A DNA stretch of 64,000 nucleotides, taken from contig NC_043001.1 of assembly GCF_006345805.1 (NCBI RefSeq), positions 102,982,001-103,046,000 on the forward strand, given 5' to 3'. Positions 1-64,000 of this stretch are shown piece by piece. A model generated the notes under the pieces. That model did not search any database. It was given only the letters and a program-made list of their open reading frames with translations, and was not told where the DNA came from. Positions within the stretch are counted from its first letter, which is position 1. Each line of letters opens with the position of its first letter. Source of the DNA: Octopus sinensis. Taxonomy: Eukaryota. The position numbers and the translations under genes were made by a program.

Positions 1-39
1 CAGCTGCTGACAGAGCTGAAAACTCAGAGCTTAGCTGTA

Positions 40-650
40 GATCTTAAAATTAGCCACATGGAAACAAAATATATGCAGTTGGAAGATGTAGCACAAATCT
101 GAATAAAGGAGGAAAGCAATGAAATTGAGGAAGTAAAGGAGGATGTCTACATCAGGGCACACAATGAATATGTGCAGAGATACAGAAATCTCAAAAAGAA
201 TATGGGTAAGATGGAAGACATTTAACTCAGTAAAGGATGTGCTCCAAACAATGCCAAATGTGCCAGATTCTTCAATAGCACCATCCTACCTGTGTTCTTA
301 TATGCAAGTGAGACATGGACTACTACAAAGAGGATAGAACATTGATTGGTTGAGACGCAGAGGGCCATGGAGACATACATGCTAGGAATATCACTAAGAG
401 AGCACATTTAAAATGAGGTAATTCTAGAATGGAGCAGAGTACCAAAAGCACAAGTTTCACAGGGCCAGACATGCTGCAAGGTTCACAGACCACAGATGGA
501 CCCATGCAGGAGATTGGAAACGGTCATTTGGAATGCGTGCACATCAATGGGGAGACAATTTAGTCAAGCAATTTGGGACAAGAGGGAAAAGAATGGCACA
601 ATCAAGACAAAACTGGAGACATTGTGACCAGGTGTGTAACAGCATTTCAT
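40..650 (+). mobile_element. Degraded RTE-clade LINE ORF2 C-terminal fragment
   Basis: FNSTILPVFLYASETWTTTK...QRAMETYMLGISLREH with stops and frameshifts. Confidence 0.8.
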
Positions 651-2431
651 GGACTGGCTGTGATTGATACCATGATTATATATATATATAGATATATATA
701 TATATAGTGTGTGTGTATACAGACACCCCCACCCCCCCACAAGTCAGATGAGTCCTACTGAGGCAGTATTCTACAGCTAGAACATAAAAATTCCTGGTTT
801 TGCATTCAAAGTTCATAATTCTTTGTCTGTGAAAGCTTTTCAATGTTGACAAACATACTGATTTTTCATAATTTTTGATAATTGATAATCATTTAACAAA
901 CACTACTTAATAGACAATACCTAACAATGTTAATTGATAATAGGAGAGGATGTGACAAAGCAACAGATACTGAGGGATCATGAAGAGCAAAAAGCAATTC
1001 CAATACACCAAATATTCCAGCTTAAATCACAATACACAACCGAAAAAATATAGAAACATAACAGCATTATCCATCAAAACATCCCGTTATTGAATGAAAA
1101 TCCCAAAATGAGAAAAAGCACTTAAAACACACACACACATTGTAATAAAAGATGTTACTTAATTTTGTCGGCATGAACTTCAAATGCTTCTGGCAGGGTG
1201 GATGTAGATGCTGTAGAGTGATCATAGAGAATACATAACGCAAACATAAGCCTCAAAAAACTTGAGAGCAGGTTCATTACACTACATTTCACTGGTGAAA
1301 CCAAAACACAAAGAATATACAGGAAACTGTTCCCTATAGACTTGAAGCGTTAAAGCTCAAAGATATCTTGGAGCAAGGCAGTTTCATGTGATCTTAGAGA
1401 AGCAAGTAATACTATAAATATATCTTAATTTATACCAGCATGAAAAAAATGGGCATTAAAACAGATTGTTTTTTGTATATCTTAGAATATGTTCAGTTCT
1501 TTTAGAAATCAGTTTGTACAGAGGACCACTTTAATAAATTATGTCCAGAGGGTTACGGTTCTCTTGATATTTCTCATGACAAGTATTAAGAGCAGGATCC
1601 GAGAGATAAGACATGCATCGGTGGGGGGGGAGGAGGAGGACGAGGAGTGTAACTGTAAACTTGTGATTGAAGAATTTTGAGAGTGAATCTTTGCCATTCA
1701 GTACAATGACCTTCTGATATGTCTTTTTTTTTTTTCTTTTTTCTTCTTTTTGTCTTAATAATTAATTAGAAGAAAGTCTGATTCCAGTTAATATCTACTC
1801 AAAGCTAGTCTGTCTGGTTTTCAAGTGAGAAATGAATGATATGAAGATATTGATTTGATCATAATCAAGGTTTGAATATCAGAAAATTTTACAAGAAAAC
1901 AGTTGGCTTTTCTTGTTTCATGGTAAAAATCAAGAGAGAAAATCCAAATTCACATTTTTTAGTATTTCAGTTTCCTGAAAACTTTGTATGTGCTTGTGAT
2001 GCATATGGAATATGATTGCTTCATAAGGAAGGGTTGTGTGAGTGGAACCAGTGGAAGAGAAAGAACAAGGAAGACTAGGGATAAAGAGATGAAGGCCAAC
2101 TGAAGATGCTGCATCAGTAATATACAATGCTGCATAAAACCCAACCACTCATGGTAAAATGTATTCTGACACTTGGGTATTATGTAACAACTGAGATATT
2201 TTGTGCCCTGCCAAGCTGACATATCATGCTACCTCACCATATCCTAGATCACGCAAACCTCATCTGCCTGTTGCTCACATCCTCTTTTTTTCACCCATCA
2301 CTCATAACCTTCCATCTCTTATTTCCCCACCATCAGTGCTGTCCACATTATTCTCATCACTCAGACTCCCTTTCACTAAGTCTACATACAAGAAACAGCA
2401 CACGACCACAGTACACAATACATCCTATGCT

Positions 2432-2718
2432 GGTTCCACATAAAAGCACCTGTGACAGTGCCATGTAAAAGCACTTGTGCTGGTGTCACATAAAAGAGCC
2501 CATGCTGGTACCATGTAAAAGCGCCCATGCCAGAGTCACATAAAAGCACCCAGCATGCTCTATAAAGTGGTTGGTGTTAGGAAGGGCATCCAGCCATAGA
2601 AACCATGCCAAAGCAGACAAATGGAGCCTGGCCAGCTCTCTGTCTGGCCAGCTCCTGTCAAACCATCCAAACCATATCAGCATGGAAAACAAACTTTAAT
2701 GATGGTAATGATGATGAT
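2432..2718 (+). mobile_element. RTE-family 3'UTR repeat with (GAT)n tail; many more copies (e.g. 12600-12820, 18300-18620, 28930-29240, 37040-37160, 41410-41570, 57500-58270, 58790-59070, 59390-59580, 62570-63000)
   Basis: Sub-repeats GTGCCGGTGGCACRTAAAAAGCACC, core GAGTGGTTGGCGTTAGGAAGGGCATCCAGC, tail TTAAACGATGATGAT; attached to RTE ORF2 at 23175-24150. Confidence 0.85.
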
Positions 2719-2753
2719 ATATATGTTTATGTATATAAATACACACACACACA

Positions 2754-2789
<36 letters not shown>

Positions 2790-2792
2790 CAC

Positions 2793-2825
<33 letters not shown>

Positions 2826-3877
2826 TAAAGCTTCCCAACCATGTGGTCATGAGTTGAGTACCACTGCTACTCTAAGCTCTGTTTGACCAAAGCCTTCTGA
2901 GTGAATTAGATAGAGGGAGCTGAAAGAAGTCCATCATGTGTGTGTATGTACACTTGTCTAGACAACACATGAATATTATCATCATACATGCAAAGGTGTT
3001 CACTTCCAGTCTTCAGTAAAAAACATGTCTGGTGATGAGGTAATATCACCTTGCTTGGAAACTGGTGGCAGTTGGGAAAGGAAAGGCACTGGCTGTAGTA
3101 AATCTGCCTGAATAAATTCTGTCTGAGTCATGTAAAGATGGAGAAGTAGTCATTAAATTATGATGATGGTGATGATGACATACTCATATATATTACAACA
3201 TATAAGCAATGTATACAGACATTAAACAATGAAAAATACAAACAACTACACTTTCATATGTTTTAATGCAAAACAAATAAAACTACAGCAAACTCAATTT
3301 GCATCTTTTCTACACCAGATACCTCACAATAATTATAATGGTAATCATAAAAAAACATATTAAGTTTCACTTATGATCCAAAATTAACATTACAACTCGC
3401 ATATAAAATACTGAAAAAGTGTAACAAAGCACTTAATATTTTTAATCTCTAACTTTTTTGTTTAGAGTGTATAAAGAAAAACTAATGCAAAGCAATCATA
3501 TGACTGATATATTCCCAGATCAGCCATCAGTTCAATTAAAAGAAATTAGCTACAATAATTATAAAATATCCTCTACGCATTAAGTGGTGTAACATAATGC
3601 TAACATATTTCTAATACAAACTGACACACAAGAAATATATCCAAACTGAGAAACACATAGATATTCAGTACAAATTCTTTTTACAAATAATACATGTTAA
3701 ATAAACAACAAAAAAGCTTTGCCCAACACAGAAACTACAATACCCAGGGGTTATTACAAGCCCTTCCAAATCCACCAGTGTTGAGAAACCTTTTTGCATC
3801 ATCAGCAGGCCTCTCAGGGTTACAAGAATTTCACCTTTTGATCATAGATCTTCTTGAATGGGGCAGTGGGAAGTGAA

Positions 3878-4510
3878 TTAGTCTTTTCTTGCAGAAGGGT
3901 TCCAGGCAGCTTCAGTACAGTGTGAGGCTGCTTGCCATCCTTTGGCACTTACCAAATCAACCAAATCCTTATATGTGGTTTTCTTTAGCTGATGACGAAT
4001 GTCAAGTTTGTCCACCCAGGGTTTTGGAAGTTCAACCACAATGATTGTTTTTACACTTCTGCAGAGCAACAACCTCTCTGTCAGAATCTGCCTTTCCAGT
4101 TCATTCGCATCTCTCCTAGTCTCAGGCTAGATGCAAAATACAAAATGGGTCTCCTATTGGTGCTTTCATCTTAGAAGCCTTGTCACCTTTTTTTTAGGAA
4201 CCTGATCCCCATGGCTGATGACAGTTGCTGTTTGTTGATTTTAACCCTCTGCATGTCTGTCCATTTGGCAATTTCTGCAAGAATCTTGTCATACCTTCTG
4301 GAGCATCTAGCCAAAATGTGGGCCAGCATGCAAATAGTTGATCCACACTGCTGGCAGGATGGGCCCTCCTCTTTGTCCCACATTTTGAAGTTATTAAGGA
4401 TCAGCAGGAGGTCAGTAATAGCATGAAAGAGGACAATTTTCCCTTGTCAGTACTCTAGAGTTCTGTCCAGGGCAATTGTCTCTGATAGTCCTACTGCCTT
4501 TACATGGGGA
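3878..4510 (-). mobile_element. Degraded RLE non-LTR retrotransposon (HERO/NeSL-like) C-terminus
   Basis: CQQCGS...LAHILARC zinc knuckle, KTIIVVELPKPW...KTTYKDLV...GW endonuclease region. Confidence 0.65.
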
Positions 4511-4547
4511 TCGTCCCTAAACATCTAACACAGAGGCACAGGAGTGG

Positions 4548-4912
4548 CATTGTGACCCAGCAAAACCGGATCATAGTGCTAGTGCATGCATATACAGCTG
4601 TGTGCGTGCGCACATATACGCAAGTACTGTCCAAATCTCCGACCAATCACATACAGCTAGCTGGCATTCAATTGGCGTATCAAGTTTCGGGCATTTTGAT
4701 TGGGTTTTGGGTAGAAAATTCACAAAAAAGTCACTTCTATTGATTTTTTAATGGCTTTGCGGGGTGACTGGGGAAATGTAAAGATGTGCACAACCACCCT
4801 TGGACGGTTTTGAATGACCATAGAAAGTGCGAGCCCTCTAACTAAAAAATTGTGGATTTGAATAAAGGACATGCACACACATACACACATTTTCCCTTTT
4901 ATATATAGAGAG
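4548..4912 (-). mobile_element. Non-autonomous Helitron-like element
   Basis: Terminal hairpin/CTAG motif like that at 29502 and a TCTCTATATATAAAA-type 5' end. Confidence 0.5.
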
Positions 4913-5404
4913 ATAGAGATAAAAAGGCAGGCTGGTCACAACTTAAAGATGCTTTTGATCATAGATCTGCTCAATAAAATTTGATCTTAGGCTCAACAAC
5001 AACCCTGATTATCTCAGCTCTGGTTACAAATAAGAATGAACAGCTGTATCATGTCCTAACTATTACAGTACACTCTACACAAAAAACCATAGCATGACCA
5101 TGTGAGGTGTAATCATGAATGAAATTGGAAAATGAAAAGGAGAGCAAATCCAGAGTGCTGGATTGGTGGAATAGTCTATACTGCGTGATTGGCTAACACC
5201 ATGCAACAGGTTTGCTTCGATAAAAACTCAAATAAAACCAAACATTTATTTTCAACTGTAAAAATTTACCAAAACACCAACATCCAGGGATCTTTTAAAG
5301 AGGAAGCATATCCCATTGCTAGAGTAAGAGGACACCAGGAAATACTACGAAAGGTAGATGAAAACCTGAGACATATATTTGTGTGGGGGGGTGCGTATAT
5401 GTGA

Positions 5405-5442
<38 letters not shown>

Positions 5443-5492
5443 CAGATGTAATTTTCAAGTGTGGATGCAGGAGTGTGTGTGTGTGGTTTATT

Positions 5493-5538
<46 letters not shown>

Positions 5539-6267
5539 CATACACACACACTCACACATACATATGTAAAGCTACTACTATACCTCAATAACAGACTACA
5601 GTAGATACCCTCTATTGCACACAGCTCCACACAAAGAATTAAGCAAAGCTTTCATCATCGATGGAAATAAGAATAAATTAGTAAATTGCAGAACAAATCA
5701 AATCAAAGACAAATGAAAGAACTACAACAAAGGCACACAATAAAAATATACAAACAATCCATTATGAAAACCACTCTAGCTCAGATATTAAAACTAATCA
5801 AAAGAGTTATTAAACAAAGAACTAAACCATTTGTAACTTCAGAAATTTTATCATATAATTTCAATAAAGATATTGCATCCACAGAATTAGAGAATCAAAT
5901 ATCATGGGTTCAAAGTCAATCAATGGCACACTTTGAAACTACAAAAGCTGCTTCAGACCTAAATCAGCAATTCCAGCAGTACCATTCCATCGTCATACCC
6001 TTTAGCTACAGTCTTCGTATTTTTCCATTTACTTCACTCTTGGATTCAAGAGAATTTGTAGAAACTATCCATTAGCAAGGGAGACATATGGGGAGAAAAT
6101 AAGTTAAAAATTCTCTTTGTGACAAATCATTTGGGAACCTCCATGCTGTGATTCAACCGTCTAGATGTAGAAACCATCAAATTACATCTTTAAAAAATAA
6201 GTAAATAAATAAAAGAATACATTGGTCTTAGATACAATGTCTGATAGAAAGAAAAATGGTATTATCA

Positions 6268-6500
6268 AAGGCGGTGAGCTGGCAGAAACGTTAGCACACC
6301 GGGCGAAATGCTTTGCGGTATTTCGTCTGCTGTTACGTTCTGAGTTCAAATTCCGCCGAGGTCGACTTTGCCTTTCATCCTTTCGGGGTCGATAAACTAA
6401 GTACCAGTTATGCACTAGAGTCGATATAATCGACTTAATCCGTTTGTCTGTCCTTGTTTGTCCCCTCTGTGTTTAGCCCCTTGTGGGTAGTAAAGAAATA
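6268..6500 (+). mobile_element. tRNA-derived SINE family A; other copies at 10430-10630, 22400-22600, 35885-36540, 39945-40435, 44270-44490, 46950-47190, 52545-52958, 56575-56770, 61260-61420, 61620-61760
   Basis: B-box GAGTTCAAATTCC, conserved CTTTGCCTTTCATCCTTTCGGGGTCGATAAA..AGTACCAG core (resembles the MetaSINE domain from memory), (ATT)n tails on many copies. Confidence 0.85.
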
Positions 6501-8636
6501 GCTATTATCAAAGCTGTAATGTTTCATAAGTCATCTAGATTTGGCCAGACATGAGGTTTAACATAAAATAACAACATCCTTTCACAGAGCAGCTTTGACA
6601 ATACACTACTGATTTCCTACACACCGTATCACGATTTCTCTTTAGTACTGTTACATATCCTACTTTCCATTACATTCAATCCTAACATTAACACAATCCC
6701 AATTAACCTATCCTAAAAATATCAGATATAAAATGAGTGTTTGGTGAAGACTAAGAATTATAACTGTCATATGATGTACAGGACTAGTATAATATCTAAA
6801 CAGCTGACAAGAGAAAAATGCATGTTTTACAAGACTTAGAGAAGGAAATGCTTAGGGGACTTTTTTTATTGTTATTATTTTTTAAGGACCATCAAGACTG
6901 GTGATGGAGAAAGAGAAAGATATCAGGATTTATAGACTGTAGGGAGCAGCAGCGTATCAGGTATCAAAGTATCTTCTGATTGGATACCTGTCCCAAATGC
7001 TTGCAGCAGAGTGGACTCCGTTAATGACAGCCAACCAACAGATTAAGTCAATCACTCTTGTGAATAAGTGTTTCGCTGGCAGACAATACACAGTGGCTTA
7101 GATGTGTGTATCATTACAGTATTACAGACACTAATGAAATTAACTTTCTGGACAATTTGTGAATGAAGAACACAGTAACCCTTACAGGAAATTACAAAAG
7201 TAAAACAGTATATGCAAAATTTAGTTCAGCTACAAAATATGTTAGTGTAACATGATTTGTAAAGAAAAACATGAGAATTTGAAGAAAGTAAGGATGAGCA
7301 ACTTTGGTAAAGAACAGTAGCATTTAGAATGTAAAGCAAGAAATGTCAGTGAGTAAAGAGATAGCTTAGTTCTACAGCTTCATGTAAGGTCCGTCAACAG
7401 AGAAAGATGGATATTATGTTGGTAGGCCATCATTGACAAGGTGTTGCTTTTTGCCATTGTAGAAGTTATGCCACTTATTGAGTATCATACATTCCCAAAC
7501 TACCTAACTGACCAGGTGAGTGACTCGCATGTACCCTACTCCAGATATTGTAAGTGTCTTAGTGACTATCCCTGACAGACAAGATTACTCCTCTGCTTCC
7601 ATACCCTTATGGTTGCACTTGAAACCAAACGGCAATCAAATTTAATGGTCAGTTCCTCTATTGAGTCTTTCTGAGTTAGTCCCTTCTCTTCTCTTTCCTA
7701 TACATTACCAACTTTCAAATTTTATTTTTCATATACTTAATGTATTTTATAACTAGATGTTGTTAGTGACCTTTTGGCTTTTCTTTTTGCATTTTTTGTT
7801 GTTTATTTTCTGCTTGTGACCATTTAAGCAATGAAGTAGCAGTGCTCTACATGCTTTTAATATGCCAGTAAAGATAAGGAGGAGCTGTGCTCATATGCTT
7901 TATGTGTCTTCTGAGAGTGGTCAGATTGATGTAGTTGTCTTTCCAAAGACATGTATAATCAGAACTTTCATTATCATCAGTATAATACTATTTTTTTTTT
8001 AAATTAAAATGTAACAGTTATGGATGTACTATAGCAGACACTAATATATATTTCCTCCAAAAAGCTCCCTGGGTTCCTCTCAACCAATAGCTTACTTCAC
8101 AATTTCACTATCATCTTCATGCATTACATCCTATTAGGGTACTGCTTTCCTTTGAACCAACAAGGCTTATCATCAACAAAGAAAGGGAACCAGGTACAAA
8201 AGATAATGTAATCAAAGATATACTGTGAGAAAAAGACAAGACGGTCAAGACAAAAATGCCTCTGATCATAGTCCTACTTCATCAGAAGTGACTTCAGTTT
8301 AACAACTTTTGCTTTTCAAATACATCAACGAATATCGCTTACAAATCTAAGTTGTACAAAACCTTTCTCTCAAGTTTAAACACACTCAATGAATCACACT
8401 CTGTTAGTTTCTCCAGTTAATATCAATTCTTCATGCCTTGAACTTTTACCAGTTTCTCCAGACTCAGAATAGCTGACAGCCAAAGTCATCAACAGAACAT
8501 TTGTCAATATTAAAACCAGTGAGGTCAAGTTCTATTTACATCTTTCCAGGTTCATCATCACAAGTAAAAGTCAAGTAAAGGGGTCAAAATGATCAACTTT
8601 ACCCCTTACACAAATCTGACCACAAATCAATATTAA

Positions 8637-8847
8637 CCCTTTTCTTACCAACCCGGCTGAAGCCGGCTCTAGCGCTGAGGACAAATGTCATGCTTTCATA
8701 AGTTTTGAATTAAAATCTTCTTAGTCACAATTTATGTTCCTAACACTAGCTGAGTAATAACTAAGTTATTTTACTAAATTCTTTGTTATATTTAAAGTAA
8801 CTGAAAAAAACACAGAGCATCTCAACAGAAATACAGTAATGAAAGGG
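8637..8847. mobile_element. piggyBac-type MITE
   Basis: TTAA|CCCTTT...AAAGGG|TTAA termini with TTAA target duplication. Confidence 0.8.
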
Positions 8848-9790
8848 TTAAAGCTAACATAATAAATGAAAATAGAAGTAAAAACCAGTGTATGCTGAAT
8901 ACTGATGCCATTCACAACCTCCTAATCTGTTTTGCGTGGGTACTTGAAAATGCAGATTTTGCCATTTTGAAAAGCTTGTAGTTAGAGCTACCACTTACAT
9001 GCCTTAGTCATATTGTGAAGATTATTTATTTTGTGGTTTCTAATTTTGAATACAAGGGAAGCTTCATTGTTAAGCAGGCTACCACTCCTCTCAAGGTTTG
9101 TGTCTCAATGAAAATAGAACAGTGGAGTTGAAGTCAACATCAGAGTCAATAAAAAACTGCACTAATTCTGACTCAATGAAAACTAATAAAATCCATTAAA
9201 TTTTTCACCAATAAAAATACTAATTTGATAGCTAGCTACTCAAAAATAATCAAACCAGATTTAAGGTCTTCTATGAAGGAGAATCTAGAAGGAGTAACTC
9301 TATTCTCAACATGATATTACTAAGTTTTGGATTTGGATTTTTGATTTAACCCCTATTCAATAGATACAAATTTTCTTTGATAAATGCTGTAAGGCTGTAA
9401 GGATAAACTGTTCAATCTTCTTCATTCATTTAATGTAATCTTTCATGTTACAGTCACTCAAATGTTATAGTCAAACAATGCTTTAATCTCAAAACAAAGG
9501 GTTATGTAAGTTGTTGAGTTTATTTCTTATAAAACGGTCATTTGTTAAGTTGCTTTAGGTCTTTCAGTACTTTAGATGTTTGAAGTGGTAAACAAAGATC
9601 TTCCCAATAGTCTTTTATAGTATGTTTATAGTTTATTTCTTTTACATCCTTTTTATAGCCTTTTGATAAAAATCCTTTTCGTTTCTGTAAGTTTTGTCAT
9701 GTTCTTAGTTATTTGTAACTTATTCAATAAATAATATAAAAAGTGTCACGGTGGTAGAGCTAGAACCTTCAAACCCAAATCTTAAGTTAG

Positions 9791-10272
9791 CCCTTCAACA
9801 TTTAAACCAGCCATATCAGCAGGGCTGTGGAGTCGAAACAAAAAAACTTCAACTCTGACTCCTATCCTATTGACACCTCTGACTCCGACTCCTCTTTATG
9901 TAATTAAGTGATTGTGGTCTACATATCTCATAAAGCATAGGTACTTTGAGTAGACCTATATGTTATAACTGGTTTAGATTAAAGAATAAAGACATTATGA
10001 GTCAGAGTCAGTAAAACTATACTAACTCTGACTCCAGTTACTCTTTAATTATTTCCAACTCAGACTCTTTAGCCCTCCATATTGGGCCTAAATTTTCTAT
10101 TTGTTTGACATTCAAACTGGCCAGATCTATCCTCTCACACTTACCCTACAATGTCATTCTAAAAACAATCAAATCACAGAAATCTTGAAGCTACAAGTTA
10201 ATGCATAATTAATTCAAAACAAAATGAATGAACAAGCATTATATATGACAGAGTAATGTGATTACTAAAGGG
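9791..10272. mobile_element. piggyBac-type MITE containing a nested hAT-like MITE (9820-10077)
   Basis: Outer TTAG|CCCTT...AAAGGG|TTAA; inner CAGGGCTGTGGAGTCG...GACTCTTTAGCCCT with imperfect 8-bp TSD catatcag/catattgg. Confidence 0.6.
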
Positions 10273-11160
10273 TTAAGGGGCTAAAAAGTATATAAACACT
10301 GTTGTGTGTGTATAGTATAATAATATAATCAGACTGGAATCTGGTGCAGCCCCTCAGCTTACCAGCCCATGCCAGCATGGACAACAGACATTAAATGATG
10401 ATAATGATGATAGTCCTCTCTACAATAAGGACAAGGTTTAAAATTTGGGGAGAGGGGTTAGTTGATTACATAAGCCCCAGTACACAACTGGCACTGATTT
10501 TATTGCCCCGAAAAGGATGAAAGGCAAAAATTGACCTGAGTAGAATTTGAACTAAGATTGTAAAGATGAATGAAATACTGCTAAGCATTTTGCCCAGGGA
10601 GCTAACAATTTTGCCAGCTTGCTACCTTAACAAAGATAATAAACGAATATACAATTAGTTTAATTACTGGGATGTTGAAGTTAGTGAGAAAAGGAATACT
10701 TTAGTTATTAAAGAATGCGTTTTTCTTACAGTTGGATGCCCTTCCTACACATAACGATCAACCAGGAAGTAGGGGTGTGTTTTCTGTCTACCAGAATAAG
10801 CAGAGTTAGTTACTTAGCTCAGGCACATAATACAATTACAATAGCAGCGTCTTTTTGTAAGACTTAGATAGGGAAATGCACCAACCTTGTGAGCCTTTGT
10901 ATTTTTCAGGACCTCCAAGGTTAATGGAAAGAAGTTATCCATGAAGCAGAGACTTGGCCCAATTGCTTGCAAAACAGTGAACTCAGTTACAGGCACCCAA
11001 GGACCATTTGGTCATGTTAAAGTAACAAATTAAGCTTACCTACCATCCAAGAACTCAGAAGAAATACCACAAGGTATCTCTCTTCTAATATGGTGACAGT
11101 CCACCTATCTTAGTCCAAGGACTGAGATAGGTGTATATGTGTGTATATATATATATATAT

Positions 11161-11194
<34 letters not shown>

Positions 11195-12949
11195 ATCATC
11201 TAGTATGTTGAATTTTGTTCATTTTTATGTGTCTTGATTATGCCTGCACTAACGCTTAGAAAGTGGATTATGTGCACTAACTATGAAATCATATGATTTG
11301 TGGCTGAATCTGTTTTTAGGGGTTGGCTTCCAAGTTGGATTCCCTTGCTGTCACTACACTGTATATTTATTATGGTAGTTTTGACTTTAAGAGTCCCTCA
11401 TAGCATGAGGCTTTTTCTTCTAATAATGCTCTTAATATAAATACACACACACAGCTTTGATCAGCTTGAGGATATAGTAGAAGACACCTGCCCAAGGTGC
11501 CACACAGTGGGTCTGAACCTGGAACCATGTCATTGGGAAGTAGACTTCTTATTACAGAGCTACATCTGCATCTTTGAGAAAGGTGCGAATACTATTGCAG
11601 CTGGTCAACTGATCACATGCCACTTAAGAGAAATATCCATTTCTTACATCAGTTTAAAGTTTAAAATTTATAGGATGAAGAGTATGGCGGATAAAATCAG
11701 CCTTAGAATGATTAAAGATAAAGTCAACTCTACTGGAAATGTAGAGATTAACAAAATTCCTTCATATCACACTCTACCATCTTAGAATGGAACACTTTGA
11801 ATAAGAGTCCTATATATACTACAAGTGAATACATAAAAAAGGGGGACATGACTAGAAATTAACAGAGTATGATTTATTAGATGCATATGATCTTGATCAG
11901 TGGTCTGCCCAAAGAGGACTGACTCAGGGCTAAATAACAGCTAAACTCTGTTCGACAGTTACTGGCTCTCTGCTATTTCTACCGACTCTCTTACTGTTAT
12001 AATTGTTGTAGAACAAATGTAAAAGCACACATTCATATTATATAAGTTGACTTAAAAAGAATATTGCTGTACTGCTGGATAATCTTATTAGTACTACATT
12101 AATATTGTATAAAGTCCTAACAAAATGATCGATTTAGCAGTTACCACTTTGTCTTGTGGTGCTTTTAACAATGTTGCAATATGTTGCAGTCAAACCTTGC
12201 TACCTCATGTATTTCCATAGATATTTTAGGTTGGGCATCAGCTGTATCAATATCACCAGTCTACAAAGGATCTGTAAAGACCATGGACAGTACCACACCT
12301 ATCCAAGCAAATATATACAAAGATCGTTATGATCAAAAACATACCAAGCATGACCATCCTGTTTTGATTGTTTATTTCTTATATGCGACTACATTATCCT
12401 ATGCAAACTTCCATTTTTAGGACAGTTTGATTTAAGGGAGATTTGGTTGCTGATTCTAGCAGAATGAATGACTAAATACTGGACCTGCATTATGTTTTAG
12501 TTGTATTACTTACTAGTTGTATACCAATTTCTAAAGAGTTTTGTACAATGGAAGGTTTTGCAAATTCCAACATATGCCCTTCAATCATTGGGCAATAAAC
12601 TGCACTTGCAAAGACCTGTTGGGGCAAATGAAATCGTTGTCGTGGCCAATGCCAGTGCCGCCCGACTTGTCCATGCTGGTGGCATAGCGTGATTGTTGCC
12701 AATGCTGCCTCACTGGCTCCCATGCCAGTGGCACGTAAAAAGCCCCATTCAAGCATGGTTGATGCCAGTTCCGCCTGACTCACACTCATAGCAGTGGCAC
12801 GTAAAAAGTACTCACTACACTCTAGTTTACGAAATTTTCAGTGACAAACGACCTTCAGTAGCGAATTAAATTTGTAAACCAACGTTCTACTCTGTGTGTA
12901 TGTGTACACACACTCTCTCCCACACACACACACACACCTCATTACATGT

Positions 12950-13740
12950 CATTATTTCATTTGCATATCTATGTTTGCATGACTTGGACAGGTTCCCTCC
13001 AACACATCTTTCTCTACCAAATTTTCCTTTAATTTGGATTTCCTTAAACTTCATTAGCCACCTGTTATCATCCATATGCATTACATGCTTGTGCCAACTC
13101 AGTCATTTCTCTTGCATATTACAGCTTATTTTTCTTATACCCAGTTTATCTCAACTCACCTAAGTCAAGTTACTCATCTTCACTTCTCCAGATCAACAAA
13201 TACAAGACAGACAAATTTATCCTTAGCTAAAAATTTCTCTTGCAGCTGCCTCACCACAGAAAGAGTATCACTAGTGCTACAACCAGGCATAAACCCAAAC
13301 TGCATGGAAGCTAATTAACTTCCTAATAAATTGTATTAATAAACTTTCTATTACTTTCATAATTTGGTACATCAGTCTGATACATTTGTACATGCTCCTT
13401 TCTACAACACCTCCTTTGCCCTCGTAACAGTTGATGATTTTACTGCTACACCAGTCTTTGAGTATGACCAGGTTCATTAGGGAGGCCAGCTCAAGCCCTA
13501 CTTTAGCAGATATTTTCAACATTTCAGCAACATATATCTCATAGTCTTGTTGCTTCCTCATCTTAGTATCCTTAATAACCATTTTAACAATAACTGTCAA
13601 CTTCATCAGCTGGCCCCTCTGTTCAATATATCAGGTGGTTCTTTCTCTTCCTACACACATTCATCAATCAGCTTCTCATAATAGCATTTCCAAACCTCTT
13701 TCATTTCATCACACATTTGATATATAACAACAACAACACT
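12950..13740 (-). mobile_element. Degraded RTE LINE reverse-transcriptase fragment
   Basis: DWCSSKIINCYEGKGG...MQFGFMPGCSTSDTLSVVRQLQEKFLAKDK. Confidence 0.8.
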
Positions 13741-14424
13741 GCTACCACCACCACCACCACCCATCCACCATTCTGCTACCATAACTGTTTAATATATGTT
13801 TAAATAATCAAGAGTTTGAAAAGGTTTAATAAAATAACTTTTTCATTATCAAGTTGGGGTTTAAAATACAATAAAATAAAGTGATAAAATTGTCCAAATT
13901 AAGAAGGTATTAATTTAGATATGGGCAGTGTAAAACTGTTAGTTCTGGCACAAAATCAAAAGCTGTCTCAAGTAAGTTGGTATCAAAATCATTAACAGCC
14001 ACTATTGCATAAAATATTAAAAATACTAATATTACACTACATTAAAAAAAAATAAACATTAAATAAGATGAAATATGTAACTCATTAACTTGATGAAAAT
14101 CAGAAAAACATTTGTGAGAGTTTATTAAAGTGAAGAGAAAATTGAAAGAGAAAATGGTTAAACTTACTAGAGCAAGTAAAAAAACGTATCTTTTAAAAAG
14201 ACTTAACAATTAGTCATAATGTGAAGAACATACAACTGAATCACTCAACCGCAATATAGTACAGGTAATTCTTTAGCAACATCTGCCTAACTAAATCTGA
14301 AAAAATAAATTCCATCGTGACATGAACTTGAATCAGTAAACACTGAACTAAATGTAATCCAAACACTACCATAAGCCCATGATCAGAAAACATAATTCGT
14401 TTACATAAATACATACATGTATCT

Positions 14425-14810
14425 AATATATAAAATTGTTTACTCTTTTACTTGTTTCAGTCATTTGACTGCAGCCATGCTGGAGTACCACCTTTATTCG
14501 AGCAAATCAACCGCAGGACTTATTCTTTGTAAGCCTAGTACTTTTTCTCTCTGCTGAACCACAAGGTTACGGGGACATAAATGCACAAGCATCAGTTGTC
14601 AAGTGATGGTGGTGGGGACAAGCAGACGCACACACACATATATATATATTTATATATACGACAGGCTTCTTTCAGTTTCTGTCTACCAAATCCACTCACA
14701 AGGCTCTAGTAGGCCCGGGCTATAGAAGAAGGCATGTGCCCAAGGTTCCACACAGTGGGACTGAACCCAGAACCATGTGGTTGGTAAGCAAGCTACTTAC
14801 CACACAGCCA
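14425..14810 (-). mobile_element. tRNA-derived SINE family B; other copies at 20158-20555, 21809-21970, 24165-24320, 51573-51930, 59700-59830
   Basis: GGCTGTGTGGTAAG...GGTTCAGTCCCAC head, CCTTGGGCAAG...GGATTTGGTAGACGGAAACTGAAAGAAG core, internal (TA)(TG) tract. Confidence 0.85.
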
Positions 14811-15148
14811 CGTTTGTTTGTCACTAATGCACACAAAAACCAGTAAACCAATCATGTTCAAACTTGGCATAAAAGGTCCTAAGACTTAGATATAGATTGT
14901 CCCCAAATTTGGACCTATATTCTTTTAAGGGACAGGAGATGGTCCTCATTCAATGTAGTTTTGGTTGTTTACCAAAAATAAATGCAAGTCAATGTAGTAT
15001 GTGTGTGTGACATGCTGTTGTTAGCAGGTGTGTTCACCCCTTTCTCTCTTCTTAATTGACTTAATGTGAATGGACAGGAAATACCTTGTACATGGTCAGC
15101 GCCTTAGCTAGAAATGGCAGTGAAATGACATCAGATGTACTCTCTCTC

Positions 15149-15149
15149 C

Positions 15150-15185
<36 letters not shown>

Positions 15186-15248
15186 ATATATACACACACA
15201 CACACACCACACACATATATATATATACACACACACACATATATAGAT

Positions 15249-15285
<37 letters not shown>

Positions 15286-15337
15286 TATACACACACACAC
15301 CACACACATATACACACACACACCATATATACACACA

Positions 15338-15368
<31 letters not shown>

Positions 15369-15379
15369 CACATATATAT

Positions 15380-15410
<31 letters not shown>

Positions 15411-15437
15411 TATATATACACACAGACACACACACAC

Positions 15438-15470
<33 letters not shown>

Positions 15471-15547
15471 TACACACACACACATATATATATACACACA
15501 CACACAACACACACACATATACACACACACACAACACACACACACAC

Positions 15548-15590
<43 letters not shown>

Positions 15591-15639
15591 CACACACACA
15601 CACACATATATATATACACACACACACACATATATACAC

Positions 15640-15692
<53 letters not shown>

Positions 15693-15730
15693 GATATATA
15701 TATATAGGGAGAGAGAGAGAGAGAGAAAAA
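15149..15730. repeat. Compound (TA)n/(CA)n/(GA)n microsatellite
   Basis: Direct inspection; generates the HT/CV/YI ORFs in the track. Confidence 0.97.
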
Positions 15731-16199
15731 AAGAGAGATATTGTTACGAATGAGGAATAATCTGAATATAATTTCAAAAGGTACTACGCAAGATAGAACT
15801 ACTGTCCTCTTGTTCAGCAAGGGAAGATAAATAATAAATTAATAATTCTAATGAAAAATAATTTGTTTTGGTCATGTGACTTAAAGTATGCTGCACGTTT
15901 TTTTTTTTTTGCTTTTTTTTTGTGTGTGGCGGATTATAAATAATAATGAGTGAACACATAGCAGTCAATTGGTGTCAGGCAGTTGATATCAGACAGTTGA
16001 TATGGTAGTCTCAGGACCTTTCATGGCAAGTTTGAACATGATTCGTTAACTGGCTTTTGAGTGCATCAAAATGATATTATTTTCATTTTGTGAAGTTTGG
16101 TAAAGAAGTGTTACATGTGTTATGCCTTGAAGCAAACGTATTTTCATTTTGCGAGGTGAAGTTTTGTACAGGAGAATTTTAAATTTGTAAATAGCGACA

Positions 16200-18230
16200 T
16201 TGGAAACTGCAAGCAAAAAAATGCTACCAAAGAATAGACCTTCATTTGAAAGAAAGTCTCATAAAGCTAGGGCAATGCAGCTAAAGAGGGAGACTGAAAT
16301 GAAGAGCAGCAACATGACAGACTCCAAAAAAAAAAGAACAGTGGAACATAGGCAAAACGGATCAGAAGAACTAAGATCAAAAAGACTTGCTGGTGATAGG
16401 ACAATGAAAGCAACTATTCGTCAAAAGGAATCAGCAGTACAAAACCATCAAGACAGAAAATTGGAATGAAGAAACTGAAGCTCAAACAACTCAAAGGCTA
16501 TGTGAACAGAGAGCAAGAACAGAAGATTTACAATTTAAAAACATTGCAGAGTGGTACTTTTCTGCTTTTGGTTACAACCCACATCAAGACTATGCCTTGA
16601 TGAACAAGATTTGTGGTGCTAAAAAATGGAAAGGTGACTCACCTGGATTGTGCTGTTCAAATGGAAAGATCAAGTTGGAACTATTATCTGAACTACAAGA
16701 ACCTGTGAGGGGACTGTTGGTTCATACAACTACTGAATCAAGACATTTTCTTTGAAATATACATAAGTACAATAATGCATTCCAAATGACATCATTTGGT
16801 GCAACTGTCATCCATGACTTAAGAAGCATCAGATGTGGTGTGCAAGAGAGACGGATGTGCTGGTATGGTCATGTGTTGTGTATGGATAAGGACAGCTGTG
16901 TGAAAAAGTGTCAAACCCTATCAGTAGAGGGAACCTATGGAAGACGTAGACCAAGGAAGACCTGGGATGAGGTGGTGAAGCACAACCTTCGAACGTTGGG
17001 CCTCATTGACGCGATGACAAGTGAGACCTTTGGAGATATGCTGTGCTTGAGAAGACCCAGCAAACCAAGTGAGACCGTAACCATGGCCTATGCCAGTGCA
17101 ACATAACCAACCCATTTAAGAGTACTCTTCAATCATTGGGCAATAAAATGTGCTTGCAAAGACCAGTTGAAATCATTGTTGTGGTCGATGGCACATAAAA
17201 AGCACCATTCGGGCATGGCTGATGCCCATGCCGCCTGACTGGTCCCATGCTGGTGGCATCTAAAAAGCACCATTCATGTATGGTCAATGCCAGTACTGCC
17301 TGGCTGGCCCTCGTGCCGGTGGCATGTAAAAAGCACCCATTACACTCTCGGAGTGGTTGGCATTAAGAAGGGCATCCAGCTATAGAAACTTTGCCAGATC
17401 GGATGGGAGCCTGGTGCAGCCTTCTGGCTTGCCAGCCCTCAGTCAACCCAAGCAGACGTTAAACGATGATGATGATGAAGGTGGTTTTATGCCCACTTTC
17501 AAGTGTACCATAGAATTGGATCACTTCAACCACTTTCAGAGGAACCAAAATATTTACAATTGTATATCATTGGTGATATGAAAACCCAAGCACAGACAAG
17601 ATATGAAAGGAATAAAGAAACAAAGTATGAATTCATATTACAACTACAAGATATGTTACATACAAGAAAAAGCTATATCAGAAGTTTCAAATATGCCCTA
17701 GCAAATACACCTGAAGAACTCAAAGTAGTGATAAATGCTGACAAGAGACCATCAGGAGAGCATTCCTACTGCTATAATACACCTGAATGAAGTTGCTATT
17801 GTAATATCTGAAGAAAAGCATGGTGTGACATAATCCTTCATGGGAGAGAAAATCAATTACAGAGAATAAAGGAAACACATTGCTCTTATGATGCTCTCCA
17901 ATACCCTTTAATTTATGAGAACGGGGAAGATAAATACCATTTTAAAATCCCTCAAAAGGATGAAAATGATAATACCAGAAAGACAGTTTTATGTATAGAT
18001 TTTTACTCCTACCATTTTATGGTTCATCAAGGCAATTTAAACTCACTCCACAAATGTGAAATTTCTTCCATCAATTTGCTATGGACATGTATACAAAAGT
18101 TGAGGTGGAAGGATTAGTATTCATAAGATCCCACCAGAAAGAATTAAGATCTGAGTCATACATTCATTTATGTGATGGCATCAATAACGAAGTTGCTGCT
18201 GAAGACGGGCACACATTTATTTGGTTGTAT
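16200..18230 (+). mobile_element. Decayed Helitron Rep region interrupted by an RTE insertion (16815-17478)
   Basis: KYNNAFQMTSFGA | EGGFMPTFK...YHRIGSL...YLQLY...YDALQYPL...QFAMDMYTKVE...QKELRSESYIHL. Confidence 0.88.
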
Positions 18231-20323
18231 GAAAAATTTTTGAATGAAATCTCATTATCTTCGACCTGGGTAATGCCATGTATTTCTGCTAGTATACATC
18301 ATCATCATCATCATCGTTTAACATCCGCTTTCCATGCTGGCATGGACTGAACGGTTTGACAAATGGCTGTCAAGCCAGAAGGCTGCAACAGGCTCTAATC
18401 TGATCTGGCAAGGGTTTTACAGCTGGATGCCCTTCTTAATGCCAACCACTCCGAAAGTGTGGCAGATGATTTAAGTACCACCAGTACAGGAGCCAATCAG
18501 GCAGTACTGGCATCAACCACACTCAACAAGTCTTTGCAAGCGCAGTTTATTGCCCAATGATTGAAGGGTAGTCTTAAATGGGCTGGTTATACTGCACTGG
18601 CATAATTTCATAGGTTAGACAGTTCAATGGAAAGTGACAAGTGAGGAGATTGCACCAAACCCTGCTGTCTACTTGGACATGGTTTCTGCAGCTGGATGTC
18701 CTTCCCAATGCCAACCACTTTAAAGAGCATACTGGGTCCTTGTTACGTAGCACAATCAACAGTGAGATCACCAAATAACTTGCAAGACAAGAGCCTTCAA
18801 CTGAGTAGGGGAGTAGTATTGAGGGACAGAAAAAAAGAGTCTTGCATTAGAGGGAAATATTGCTGCCTCAGACGTTGAGATAGGGGAGGGTGAGAGAGGA
18901 GAGAGAAGACAGCGAAGATATGAGAGTGAGTGGACTGGGAATTAGAGAGGGTGAATGGGGGAGTTCATGAGATTGCAAAATGTAAAGTGGCAGATGGAGG
19001 AGGGTGTAATGAGTGGGTAAAGGTAGAGGGAGGGAGATGGGAGAATGTCTTTTAGAAGAGATTCAACAGGGGCATATTATGCAGGTAGGTACAAAAGAGA
19101 GTGGGGGAATGCAGTGGGTGGTGGAAAGGGAGTGTTGGGAAGATGAGTTGAGGGGGGGGGGTCTGTTAGGAGGACAGATTTTTGTGCAGGAAGGGAGGAA
19201 GCGGAGCACAGACGTAAAGAACATACCTTTGTGGCCTCAACTTTATTTAGTTAGATGAGTCTTCTCAAGCATAGCAAATCAATAATTTCTCATGAGACAT
19301 TTTGTGCTGTATATTAATGTCCAAGTGTACACAAACATGTTAAACAGATAGCACACAATTATACCTCAATCAAACCTGCTTAGTACACCTCTATACTAGA
19401 AGAGACACTAGCTAGTGTTTCCACCAGTAAATATTAAAGTGGAAAAATCTAATGTAGAAACAAAGAGCACAGTATGTATATTGTATTGTAATCAATATAT
19501 TACTGAATAATAATCACAGAGTAGACAACATAGTCACAGAAATTACCCCAAGGCTTTCATATTCAAAGGACTCTGGTATACACGTTTGTGTGTAACAGAA
19601 TGAAACTTGAAGTAAAAAATTTCTCTGTAATTTTGTTATAGATTATTGTAAAAATGTTCACATACTAAGAAAATATATAAGGATAGACAAAGATTAAAAG
19701 GAATAGTGGCAGTAAACAAAAAAGAGATAGAGAGAGAGAAGGGAGTAGGCCATTAAAAAACACTACCTTGTAGTGTAAGATTTATAAAAACACAATCTCA
19801 TAATGAATATAAATCAACTTTCTAATTGAATTATGTAGTTGAAATCTTCAATGATAAAAGATGTATAAAGCCACAATATGCAAAAAAAAATAAAAATTGG
19901 AATTTTTAAGTACTTTCTAGATAGCATAAATTTTAATAATTGCTTTCATTTAGTAAAAAGTTACATACAGTTACATAAGCAGCTTTTTTCACTATAATGC
20001 ATATAGCTGCCTGCAGGTAACTTTTTTTCTATCTTCTAAAGGTAAATACCCCATCTTTACTGTTTTCACAGCTATACTGTGCTTGAAATTTACTTTTTCA
20101 TCTGTAAAATACCAACATATTCAACACTTTCAAAGTCTGTTTATAAAATGTTCTCATAGGCGCAGGAGTGGCTGTGTGGTAAGTATCTTGCTTACTAACC
20201 ACATGGTTCCCATTGTGTGGCACCTTGGGCAAGTGTCTTCTACTATAGCCTCAGGCCAACCAAAGCCTTGTGATTGGATTTGGTAGATGGAAACTGAAAG
20301 AAGCCCGTCGTATATATATATAT

Positions 20324-20354
<31 letters not shown>

Positions 20355-20639
20355 AATATATATATATATGTATGTGTGTGTGTGTGCATGTATATGTTTG
20401 TGTGTCTATGTCTGTCCCCACAACCTCGCTTGACAACCGATGCTGGTGTCACTTAGTTTAGGCATGATAGAATAAGTACTAGGCTTACAAAGAATAAGTC
20501 CTGGGGTTGATTTGCTTGACTAAAGGCGGTGCTCCAGCATAGCCACAGTCAAATGACTGAGTATCTGCTACAACTGTGATTTTGCTCGGCTTGATGGGTC
20601 TTCTTCTCAAGCATGACAAAATGCCAAAGGTCTTGGTCA

Positions 20640-20870
20640 TTGCCTCTGTGAGGCCCAATACTCGTGAACTCAGCCACTTTGCCTCCACAAAGCTCAACAC
20701 TCGAAAGGAACTCAGCGACTTTGCCTCCGTGAGGCACAATGTTTGAAAGGAACTCAGCCAATTTGCTTCTGTGAAGCACAATGCTCAAAAGGAACTCAGC
20801 CACTTTGCCTCCATGAGGCACAACACTCGAAAGGCACTCAGTCACTTTGCTTCCGTCAGGCCCAACGTTC
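20640..20870 (-). repeat. ~42-bp minisatellite (about 5 units) within an RTE fragment
   Basis: Unit GAAAGGAACTCAGCCACTTTGCCTCCGTGAGGCACAACACTC; 14-aa periodicity in the ORF track. Confidence 0.8.
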
Positions 20871-22749
20871 AAAGGATGTTCTTTACATGCCACCAGCATG
20901 GGTGCACTTGCCTTGACAGGTCCTCTCAAGCACAGCACATCGCCAAAGGTCTCGGTCAGCAGTCATTGCCTCTGTGAGGCTCAAAGTTCGAACATCATGA
21001 GCTACTAATGGCTCAGTGATGAAAACGACACAAACGACATTTTATAACACGTCTGGTACCTTCATGCAATTTTCATGTGTGTGAACATCATCGGCACCAA
21101 GCTAGGACAACTCATGAGACCAAGGTAACCTTTCTATAGCAAAATTAGTGCTGGTTACTTGTTGTTCCTGCCAGTGAGGTCTCATCAGTTTGTCGCATGG
21201 TTAGCCTTTAGGAGTTGCAGATGGTAGTCATTTTCAGTTGAATGAACTGGAGTTAAGTGCCTTAGGACAGAATGCAACACTTAAGTACGGGAATTGGAAC
21301 ACTGACCTTATGATTGTGAGCCCAAATACTAATCATTAACCTATGCACCTTGAAACTTTGGCCGAGTCTAAATAACGGTCAAAAAATAATTGCGTTCACG
21401 CGACATGCAAAAAATAGCTGCAAACTCTCCTTTGAAGTGGGGAATGATTACACACCCTTAAAAAGACAAGCTGGTAGTGGCTGGGATGTCATTGATCCAC
21501 ATATTCGCACAATAGGAGTGAAAACATTTGTTTTTAGGGGAAATAATAAGTTTATCAAGGGGAATAACTTTTGCATATGAAACTTGTATACAATAAGTTA
21601 TTATGGAATGTGTAAAGGGAGAGAACTTTTACTAAGTTATCTCCCTTGTGTGTAAAATATATAAAATTCATTATTATAAAGAATCTTTTTGCTCCAAAAG
21701 AGATTTTAGTCGCTTTCATATTTCAGTTACTTGTTTCAAGAAGATAAATATAATATTTCAGGGAATTATCATTCACCTTATAAATTAGTTATATAAAATA
21801 GATAATCATAGGCGCAGGCGAGGCTGCGTGTTAAGAAGCTTGCTTCCAACCACATGGTTCAGGGTTCAGTCCCCCTGTGCGACACCTTGGGCAAGAGTCT
21901 TCTACTATAGACTCAGACCGACCAAAGCCTTGTGAGTGGATTTAGTAGACGGAAACTGAAAGAAGCCTGTCCGGCAGTAGAAAACCATGTCAAACCAGAC
22001 TTGGGTTTGATGCAGCCTTCCAGTGTGCCAGCCCAGTCAAACCATCCAACCTATGCCAGCATGGACAATGGACGTTAAATGATGATGATGATGATATATG
22101 TATGTGTCTATGTTTGTTCCCCTACCATCACTTGACAACCAATGTTGGTGTGTTTATATCCCTGTAACTTAGCGGTTTAGCAAAAGAGACTGACAGAATA
22201 AGTACCAGGCTTACAAAGAATAAGTCCTGGGAGCGATTTCTTTGACTAATAGGCAGTGCTTCAGCATGACCACAATCAAAATGACTGAAACCGATAAAAG
22301 AATAACAGAATAATATAATATACACTTTGTTCTCCAATATATGGTTTATTTGCTGAAGTTGAAGACCAGTATTCAGCAAAAGCTGTGCCTATAGTATATT
22401 CGCTTCAAATTTTGGCACAAGGCCAGCAGTTTTGGGGGTAGGGTTAAGTTGATTACATCGCCCTGTGTGCTCAACTAGTACTTATTTTATCGACCCTGAA
22501 AGAATGAAAGGCAAAGTCGTCCTCGAGGGAATTTGAACTCAGAACATAAAGACAGAGAAAATGCCGCTAAGCACGTTAACAATTCTGCTAGCTCACCACC
22601 TTAGATATGCCTATAATATATTGTTATATGTGTATCTGCTGGAGCATTTATGAACATTTTCAAATAACACTTCTGTATGAGACTGATAGAAATGTGCAGA
22701 TAAATTGTAATTAAGGATACTTAGTTATCTGTTTTTCATAGATATATAT

Positions 22750-23170
22750 CATCATCATCGTCATTTAACGTCCGTTTTCCATGCTAGCATGGGTTGGACG
22801 GTTCAATCGGGGTCTGGGAAGTCAGGAGGCTGCACCAGGCTCCAGTCTGATCTGGCAGTGTTTCTACAGTGTGATACCCTTCTACAGCGTGATACGCCAA
22901 TCACTCCGTGAGTGTAGTGGGTGCTTTTTACGTGCCACCAGCACAGGTGCCAGGGGAGGCTGGCAACAGCCACGCTCGGTTGATGCTTTTTACGTGCCAC
23001 TGGCACGGAAGCCAGTCAAAGTGGTACTGGCATCGACCACATATGGAAGGTGCTTTTTACATGCCACTGGTACAGGTGCCAGGGGAGGCTGGCAATGGCC
23101 ACAATCGGTTGGTGGTTTCCACGTTCCACCGACACGGAAGCCAGTCTAGGCAGCGCTGGCATCGGCCACA
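22750..23170 (-). mobile_element. RTE 3'UTR copy, head-to-head with the next element
   Basis: (ATC)n tail at ~22750 and family core on the minus strand. Confidence 0.85.
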
Positions 23171-23174
23171 CGAA

Positions 23175-24150
23175 CAGCCATGCTACATGGCAGTGAAACA
23201 TGGGCCGTGACTGCTGAGGATATGCGTAAGCTCGCAAGAAATGAAGCCAGTATGCTCCGATGGATGTGTAATGCCGGTACTCACACTCGGCAGAGTGTAA
23301 GTACCTTGAGAGAAAAGCTGGACCTAAGAAGCATCAGTTGTGGTGTGCAAGAGAGACGTTTGCGCTGGTATGGTCATGTGGCGAGAATGGATGAAGATAG
23401 TTGTGTGAAAAAGTGCCACACCCTAGCGGTTGAGGGAACCTGTGGAAGAGGCAGACCCAGGAAAACCTGGGACGAGGTGGTGAAGCACGACCTTCGAACT
23501 AGAGACCGAGTCCTCTGGAAGTGTGCTGTGCGCGAAAAGACCCGGCAGGACAAGTGAGTCCATAACCCGTGGCCTTCTACATGGGATGGAGCCAGCCTAC
23601 GTATGCATACCTTCCCTTCTTGGGACACAAAACTCTACTTGTGAAGACCTGTTGAGGCAAGTGAGGATCAGAATCGAAATCGATCAATGGAAATTGCAGA
23701 TGTGTTACCAGTGCCGGTGGCATGTCGAAACTCTACTTGTGAAGACCCATTGAGGCAAGTGAGGATCAGAATCGAAATCGATCAATGGAAATTGCAGATG
23801 TGTTACCAGTGCCGGTGGCATGTAAGATAACCTTCCGTTTCGCGACCGTTGCCAGCACCGCCCCGTTTCATGTCCGTTGCCAGCCTTGCCTGGCCCTCGT
23901 GCCGGTGGCACATAAAAAGCACAATCCGTTCGTGGCCGTTTGCCAGCTCTGTCTGGCACCTGTGCGGGTGACACGTAAAAAGCACCCACTACACTCTCGG
24001 AGTGGTTGGCGTTAGGAAGGGCATCCAGCCGTAGAAACACTGCCAGATTTGACTGGGCCTGATGAAGCCTTTTGGCTTCACAGACCCCAGTAGAACCGTC
24101 CAACCCATGCTAGCATGGAAAACGGATGCTAAACGATGATGATGATGATG
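23175..24150 (+). mobile_element. 5'-truncated RTE LINE (ORF2 C-terminus + 3'UTR + GAT tail) with an internal 98-bp tandem duplication (23630-23825)
   Basis: MLHGSETW...RRLRWYGHVARM...GRGRPRKTWDEVVK. Confidence 0.92.
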
Positions 24151-24466
24151 ATATATATATATATATGATGGGCTTCTTTTAGCTTCCGTCTACCAAATCC
24201 ACTCACAGGGCTTTGGTTGGCCCGAGGCTGTAGTGGAAAACACTTGCCCAAGGTGCCATGCAGTAGGACTGAACCTGGAACTATGAGGTTGGAAAGCAGG
24301 CTTCTTACCACACAGACACTCATGAATTGTTGTTGCTCACTACACATTAACATTAGTTATCCTAAGATTAATAAACTGAAAGATGTACTTTCAAACCTAA
24401 ACACTCCGAACACACACAACAGATTAGCTACATATTTAATTAAGAATCTTTGTTTTCTCCACTTAC

Positions 24467-24522
24467 CCAAATGCTCCACGGCTTATTGGTTTAATGAATG
24501 AAAAATCTTCAATTTGTGGAAT
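24467..24522 (-). CDS. MASTL: Greatwall/MASTL kinase, second coding exon (start of kinase domain, Gly loop)
   Basis: Acceptor ctattatttcag; IPQIEDFSFIKPISRGAF(G) matches the Greatwall-type 'IEEFSIVKPISRGAFG' motif (MAST family uses KLIS-GA[YF]G); donor GG|GTAAGT. Confidence 0.85.
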
Positions 24523-24582
24523 CTGAAATAATAGAGAAAATTTACAATGGATAAAGAGTACATATTTTTTTATAAGAGTTAA

Positions 24583-24835
24583 TACTGGCAAGATAAAGCT
24601 TTTGTCAATTAATAGTTATAGACAGCCAATCCTTCCATTCATTGCTTTGGACAAAGCTACAGTATTCAACTTCTTCACTGACCAAGGATCTCTCTTGGAA
24701 CAAATATGTTCAGTCCATTACAATGTCAGATGTCAAGAAGGTTTGATCTCACTTTCATGCTCGCAAACTTTTGCTACACCACTACAAGATTATAGTGTTC
24801 TTGAACAAAACATTTCATTCAATTCTGTATCTAAG
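24583..24835 (+). mobile_element. Degraded CR1/L2-like LINE fragment
   Basis: Resembles the post-RT 'LG..FT.DL.W.KY..SI' region; weak. Confidence 0.4.
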
Positions 24836-24840
24836 AGATG

Positions 24841-25270
24841 AGGAATTATGTACATTATTTACATTGTCTACATTTGACGGATATTTGTCCTCATCTTGTT
24901 TATTGTTAACACAATGTTTCAGCTGATATACCTTTCAGCCTTCGTCAGGTGTCTTGAGGAAATTTCGAACCTGGGTTCTCATTCCTAAGGTATTTTTCAA
25001 TGTTGTTATTAATATCATCATTATTGTTATTATTCAGAAATCGAACTCAGAATCTTGGGGTTAGTGGCCTGCGCTCTTAACCACTATGCCATATGCCTGT
25101 GGGTAATTATGGAGTGAATTTTAGGGTTTATAAATCTAATATTCTCCTATCCTTCATATCTGCACTCAGTCTGCTTAGGAGGTTGTTGTGTCCTAGCATA
25201 TGTGCTGTTTCTTTTAGTTTTCCTATTTTCCAGTGGTGTTCTTTGTCTATTATTTTAACTTCATCCCTAT
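24841..25270 (-). mobile_element. Penelope-like element 3' fragment: GIY-YIG C-terminus, tRNA-like segment, hammerhead motif
   Basis: VKIIDKEHHWKIGKLKETAHMLGHNNLLSR (25141-25270); A/B-box-like segment 25035-25097; CTGACGA...GAAA core 24908-24953. Confidence 0.7.
24908..24953 (-). ncRNA. Minimal type-I hammerhead ribozyme-like motif (likely inactivated)
   Basis: GACAC-CTGACGA-AGGCTGA(aaggtata)TCAGCT-GAAA-CATT-GTGTT; stems I and II pair; stem III reads ACAT rather than palindromic ACGT. Confidence 0.55.
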
Positions 25271-25577
25271 GTTGCTCCAGTCTACTCAGCTGTAAACTAA
25301 TAAAACTGGGATGGACCCACCTTCCAATCAGTGGAGATGTTGATCTGTTTGCCTAGCTAAAATGATGCAAAGTGCATTGTGACCAGCAATGTATAACAAC
25401 ATCCAATAGTATGGTAAATCATGTGATCATGTGATACTTTAATCTAAGAAAAAAATTACCTTCTGTTACAACATATAAAATGAACACGTCAGGAAAACAT
25501 TATGATGCATTTAGGATTACTAACCTTAAATTAAGCAAAAATAAAATAAAATCAATAACCAAATAAGTTGAGCATAC

Positions 25578-25679
25578 CTTCTTCACAGAAGTGTCCTTTA
25601 CTTCTTCATCATCACCTTCAAATGCACTGGAATTATCTTTTCCAGTGGAACTATCAGAGCCACTTACACTCTCAGACAT
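25578..25679 (-). CDS. MASTL: Greatwall/MASTL kinase, first coding exon (exon 25578-25685)
   Basis: Acceptor ttttaattgctag; MSESVSGSDSSTGKDNSSAFEGDDEEVKDTSVKK; donor GTATGC; phase 0 joins the kinase exon. Confidence 0.78.
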
Positions 25680-25829
25680 AATTACCTAGCAATTAAAAAA
25701 AAAACACACAGATTATACATATATGTATGAAAGTTTTGTTTTTAGCATTATATTATGTTTTAGCATTATATCATATCATATTATAAAACGCTATAAACAA
25801 AGTAAACAGATGCTAGATGCATTACAAAC

Positions 25830-27070
25830 TCCACACAAAAATGCTTCTATTTTTCATATCCATTAGCATTTCTACTCGGAATTCTCCCTCCACTACACTC
25901 GTTGCCAACCCTCATCTTACTGACAGCATCCCTGTACAGAGCTTGTACAGCTTTTACCAACCACTCATCTATCCCCAGTTTCCACACTGACCATCAGACA
26001 AGGGATCGAGGGACCCTGCCAAAGGCTTTCCCCAAGTACAAAGGTTTATCTTTGGCTAGATATTTCTCCTGCAGTTGCCTTACCAGAAATATAGCATCAG
26101 TGGTGCTTCTGCTGTCACACAACCAAATTGCATCTCACTTAGGTTAACTCTCTCCCTAATTAGTTGGGCTATGACCTTCTCTGTAACTTTCATCCCCTGA
26201 TCCAATAATTTGACACCTCTGTAGTTATTTCTATCACCTTTACCTTTGTCGCACTTGACTATGGTGCTGCTACACCAGTCATTGGGTATGACTTCTTTAT
26301 GAACTACCTGATTTATGATGTGGGTAACAAGACCATAACCCACACTGCCCGATATTTTAAGCATCTCAGTGATGATTCCTGATAGACCAGGTGCTTTCCC
26401 TGTCTTCATATCCTTAATTGCTTTATCTGCCAGGGTACTTTTGATTCAGGTAGCTGGTCCCTCGAGTGGATCAACCTTTGGCAAACTCTCCTCCTCCCAT
26501 TTATTCTCCACATTCAGCAGTCTTTTAAAACGGCATCTCCAAACCTCTTTCTTTGCAGAATCATTAAACACAAGGGCACCATCATCCATGTTGACACATT
26601 TCTCTCATACACTGTCTTGCAATCCGAAATACTTCAGTTCTTTGGTCCTCATGTCACTGAACATTGGCAAACTTCTTTTCTGCTACTCCATTGGCTATAT
26701 ATACCTGTCTCCAAGTTTCTCTTTTGGCTACATGATACATTCTCCTGCTGCTCCTACTCTTCCAGGCATTTCAGGCCTGTTTCTTTGTCCTGTCTACAGT
26801 ATTGTTCCACCACCAGGTTATCCTAGGTCTGGAAGGGGCTTTGCACCAGCCACAGATTTGGTCTGTGGCACTCAGCAAGCTGTCTCGCAGGAATTCCCAG
26901 CTGCATCTATGTCACAGAACTGTAGCTCCTCCTCCCTATCATCAAAATTCTAGGTAAGGACATCCCTAAATCTCTGACCATGGGAAGGGTTCTTAAGCTT
27001 CCAAGTGTTTCCTTTCTAGATCGGTCTGCTTTTTAGCATCTTTCTGTCCTCAAGTCTAAAGTCACTAAAA
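25830..27070 (-). mobile_element. Degraded RTE LINE (EN-RT linker and RT)
   Basis: MKTGKAPGLSGIITEMLK...IPNDWCSSTIV...NYRGVKLL...EMQFG. Confidence 0.88.
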
Positions 27071-27164
27071 ACTAGTCTATGCTTGGGGGGGGGGTGTACA
27101 TTCTTCACCATGGAGGGTCTTTGTGTGTGTGTGTGTATGTGTATTATATATTATATATATATAT

Positions 27165-27198
<34 letters not shown>

Positions 27199-27199
27199 A

Positions 27200-27745
27200 T
27201 CTCTATATATAAAACTGAAATGCGTTTTTACCGCTTGGTTCGCTTTCAATGCCACTACATCCCGTCCGATTCGCTCCAAAATTTACACGGACATGTAGAA
27301 TGAGGTGACGATGCGCGTGGGCTACCTTAGAAATCCCTATCTTAAAAGGTGTGGTTTCTAGGGGCCATCTTCCTACCTCACCCTATTTCCTCCAGTACTC
27401 TGTCACTCCTCTTCACTTGACAATGCAACTACCGTTATTTAATGTAAAGTCTTCCTCAAATCACTTTGTCGCTATTTACTCTCTTCCAAGAACATTTTCA
27501 CTCACTCTATCTCTTACCTTCCTATACATTTTACTCATGTATCTATCAGCGTTCATGGACAGTAACAAATATTACATCGCCATCCCCATCGCCATCGCAT
27601 TCTATTGTCTACCTGTCAACACACACACACACACACATATACATATATCTAATATTATATTTTTATTTTTATGTTTTTGTTTTTGGTTTTTTACTGTTTC
27701 ATTTCCCTATTAGTGGTTTTATCTCTAATTTAATTTCTACAGCGT

Positions 27746-27802
<57 letters not shown>

Positions 27803-29302
27803 TATGTGGCCCCAGTACACCCGAATGAAATCGGGTTCTCTTCATCAAAATGTGAAAAGGGGTCTACAATTATCATCGCCACAACTTATGTATGTCTTCC
27901 TCACTCATTCACTCTTTTTCCTAATGATAATTATCATCGCCACCACCAACACCACCAACACACAATCTGGACAAGCTTTCTCTTATAACAAATCATGTTT
28001 ACATTGCAACGACGTCTGCCACCTCCGCCGTCTCTATTCATTCTGCAAATGACCAGAACTCGGGAAACTTGGTTTAGTGTTCTATGGTCTATGACCAGAA
28101 CTCGGGAAACTTGGTTGAGTGTTCTATGGTCTATGACCAGAACTCGGGAAACTTGCTTGACTGTTCTATGGTCTATGACCAGAAATCGGGAAACTTGGTT
28201 GAGTGTTCTATGATCAGAACTTGGGAAACTTGGTTGAGTCCTCATCTTATAAAATGTGGCCCCAGTAGACCCAAATGAAATCGGGTTATATTAACCAAAA
28301 GGTGAAAAGGGGTATAAATGGGGCTGGAAGGGGATTAAAATTTAAAGGAGCGGCTGTTAAGCAATTCTCTGTTACATCAAGCTAAAAAATTTGCTCCAGC
28401 CTTTTAATCATCAATGTGTTGCCGTCCATGATGAAGAAGTTTTGAATGCTTGCCATCGTGAGTCTACTGTCGTGAGAAAGAATTAAGTCAAAACTTGGTT
28501 TTTAGGGATTTTCTTTTACATCAAGTTCAAAATTTTACGCCAGCCATTGAACTGTCAATACGTTGCTGTCCGTCGTGAAGAAATGCCAGCCATGGTGACT
28601 CTACTATCCTCAAATTCTATCCCTTCAAACTTTGGTTTCCAATATTTTATTATTTTTATTCAGCTCGCAAGTTCGTCTGTCCCTTTTAAATGTTAGTGTT
28701 TTGCTGTCTCTCTTGAAGCAGACCTTTCCTTTGTAACTGCCTGATATTTATGATTGATCTTTCTAAATATTTTATTTCTCACCTTACTCAAGATCTTTTG
28801 TTGTTTATAAATGGGAGAGAGATACATAAAGATAGAGAGTAAGAGAAAGCGAGGGAGAGTCCGAGAGAAAGGAAGAGTAAGAGAGTGGGAAAGTGAGAGA
28901 GAAAGGAGAAAGAAACAAAGAGGGAGAATCATCATCATCATCGTTTAACGTCCGTTTTCCGTGCTAGCACGGGTTGGACAGTTTGACAGGGGTCTGGGAA
29001 GCCAGGAGGCTGCACCAGGCTCCAGTCTGATCTGGCAGTGTTTCGACAGGTGGATGCCCTTCCTAACGCCAACCACTCTGTGAGCGTAGTGGGTGCTTTT
29101 TTCGTGCCGCCTGCACAGGTGCCAGGGGGGCTGGCAGCGGCCACGATCAGTTGGTGCTTTTTACGTGCCACCAGCACAGAAGCCAGTCAAGGCGGCGCTG
29201 CAATCCGCCACGTTCGGATGGTGCTTTTTACGTGCTGAAAGGAAGCAACAGAAAGTAACAACCACACTCTTACCCGCGCGTAGAGCGGGTCACCTTCAGC
29301 TA

Positions 29303-29303
<1 letters not shown>
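27200..29303 (+). mobile_element. Non-autonomous Helitron with both ends, containing a minisatellite and an RTE insertion (28930-29240)
   Basis: 5' A|TCTCTATATATAAAAC; 3' hairpin ACCCGC...GCGGGT (29272-29290) then CTAG|T. Confidence 0.7.
28049..28240 (+). repeat. 42-bp minisatellite, about 4.6 units
   Basis: Unit ATGACCAGAACTCGGGAAACTTGGTTGAGTGTTCTATGGTCT. Confidence 0.92.
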
Positions 29304-29351
<48 letters not shown>

Positions 29352-29501
29352 TGAATAAGGGCAAAAAGAAAAAAATTTGCCCTTATTTATAATTATCCCT
29401 TAAAATGTATTTTTCATATACTGGCCATTGATAAAATTTTTTGATAAAATTTTATCCTTATATTAGAGGTGTGTATGTGTGTATATATATATATATATAT
29501 A

Positions 29502-30879
29502 CTAGCATTATGACCCGTCGTTGCTGGGTCATAGTACTAGTGCATGTATATATGTGTATATATATGTGTACATATTACATGTACATCTATATATATACAT
29601 CTAAATACAAAATTATATCTTGATATCGCTAGTGATAACAATACTCAAAATATATAACAGATTGGAATTGTAGGCCTGTCTCTTGCAATTTCGATCAATT
29701 GTATCTTTTTCTCCCTCTGTGTGGCTACAATCCAGCCTACCTCTACTTCTGAGAGAACATTTAAAATTTTTATCCGGGACGTCCTACGTCCCAGATATAA
29801 AGGTGAAAATAAAATATTTCCACTTTGCAAGTTCGAGTCGACTACTCCCTTGCACGCTCCGTTGACTCGAACCTTGCTTCTATTGTGGTGAATCTACTGC
29901 GACTATCTTTCATAGTTGCACCAAGACACTTTTCAATGGTGCTTTCCTCCAGGTGTTCAAATCTTTTTTTTTTCTCTACATTGTATACTTTATAGACAAT
30001 AGTCTTTTCTCTAATTTAATTTTTTATTTCGTTTGTTGGTGTTATCCTAAATTCACCGTCTTTGTCGGTAATCAATCCGAAATAGGTTTGTATTTCTTAC
30101 ATTTTAATTTTAATGAGTTCGCGCCCGCCGACGGCTGCAGCGAAATTCATTTTTGGACTTTCTTCTGTCGAAGGCATTCTAACAAAAATGCTTCCGTGTA
30201 AACGGTGAAATTATTGTCAATTTCCCCAAACAGGGATACAATTCAATTTTTAAACAATAACCAAAGCTCCTTCTCCCAAAGGGGGAGGGTTACAGTTTAC
30301 AATTATTTATCAAATGCAACACAACAACGTTTCCCTTATGAGGAACCAACAAACGTGATAAAAATAGTTAAACAGAAATAATAACAACAGTACGCAGTTG
30401 AAGCTATAGTCCTTTATGTATAATAGTCCATCTGGACTATTCCATTTCTGCATGCTAATTTTATTTTCAATTTATTCCCATTCATGTGAAACCACTTATT
30501 CAAGTTCAAGTCATTGATGCAATTTTATACCAATTGCTATTTTTACTTTTGTTATGTTACGATTATATTATACTTTAGTTTGATTTTAATTATTACTTAC
30601 TACATATAATTCAATTGTTATTATTATTTTTATTGTTAAAGTGAAAGCATATAACATGAAATAGAGAAATGTTTTTGTTTCACTTTTAACACGTAATACT
30701 GAAATAGTGTAGAAGATATGATATTGCTATGGGCTCGCTCTAGGCAAGAAGTTGAACATTTTGTTTTGCCCATGAAACTACATGGACCCTAAGTAAGGCA
30801 TGTGTAAAAATTTGAATGAAATTGGTTGTGTAGTTCTCAAGTTTTTGGGAAACACAGACAGACATTCTCAGTTTTATAT

Positions 30880-30885
<6 letters not shown>
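29502..30885 (-). mobile_element. Non-autonomous Helitron, tail-to-tail with the previous one
   Basis: 3' GACCC...GGGTC hairpin + CTAG at 29502; 5' TATATAAAACTGAGAATGTCTGTCTGTG within (TA)n. Confidence 0.65.
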
Positions 30886-30911
<26 letters not shown>

Positions 30912-31360
30912 ATATATATATATATAACAAGTTCTTTTAGTTTCTATCAACCAAATCTACTCACAGACCCTTGAGCAGAGCTGTACTCCCTTCTTTGTCC
31001 TTTCTACTTACTGTCTATGCCCCATCAATAACTTATCCCATTACTATCTTACTTATTCCCCCACAACCCACATTTTAACAAATAGTTCATCCTTAGAACT
31101 GCAAAATTCAGATAGTTGTTATTTAGCCCAGGTCTGCACTGAGTGAGTGCCTTCCAGACGAGACCATCAAATTATATTTTCAGAGGTACTGTTTCTAGGT
31201 CCATATTTTTTGGGCCTGCATTTTTAAGACAGTAACATGTAATTCGATGGAGAATAGACTGCTATTTCTAGCAATTCAGGCGACTATGAAGAAAATACCT
31301 CATTACTAGTGTCTGTGTGTGTACACTGGCGATGTTACGGTACAAGTACCGGCGTACTTC

Positions 31361-31597
31361 CGGAAGTACCAGATACATTTCAAAAAAGTGTTGTTTTTTT
31401 TATATATGGGGGATTAGGGTTTGTGTTAGGGGTGGGAGAAAAGGGTTTCTGTTACCTTCAGAAATGTAAACAAAGTCACGTGTGTACATATACCGAAGCA
31501 TCGCCACATACCCTAACCCTAACAGAAACCCTAACCCTAACCCCCCCCCCCATATATTAAAATAAACACTTTTTTTAAATGTATCTGATACTTCCGA
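31361..31597. repeat. Fold-back element with telomere-type TTAGGG units
   Basis: Arms 31361-31431 and 31511-31597 are imperfect inverted repeats; four CCCTAA units at 31511-31540. Confidence 0.7.
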
Positions 31598-32225
31598 GAC
31601 ACACACACACAAATATATATTGAGACAGTGAATGTGTCCTTTCAACAAGATGTAATTCGAAGAAGGTTAGATTATTTCTAAGAGGTCAAGCGATATGTTA
31701 AGCCAGTCTCTTCCTGGTTTCACTCGAAGTTCCATTATTGTTTTCCTTTCTCTCAGTATGGAATTAACTCAACGGATTGATGTTAAGTCCTCACAGAAAT
31801 ATTTAACACTATAATTAATTAATTAACAAATACTAAGTAAATTACACACGAGTGAAAAATCATTCGATTAGAATGTTCGCAAGAAACGATGTCCTGTATG
31901 TTAAAACTAGATATGTAAACACAGAAATAATAAGATATCACAAATATTGGTCGACAGAGGGCTTAATTTGGTGAATATATTTCAATGTTTGACTGGTATT
32001 CATTGTTTTCTGCCGAAGAAATGAGGAAAAGTTGTCAACTTCTGCCGAAGTTGAACCAAAATCGTAAAATTGAATAAAGCAGACGTCACAAACAATAACA
32101 ATTATAATACGGTTGAACTTCACCACACGGGCATAACACAACAAAAATTTCATTAAAATAATGTCCTACCTATTTATACAGCTTGTTGTAAACATAGAAC
32201 TGTAGACAAAACGGTAACAACTCAC

Positions 32226-32290
32226 ATAAATTCACAATGATTTCAGTGTAATTTCACCGTATTTTGATTTTCGCGCTTGCCGCCATTAAT
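32226..32290 (-). other. MASTL: Putative non-coding first exon of MASTL
   Basis: Consensus donor AT|GTGAGT at 32225, CpG-retaining context, YY1-like AATGGCGG; 5' boundary unknown. Confidence 0.5.
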
Positions 32291-32320
32291 TACGTATGGG
32301 CTACGGTTGATCATGTGACA
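32281..32320 (-). promoter_or_regulatory. Putative MASTL core promoter (YY1-like CGCCAT, M-box TCATGTGAC 32311-32319)
   Basis: Motif matches only, adjacent to the putative exon 1. Confidence 0.35.
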
Positions 32321-32369
32321 TATGCATATAACGAGAGAGAGAGGTAGGAGAGGAAGATTGAGGGAAAGA

Positions 32370-32390
32370 TGCGTGTGTTAAACAGATAGA

Positions 32391-32434
<44 letters not shown>

Positions 32435-32621
32435 TAGATAGATAGATAGATGGACAGACAGATAGAGAGAGACAAACAGACAGTCAGACAGATAGATAGA
32501 TAGATGGACAGACAAACAGACAGATAGAGAGAGAGAGGGATAGATAGACAGACAAACAGACAGATGGAGAGAGAGAGAGAAAAATTGATAGACAGACAGG
32601 TAGATAGAGAGAGAGATAGAT

Positions 32622-32701
<80 letters not shown>

Positions 32702-32830
32702 GGACAGACAGACAGACATAGAGAGAGAGAGAGGGAGAGATAGACAGACAGACAGATAGATAGATGGACAGACAAACAGACAGAGAGAGAGAGAGAGATA
32801 GACAGACAACCAGACAGACAGATAGATAGA
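32370..32830. repeat. (GATA/GACA/GA)n microsatellite
   Basis: Direct inspection. Confidence 0.97.
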
Positions 32831-32974
32831 CTTATTATCATATATAATAATGACGGCAAGTGTTTTACTAAACTTCGTGATAATTACACTTTAGTTTGTA
32901 TGTATGAATTCTGGACTTTTCCACTTGAACGTGCTGTTGAAAAAAAACATTTTTTTAAAAATAAATGTTTCCTT

Positions 32975-33192
32975 CTCGAGTCATGCAAGGCTAATAAGGG
33001 CCGGGTTTCCCAGTTCTAGTGGCGTATATATTCCCCCACCTGGACGGGACGCGGATCCATCGCAGGGTTACTCGTTTTTGCCAGCTGAGTGGACTGGAGT
33101 ACTTTGAAATGACACACAACGCATCACCCAGTCCAGGAATCAAAACCGCAATCTTACGATCATGAGTCCAACACCCTAACCACTAAGCCATG
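32975..33192 (-). mobile_element. tRNA-derived SINE family C (second copy ~21130-21330)
   Basis: GCATGGCTTAGTGGTTAGGGTGTTGGACTCATGATCGTAAGATTGCGGTTTTGATTCC tRNA-like head. Confidence 0.7.
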
Positions 33193-33504
33193 CTGTTATT
33201 TTCTACAACTAGCCTTGAAGCCGCCCTTTGGGCAGTATTCAGACTAGCTCCTGCGGAGGGCACCTTTGAGGCCTTCAGCTCCTCTATTGGTACACTTTGG
33301 CCCTCTACCCTTGTGTAATGAAACTTATTTCTGCAAATGTGCTAAGCACTGATGCTGATCAATAAATATAAGAGCGAGGTAAATGCTGTAAAAAGAGGGG
33401 CATCATTAGGGCCCCATTTAAGCAGCCCTTCAGAAACTGAAACTCATTGTCATTGCTCTGATTTGGTCACCAATGCCATGTATTTACATTATTTACATTT
33501 GACG

Positions 33505-33539
<35 letters not shown>

Positions 33540-33540
<1 letters not shown>

Positions 33541-34630
33541 CAAACTGAACAACCCGAAGGAAGTACAGCAACTATTGTTGCAAAGAAGGTGAAAATAATA
33601 CCCAAACTGAACAACCTGAGGGAAGTACGGCAACTATTGTTGCAAAGAAGGTGAAAATAATGGCAACGAAAAAAGTGCATGAGCAATTGGCTGATAGGTG
33701 GGAGGAGAAACCTCTGCACGGCAAATATGTGGCCCGCAGCAAACAAGCTAAAGTTGACCAGAAGCAAACCCATCAGTGGCTACGGAGCTCAGGGCTAAAA
33801 GCAGAGAGCGAAGGTTTCATCTTGGCTGCTCAAGATCAAAGCCTATTAACCCGGAACTACCAGGCCAATGTGATGAAAAATGGAGCAGACCCAAAATGCC
33901 GATTCTGCAACGACATGATTGAAACAGTGGACCACCTAATCTCTGGATGTAAAGTCTTAGCACCAGTGGAGTATAAATTAAGACATGACAGAGTTGGCCA
34001 ATATCTACACTGGCTAATAAGTTGGCATTACAATATCAAAACTGCCGACAAGTGGTATAATCACCACCCTGAAGCTGTAACTGAAGGAGAAAATGTAACG
34101 ATTCTGTGGGACTTTCCAGTACATACAGACCGAACCATCAAAGCCAATAAACCAGATATTGTTGTGAAAGACCAAAACAATAAAGTTTGCTTATTGATCG
34201 ACATGAGCATCCCCTGTGATCATAATATCTCGGCGAAAGAGTTTGACAAGCTCAGAAAATATAAAGACCTACTCATTGAAATTGAGAAAATGTGGCATCT
34301 CAAGGCGGTTACAATACCAGTTATCGTAGGAGCACTAGGAATGATCAAGAAGGGAACCGAAAATTATATGAGAATGATCCCTGGCTTACCATCCCTGCAA
34401 GAAGTGCAAAAGATTGTCTTAACTGGTACATCACACGTATTGAGAAGAGCATTGTCGATGTGAGAACTATTACTACCCATGTATTTTAATTTAACTTAAA
34501 AAAAATTTTTTTAATGAACGAACCATTGAGTTTAGTTTAATGGCCTACCAATGTATACTATGAGTTTCTTTGCTAGGAGTCGGGAAGTTACTCGGCAAGA
34601 AATGGAAGCAAATTTGAAAGAGGAAAAAAA
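33540..34630 (+). mobile_element. 5'-truncated R4/Dong-clade non-LTR retrotransposon, intact C-terminal ORF, flanked by (AAT)n
   Basis: KPLHGKY...AAQDQSLLTRNY...CRFC...ETVDHLISGC...RHD...KPDIVV...LLIDMSIP...KYKDL...VIVGALG (CCHC + PD-D/E RLE). Confidence 0.92.
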
Positions 34631-34739
34631 AAATAATAATAATAATAATTAATAATTAATAATAACAATAATAATAATAATTATTATTATTATTTAAAAA
34701 GAATTAATTATTATTATTATTATTATTATTATTATAAAA

Positions 34740-35035
34740 GATCAGACAAAAAAGGTGTGTTTATTAATTGACATGAGTATTCCTTGCGATCACAATATAG
34801 CGGTGAAAGAATTTGACAAGATCAATAAATATGAAGACTTGCTAATAGAAACTGACAAAAATGTGGCATCTCAAAGCGACTACAGTACCAGTGATTGTAG
34901 GATCTCTAGGAATGATAAAAAAAAGGTACTGAAACCTATTTGAAAATAATACCAGGCTTACCATCCCTACAGGAAGTGCAAAAAATCATGTTAACTGGAA
35001 TGACTCATGTACTGAGACGAGCAGTATTGCTGTGA
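34740..35035 (+). mobile_element. Second, decayed R4/Dong fragment; others at 47200-47750 (-), 60440-60690 (-), 61500-61610 (+)
   Basis: CLLIDMSIPCDHNIAVKEFDKINKYEDLL; LLGTARILCKVL; ACPADNKV. Confidence 0.85.
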
Positions 35036-35223
35036 AAACAACATCCATTCATGAATTTATTTATTTATTAATTTTTTAAATACATATTTTACCTGTGAAT
35101 TTGTGTGTGTAATCTAGGAATGCATACAATGAGATTCTCTGCCCTAGGTGTACGGAAAACACTTGGCAAGAAACAGAAGAAATTTGAAGAAAGAAGAAAA
35201 AAATATATATAATAATAATAGTA

Positions 35224-35269
<46 letters not shown>

Positions 35270-35271
<2 letters not shown>

Positions 35272-35810
35272 CTCTGATGCAATACCAGACAGTGGCTCTC
35301 ATGGCTTCTGATCTTAACTGATTGTACATTGTTTCATCTTGGTATAAAAGATGGGCTACAGCAAATATTCTGCTCAATACCACAAATTTGCTTGTCAGTT
35401 GTTAGACCTTAATCAGTTGAGCATGTCCCTTAGTGGCTGACGATATGTGCATCTCTGTTCACAAGCAGAAGTAGTAGGGGAGCATCATAGCCATGTGTTG
35501 AGAGGGATTCTTTGGGGTTTGAATAATTCACTTCTGGAAACATGGGTGTTTCATTCAACATCCTTAAACAACCCTTATTCAGACCTTTTGAGGAGGATGG
35601 GTTACTCGATCAGAAGAAAATTCTAACTAGGCCCCGCCTGCAAGGTCATGTGCTGTTTATCTTGATATGAGATCAAAATGCCGTGCACATATGGTTGTGA
35701 TGCATGTGCCTGGTGTACCCTTATCAGACGGGTAGTCATGATGGGTATAATGGGCTTCGTATATTTTACCCCAGTGTCACTTTGATGACATGCACTGCTC
35801 TCTCACTCAA
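35270..35810 (+). mobile_element. ~540-bp non-coding interspersed element embedded in (AAT)n; inverted second copy at 49334-49880
   Basis: Two full-length copies, each flanked on both sides by AAT/ATT repeats. Confidence 0.8.
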
Positions 35811-35821
35811 TAATAATAATA

Positions 35822-35886
<65 letters not shown>

Positions 35887-36335
35887 GTTTCAAATTTTGC
35901 CACAAGGGCAGCACTTTTGGGGGAGGGGATGAGTCAATTACATCGATCCCAGTCTTCAACTGGTACTTATTCTATCGATCCTGAAAAGATGAAAGTTGAA
36001 GTCAATCTCAGCGGAATTTGAACTCAGAACATAGTGGCAGGCAAAATAGTGCAAAGCATTTCCTCCAGCACGCTAACAATTCCGCCAGCTTGCCACCTTA
36101 ATAAGAAAAATGATGATGATTTCAAATCTTTGCCACAAGTGCAGCTTGGGGGGGGGGGGGTTAAGTCAATTACATCGACCCCAGTGTGTGCCTGGTACTT
36201 ATTTAATTGACCCTGAAATGCTGACAGGCAAAATCGACCTCAGCAGAATTTGAACTCAGAACATAGTGACAGGCAAAGTACTGCTAAGCATTTTGCCTTA
36301 CATGCTAATGGTTCTGCCAGCTCACCGCCTTGATG

Positions 36336-36382
<47 letters not shown>

Positions 36383-37538
36383 TGTTTCAAATTTTTGGCA
36401 CAAAGCCAGTAATTTCATATGGAGGAGATTAGTTGATTACATTGAGCTCAATATTTTATTTTACTGAGTCCCCAAAAGTTTGAAAGTTGATTTCAAAAGG
36501 ATTTGAACTTAGAGCAAGAAGAAATACCACAAGGCATTTTTGAGATCGCCATCACCATTATCATTTAACACATATCTAACATGTGGTACAATTATAAACA
36601 GGACAAATATTAGCTATTTCTCCACAGACTGAAAAAATGACAAATAACCTTAATAAATTGTCGAACCTCATTGAATTCTCATCAGAGGAATCCACGTCAT
36701 TTTGACAATCTCCAGAGAAACAAACAGCCAAACTCTGTTTATATACTCAACAGATGCGGCAGTGACTCTATGAAGGAGTCCCTAATTTGCATACCGAAAG
36801 TATTTAACACTCTATAAATATCAGCGGCCTGTCAACAGGGATCAAGGTATGATATAATATATACATAACATATGGTATAATTATATATAGGGAAAATTTT
36901 AGCTATTTCTCCACAGGCTGAAAAAATGATGAACAACCTTAATTGATGTTCAAACCTCAGTGGGTTCTCATCAGCATGACTTGGACAATTCAATAGGCTC
37001 TGAAAAGCCAGTTAGGGCTGTGTTGAGCTGCAATGTCCCCTTTGGCATGGTTCTCTGGATGTTCTAGATGCCCTTCCTAATACCAACCACTTTACAGGGT
37101 GTACTGGATGCCTTTTTTATGTGGCACCAGCACTAGAGACATCACCAAGTAACTTGCAAGACAAAACCCCTTGACAGAGTGCAGGATGTAATATTGAGGA
37201 ATGTGGTTTTCTGTCAGTTATTGAAAAGCTGGATATAGAAGGACTGGAATAGGTGTTTTGCTGTAGAGGAGATACATAACTAACCCAGCAGAAAAGGGAG
37301 AGAGGATAATAGAGATAAGGTGCCAGTGCATACATTCAAGGTGTAAGAAAGTGGATAAAGGTAGAATATGGACAGAGAAGTAAGGATAGCTGAGAGAATA
37401 GGCTCATGAGAGTGCTAAAAGAGAGTGATGGAGTTAGGAGAAAATGTAGCGAATGGCAGGAATGGATGGTGTGGATAATGGTAAATCTCAGTCTGGGGAA
37501 AGTAGGTGTGTGTCAAATATATTTATAGATCATATTAT

Positions 37539-38125
37539 TATTGGTCTGGTGCATATTATTGTGGCTTTTTCAACAAAAACAATAACAATATTTAACAAAA
37601 ACATCTTTAAATGACAGTCGGCTTTTTTTCATAAAACTGCATATCGAAAATCAGATCCACATTCATCATATTATGCTCTACCACTTCAAGAAAGGCTGGA
37701 ATGCAACACAGTCATTTTGCGATCTCAATGAACTTTTTGGTGAAGGAATAATCAGGAAAAGCCAAGTTGAAAGATGGTTCAGGAAGTTTAAAGCGGGTGA
37801 TACAAACCTCACTGATGAAAAAAGAAAGAGGTCAACCGTCAAATTTCAACAGCCAGGCACTTTTGGCAGCCGTGGAAGAGGACGAAAGCTTGGCTACGGA
37901 AATGTTGGCCGAAGACTTCAATGTGGACCATTTGACCATTGTTCGTTGTCTCAAAAAGCTTGGAAAAGTATGGAAATTGGCTGGGTGGGTCCCCCCACGA
38001 ACACTCTAATAACAACAAAGCCGAATGTGTCCCAATTTTTACTGATTTGCTGCAGTGAAATGAGATAACTCCATTCCTGAAGAATCTCGTCACTGGGGCT
38101 GAATTGTGGCTTCTCTTCAAAAATA
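37539..38125 (+). mobile_element. Mariner transposase N-terminal fragment (C-terminal fragment at 52147-52245)
   Basis: MLYHFKKGWNATQSF...VERWFRKFKAGD...LKKLGKVWKLAGWVP...FLKNLVTG; PKDWYFDQIRNLADCWQKVVKNDSLYFE. Confidence 0.88.
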
Positions 38126-38581
38126 ATAAAATAAAGAAAGACAATAACAATATTAGTGATAAAAATGTAGTTCTAGATAATATTAATGGTAAGCAATATG
38201 TTAGAGTATTATATAATTTCCTGTTGTTATAAGAATAACCATTCTCATGATGAAATAAGGACATTAGATTTGCATAATCAAAAAAATCTGTGTGGGGAGA
38301 TATTCCAAAGTCTATATATAGAGAAAAGGTGATGACGACGACGATGGTGGTGGTGAGGAGGAGGAGGTGGAGTCTACATAGTGAGAATTCTTGAACCTGT
38401 ATCACCTTTAGAAGCAAAGAGTTAGAGGGGAAAATTATGATAGATCACGCCAGTGTTAAAGTGTTTAAAGAAGGTTATACAGTTCTAAGTATTATGTTGT
38501 TTGCTAATGAGAGGTGGAAACAATCGCTAGCAAATGTGGGAGGTTATCAGTAGGAGATCAAATGAATAACCTTAGTGAGAA

Positions 38582-38619
<38 letters not shown>

Positions 38620-39007
38620 TGCATGTGTGTGTATGGGAGAAGGAGAAGGAGGGAGAGAGAGAGATCATGTGTAAGCAAATATTTTTGTTAAAATATTTTT
38701 AGATATTATCTCATTTTGATAAAGCCTCTTACTAACAATTCGTTTAATCAGTTCCTATTGCACACTCTGACTACTTGGTCATGACACAAGCCTATTAATA
38801 AAGCCAAACGTATCATATCAGATCATATAGTCTGTATCAACCCATTTTAAATAGCTTTAGTGCGATCCTTTACTATTACAGAATGCTTATTCTGCCTAAT
38901 TCCGATGAATGATACTCAGGAACACAATTAGCGAAAGAAAAAAATGTTTCGTTTTTGGATTTGGTTTGCAAGATTCCTTATATGAGTTCATGTGTTGAAG
39001 CATATTC

Positions 39008-39161
39008 TGTTGTGTCTGGGGGGAGTCGTTTTCTTTTTGTGCCTTATAATGTAACACACTCACTCACTGGTAAAATTTCCACTTATTTCTTATTTTTATT
39101 TTCCTGGTGAGTGTTACATTGTAAGGCACAAAAAGAAAATGACTCTCCCCAGACACCAACA
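39008..39161. repeat. Imperfect inverted repeat (~55-bp arms)
   Basis: TGTCTGGG..GAGTC.TTTTCTTTTTGTGCCTTA.AATGTAACAC and its reverse complement. Confidence 0.8.
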
Positions 39162-41109
39162 AAAAAATGTTTATCTCCCTTGCAATATTACAGGGGAGGC
39201 AACTCTGTCTTTATTAACTGCTGAGTGAAACTACAACTTTCCTATGACATATTTGCCAATGAATTGGGAGAATCGTACGAGTATCAGACAAAATGCTTTG
39301 CTGAATTTGTTCTAGTCCTATATATTTTGAGTTCAAATCCCGCCAAAGACAACTTTACTTTTTCTTCCCCCTGGATCAATTAAAACAACTGTTACCTACT
39401 GGAATCAATTTAATCGACCAACTCATCCAAAGCCCAGCGGGCTTGTGTCTATGTAGGAAAACAATATTATCTGTATATGACATTTGTTTATCAGAATCAG
39501 TAGAGTATTGAGCAAAGTGCCTTGCGGTATTTAGTTACGGCTCCTTACGGTTCTGAGTTCAAATCCCACCGAGGTCAACTTTGCTTTAAAAAATAAATAC
39601 AGTACTGATATAAATACCAAATTTCTAGTATTGCGTCAATAAGATCACTATTACCTAGAAAGCCGTGTGTGATTACTTTCCCAAGAAAAACAAGGGGAAC
39701 TCAAGAAATCTAGCTGTGGCAGTTTCCAAGTGTAAGTGTGTAATGCACATCAGTACTAGGTGTTGATACTTGTTAACTAGTATAGTACGTTTGTGATGTA
39801 GTTCAGTAAGTAAAGTGTGTAACAGGAACTAGTAGAACTACTCATACTAGCGGTTTCTGTGGAAATTTCACGGGCCATTTTGTGGTACATTGTCTGCCAT
39901 AAGCATCTCTCCATTCGGTAATAATATTCTTTTCTACTCTAGGCACAAGGCCCGAGATTTTTAGGGAGGAGGCCAGTCGATTAGATCGACCCCAGTATGC
40001 AACTTAATTTACCGACACCGAAAGACAGACGAAATACCTATTTCTTTACTACCCACAAGCGGCTAAACACAGAAAGGACAAACAAGGACAGACAGACGTA
40101 TTAAGTCGATCACATCGACCTCAGTGCGTAACTGGTACTTATTTAATCGACCCCCGAAAGGATGAAAGGCAAAATTGACCTCGGCGGAATTTGAACTTAG
40201 AATGTAGCGGCAGACGAAATACCTATTTCATTACTACCCACAAGGGGTTAAACACAGAGAGGACAGACAAACGGATTAAGTCGATTATATCGACCCCAGT
40301 GCGTAACTGGTACTTATTTAATCGACCCCGAAAGGATGAAAAGCAAAGTCAACCTCAACAGAATCTTAACTCAGAACGTAATGGCAGACGAAGTACAGCT
40401 ACGCATTTCGCCCGGCGCGCTACCGTTTCTGCCTGATCGCTGCCTTAATAATATACTATCATTTCCTTTATACATATGTATGAATAATTTGAAAGATGTT
40501 AGCTGTAGAAGGTCTATGCGCCTGTGTTTGTGACTAGGTACCTGTTCAACAATATAGGCGAAGGAATAACAATTTAAAACAATTGATTAAACCTGAAAGT
40601 ATAGATCGAAAACCCACTCGTGAAGTTGTTTGTAGAAAATGAAATTATTGGTAACTAAATGACATTTTCCCTTGGCAACAGTAATTACTCTGTATTTAAA
40701 CACTAAGAATATTCTCTGTCGATTCCTAAACTGCGAATTTCACCAAAACCAAAGCAAAAAAGAAAAAGAAAAGCATATTCCATGAATTAACGTTTAATGA
40801 AATGTCACACTTCGTAAAATTATGATTAATTGATAAACCATAGGTTTGTGTCATGCTGATGATTTCTGAAAAGAATGAAATAATACATTACATGATCACC
40901 ACCAACTAAAAATGAAAGGTGTAAAAACTTCGTAATAAATAAATAAAACTAAACTAATAAATTCACATGGATTCTATGCAGTTGTTTCTTCGTGATTCTT
41001 TAATTTCAAATTCAAATATCTAATCATGCCTCATATTATGAAAAAAAAACATCTTCCTTCTAAAAACTGTCATTATTAAGTAAACCATACGAATGTATGC
41101 TTGTACACA

Positions 41110-41117
41110 TCTATCTG

Positions 41118-41185
<68 letters not shown>

Positions 41186-41219
41186 ATATATAAATACCAA
41201 TCTATCTATCTATCTACCA

Positions 41220-41281
<62 letters not shown>

Positions 41282-41390
41282 TTATCTATCTATCTACTAA
41301 TCTATCTATCACCCTGTCTATCTATTTATCTATCTATCTATCTATCTATCTGTCTGTCTGTTTATCTGTCTATCTGTCTGTTTGTCTGTC
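41110..41390. repeat. (CTAT)n/(TA)n microsatellite
   Basis: Direct inspection. Confidence 0.96.
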
Positions 41391-43574
41391 ATCCTCCTCC
41401 TCATCATCACCATCATAATCATCGTCATCATTTAACACCCATGTTCTATGCTGCTATGAGCTGGATGGTTTCACAGGATCCAGTGGATTCAAGTATTGCC
41501 TCGTGCTCCAGTGTCTGCTTTTGTAAAGTTTCTTCGGCTGGATGCTCTTCCTGATGCCAACCACTTTGCACCACACACACACATTAAGCGACATTATTCT
41601 TCTCAGAAACATAAAGTGGAAATATTTTAAACAAAAATTCTTCAGTTTTTGCACGATATTCTTATTGGCAAATTTGCCTTTTTTTATATTTCTTTTTTAT
41701 CAATTGTTGGAATAAATTATTTTTAAATATAAATTTTGTATACCATATGAAACAAAGTTAATAACAAAAGATTTTGAGTTATTGATTAGATTTTCAGTCA
41801 ATATCTAAAAGAAGAAAAAAAAGGTCCCTGGCTTGTGTTTTATTCTGTTTGCATTTTTCAGTCATTGGACAGAAGTTAGGCTGGGGAACTGTCTTCAAAT
41901 TGATAACCATTCTTATCGACGTCAATTAAATGGAGCCAAAGATTGTCTTTTAAAAATAGAATTACAAGATATTTCATTCGACTTTACAATTTGCTATCTA
42001 TCGCCCTCACTAAGAAACAAAATTAAATCCTGCTACAGTACCGGATCTCTTGTCCAGCTTCTGGAAATCCGTGAGTGCTGGCGTAATACTGTGCGATATG
42101 TTGTATCCTGTATGGAATAAGTTGGTTAATTTGCATACGTTTTGCTCTTTAACGTTTTTTTCCTTTTTTATATGGATTAATAAAGATTAAACAGACTCTG
42201 CTACAGAATTGTATTAATTCGTATCTGTATGTGTTAAATAAAATTGTTCTTTACTTTTCTCCATTCAGTTTCCATTCTATAAACTGTATACACGGTACAG
42301 TATGATATCAAGATATCAATTCAAAGTAGATTAATAAATATCAAACAGACCCTGCTTTAGAAGTGTATTTATTTGAACTTGTTAAATACAGTTTAGCTCG
42401 TTACTTTTCATAGTTTATTTTACATTTCAAGTATATATTTAGGCTGTTACCAGAAAACTGGAAAAAAATCTTGGGATCTTTTCAATTCTGAAGCCAGTTT
42501 TTTCAAATTTTTCCTACTGAACCAAACAATTTGAAACTTCGTATACTGGTAGAATGTGTCAAAAGTAAACTTAATTGTAAACCAGAATGAAAACGGAATT
42601 GTAACTTCTAAGTTTAACGTTGTTTAATAATTAGAATTTTAACCAATGATATTCCGTCATTCGGCTTTATTTTATTTACTCCGTCTCGACCACCAATTTA
42701 GTGACGTATTAAACATCTTAAATGTAAACAAACCGCATGTATCCGTGAAATCTCCTTCTAATTATTTAACGTACTCATGTTTCCAGGATCCTATAGTCAG
42801 CCACCTTCTAATAACAATATTTAAAACTAGTTAATAAGCCACATGTATTAAATTGAAAATGTTTCCATTCTGTTAGTACTTGCTTTCGTTTGCTATTAAG
42901 AAGTGGCATCTCAGTGACGAGGCTTCTAACAAGATTTCGTTTCTAAGCTAATGCGTTTCATTTCACTTATTGTATTTATTTGTGCAAAAGGCAAGAAATT
43001 TAATATTAAAAAGCAAAGAGCTGGCAGAAACGTTAGCACGCCGGGCGAAATGCGTAGCTGTATTTCGTCTGCCGTTACGCTCTGTGTTTGTTTACAGTTT
43101 TCAAACGAACGTTAGTACGTCACAAAAGCGCTTTCTACGTCACACTAATAGAATGCAGTCAAGTTTTACACATGAAAACAAACAATCTGATTGGTTAAAA
43201 TTCGCAGTTTTAATCTACGATTAAAGTCATAAAATAGATTTTTCTCAAATAAACTAGTTCCAACCTGTGTCTTGTTTTGCTAGACTCTATCAGCATACGA
43301 AGTTTCAGATTATTTAGTTAAGTAGAAAGATCTGTGGTCCTGGCTTCAGAATTGAAAAGATCCAAATCTTGAAATCCAGGCTGCTTCCAATCCCAAGCTC
43401 GCCAGATAATTGGTCTAGTGCTGTATTTTTTGTTTACCCATCCCAAACAAACCATACTTAGGTGATCTTAGTTTTTAACATGACATTTTTACTGTGTGAA
43501 ACTTTAACTACCATCAGTTTGATATCAAGCAAACTGAAGAGTTAAAAACTTTTATTTCCATATATAACATAAAC

Positions 43575-43800
43575 GTGTACATCTTTTAGAACTGTATCAT
43601 TTTATAAGATTTTGCTGGCACCGCGATCTGTCGGCCAACTACATTTTCCATCCTGTGGCGTTCGAGACGTTTGGTGGGGTCGAACCTATTGACTGCGAAA
43701 TTCCTGTCTTCATTGGCAGCTCGTGAGGGTGCTTTGTTGTTCCAGTGCATCAGCCTCATCATCACCCGCGGCAATGCCGCAAGCGTGCTGGCGTGCCGCA
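43575..43800 (+). mobile_element. CRE-clade RLE retrotransposon 3' fragment
   Basis: YIFHPVAFETFGG and ALLFQCISLIITRGNAASVL resemble the CRE C-terminal 'F.P...ET.G' and 'FQR.S..IQRGNAASV' motifs. Confidence 0.7.
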
Positions 43801-44639
43801 ATAGCCATTAGAGAGGTTTCCCCTCCAAAATTTTCAATTTAAGGCGGTGAAAAGATCCTGTAATTTTTTCAATTACGTTCTGTTTCATCCATTTTCTAAT
43901 TTAATTTATTTTTTCTAATTTATGTCTTATGTAATTGAGAATTATTGTCTAAATAAACTTCCTGTTTGGTTTCTAAAAAATAAAAATCATATCCTATCAC
44001 AAAGAAGCTGACCTTGTGTCTTTAACCGCAAATAAATAAATGATTCATGTTATTTTAACCTTGCGATAAGAATCTTTGTGTGATCATTGGATGAAATAGA
44101 AACGGCAGCAAATAATATAATCACGCCCTCTTATTTTAAACAACAATAAGAACTCAGAAATGCATGACAACATCGCAGACTATTCCTCTTAACTGCACCG
44201 AAAATATTCCTATTAGAAATGAGTTGAACGTAGCACAAAGTGCAAATAAAAAGTAAACCAAACCTATTCCTTTACTACCCACAAGGGGCTAAACACAGAA
44301 GGGACAAACAAGGACAGACGAACGAATTAAGTCGATTACATCGACCCCAGTGCGTAGCTGGTACTTAATTTATCGACCCCGAAAGGATGAAAGGTAAAGT
44401 CGACCTCAGCGGGATTTGAACTCAGAACGTAACGGCAGACGAAATACTGCAAAGCATTTCGTCCGGCGTGCTAACGATTCTGCCAGATCGCAAATAAAAA
44501 GTAAACCAAACCGACATTATCGACGTTTAGCAAAGTGAAAGTGGTTCATTAAACAGGAATATCTTCCTTAATGACCGACTAATTAGCTATAAAGCAGAAT
44601 GTAAAAGAAGCACGTTTGGAAATAGTTCCAGGAACCTTC

Positions 44640-44781
44640 TTTTCTAATTGGTTACACGACGTTTTAATTTTTGGAAATTAATCTCATGTGACACTAAAAG
44701 TTGCACATTCGGTCGAAGTCCATTCATCCCGGAACTTCAGTTCACTTCTGCAGTTTAATGTTATTCCACAACAAACTCTTG
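44640..44781 (+). promoter_or_regulatory. Putative TM7SF3 promoter/5'UTR (ATTGG box ~44647, M-box TCATGTGAC 44684-44692)
   Basis: Motifs within 140 bp upstream of the ATG, in a CpG-retaining region. Confidence 0.4.
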
Positions 44782-44878
44782 ATGTCATCCGCGATGTTAT
44801 GGTTTTATCTCAGCTCGATATTTTTGGGCCTAACGTTCGTTCCAGCGATTGCTCAGAATATTACACATATTTTTGAAG
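44782..44878 (+). CDS. TM7SF3: TM7SF3 exon 1 (signal peptide)
   Basis: ATG at 44782, MSSAMLWFYLSSIFLGLTFVPAIAQNITHIFE (hydrophobic signal peptide), donor G|GTGAGA, phase 1 matches the next exon. Confidence 0.85.
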
Positions 44879-45080
44879 GTGAGATCGAATAATATATATT
44901 TTCTTTTATTTACTGCAGAAATATAACAAATGATTTCTCTCCCGGAATACGCAAATATTTATGTCAATTAGACGGATTTGATCGGGATTTAATTATAACT
45001 AAAGCAACAAGAATTCTCACTTCACAAATTTAACGATTATTTCAAAATGTTTACATCGGGAAATTATCTACACACAAGAG

Positions 45081-45325
45081 GGCACTACTTGAGAACAGTG
45101 GTCCCGGTGCGCGCACTCTCGTACTCGCGCATCCGCGCTAGCTAGTCATGACTAGTCGATCCTTTGTGTTTTTGTGTGTTATTTACTTTGTTTAAAAAAT
45201 TATTTACTTTGTGTTTTATTTACTTTGCTGGGTAGTCGTTGTAGGATCGACTAGTCACGACTAGTTAGCGCGGATGCGCGACTACGCGAGTGCGCGCACC
45301 GGGACCACTGTTCTCAAGAAGTACC
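45081..45325. mobile_element. CpG-rich MITE, 83-bp TIRs, 4-bp TSD AGAG
   Basis: 45081-45163 vs 45243-45325 with 6 mismatches by my alignment; AGAG at 45077-45080 and 45326-45329. Confidence 0.88.
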
Positions 45326-47770
45326 AGAGAAGAGGAGTGTCGGATGTTGTGTTGTTTATGTCTTTTTCCTTCGCCTTTTGTCTTTAAAGAAAATATTTCT
45401 CCTTTGTTTATCTTTAATTGTATTTCTGACAATCGACTCCAGCCTTGAAATTGTGTTGACAGTAAAAGGAGGAAATTCGTTTCATGGTTTTATACCTGTT
45501 CTCAGGTTGTAGATTTACCTGTAATCATTCAAAAATCATCACTTGATTTTTGGGTACTCAATATCCAACCAATTTCACTAGATTTCTATTTTTTCCTCCA
45601 CTCATCAGTCCCGCGGGTGGGGTTCTTCTTCCTCTGAATATTCTATGGAATTGTCTCCGATTCATTGAATTCTCCACGGTTCACTTTCAATTGGAGTAAA
45701 CGTTACGGATAGATGTTTATTGCTATTGTTTAGCCCAGGCCAGTTCTGATCCAGCCATCCTGATGATCAAAGGCTTTCCAGCCTCGATCAATTTTCTTTT
45801 TTTAAAAAAAATCTTTCAACACTGTCCATTATGTTTTCCCATTTTTAAGACAGTCAGGAGTGATATTGATCGACTGTAGAAGGCGACTTAGATATTGCTT
45901 TGGGCGTGTAGAGTGAGCGATTGCTTGTAAGTTCCTGATGGCAGTTCACGTATGAATACCATCAAAGCAGATCGGGATTCATTATATAAACCACATAAAA
46001 GTGGACAGGAACAACAAATTAGAAAGGACAGGGAACAAAAATTTATCTGTGAAAGGTGGTTAAAAGCTGGGTACTGTGGTAACACTAGGTTCCAAAATCA
46101 GGAGGAAGTTATGAAAACAAACGAAAGGGAAAAATGTGGCAGCAAGTACAAGGGCAAGAATTGCTTTTAACATTTATCGACGATAAATCAATTTGAAATT
46201 ACATATTTTTGTTGTTAATCTCTTGTACCTAATAGTAAATTTCATTTTCTCTCCACCCACCACGATATGAATCAGGTTCGAAAGCTGATTGATAGCTTGT
46301 GTTAGAGGCATACCACACAGTTGTGACCCCCACCGATCTTGTTTCCTCATAACTTTTAGAAAATATGGGTATATTTTTTAATGTAGCTTTCTACAGATAT
46401 CTTTCACAGTTCGTACATAACTGTTAGATCGGAGTTTTATGTGAAAAGAAAAAAAAATACGGTCATACACACACACACATACCAACATACATCACAGTTA
46501 TTTTCAAAATTTTAAGTTTCATTTTGTAGATATCAGTTTGATATGTGTCATTATGTATGTCTCCACTCCCACCAATTTTTTTTATTATTATTATTAACTT
46601 CCAATGTAATCATAATCTGAAAGGTATTTGTAGAACATTTCATAAAAAATACCTATTTTCCTGAAAGTTATGAGGAAACTAAAGTCCATTTGTGCGAATT
46701 TTCCGAAACTCTTCTCACGGAAAGCTTTTTTTTTTTTTTACTACGAATTTTGATATTAGAATCTACACAATCTGAAGCCTATTTGTGGAAAATTTCATTG
46801 AAAAATATCCATTTTTTCTGAAAGTTATGAGGGCACAAAGTCGTGGTGGGGGACCCCCTCAGTATGGATGCCATGTGAGAAACGGCTGTAATGGTTGTGT
46901 TCGTAATAATGGTTGTAGGCGTATTATTATTATTATTTATTATCAAGGCAGAAGCTGGAAGAATTGTTAGCATGCTGGGCGAAATGCTTAGAGGTATTTC
47001 ATCCGTCTTTACGTTCAGAGTTCAAATTCTGCCAATGTCAACTTTGCCTTTCATCCTTTTGCGGTCGATAAATTAAGTACAAGTGAAACACTGGAGTTGA
47101 TGTAATTGACTATTCCCCTTCCTCAAATTTCAGGCCTTGTGCTTCTGTAGAAAAGATCATTATTATTATTATTATTACTATTATTATTATTATTATAGAT
47201 GTCGCACAGTATATAATATTGTGAGGATGTTTGGTTAAAGATATTGTGCCTACCAGGAGTTTGTACTGTTTGTCAAGTCACAACAAGGACCTCAGACAGA
47301 CAGAACTTTACACAATATGCGTGCTGTCCCAAGTAATGCCAATTTTTGCAATACATCTAGATTGTAGGGTATTTCTAAAGTATCCAGATGTTTTTTCAGA
47401 CTGGGTGGTATTGAACCCAGTGCTCCAATGACAACTGGGATAACCTTTCTTTTCAACTTTCGTAGCTGTCAATCTTAGCAATCTCAATTCTCACATCTCC
47501 CTATTTATCAACTTTTTCTTCTTCTTTCATGATGATGTGTTAATCTTTTGGTACTGCTAAATCGATTATTAGGCACTCTAGTTTGTCCTTCCTAAAGGTT
47601 ACTATATCTGGCCTTTGAAAATCAAAGTCCCAAAGGATTTTTGCCTTCCCCTTTTCGTCCAGTACCTTTTCTGGTGTATGTTGGTACCAAGCATCCATAA
47701 CCTCATATCCGTACTTATGGCATGGAAATAAGGTTACAGGTGCTTAGTACCAACATTATTATTATTATTA

Positions 47771-49314
47771 TCATCATCATACTATAATGGGTGTAATATC
47801 CATCCATCCATCCATCTGTACTCACATCAATGCCAAACGGTTGGGCCGATTGGCATGAAACTTTGTAGGGGTGTTTTTTTTTGGGGGGGGTCTCTAGGGT
47901 GGTTTATATATAGGTTTAGTCCCTCCTCTAACCCCTATTTTCAGAGAAACTCCATCGAGGTAACTTTGGCACTCGGAGATAAGTTTGGTAGAAGGAATAG
48001 GGTTGCCTATACCCTTCTAAAGGGACATGCTTGACATCCTCCTTCTGCTCCAACCACCTCTGCCCCCACCCCACCCAACCCCTTCTCCCTCTATTGAGTA
48101 ATATTGTCAAATGAAGTAACTTTGGCAAATATGGGGCTCCTACACTGAATGTTAGAGTCAGATCTCTCCTTTAGAACACATGAACAGTTTTGAAACATTG
48201 TTTACAAAATAACAGCTGATCATTTACGAAGGAGCGTGTCCACTGTCAACACTTTTGGATTTTTGCTCTGGTAACTTTTCCTTACTATGTATCATACTAC
48301 GATGTATACACGTCAATTAAAATGTAACAAAAGATTTTTTTTATGTTGCTCATTTATTATTTTATTCGTGTCAGATGATGACACCAAAATGTAAGTTGTC
48401 ATTCGGGAGAAAAACCAGAAATGCTGTTTCTGCCTGTAGGACTCGGTCGGATGAAGCGTACAGCCAAGCCGAGCAAGAAAGAGATACAGAAGCACGGAGT
48501 GCAAAGCGCCAAAATATAGAAGTGAGAAACTCTGAGCAACAAAGAAATACCTCAGCACGTTGATTGTGTAGGCTAGATCCGGCCGTCAGAGATGCAGAAC
48601 ATGAGAACAATACTGCAGCAGGTCAATCAAGGAGAAGTTCTCCTACAGTTGGAGTTAGCGAACCAACCTATAACACTCAAGCACGACTGCAAGCTAGGCA
48701 AGCACAATTGCAAGTCGAAGATGATGAGTTACAAGATATTTCCCTCGCGAATAGTGAAATCAATGAAATGATCACAGATTATAATTTAATTGCAGTGCGA
48801 GATAGATTTTGACGAAAATAAGATCCCAATATCACACCGGTCTCACAGCTGTGGCAGTTTGGGAGATTATGAAATGTCCGTTTATACCTCGGATACCTCT
48901 GATGTCTTCAGATAATCAATTTCCATTTCAGTTACGATGTAGGCAGTTTCCTATCAAATTAGTCTTCTCCTTTATGGCCAACAAATCTCAGGGCCAGACT
49001 TTGGATCACATCAGTGTGTTTCTACCCTCTCCCATGTTCATGCACGGCCAGCTGTATGTCGCAATGAGTAGGGCAACAGATTCAGCTAATTTGAAACTTA
49101 GTTGTGGACAAACGGAGAATATTGTTTACAAAGAGGTTTGTAAAGATGGCATCATGAATGTGTTATGTAAATGTTTACATATATATTGTTCAATAAGGTA
49201 CACTTACATAGTTTGTCATTAAGTATAATGAATAAAAATAAGTACATTACAACTTAAACTGTCTCGATTTGCACCCTGTTCTTGTCACCCATCATAGATG
49301 GGTAAGTTTGCTAG
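47771..49314 (+). mobile_element. Internally deleted Helitron retaining both ends
   Basis: Helitron N-terminal repeat-like ORF fused to Pif1 C-terminus (RQFPIKL..NKSQGQTL..HGQLYVAMSR); hairpin 49287-49303 then CTAG|T. Confidence 0.88.
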
Positions 49315-50589
49315 TTATTATTATTATTATTATTGAATGAGAGAGCAGCGCATGTCATCAAAGTGACACTGGGGTAAAATATACGAAGCCCATTATACTC
49401 ATCATGACTACTTGTATGATAAGGGTACACCAGACGCATGCGTCACAACCATGTGTGCGCGACATGGTGATCTCATATCAAAATAAACAGCACATGACCT
49501 TGCAGGTGGGGCCCAGTTAGAATTTTCTTCTGGTCGAGTAACCCATCCCACTGAAAAGGTCTGTGAATAAGGATTGTTTAAGGATGTTGAACGAACCATT
49601 AATGTTTCCAGGGGTGAATTATTCAAACCTCTAAGAATTCCTCTCAACACATGGCTATGATGCTCCCCAACTACTTCTGCTTGTGATCAGAGATGCACAT
49701 ATCGTCAGCCACCAAGGGACATGCTCAACTGATTAAGGTCAAGCAGATTTGTGGTATTGAGCAGAATATTTGCTGTATCCCATCTTTTATACCAAGACAA
49801 AACAATGTACATGATAACACTTCCAATCAGTTAAGATCAGAAGCCATGAGAGCCACTGCCTGGTACTGCATCAGGGCATTTATTATTATTATTATGATTA
49901 TAAATGATATATTGTTAATAATGGAGATGGTTATGAAAGTAGTAATGATAGTGGTATTGTAATTAGTAACAGCATTGAAAGTAGTCGTTATTTTGAGTAA
50001 TGATGCCAGTGGGATTGGTGGTGACGTCAATGGTGGCCTGACACTGAAATTAGTTTAACACTAATTCTAAATCATGTATAACTGTCCTGGTTGAATAAAT
50101 ATATTGTGCTGGTGTGGTCATGTGATGCATATTAACAAGGACAGCTGTGTAAAGTAGTGCCAATCTCTAACTGTGGAGGGAATCTGTGGTAGAGGTAGAC
50201 TCAGGAAGACATGGGACAAAGCATGATCTTTGAATGTTGGGCCTCACAGAGGCAATGACTACTGACCAAGACCTTTGGCAATATGTTGTGCTTGAGAAGA
50301 CTTGTCAAGCTAAGGGAAATCATAGTTGTGGCTGATGCTGGTGTCACGTAAGTGGCACTCATGCCAGTGGCATGTAAAAGGCACCTTTTGAGCATTGTGC
50401 CTCATGGAGGCACAATGGCTGATGCTGGTGGCATGTGAAAAGCACCCTATGAGTGTTGGGCCTCATGGAGGCAATGACAAATGGCAGACCTTTGGCATTA
50501 TGCCATTCTTGAAAAGAGGACCCATCAAGCCATGAGAAATGATAGTCATGACACCGATATATTAATATTTCTTTTTTTTTCTCTTTCAG

Positions 50590-50898
50590 ATGGTACAACC
50601 ACAGTAACAATTGATGAGCCCCTGTATATTTACATACATAAAGGGGTCAAGTCTCAGATTCTAAAAGTTAACGATATTAATGAAGCAGAAAGCTTTCTTA
50701 TCTGTGAGGTGCACAGTGTTCGAGGCAATTTGACCCTTTCTTTGACTGAAGTACCTTTTGAGGATGAAGCTGTTAGAGGAAGAAATCTTGGTGTGGTTAC
50801 CATTCTGAAACCAGAACAAGACACGGCTGAATGGTTTCTCTATACAAACAACTTTACTGGTATTGCCTTGATTTATGTCAAGGCTTATACACAAAATG
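50590..50898 (+). CDS. TM7SF3: TM7SF3 exon 2
   Basis: Acceptor ttttctctttcag, open 309 nt DGTTTVTIDEPLY...VKAYTQN, donor G|GTGAGT, phase 1-1. Confidence 0.88.
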
Positions 50899-51090
50899 GT
50901 GAGTTCAGAATTATGTCATTGCTATTCTGTTGTATATAAAAGAAGGTAGACGTACATTGTATGACATCTGCTTTATAATGTTTTTCTTGTTATAGTTGAT
51001 GTGTACGTGTGTGAAAGAGAGAAAACAACGAATGCTCATCTCTAATGAATAACATAGACATGCAAGATGTTTTCTACTATATATATGATA

Positions 51091-51470
51091 CTAGCAGTAT
51101 CGACCGGCGTTGCTCGGGTTTGTAAGGGAAATAACTATAAAGCATTTTTAGAGAGTTATAGCCAAAAAATAGCAAAAAAATGGAAAAAAAATTATGGTAA
51201 ATTTTTTTTTAGTTAAAACGGTCGAGTTGCGTCCCCTAGACAGTCTGTGGTTTGTGTTTCCGATTCTCGACCCCATGTCGAATTTATCGATTTTTTTTTA
51301 GAACTGGGGGAACTTTTCAAAATTTTCTCTGTGTTAGTTTTGAATTATGACATTGGGCTATGTGTGTGTCAAGTTTCATCAGAATCGGTTGAAAGCCGTG
51401 GTCAGGGTGAGGGTACAACCTAACAGACACACAGAAACACACACAGACAAACTGCCGTTTATATAGAGAG
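51091..51470 (-). mobile_element. Non-autonomous Helitron
   Basis: 3' hairpin + CTAG at 51091; 5' TCTCTCTATATAAAC. Confidence 0.65.
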
Positions 51471-53494
51471 AGATATGTGTGTGTATATATGTACATATAT
51501 ATATATATTATATATATATATAAAATAATAATAATAATATAAATAATATATATATGCATATATTTTTCTATAGGCGCAGGAGTGGCTGTGTGGTAAGTAG
51601 CTTGCTAACCAACCACATGGTTGCGGGTTCAGTCCCACTGCGTGGCATCTTGGGCAAGTGTCTTCTGCTATACCCCGGCCGACCAATGCCTTGTGAGTGG
51701 ATTTGGTAGACGGAAACTGAAAGAAGCCTGTCGTATATATGTATATATATATGTGTGTGTGTGTGTGTTTGTCCCCCTAGCATTGCTTGGCAACCGATGC
51801 TGGTGTGTTTACGTCCCCGTCACTTAGCGGTTCGGCAAAAAAGAGACCGATAGAATAAGTACTAAAGGCGGTGCTCCAGCATGGCCGCAGTCAAAATGAC
51901 TGAAACAAGTAAAAGAGTAAAAGAGAGTATACATACATATATGTTAATACCTACATATATATGCATATATACATACATATATGTTAATACCTATATATAT
52001 ATGTATATATACATGCATATATGGGTACAGGACGTCAAAAAAACGAGAACATAAAAAAACAAAAACCTGGAAAATGAACTTTTTTTCAAACAACGAAAGA
52101 AACAAATAGAGAAATGAAGCAGGCAACATAAAGAACAATCCCTTCATCAAAGCCAAAGGATTGGTACTTTGACCAAATCCGAAACCTTGCAGATTGTTGG
52201 CAGAAGGTCGTGAAAAATGATAGTCTTTATTTTGAAGAATAGTTGTTGTTGTTTTTGAATAATTTCTTGTATTAAAGAGCATTATTTCAAGATGGTGCAC
52301 AAACTTTTTCTTCGACCTGATATAATACAGAATCATATCAGATGCTTGTTGCTTTTGATTTTGATGAGAAAATATAACTGTTAAACGATAAATTTTAGAT
52401 AGCACGATTTTTCTTTGTAAATCGAAGATCAACTTTCATAACCTCAGATCCAGTTAAACCTACAGTTTTTTGGAAGTGTAAAAAAAGGATGACATCGGGC
52501 TGTTGCATGGGTCACACTTCTTCTGCCACCAATATAAAGCATCTAAGGCGGCGAGCTGGTGGAAATGTTAGCACGCCGGGCGAAATGCTTAGCAGTATTT
52601 CGTCTGCTGTTACATTCTGAGTTCAAATTCCGCCCAGGTCGACTTTGCCTTTCATCCTTTCGAGGTCGATTAAATAAGTGCCAGTTACGCACTGGGGTCA
52701 ATATAATCGACTTAATCCGTTTGTCTGTCCGTGTTTGTCCCCTCTGTGTTTAGCCCCTTGTGGGTAGTAAAGAAATAGGTATTTCGTCTCTCTTTACGTT
52801 CTGAGTTCAAATTCCGCCGAGGTCAACTTTGCCTTTCATCCTTTTCGGGGTCGATTAAATAAGTACCAGTTACACACTGGGGTCAATATAATCGACTTAA
52901 TCCCTTTGTTCTTGTTTGTCCCCTCTTTGTTTAGCCCCTTGTGGGTAGTAAAGAAATAAATATAAGGCATCTTATTTTGATATTCGGTCTGAATATATAT
53001 TTATATCCCTGGCGACTGTATTTTTCTGCTGCTTGACCTCTTACACTTACCTAATTGACAAAATTAACGACAAGATGGTTGAAATCTTCATAGATACAGC
53101 TCATTAGAAAACGTTAAATTAATCGATCAATTCAACCTGGATACACATATTGCGAACTTAAGATTCTGGATTATTAAATATTCTGTATCATTGGAAAGAC
53201 TTTACATAGACTTTCTAGCAGTTGGGAGCTTTGTCAGTTTACTCGAGATCCCATTAATGTTAACGAATGGTGTTGGAACACAGGCTTATATATATTTAAA
53301 GAGAAATGGTTAGCTTTATGGTTCCATTGCCGAAAGCGACGGAGCCAAGTGATTCGTCGTGTACACAGAGTTGTCTCCCATCCATGCCTGGACTGAAAGT
53401 ATTTCCAGTTTTTAATGTTCTTTGCTTAAAATATTTTTAACAATAAGGCGCTAACATACATAATATGCACCTTGAATTTGGGGCTTTAATTGAT

Positions 53495-53807
53495 GCGAAC
53501 CACTCTAAGGGTGTAATCGGTGCTTCTACCAGCACAGGTGTGCCATTTGCGTGACACCAGTATCTGATTACGAGATAGAAAGAAAGTGGAATGTTAATCA
53601 GTGCCAAACTTAGAGCCGTTATACTTACTTTTGTTTTCCTCGCATTGCAACAAATCCGGGTTGATGACGGTCGGGACATAAGCAGCAGATGTCAGAATGC
53701 CATTTCTCGATTGTGTAACAACGAGATTCACCACTGCACTGATGCAAGGATAAGAAACCAGATTCAAATCGGATTTCTCAATGTTGTTGTTATGTATTAA
53801 CTTCACC
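53495..53807 (-). pseudogene. Inverted duplicate of TM7SF3 exon 4 plus ~135 nt of intron 4 (pseudo-exon in intron 2)
   Basis: 53629-53806 reverse-complements 57244-57421 with 4 substitutions; homology continues through GTAAGT into intron 4 to ~57560; acceptor not copied. Confidence 0.95.
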
Positions 53808-53911
53808 GTAGTTATTTTTGTTGTTGTTGTTGTTTACTTTGTAAAACAGTAAGGTGAGAGGGTTACAAGCACATCACCCTCTACGCACATTTTTCCCATC
53901 CACATCTTTAC

Positions 53912-54325
53912 CATATCATCATCATTGTTCCACCGTGGTCGAGACAATGGAATTTACTAAGTTACGCCAGACTTCACGGTCCATCATAGCATTACGGAGG
54001 TCCTGTTGCTGGATGCCTGTATCCCTGGAGATTACATCAGGGTAGAAGAGTGTGCGCCCTCTGGTATCGCGAGCAGATGGCTTCCAGAAGAGAAGAGTAG
54101 AAATTACTTCGCCTTCAGCTCTACAACAATGTCCAGCAAACTGGATTCTTCTACCTTTCACAAGAGATGTTACAGGTGGTAATTTCCCATATATTTGTAC
54201 TTTGGTTGGATGACGCTTCCACGAGAGATTTTGAGCTCTCATAAGGAGGCGAGTGTAGGTTCCATCCAACCGCCTCTCAAGCTGCTTTGATAACGTCCAG
54301 GTTTCAGAGCCATAAGGGGCCCTAA
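53912..54325 (-). mobile_element. RTE-X/Proto2-like LINE ORF2 C-terminus with (TGA)n tail
   Basis: YGSETWTL...LDGTYTRLL...RRIQFAGHC...MMDREVW. Confidence 0.85.
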
Positions 54326-54849
54326 CAAAATCCAATAATAGTTATAGAACAAATCTATCTAATTACTTGTCTCCTTCTAAAATCAGGCATAATTTAGCAA
54401 TTGATTGACTAACAACACCATTCTTCATCTTGAGTTTACCTGGTAGAATGTGTTTGTTAACTTGACATGGTCGAGGTGAGCTCTGATTGGCTGTATGCAA
54501 ATGAGTTCATTACTGGGGTCCAGAACTCTCGTGCGAAAAGATAACATTTTGCGAGCTGGCAAGCTTTAGTTTTATTGTTGGTGTTGGAGGACATAAACCT
54601 CATCAATGGATGGTCTCAGTTGTGATCTATGCAATTCAGTGGATGCTTCCTCAATGATGACAACCTTTGCAACAACAGTAAAAGGGGGAAAAAATTAAGA
54701 CAAAACAAATTGCTGATTAGTCCAAGTCATCTCTGACTTTGCTAGAAATAGCAGTCATAACTTAAATTGAATTTTACTGTCTTATAAAGAAGATACGTAA
54801 GTACATGTTTTTTCAGATAAGTCACAGACATTCACAATTGTAAGATTGA

Positions 54850-55085
54850 TTCCTGGTGGCCCCTTGTGTCCTTGGGCAAGATACTTTAATTTCATGTTAC
54901 TCCAGTCAGATCCGTTGATAGATATGAGGAGTAGCTGTATGTCAAAGGGCCAGCCTTTGACATCACATTCTGCGTCACACTGAAATCTTCCTGAGAACTA
55001 CATTAAGGATAAGCTTGTCTGTGGAGTACTCAGCCACATGCATGTTAATTTCACAAGCAGGCTGTTTCTTTGATTGGATCAACTT
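54850..55085 (+). mobile_element. Old SINE resembling Deu/Nin-domain SINEs
   Basis: TCCTTGGGCAAG...CAAAGGGCCAGCC...TGAGAACTAC...GTCTGTGGAGT.CTCAGCCAC; recognition from memory. Confidence 0.45.
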
Positions 55086-55134
55086 GAACAATCATTGTCA
55101 TAACCAACAGAGTAGCAATAAAGAAATGCATCTA

Positions 55135-55711
55135 TTGCCAGTTCCACCTGACTGGCCCCTATGCCGGTGGCACATAAAAAGCACCATTCGAGTGTGGTTG
55201 ATGCCAGTACGGCCAGACTAACCCCCGTGCTGGTGGCCCATAAAAAGCACCCACTACACTCTCAGAGTGGTTTGCATTAGGAAGGGCATCCAGCTGTAGA
55301 AACACAGCCAGATAAGATTGGAGCCTGGTGCAGCCTCCTGGCTTGCCAGTCCTCAATCAAATCATCCAACCCATGCCAGCATAGAAAGCAGACGTTAAAC
55401 GATGATGGTGATGATGATGTTGGTATTTGGCTTTTGAAGTCATGTACATGTCTGCCGGTGGCACATAAAAAGCACCCACTACACTCTCGGAGTGGTTGGC
55501 GTTAGGAAGGGCATCCAGCTGTAGAAACTTTGCCAGATCAGATTGTGGTCCTCAGTGTGGTCGATGCCAGTACGGCCAGACTAACCCCCGTGCTGGTGGC
55601 CCATAAAAAGCACCCACTACACTCTCAGAGTGGTTTGCATTAGGAAGGGCATCCAGCTGTCCTCAGTCAAAATCGTCCAACCCATGCCAGCATGGAAAGC
55701 GGACGTTAAAC

Positions 55712-55745
<34 letters not shown>
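55135..55745 (+). mobile_element. Two tandem RTE 3'UTR copies, the second carrying a templated insertion
   Basis: Two (GAT)n tails; 55554-55660 duplicates 55191-55297. Confidence 0.85.
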
Positions 55746-55747
<2 letters not shown>

Positions 55748-55867
55748 ATCAAAGTACTATCAAACTTTGCACATTCTTCTGTAACATCTACCATGTTAAG
55801 CCCCTAAATGACAGCGTGCTAGTTATTGTTAGTTAATCTTATTCTCTCTGTTATATTCTTTCTGCAG

Positions 55868-56151
55868 ATCCCTTACCTGGAGGTTGTAATCAAGAATTCA
55901 ACTTGGAAAACGATGCAAATATCAAAGTGAGATATCCCAAGTTACTGACAAATGTGGACTTCCAGTGGTCAAACGGTGGCTTCTCCCGATTAATGCTGCC
56001 ACCAAGCTGTGAAGATGTAGTAATGCAAACAAGCCTGCATTACCATGTTTTCGTCTATTTTATGAATGAAGTTCAAACAGATGACATGTCTGCCCTGCAA
56101 GCTGTTAAGAAAATGCTTTCGGTTGATGATATTCTCGAAACTGGAAGATAT
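55868..56151 (+). CDS. TM7SF3: TM7SF3 exon 3
   Basis: Acceptor tctgcag; DPLPGGCNQEFNLENDANI...PPSCE resembles the vertebrate TM7SF3 motif DPVPGGCNLEFDLDIDPNI as I recall it; donor GTAAGT; 284 nt, phase 1-0. Confidence 0.93.
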
Positions 56152-56789
56152 GTAAGTAGTTTTTATATTTTATTTCTTTCCAGCAAATTTTATAATTGTT
56201 TGTTACATGCGGTATCCATTATAAGCTATCATTGCTGGAGAAAGATGTAAGATTTCAGATATCAAAATCTATAGAACAAGGGATAAAATGCCTTTTTATA
56301 TTTACTCATGTACTAAGGTACGGGATCAATTCAAAGCATTGGAAAAGAAAAAAATAAGCATAACATTTAACAGAGTAATATAAATGCTCAAATGTTAATG
56401 ACAATTGGTGATTAAAGCAGTCTGAATAAATTATTGATAGAGATATGAAAGGATTGTTTTACAAAGAAAGAAAAAAAAAAGTGGAATAGACAGGACAAGA
56501 TCAGAGAGAAGGGGAGAGAGATGCCACAGAATACGTGACAGAAGAACTCAGGCAAATAAACAATAGCTAATAATAATAATAATAATGGTTTCAAAGTTTG
56601 GCACTAGGCCAGCAATTTTGAGGTGGGGAGGGGATAAGATGATTAAATTCACTCCAGTATTCAGCCGGTACTTATTTTATTGACTCCAAGAGGATGAAAG
56701 GCAAAGTCAACCCCAGTGGGATTTGAACTCAGAATATGATGATGAATGAAATGTGATTAACAATTTTGACAGCTCAATGCCTCCAATAA

Positions 56790-56891
56790 GTAATAATAAG
56801 TAATAATAATAATGATGATAATGATAATGATAATAATAATGATAATGATAATATAATAATAATGATAATAATGATGATAATAATAATAATG

Positions 56892-56930
<39 letters not shown>

Positions 56931-56964
56931 TAATGATAATAATAATAATAATGATATAATAATG

Positions 56965-56996
<32 letters not shown>

Positions 56997-57067
56997 AATA
57001 TAATAATAATAATAATAATAATATGATAATAATAATGATAATAATAATAATAATGATAATAATAATG

Positions 57068-57099
<32 letters not shown>

Positions 57100-57145
57100 A
57101 ATAATAATGATAATAATAATGATAATGATGATAATAATAATAATA
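56790..57145. repeat. (AAT/GAT)n microsatellite ~100 bp upstream of TM7SF3 exon 4; other AAT arrays at 33506-33540, 34630-34735, 35205-35270, 35810-35885, 36330-36380, 61759-61910
   Basis: Direct inspection. Confidence 0.97.
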
Positions 57146-57243
57146 AAGTAAGGATCAAATAAATAATGCATGCATTTATTGGCAAAATGACCCTCCCCAA
57201 ATAAAACAAAGAATTATATCTGTTTTGTTATGTATGATTGCAG

Positions 57244-57421
57244 GTGAAGTTAATACATAACAACAACATTGAGAAATCCGATTTGAATCTGGTTTCTTAT
57301 CCTTGTGTCAGTGCAGTGGTGAATCTCGTTGTTACACAATCGAGTAATGGCATTCTGACATCTGCCGCTTATGTCCCGACCGTCATCAACCCGGATTTGT
57401 TGCAATGCGAGGAAAACAAAA
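57244..57421 (+). CDS. TM7SF3: TM7SF3 exon 4
   Basis: Acceptor tgattgcag, VKLIHNNN...TSAAYVPTV...CEENK (TSAAY[IV]P motif), donor A|GTAAGT; 178 nt, phase 0-1. Confidence 0.9.
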
Positions 57422-58243
57422 GTAAGTACAACAACTCTAAGTTTGGCACTTATTAACATTCCGCCTTCTTTCTATCTCGTAATCAGATACTGGTGTCACG
57501 CAAATGGCACCCATGCTGGTGGCACATAAAAGCACCGATTACACTCTTGGAGTGGTTGGCATTAGGGAGGGCATCCAGCCATAGAAACCATGCTAAATCA
57601 AACAGGAGTCTGGTGCAGCCTTCCAGCTTGCCAGCCCTGGTCAAACTGTCCAACTCATGCCAGCATGGACAATGGACATTAAATGATGATAATGACGTAG
57701 TCAGTCCACCTGTGCATACCTTCCTTCTTGGGACACTTGTGAAGACCTGTTGAGGCAAGTGAAAATCAAACCAAATCAAAATCGATGAACATCAATGGAA
57801 TTTGTATTTTTGTGGTACCAGCACCGGTGGCACATAAGAAAATCATCCGAACGTGGCCATATCCAGTACCGCATCGACTGGCCTCCGTGCTGTGGGCATG
57901 TAACAAACACCATCCGATCATGGCCGTGCCAGCCTCGCCTGGCCTCCGTGCCGGTGGCACGTAAAAAACACCATCCGAGCGTGGCCGTTCGCCAGCCTTG
58001 TCTGGCACCGGTGTCGGTGGCACATAAAAAACACCATCCAAGCATGGCTGTTCGCCAGCCTCGTCTGGCACCTGTGTCGGTGGCACATAAAAAGCACCCA
58101 CTACACTCACGGAGTGGTTGGCATTAGGAAGGGCATCCAGCTGTAGAAACACTGCAAGATCTGACTGGCCTGGTGCAGCCTTCGGGCTTCCCAGACCCCA
58201 GTTGAACCGTCCAACCCATGCTAGCATGGAAAGCGGACGTTAA

Positions 58244-58274
<31 letters not shown>

Positions 58275-59250
58275 ATGATGACGACGGCGGGATCTCTCTT
58301 TTTCTTGCCACCCTTATTGTGTTTCATGTACCCTGCACAAATCACATCACCCAGTCCTTCTTTCTTATTGCTACAATCTTCTGGAGTTCCATCCCACCAT
58401 TTCTTTTCTGGCAACTGTCCAACTGCTGGTAAAGCGAACATCGACAACATCGATCTCAATACTCTGGGAAAACCTACAGACATCATTTGCATTGCCTTTC
58501 CACTCCCATCATTAACAGATTTGTTGTTGTGGACACTTATATCTTGACACACACACATTTTCATGTGTATCTGAGTAGGCAGAAAGGCAAACGGTCAAGA
58601 TAGTGAATACTAGTGAAATAGTTATTAGTTCTTTTATATCTTATTGAAACTGTTATTTAGTGTCTCTGACAAATGACAGCCATCTACCACGAAACAGCTG
58701 TTAGCATGATTGATGACCGTGTTGTATCATCAATTTATATGGGAATGAGACTGTTGTGTGACTGGCTATTGTAGTTCTTAGAATAATGTAAGGTGTGCTG
58801 GTGCCACATAAAAAACCCCCGTGCTGGTGCCACATAAAAAGCTCCTGTGCTGGTGTCACATATAATGCGCTGGTGCTGGTGCCATGTAAAAAGCACCCTG
58901 TCCACTCTGTAAAGTGGTTGGTGTTAGAAAGGGCATTTAGCTGTAGAAACCATGCCAAAACAGACAATTGGAGACTGATGCAGTTCCCAGCCTTAGTAGC
59001 ACCTGTCAAACCACCCCAGCTCATGCCAGCATGGAAAATGGATGTTAATTGATGATGATGATGATGATGTCAGTTGTCAAATATCAAACTGCTTATAATG
59101 TTCCCCAATTCATCATCATCATCATCATTTAACGTCCATTGTCTATGCTGGCATGGGTTGGACAAATTCTCTCCTTTATTTCAGATTTGGTATTTACTCT
59201 TTGAAACAAAAGAAAATATATCTTATTTCTTAATTGTTTTATTATTTCAG

Positions 59251-59337
59251 ATGATGTCTTAACCATTATAATTTCCTGTTTTACCATCCTCCTAGGATTC
59301 CTGTTGTGTTTCTTTGGACACAGGTATTTTAAAACAG
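59251..59337 (+). CDS. TM7SF3: TM7SF3 exon 5 (first TM helix)
   Basis: NDVLTIIISCFTILLGFLLCFFGHRYFKT (CFFGHR motif); canonical AG and GTATGT; phase 1-1. Confidence 0.93.
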
Positions 59338-60750
59338 GTATGTTTTCATTTATTGCCTCTTATTGTTATGCAATATTGTGCTGGTTCCTCATAAAAAGCA
59401 CCTGTGCTGGTGCCATGTGAAAAAAAAAAGACACCCAATACACCCTGTAGGGTGGTTGGCATTGGGAAGGGCATCCAACCATAGAAACCATGCCAAAACA
59501 GACAAATGGAGCCTAGTACAGCTCCTATGAAACCATCCAATCCATACCAACATGAAAAATGGATGATGATGATGACGATGACGACGACGATTGTCATGCA
59601 GTATAAATCACAATAATACGTCCTCTTTTAGAATTAGTTTTTGTATTTATATGCCTAAAAAATACTTATTAAAAAATTTAATTATTTTATGTTTCACAGG
59701 TGAACGCATGTCTAAGCGGTAATAAGTTTGCTTCTTAACCACAGGGTTCTGGGTTCAGTTCCACTACACGGCACATCAAGGAAGTGTCTCCTGTTATAGC
59801 CTCAGGCCACCCAAACTCTTGTGAGCGGATAAAGATGAATGCATATCCTTACTGATGTGCCTTGAATCTGCCTTTTGTAGATCTCTCTAATTCACTGGCA
59901 TGTGTTTATTTCTGGTCTTGTGGCATTAAGCATGTAGGGGACAGCAAATATTTCTCCTGGATAAGATGCCAAGGCTTTTTCACCTACCAAACTGAATTTA
60001 ATCCATACTGAATGTACCATTTGGTTTGGGCTGAATGTGCCATTTGGTTTGGGACATACAACCCATCGCCCTCTCCTGGCTCCCATCTTCTGATTCTTAA
60101 TTCTCACTCCACCAGTTTTCCTTTTTCTTTGTTTCCATGGTGAGGTAGTTAGAAGTTTTTTTTCTTGCTAATTTGATCTTTTATGCTTTTAATGTTTTTT
60201 CCTTTCTTTTCCTCCTGTAAAAATATATTGTTAATAAAATGGGTTTTTTTATTATAAATTTAATAGTAAAAAAAAAATGAAACAAAATAATGATAAAAAA
60301 ACGGACTTAAATATTGGTCTGGATGTAACTGACAATATCCGTTCCACCATACAGCTTGTATTAGAAATAATCATCTTTATTATTATTATTATTATTGCCT
60401 TTGCACAGCTTCTAAAGCTAAAGATGTACTACAGTGTCAGCTGTTTACTACCAGTGAACTAAGGTAACACCTCTTATTTTTCGAGCACCTTCCGGAGTAT
60501 TCGAGTGATTCCAAGTACTTCTCAAGATTTTTACTCACTGTTTCCAGGGCTCCGACAAATATTGATACTACTGCTACCTTTTTCATCAACCACAACCTCT
60601 TAACTTCCCAAGCTAACCAGTCATATCTCTCGACTTTTCTTTCTTCTTATTGCATACCTTGTTGTCAGCTGGGCATGCTATATTTATGATCCATATTATT
60701 ATTATTATTATTGGTAGTAGTATTTATGTTTGTTATTTTGTTATTTTCAG

Positions 60751-60831
60751 AATTGTTTATATTTGGAGCGATTGCTGGTTTCCTTATTGCACACATCACA
60801 GTCAGCGCTCTGTGGACACATTCCTTGACAG
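60751..60831 (+). CDS. TM7SF3: TM7SF3 exon 6
   Basis: ELFIFGAIAGFLIAHITVSALWTHSLT; acceptor ttattttcag, donor GTAAAA; phase 1-1. Confidence 0.88.
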
Positions 60832-60980
60832 GTAAAAAACTGCATATTAATGAAAAATAGTCGTTGCTCCTCCTCACCCTCATCACCCTTCCCCTCCTCT
60901 CCCTCCTCTACCTTCTCCTCCCTTCCTCCTCCTAATGACATATATCTCTGAAATATCTTTGTTATGCCTTGTTTTTCCAG

Positions 60981-61133
60981 TTGTGCTATGTACTGACATC
61001 ATCTCAGCCTTCGTCGCCGGTGTGCTGTGGCTGCTGGTCTGGACCAGTCTTGGAATTCCTGTCATATCCGTGCTTATGGTCAGTCTGGTGGCTGGCTATC
61101 TTGTGAGCTGCATACTTTTCTTCACACCATTTG
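60981..61133 (+). CDS. TM7SF3: TM7SF3 exon 7
   Basis: VVLCTDIISAFVAGVLWLLVW...ILFFTPF (FFTP motif); canonical sites; phase 1-1. Confidence 0.92.
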
Positions 61134-61754
61134 GTAAGTGGATATTTCAAAAAATGTTTTCAACCTTTACATTAAAAAATATTTATTAGTGTTTTCCTCA
61201 GTAGCAGAAATGGTAGAATGACAAAACGATACGATTCCATATTTTGTTACATCATGGCAGTAAGCTGGCAGAATTGTTAAGAGTGCTGGGCAAAATGCTT
61301 AGCAGCAGTTTGTCTGTCTTTATGTTCTGAGTTCAAATTCTGCCACGGTCAGCTTTGCCTTTTGTCCTTTCAGGGTTGATAAAATTAATACCAGATGAAT
61401 ACTGGGGAGGGTCAATGTAATTGACTTACCTCCCTTTCCCCTGAAATTACTGGCTTTCTGTCAAAATTTGAAGCCAGCATTAACTTTGATATTAAGGCAT
61501 TGAGCTGGCAGAATCCTTTTGGACACTTTGCAACAAATATGGACTTGACAGTGCAAAAAAGTGGTACAAACATAAATCCAAAGGCATCATCATTCAGTGC
61601 GACCATAAGATAGAAAATAGGAAGCCATTCTTCTGAGGTTGACTTTGCCTTTCATCCTTTCAGGGTTGATTAAATAAGGATCAGTTATGCACTGGGACTG
61701 ATGTAATTGACTTAATCCCTTCCCCCAAATTTAAGGCTTTGTGCTTCCAGTAGA

Positions 61755-61816
<62 letters not shown>

Positions 61817-61818
61817 TA

Positions 61819-61910
<92 letters not shown>

Positions 61911-61939
61911 CTCATGTTTCCAATGTCTTTTGTCTCCAG

Positions 61940-62037
61940 GTAATTTGAAATACTGGGAAAATGATTTCAACTATGGCATGACTTTCGCTTCTGGAACCAT
62001 GTTGCTTCCTGTTGTATTTTTGGCCTACACAAAATTG
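61940..62037 (+). CDS. TM7SF3: TM7SF3 exon 8
   Basis: GNLKYWENDFNYGMTFASGTMLLPVVFLAYTKL; acceptor tctccag, donor GTAAGT; phase 1-0. Confidence 0.9.
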
Positions 62038-63907
62038 GTAAGTAAAATAAGGAATCACAAATGAGTTGATTGTAAGTATCATGCTTTAGATTCTTTAAAT
62101 ATTTTCATATTTTATCGTTACATATAAATAAATTTTTCATACTTGTAAATAACTAGTTAGGTTCTGTATTTAAACCCTGCCAAGGTAAACTTTGCTCTCA
62201 CTCTTCCAAGGTTGATAATAACCATTTCAGTTCTGAGGTTGATTTAATCAAAGAATCCCTTCCTCCAAAGTTCTAGCCCAAATTCTAAATTCTAATTATC
62301 TTTTATCTCTTACCTGTTTCAGTCGTTGGACTGAGTCCGTCCTGGGGCACTGCCTTAAAGAATTTTTAAGTGAAATGAATCGACACCAGCACTGTTTTTT
62401 AAGTGTGGTACTTGTTTTATTGGTCTCTTTCGTAAGAACCACTAAATTATGGGGATGTAGACGAAAAAACAATGGTGGTTAAGCGGTGGTGGGAGACAAA
62501 CAAAAACACACACACACATATGTATGTATATAAATATATATATATATATATATCAATGGAAATAGGAGTTATGATGCCTGTGCCGGTGGCACATAAAAAG
62601 TACTATCCGAACGTGGCTGATGCCAGCGCTGCCCCGACTGGCCTCTGTGCCGGTAAGACCATCCGAACGTTGCCAGCGCCGCCTTGGCTGGGTCCCGTGC
62701 CGCTGGCACGTTAAAAGCTCGAACTGATTGTGACCGATGCCGGACCCCCCCGGCCCCTTGTGCAGGTGGCACGTAAAAAGCACCCACTCCACTCGCGGAG
62801 TGGTTGGCGTTAGGAAGGGCATCCAGCCGTAGAAACTCTGCCAGATCAGACTGGAGCCTGGAGCGGCCCCTGGCTTCCCAGCACCCACTACACTCTCAGA
62901 GTGGTTTGCATTAGGAAGGGCATCCAGCTGTCCTCAGTCAAAATCGTCCAACCTGTGCTAGCGCGGAAAACGGACGTTAAACGATGATGATGATGATATA
63001 TATATATATATAAACATAATAAATAACAGTAGGGCAATAAGAATTATATAAATAATTTATATAATTCTTATTACCCTAATGTTATTTATTATGTTTAAAT
63101 ATTCTTTGATAAATTTGTTTTAAATTTTACTGGCATTCCCTCTGTCGCCGTATATAATCTGCATCTGCGCAGTGGTTTGAAAAGTTAGGATATACATACA
63201 GCTAGTTTACATGTGGATCTAGTCGTGTGTATATTTGAATTCTAAAGGCTTCCTACTGATGAAAACTAGCCTCAGTAAATATTTTTTTACTAGAATTAGT
63301 TAGAAACCATGGTCTAGGAACTAAATAAGATGGTAAACGTTTTTAATTTTCATTCCTTTCGAGAATTTATCCCTAATTAGTGGTTTGAGTTTTCTACTGC
63401 TCTTTCTAGCACAAGGCTTTCCTATTTGGAAGCCTCTTGATGTGTTTTAATGTACACGATATTTATATATATATATATATAAAGAGAGAGAGAGAGAATA
63501 AAGTGTACGTACGCCGCTATATATTTATATAAAATACAAAATGGGACAAGAACGCAAAACATCCAGACAACTAGGTGATGAAAAAGGGGAGATAATAAAG
63601 TACTTGTGATTCCAAAAGGAAGGTGCACGTGCGTTTGTGTATGTGAGAGTGTGTAAGTATATGTGTGTGGGTAGGGGCTGGTGACTTTGACATGTGGATG
63701 TGTACATGTGTAAGTGTGTGTATCTGTAATGTGTGGGTATGTGGATGCTGGTAAGTGGTGAATGCTAGTGTGTGTGGATTGGTGTAGGTTCGTCTGGTGT
63801 GACGGTGTTGGGGTGTGGGTTTTGGGTGGAGATGTGGGGGTAGGGGTATATATGTGTGTGTGTGTATATATATATTAGTTTTTTGTTTTGCTTCCTTGTT
63901 TTTACAG

Positions 63908-64000
63908 TTGAATATCATATGCTGTGCTCTTGTCGGATCCTATGCGATAGTGTTTTCAATCGATATCCTCACATATGGCATCATTAGGTACATATTCCTG
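63908..64000 (+). CDS. TM7SF3: TM7SF3 exon 9 (runs off window)
   Basis: Acceptor ttgtttttacag, LNIICCALVGSYAIVFSIDILTYGIIRYIFL (LNI...GSY motif), phase 0 start. Confidence 0.9.
   Translation, partial: MNIICCALVGSYAIVFSIDILTYGIIRYIFL

What the first reader, a model, noticed from the sequence alone, without database searches (positions are those of the whole stretch)
53495..57562. Inverted copy of TM7SF3 exon 4 inside intron 2: a built-in duplex partner looping out exon 3
Seen: 53495-53807 is a reverse-complement copy of 57243-~57560 (exon 4, its GTAAGT donor and ~135 nt of intron 4). The exon part has 4 differences in 178 nt (TGT/TGC, GTC/ATC V-I, AGT/AGA S-R, GCC/GCT); the first ~90 nt of intron has about 6. 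The copy stops within 1 nt of the acceptor, so the polypyrimidine tract and AG are not covered. It is diverged, so not a simple assembly duplicate. Established: long intramolecular exon-intron duplexes are ADAR substrates (editing-complementary sequences), coleoid cephalopods recode mRNA extensively, and flanking inverted repeats promote back-splicing. Inference: the pre-mRNA can form a ~310-bp duplex closing a ~3.4-kb loop that contains exon 3, making exon 4 a candidate hyper-edited exon. A57433 and A57434 (intron +12/+13) would face C, a mismatch ADAR favours. An editing partner made by duplicating the host exon itself, not from a transposon, is what is unusual.
Basis: partly seen in the sequence, partly recalled or inferred. 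Interest (0 to 1): 0.85.

Follow-up and report, generated by a model that had tools for sequence, protein, structure and literature searches.

The report
Inverted exon-4 copy in octopus TM7SF3
An octopus TM7SF3 gene carries, in an upstream intron, a real but young backwards copy of its own exon 4 that could pair with that exon in the unspliced RNA; whether this pairing has any effect was not tested, and the sequences show no sign that it is selected.

Summary
Window 53493-53807 is the reverse complement of 57243-57562: 315 aligned bases, 17 mismatches, 2 indels. These are the only two copies in the 2.72-Gb genome. The gene is a TM7SF3 orthologue. The original arm covers exon 4 (57244-57421), its GTAAGT donor, 62 nt of unique intron and 79 nt of a SINE head. 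The copy lies in intron 2, and exon 3 lies in the 3.4-kb spacer.

An independent Octopus vulgaris assembly has both arms with identical junctions, so this is not an assembly artefact. The held O. bimaculoides locus and a distant cephalopod show only the normal exon, and O. bimaculoides differs at the left junction.

The arms differ by 2.2-5.4%, against 8.7% between species, so the copy is a young insertion specific to the vulgaris lineage. Its right end abuts an internal point of a truncated TIR element. There is no target-site duplication, and microhomology is 1-2 nt (possibly 4). This fits DNA repair or a replication template switch.

Folding predicts a 304-bp duplex (-550 kcal/mol) that persists in a 4.4-kb fold. 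No compensatory changes or reduced divergence were found. Editing, circRNA and splicing effects are plausible but untested.

The parts
53493..53807 (-). Inverted copy (arm A). On the minus strand it reads exon 4, then the GTAAGT donor, 62 nt of intron 4 and 79 nt of SINE head. It lies in intron 2 of TM7SF3.
   Evidence: orthologous copy in O. vulgaris at L034:18327-18646
57243..57562 (+). Original arm (arm B): the last G of the acceptor AG, exon 4, the donor, and the start of intron 4 including the SINE head.
57244..57421 (+). TM7SF3 coding exon 4: 178 nt, aa 239-297 of P0003. It has 52 A's, and 42 of the possible A-to-G changes are nonsynonymous.
57422..57427 (+). Exon-4 5' splice site GTAAGT, inside the predicted duplex.
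57484..57700 (+). SINE in + orientation with a GAT-rich tail near 57690. Only its first 79 nt (to 57562) were copied into arm A.
   Evidence: (families D3, D6, D9)
55868..56151 (+). TM7SF3 coding exon 3, inside the 3435-nt spacer between the arms.
50590..50898 (+). TM7SF3 coding exon 2. Intron 2 runs from here to exon 3 and holds arm A.
53808..53916 (+). First piece of a truncated TIR element (TE-A). It starts at an internal point, equivalent to L027:1501. The left ~209 bp of the element, including one TIR, are missing and arm A sits in their place.
54310..54556 (+). Second piece of TE-A, with its right TIR at 54474-54539.
53915..54314 (-). Young 400-bp repeat (TE-B), 94-96% identical to many genomic copies, nested inside TE-A. 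It holds an open frame of 139 aa with no Pfam match.
53486..53494 (+). Left junction. Orthology with O. bimaculoides intron 2 runs to 53494 and homology with arm B starts at 53493. The overlap is 2 nt (AT), or possibly ATTA in the ancestral state.

Best explanation
This is a young, lineage-specific structural variant. About 320 bp of DNA (exon 4, its donor, 62 nt of intron 4 and the first 79 nt of a SINE) was copied in inverted orientation into intron 2, 3.4 kb upstream. This happened in the common ancestor of O. vulgaris and the window's species, after the split from O. bimaculoides. The copy replaced target DNA: at least the left 209 bp of a TIR element. It has no target-site duplication, and microhomology at the junctions is only 1-2 nt (possibly 4). 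The most likely origin is therefore end joining or a replication-based template switch (FoSTeS/MMBIR-like) at a break in or beside the palindromic element. That origin is inferred, not shown. As a consequence, any TM7SF3 pre-mRNA that still holds intron 2 when exon 4 is transcribed can form a ~304-bp near-perfect intramolecular duplex. The duplex covers all of exon 4 and its 5' splice site. In coleoid tissues rich in ADAR, the expected outcome is promiscuous hyper-editing of both arms and some interference with use of the exon-4 donor. This outcome rests on established properties of long dsRNA and is not shown here. The sequences look like a neutral or slightly harmful by-product, not a selected editing device.
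For: The repeat is real and unique. The gene and exon map are established. O. vulgaris (GCA_951406725.2, L034) is collinear over 51955-57693 and has both arms with identical junction sequences. The held O. bimaculoides sequence (L032) and a distant cephalopod (L033) show exon 4 once only, and O. bimaculoides orthology ends exactly at 53494. The arms differ by 7/320 in O. vulgaris and 17/315 in the window, against 8.7% between the window and O. bimaculoides over the same stretch. Only 4 arm differences predate the vulgaris/window split, and none is in the exon. The right junction abuts an internal point of TE-A, and the missing half of TE-A is nowhere in 124 kb. Duplex: cofold -550 kcal/mol with 304 intermolecular pairs, all kept in the MFE fold of 53300-57700; O. 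vulgaris gives -595 kcal/mol and 313 pairs; exon 4 alone is not unusually structured, z = +1.15. There are no compensatory changes. The copy changed at 5/236 sites between the two species in its exon plus unique part, against 0.78% in the rest of the block, so there is no sign of constraint. Zhang et al. [quoted passage not shown]
Against: No RNA data could be examined, so duplex formation, editing and splicing effects in vivo are inferences. Intron 2 of O. bimaculoides holds a 4.8-kb run of N (L032:20290-25088), so absence of a copy there is not strictly shown. The right junction coincides with the exon-4 acceptor to within 1 nt, which a random DNA break would do only about 1-2% of the time. 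That coincidence hints at an RNA-templated origin or at a filter by selection. Both species have kept both arms intact.
Confidence: 0.7

Rival explanations
1. Selected editing-complementary sequence. The copy is maintained because it directs ADAR recoding or hyper-editing of exon 4, or tunes TM7SF3 output, in the vulgaris lineage.
For: A long near-perfect exon-intron duplex is predicted. Both arms are intact in two species. Of 52 exon A's, 42 would recode. There are several A-C mismatches. Two of the four amino-acid differences between the two species lie in exon 4, two codons apart, and the O. vulgaris G-to-A change places an A opposite a C of the copy.
Against: The copy is young. No compensatory change exists, and every arm difference weakens pairing. 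The exon part of the copy evolves at or above the local neutral rate. No copy is seen in the held O. bimaculoides locus or in the distant cephalopod. A 300-bp perfect duplex gives promiscuous rather than site-selective editing. The duplex also masks the 5' splice site of a 178-nt exon whose skipping shifts the frame.
Confidence: 0.1
2. Inert variant. Intron 2 is spliced co-transcriptionally before exon 4 emerges, or helicases prevent pairing, so the duplex essentially never forms and nothing follows from it.
For: Exon 3's acceptor lies 2.06 kb after arm A, and exon 4 starts about 1.1 kb after the end of exon 3, which gives time for intron 2 to be removed. The annotated proteins of both species include a normal exon 4.
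Against: The net gain from pairing is about -400 kcal/mol, and all pairs persist in the global fold. An excised intron-2 lariat could still pair in trans. From general knowledge, nearby inverted repeats a few kb apart in introns are routinely edited in many animals (context in PMC9989829).
Confidence: 0.2
3. RNA-templated origin. The insert is a cDNA of a TM7SF3 pre-mRNA fragment captured at a double-strand break, or made by a retroelement reverse transcriptase. This would explain why it begins at the first base of exon 4.
For: The junction is exon-exact to 1 nt. The locus is transcribed and surrounded by retroelements, including TE-B and a zf-RVT frame at 33549-34463. Absence of a TSD together with a target deletion fits endonuclease-independent capture.
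Against: No normal splicing intermediate has a free 5' end at the start of an exon while keeping the downstream intron. There is no exon-3 sequence, no poly(A) or element tail, and the other end lies mid-SINE. The adjoining TE-A sequence is an internal point of a DNA element, not the end of an RNA.
Confidence: 0.12
4. The main effect is on splicing topology. The arms bring the exon-3 acceptor near the exon-4 donor and promote circRNA (exons 3-4) or exon-4 skipping followed by NMD.
For: The geometry fits: arm A is in intron 2, 141 nt of arm B are in intron 4, and exon 3 is in the loop. Exon 4 is 178 nt, so skipping shifts the frame.
Against: The back-splice donor is itself buried in the duplex. 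No transcript evidence was available.
Confidence: 0.1
5. Assembly artefact, such as a fold-back chimera or a misplaced haplotig.
For: None beyond the general risk in long-read assemblies.
Against: The arms are 5% diverged and 3.4 kb apart. The junctions are unique. The same structure occurs with the same junctions in an independent assembly of another species.
Confidence: 0.02

Closest known systems
Editing-complementary sequences (ECS) of ADAR targets, e.g. GluA2 Q/R intron 11, 5-HT2C exon 5/intron 5, Drosophila syt-1 (from general knowledge)
   Same: An intronic sequence pairs with an exon in the unspliced transcript, so editing has to precede splicing.
   Different: Known ECS are short, imperfect and conserved, and they give site-selective editing. 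This element is a 304-bp near-perfect copy of the exon itself. It lies two introns upstream, is young, shows no constraint, and has not been shown to be edited.
Nearby inverted repeat pairs (inverted Alu/SINE pairs) as hyper-editing substrates; Zhang et al. 2023, PMC9989829
   Same: Two young inverted copies a few kb apart in one transcript, forming a long near-perfect dsRNA. The distal 79 nt of each arm is in fact SINE sequence.
   Different: Most of each arm is a coding exon, its splice donor and unique intron rather than a dispersed repeat. Hyper-editing would therefore hit coding sequence and a splice site.
Intronic complementary sequences that promote back-splicing (circRNA biogenesis; from general knowledge)
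   Same: Inverted arms flank an exon and close a loop.
   Different: The downstream arm includes the exon and the donor that would be used, so the site is sequestered rather than merely brought near.
Hairpin-RNA loci born by inverted duplication of gene fragments (Drosophila hpRNA; plant proto-MIR genes, Allen et al. 2004; from general knowledge)
   Same: Origin by inverted duplication of part of a protein-coding gene, giving a long perfect hairpin.
   Different: In those cases both arms sit in a separate locus and act in trans through small RNAs. Here one arm is the working exon and pairing is in cis within the pre-mRNA.
Templated inverted insertions with target deletion from FoSTeS/MMBIR or end-joining repair (from general knowledge)
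   Same: A short locally templated segment, inverted orientation, 1-4 nt microhomology, loss of target DNA, no TSD, and a breakpoint at a palindromic element.
   Different: Nothing differs in kind. The only unusual point is that one breakpoint coincides with an exon border.

Membership tests
ADAR editing-complementary sequence (ECS) | Intronic sequence complementary to an exon of the same pre-mRNA | tested here: met
   304 predicted intermolecular pairs at -550 kcal/mol, kept in the 4.4-kb fold
ADAR editing-complementary sequence (ECS) | A-to-I editing observed in the paired exon | not testable with these tools
   No RNA reads were available. The supplements held for PMC8382921 do not mention the gene. 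PMC5499236 is not held. No RNA-derived protein fragments of exon 4 are in the protein collection.
ADAR editing-complementary sequence (ECS) | Evolutionary conservation of pairing, shown by constraint or compensatory changes | tested here: not met
   The copy is present only in the vulgaris lineage. There are no compensatory changes, and the copy evolves at or above the local rate. The test is weak because the element is young.
Inverted-repeat hyper-editing substrate | Two inverted copies within a few kb in one transcription unit, forming long near-perfect dsRNA | tested here: met
   Arms are 3435 nt apart on the gene's strand and 95% complementary, with a longest uninterrupted helix of 102 bp
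Inverted-repeat hyper-editing substrate | Clusters of A-to-G mismatches on both arms in RNA | not testable with these tools
   No RNA data
circRNA-promoting flanking complementary sequences | Arms lie in the introns flanking the circularised exon(s) | tested here: inconclusive
   Arm A is in intron 2. Only 141 nt of arm B are in intron 4; the rest is exon 4 with its donor.
circRNA-promoting flanking complementary sequences | Back-splice junction reads | not testable with these tools
   No RNA data
Retrocopy / LINE-mediated transduction | Target-site duplication, a poly(A) or element tail, and a spliced or collinear RNA template | tested here: not met
   There is no TSD, the target DNA is deleted, and one end lies mid-SINE. 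The apparent flank match at 54315 is explained by TE-B being nested in TE-A.
TM7SF3 (host gene) | TM7S3_TM198 domain with the two N-terminal Ig-like TM7SF3 domains | tested here: met
   PF13886 scores E = 9e-26 on P0001. PF25992, PF27919 and PF13886 hit the window's own protein P0003 and its orthologues. Sources name relatives TM7SF3.

The most novel reading that the evidence does not exclude
The inverted exon copy is a newborn editing-complementary sequence. In O. vulgaris and its sister species it would cause exon 4 of TM7SF3 to be heavily A-to-I edited (recoding, and/or damping expression through loss of the splice donor). In O. bimaculoides, where no copy is seen, exon 4 would not be edited this way. 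That would give a dated natural experiment on how a coding exon acquires an ADAR substrate by self-duplication rather than through a transposon.
Probability: 0.25. Interest if true: 0.7.

Novelty: new variant of a known kind. Interest (0 to 1): 0.4.

Why it matters
If the duplex forms in vivo, this locus shows an exon gaining a long dsRNA partner in a single mutational step. Its age is known, and close relatives with and without the copy are available. That would allow a direct test of how quickly a new duplex turns into coleoid recoding, and at what cost to splicing. If nothing happens at the RNA level, it is a useful negative control: a perfect 300-bp exon-intron complement that the cell ignores. 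Either way the DNA event itself is ordinary, and the present evidence does not show a function.

Tried and rejected
(1) LINE 3' transduction or a chimeric retrocopy. I first read 53808-54314 as one retroelement ending at the exon copy, with a GGGGCYYTAA 'TSD' at 53480 and 54316. One search showed that 53808-53916 and 54310-54556 are one TIR element (TE-A) split by the nested repeat TE-B, so the flank match is TE-A sequence and not a TSD.

(2) TE-A's natural end lies at 53808. Rejected: full copies continue a further ~209 bp.

(3) Inversion of the spacer, with the missing half of TE-A next to exon 4. It was not found in the window or in 60 kb downstream.

(4) Lower divergence of the exon part as a sign of selection for pairing (4/178 against 13/137). 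With O. vulgaris and O. bimaculoides used to polarise the changes, the excess comes mainly from about 9 private changes in the SINE part of the window's copy. The copy's exon part is not slower than unique intron.

(5) Arm-specific acceleration (2.5% against 0.78%). The unique left flank is just as diverged, so the effect is regional.

(6) A Pfam PF13886 scan of the genome to place the gene found only a single-exon paralogue on C10, so the exon map was built by tblastn instead.

(7) A search for published editing sites in this gene found nothing accessible.

(8) A search for RNA-derived exon-4 peptides found nothing.

(9) Rfam on 50000-60000 gave no match.
Full report
OBSERVATION. The inverted repeat is real. 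The repeat finder reports arms 53535-53807 and 57243-57515: 273 nt, 96% complementary, 3435 nt apart. A 36-nt extension covers 53493-53528 / 57527-57562. A gapped alignment joins these into 315 aligned positions with 17 mismatches and two indels. In the whole 2.72-Gb genome (window = C5:102982001-103046000) the exon-bearing piece occurs at these two places only. Bases from 57484 onward match many loci at 97-100%, so that part is the head of a dispersed SINE.

THE GENE. The exon-4 peptide matches residues 227-284 of a 579-aa protein, P0001, which carries the TM7S3_TM198 domain. The window's own 588-aa product (P0003) and its orthologues carry PF25992, PF27919 and PF13886. Sources name more distant relatives 'transmembrane 7 superfamily member 3'. 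tblastn and the splice signals give exon 1 from 44758, exon 2 at about 50590-50898, exon 3 at about 55868-56151, and exon 4 at 57244-57421 (178 nt, donor GT at 57422). Further exons run to the end of the window and beyond. Only exon 4 has a second copy. The copy therefore lies in intron 2, antisense to the gene, and exon 3 is in the spacer.

SURROUNDINGS AND JUNCTIONS. The left flank (53200-53492) is unique in the genome. The right flank is not. 53808-53916 and 54310-54556 are two pieces of one ~550-bp element with ~70-bp terminal inverted repeats (TE-A; a full copy is at L027:1292-1843). A young 400-bp repeat (TE-B, 53915-54314) splits the two pieces. The exon copy abuts TE-A at an internal position. 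The left ~209 bp of TE-A are missing here and from 60 kb downstream. An early idea that the copy was a retroelement transduction flanked by a target-site duplication was dropped once this nesting became clear. At the left junction, orthology with O. bimaculoides runs to 53494 and arm homology starts at 53493. That is a 2-nt overlap, or four nt if the O. bimaculoides state is ancestral. At the right junction one G is shared. TE-A copies and the acceptor both read GCAG at that point, but the product keeps only the G.

OTHER SPECIES. The O. vulgaris chromosome assembly (GCA_951406725.2, L034) is collinear with 51955-57693 at 96.6% identity. It contains both arms (copy at 18327-18646, original at 22006-22325, 3359 nt apart), and both junction sequences are identical to those in the window. 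This rules out an assembly artefact and places the event before the two species split. The O. bimaculoides locus (GCA_001194135.2, L032) shows exon 4 once, in the normal orientation. After the position matching 53494 it continues with 433 nt that are absent from the window. Its intron 2 then has a 4.8-kb run of N, so absence of a copy there is likely but not proven. A distant cephalopod (L033) has a compact 13.5-kb gene with one exon 4.

AGE AND SELECTION. A five-way alignment shows only four differences between the original and copy lineages that both species share: 57429, 57433, 57524 and 57526. None is in the exon. All other differences are private to one arm of one species. The arms differ by 7/320 in O. 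vulgaris and 17/315 in the window. The window and O. bimaculoides differ by 8.7% over the same stretch, and the window and O. vulgaris by about 1% over the block. The duplication is therefore about twice as old as the vulgaris/window split and far younger than the bimaculoides split.

The apparent deficit of exon differences (4/178 against 13/137) mostly reflects about nine private changes and a 5-nt deletion in the SINE part of the window's copy. The exon and unique parts of the copy changed at 5/236 sites between the two species, which is not slower than surrounding intron. No compensatory pair of changes exists, and every difference weakens pairing. The arms look faster than the block average (2.5% against 0.78%, Fisher p = 0.0003). 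However, the unique left flank is equally diverged and the stretch 54955-56954 is almost invariant, so this is regional heterogeneity and not a property of the arms.

RNA POTENTIAL. Exon 4 with its flanks is not unusually structured on its own (z = +1.15). The two arms co-fold at -550 kcal/mol with 304 intermolecular pairs, about -400 kcal/mol net of self-folding. All 304 pairs persist in the minimum-energy fold of the 4.4-kb segment 53300-57700. The O. vulgaris arms give -595 kcal/mol and 313 pairs. In the gapless core there are nine mismatches, five of them A-C, and three G-U wobbles. The longest uninterrupted helix is 102 bp. The duplex covers all of exon 4 and its GTAAGT donor but not the acceptor, the polypyrimidine tract or the branch region. 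Exon 4 holds 52 A's, and 42 of the possible A-to-G changes are nonsynonymous.

INTERPRETATION. What is shown: a real, unique, inverted copy of exon 4 and the start of intron 4, shared by two sister species, joined to a truncated TIR element, with target loss and minimal microhomology, and with strong duplex potential. What is inferred: an origin by end joining or replication template switching at a break near the palindromic element; duplex formation in those transcripts where intron 2 outlasts transcription of the next ~1.4-1.7 kb; and promiscuous ADAR editing and interference with the donor as consequences. The editing inference rests on established behaviour of long dsRNA. Zhang et al. [quoted passage not shown] No evidence for a selected function was found. 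Given the element's youth, the tests for selection have little power in either direction.

UNEXPLAINED. One breakpoint coincides with the exon border to within 1 nt. No normal splicing intermediate has a free 5' end there while keeping the downstream intron, so an RNA template is not an easy explanation. A chance hit at about 1-2% or a GCAG microhomology followed by a 3-bp loss remain possible. Two of the four amino-acid differences between the two species' proteins fall in exon 4, two codons apart. In O. vulgaris, one of them places an A opposite a C of the copy arm.

LIMITS. No RNA reads, editome tables or population data were reachable. The species name of the window's genome was not given. 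From memory, its assembly statistics resemble O. sinensis, and its TM7SF3 protein is 99% identical to that of O. vulgaris.

Noticed in passing
window 53808-53916 + 54310-54556; full copy at L027:1292-1843: A ~550-bp non-autonomous element with ~70-bp terminal inverted repeats and a (GTT)n stretch, present in many copies at 80-95% identity. In the window it is truncated on the left and split by a younger repeat.
   Followed up: partly
window 53915-54314: A young 400-bp repeat, 94-96% identical to well over 40 genomic copies, nested in the TIR element with a CCATA-like duplication. Its 139-aa open frame has no Pfam match.
   Followed up: partly
window 56785-57146: A 362-bp (AAT)n microsatellite of about 122 units, ending about 100 nt upstream of the exon-4 acceptor. 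It is also present, but shorter, in O. bimaculoides.
   Followed up: no
window 57901-58098 and 58794-58898: Tandem arrays (63-nt and 26/52-nt periods) built from the head motif of the local SINE family (GGTGGCACATAAAAA...). Intron 4 is packed with these SINEs in both orientations, which gives further short inverted pairs (e.g. 55670-55728 / 59110-59168).
   Followed up: no
window 51955-57693 vs L034:16834-22456: Divergence between the window's species and O. vulgaris is very uneven: 25 mismatches in 52955-53954 but 2 in 54955-56954. This suggests ancestral haplotype structure or a local rate difference.
   Followed up: partly
window 57345 and 57350 (P0003 residues 272 and 274): Two of only four amino-acid differences between the window's TM7SF3 and that of O. 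vulgaris lie two codons apart in exon 4 (S/R and G/D). The copy arm keeps the ancestral state at both sites.
   Followed up: partly
window 53493-53545: The SINE part of the window's copy has about nine private substitutions and a 5-nt deletion, against one change in the O. vulgaris copy. Possible causes are ectopic conversion from another SINE or a polishing error.
   Followed up: no
L032:20290-25088: The O. bimaculoides chromosome assembly has a 4.8-kb run of N in TM7SF3 intron 2, exactly where an orthologous copy would be sought. Several other gaps lie within the same gene.
   Followed up: yes
window 33549-34463 (+): A 304-aa open frame with a weak zf-RVT match (E = 2.5e-4, below the Pfam cut-off), probably a retroelement remnant in the large intergenic or intron-1 region upstream.
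   Followed up: no
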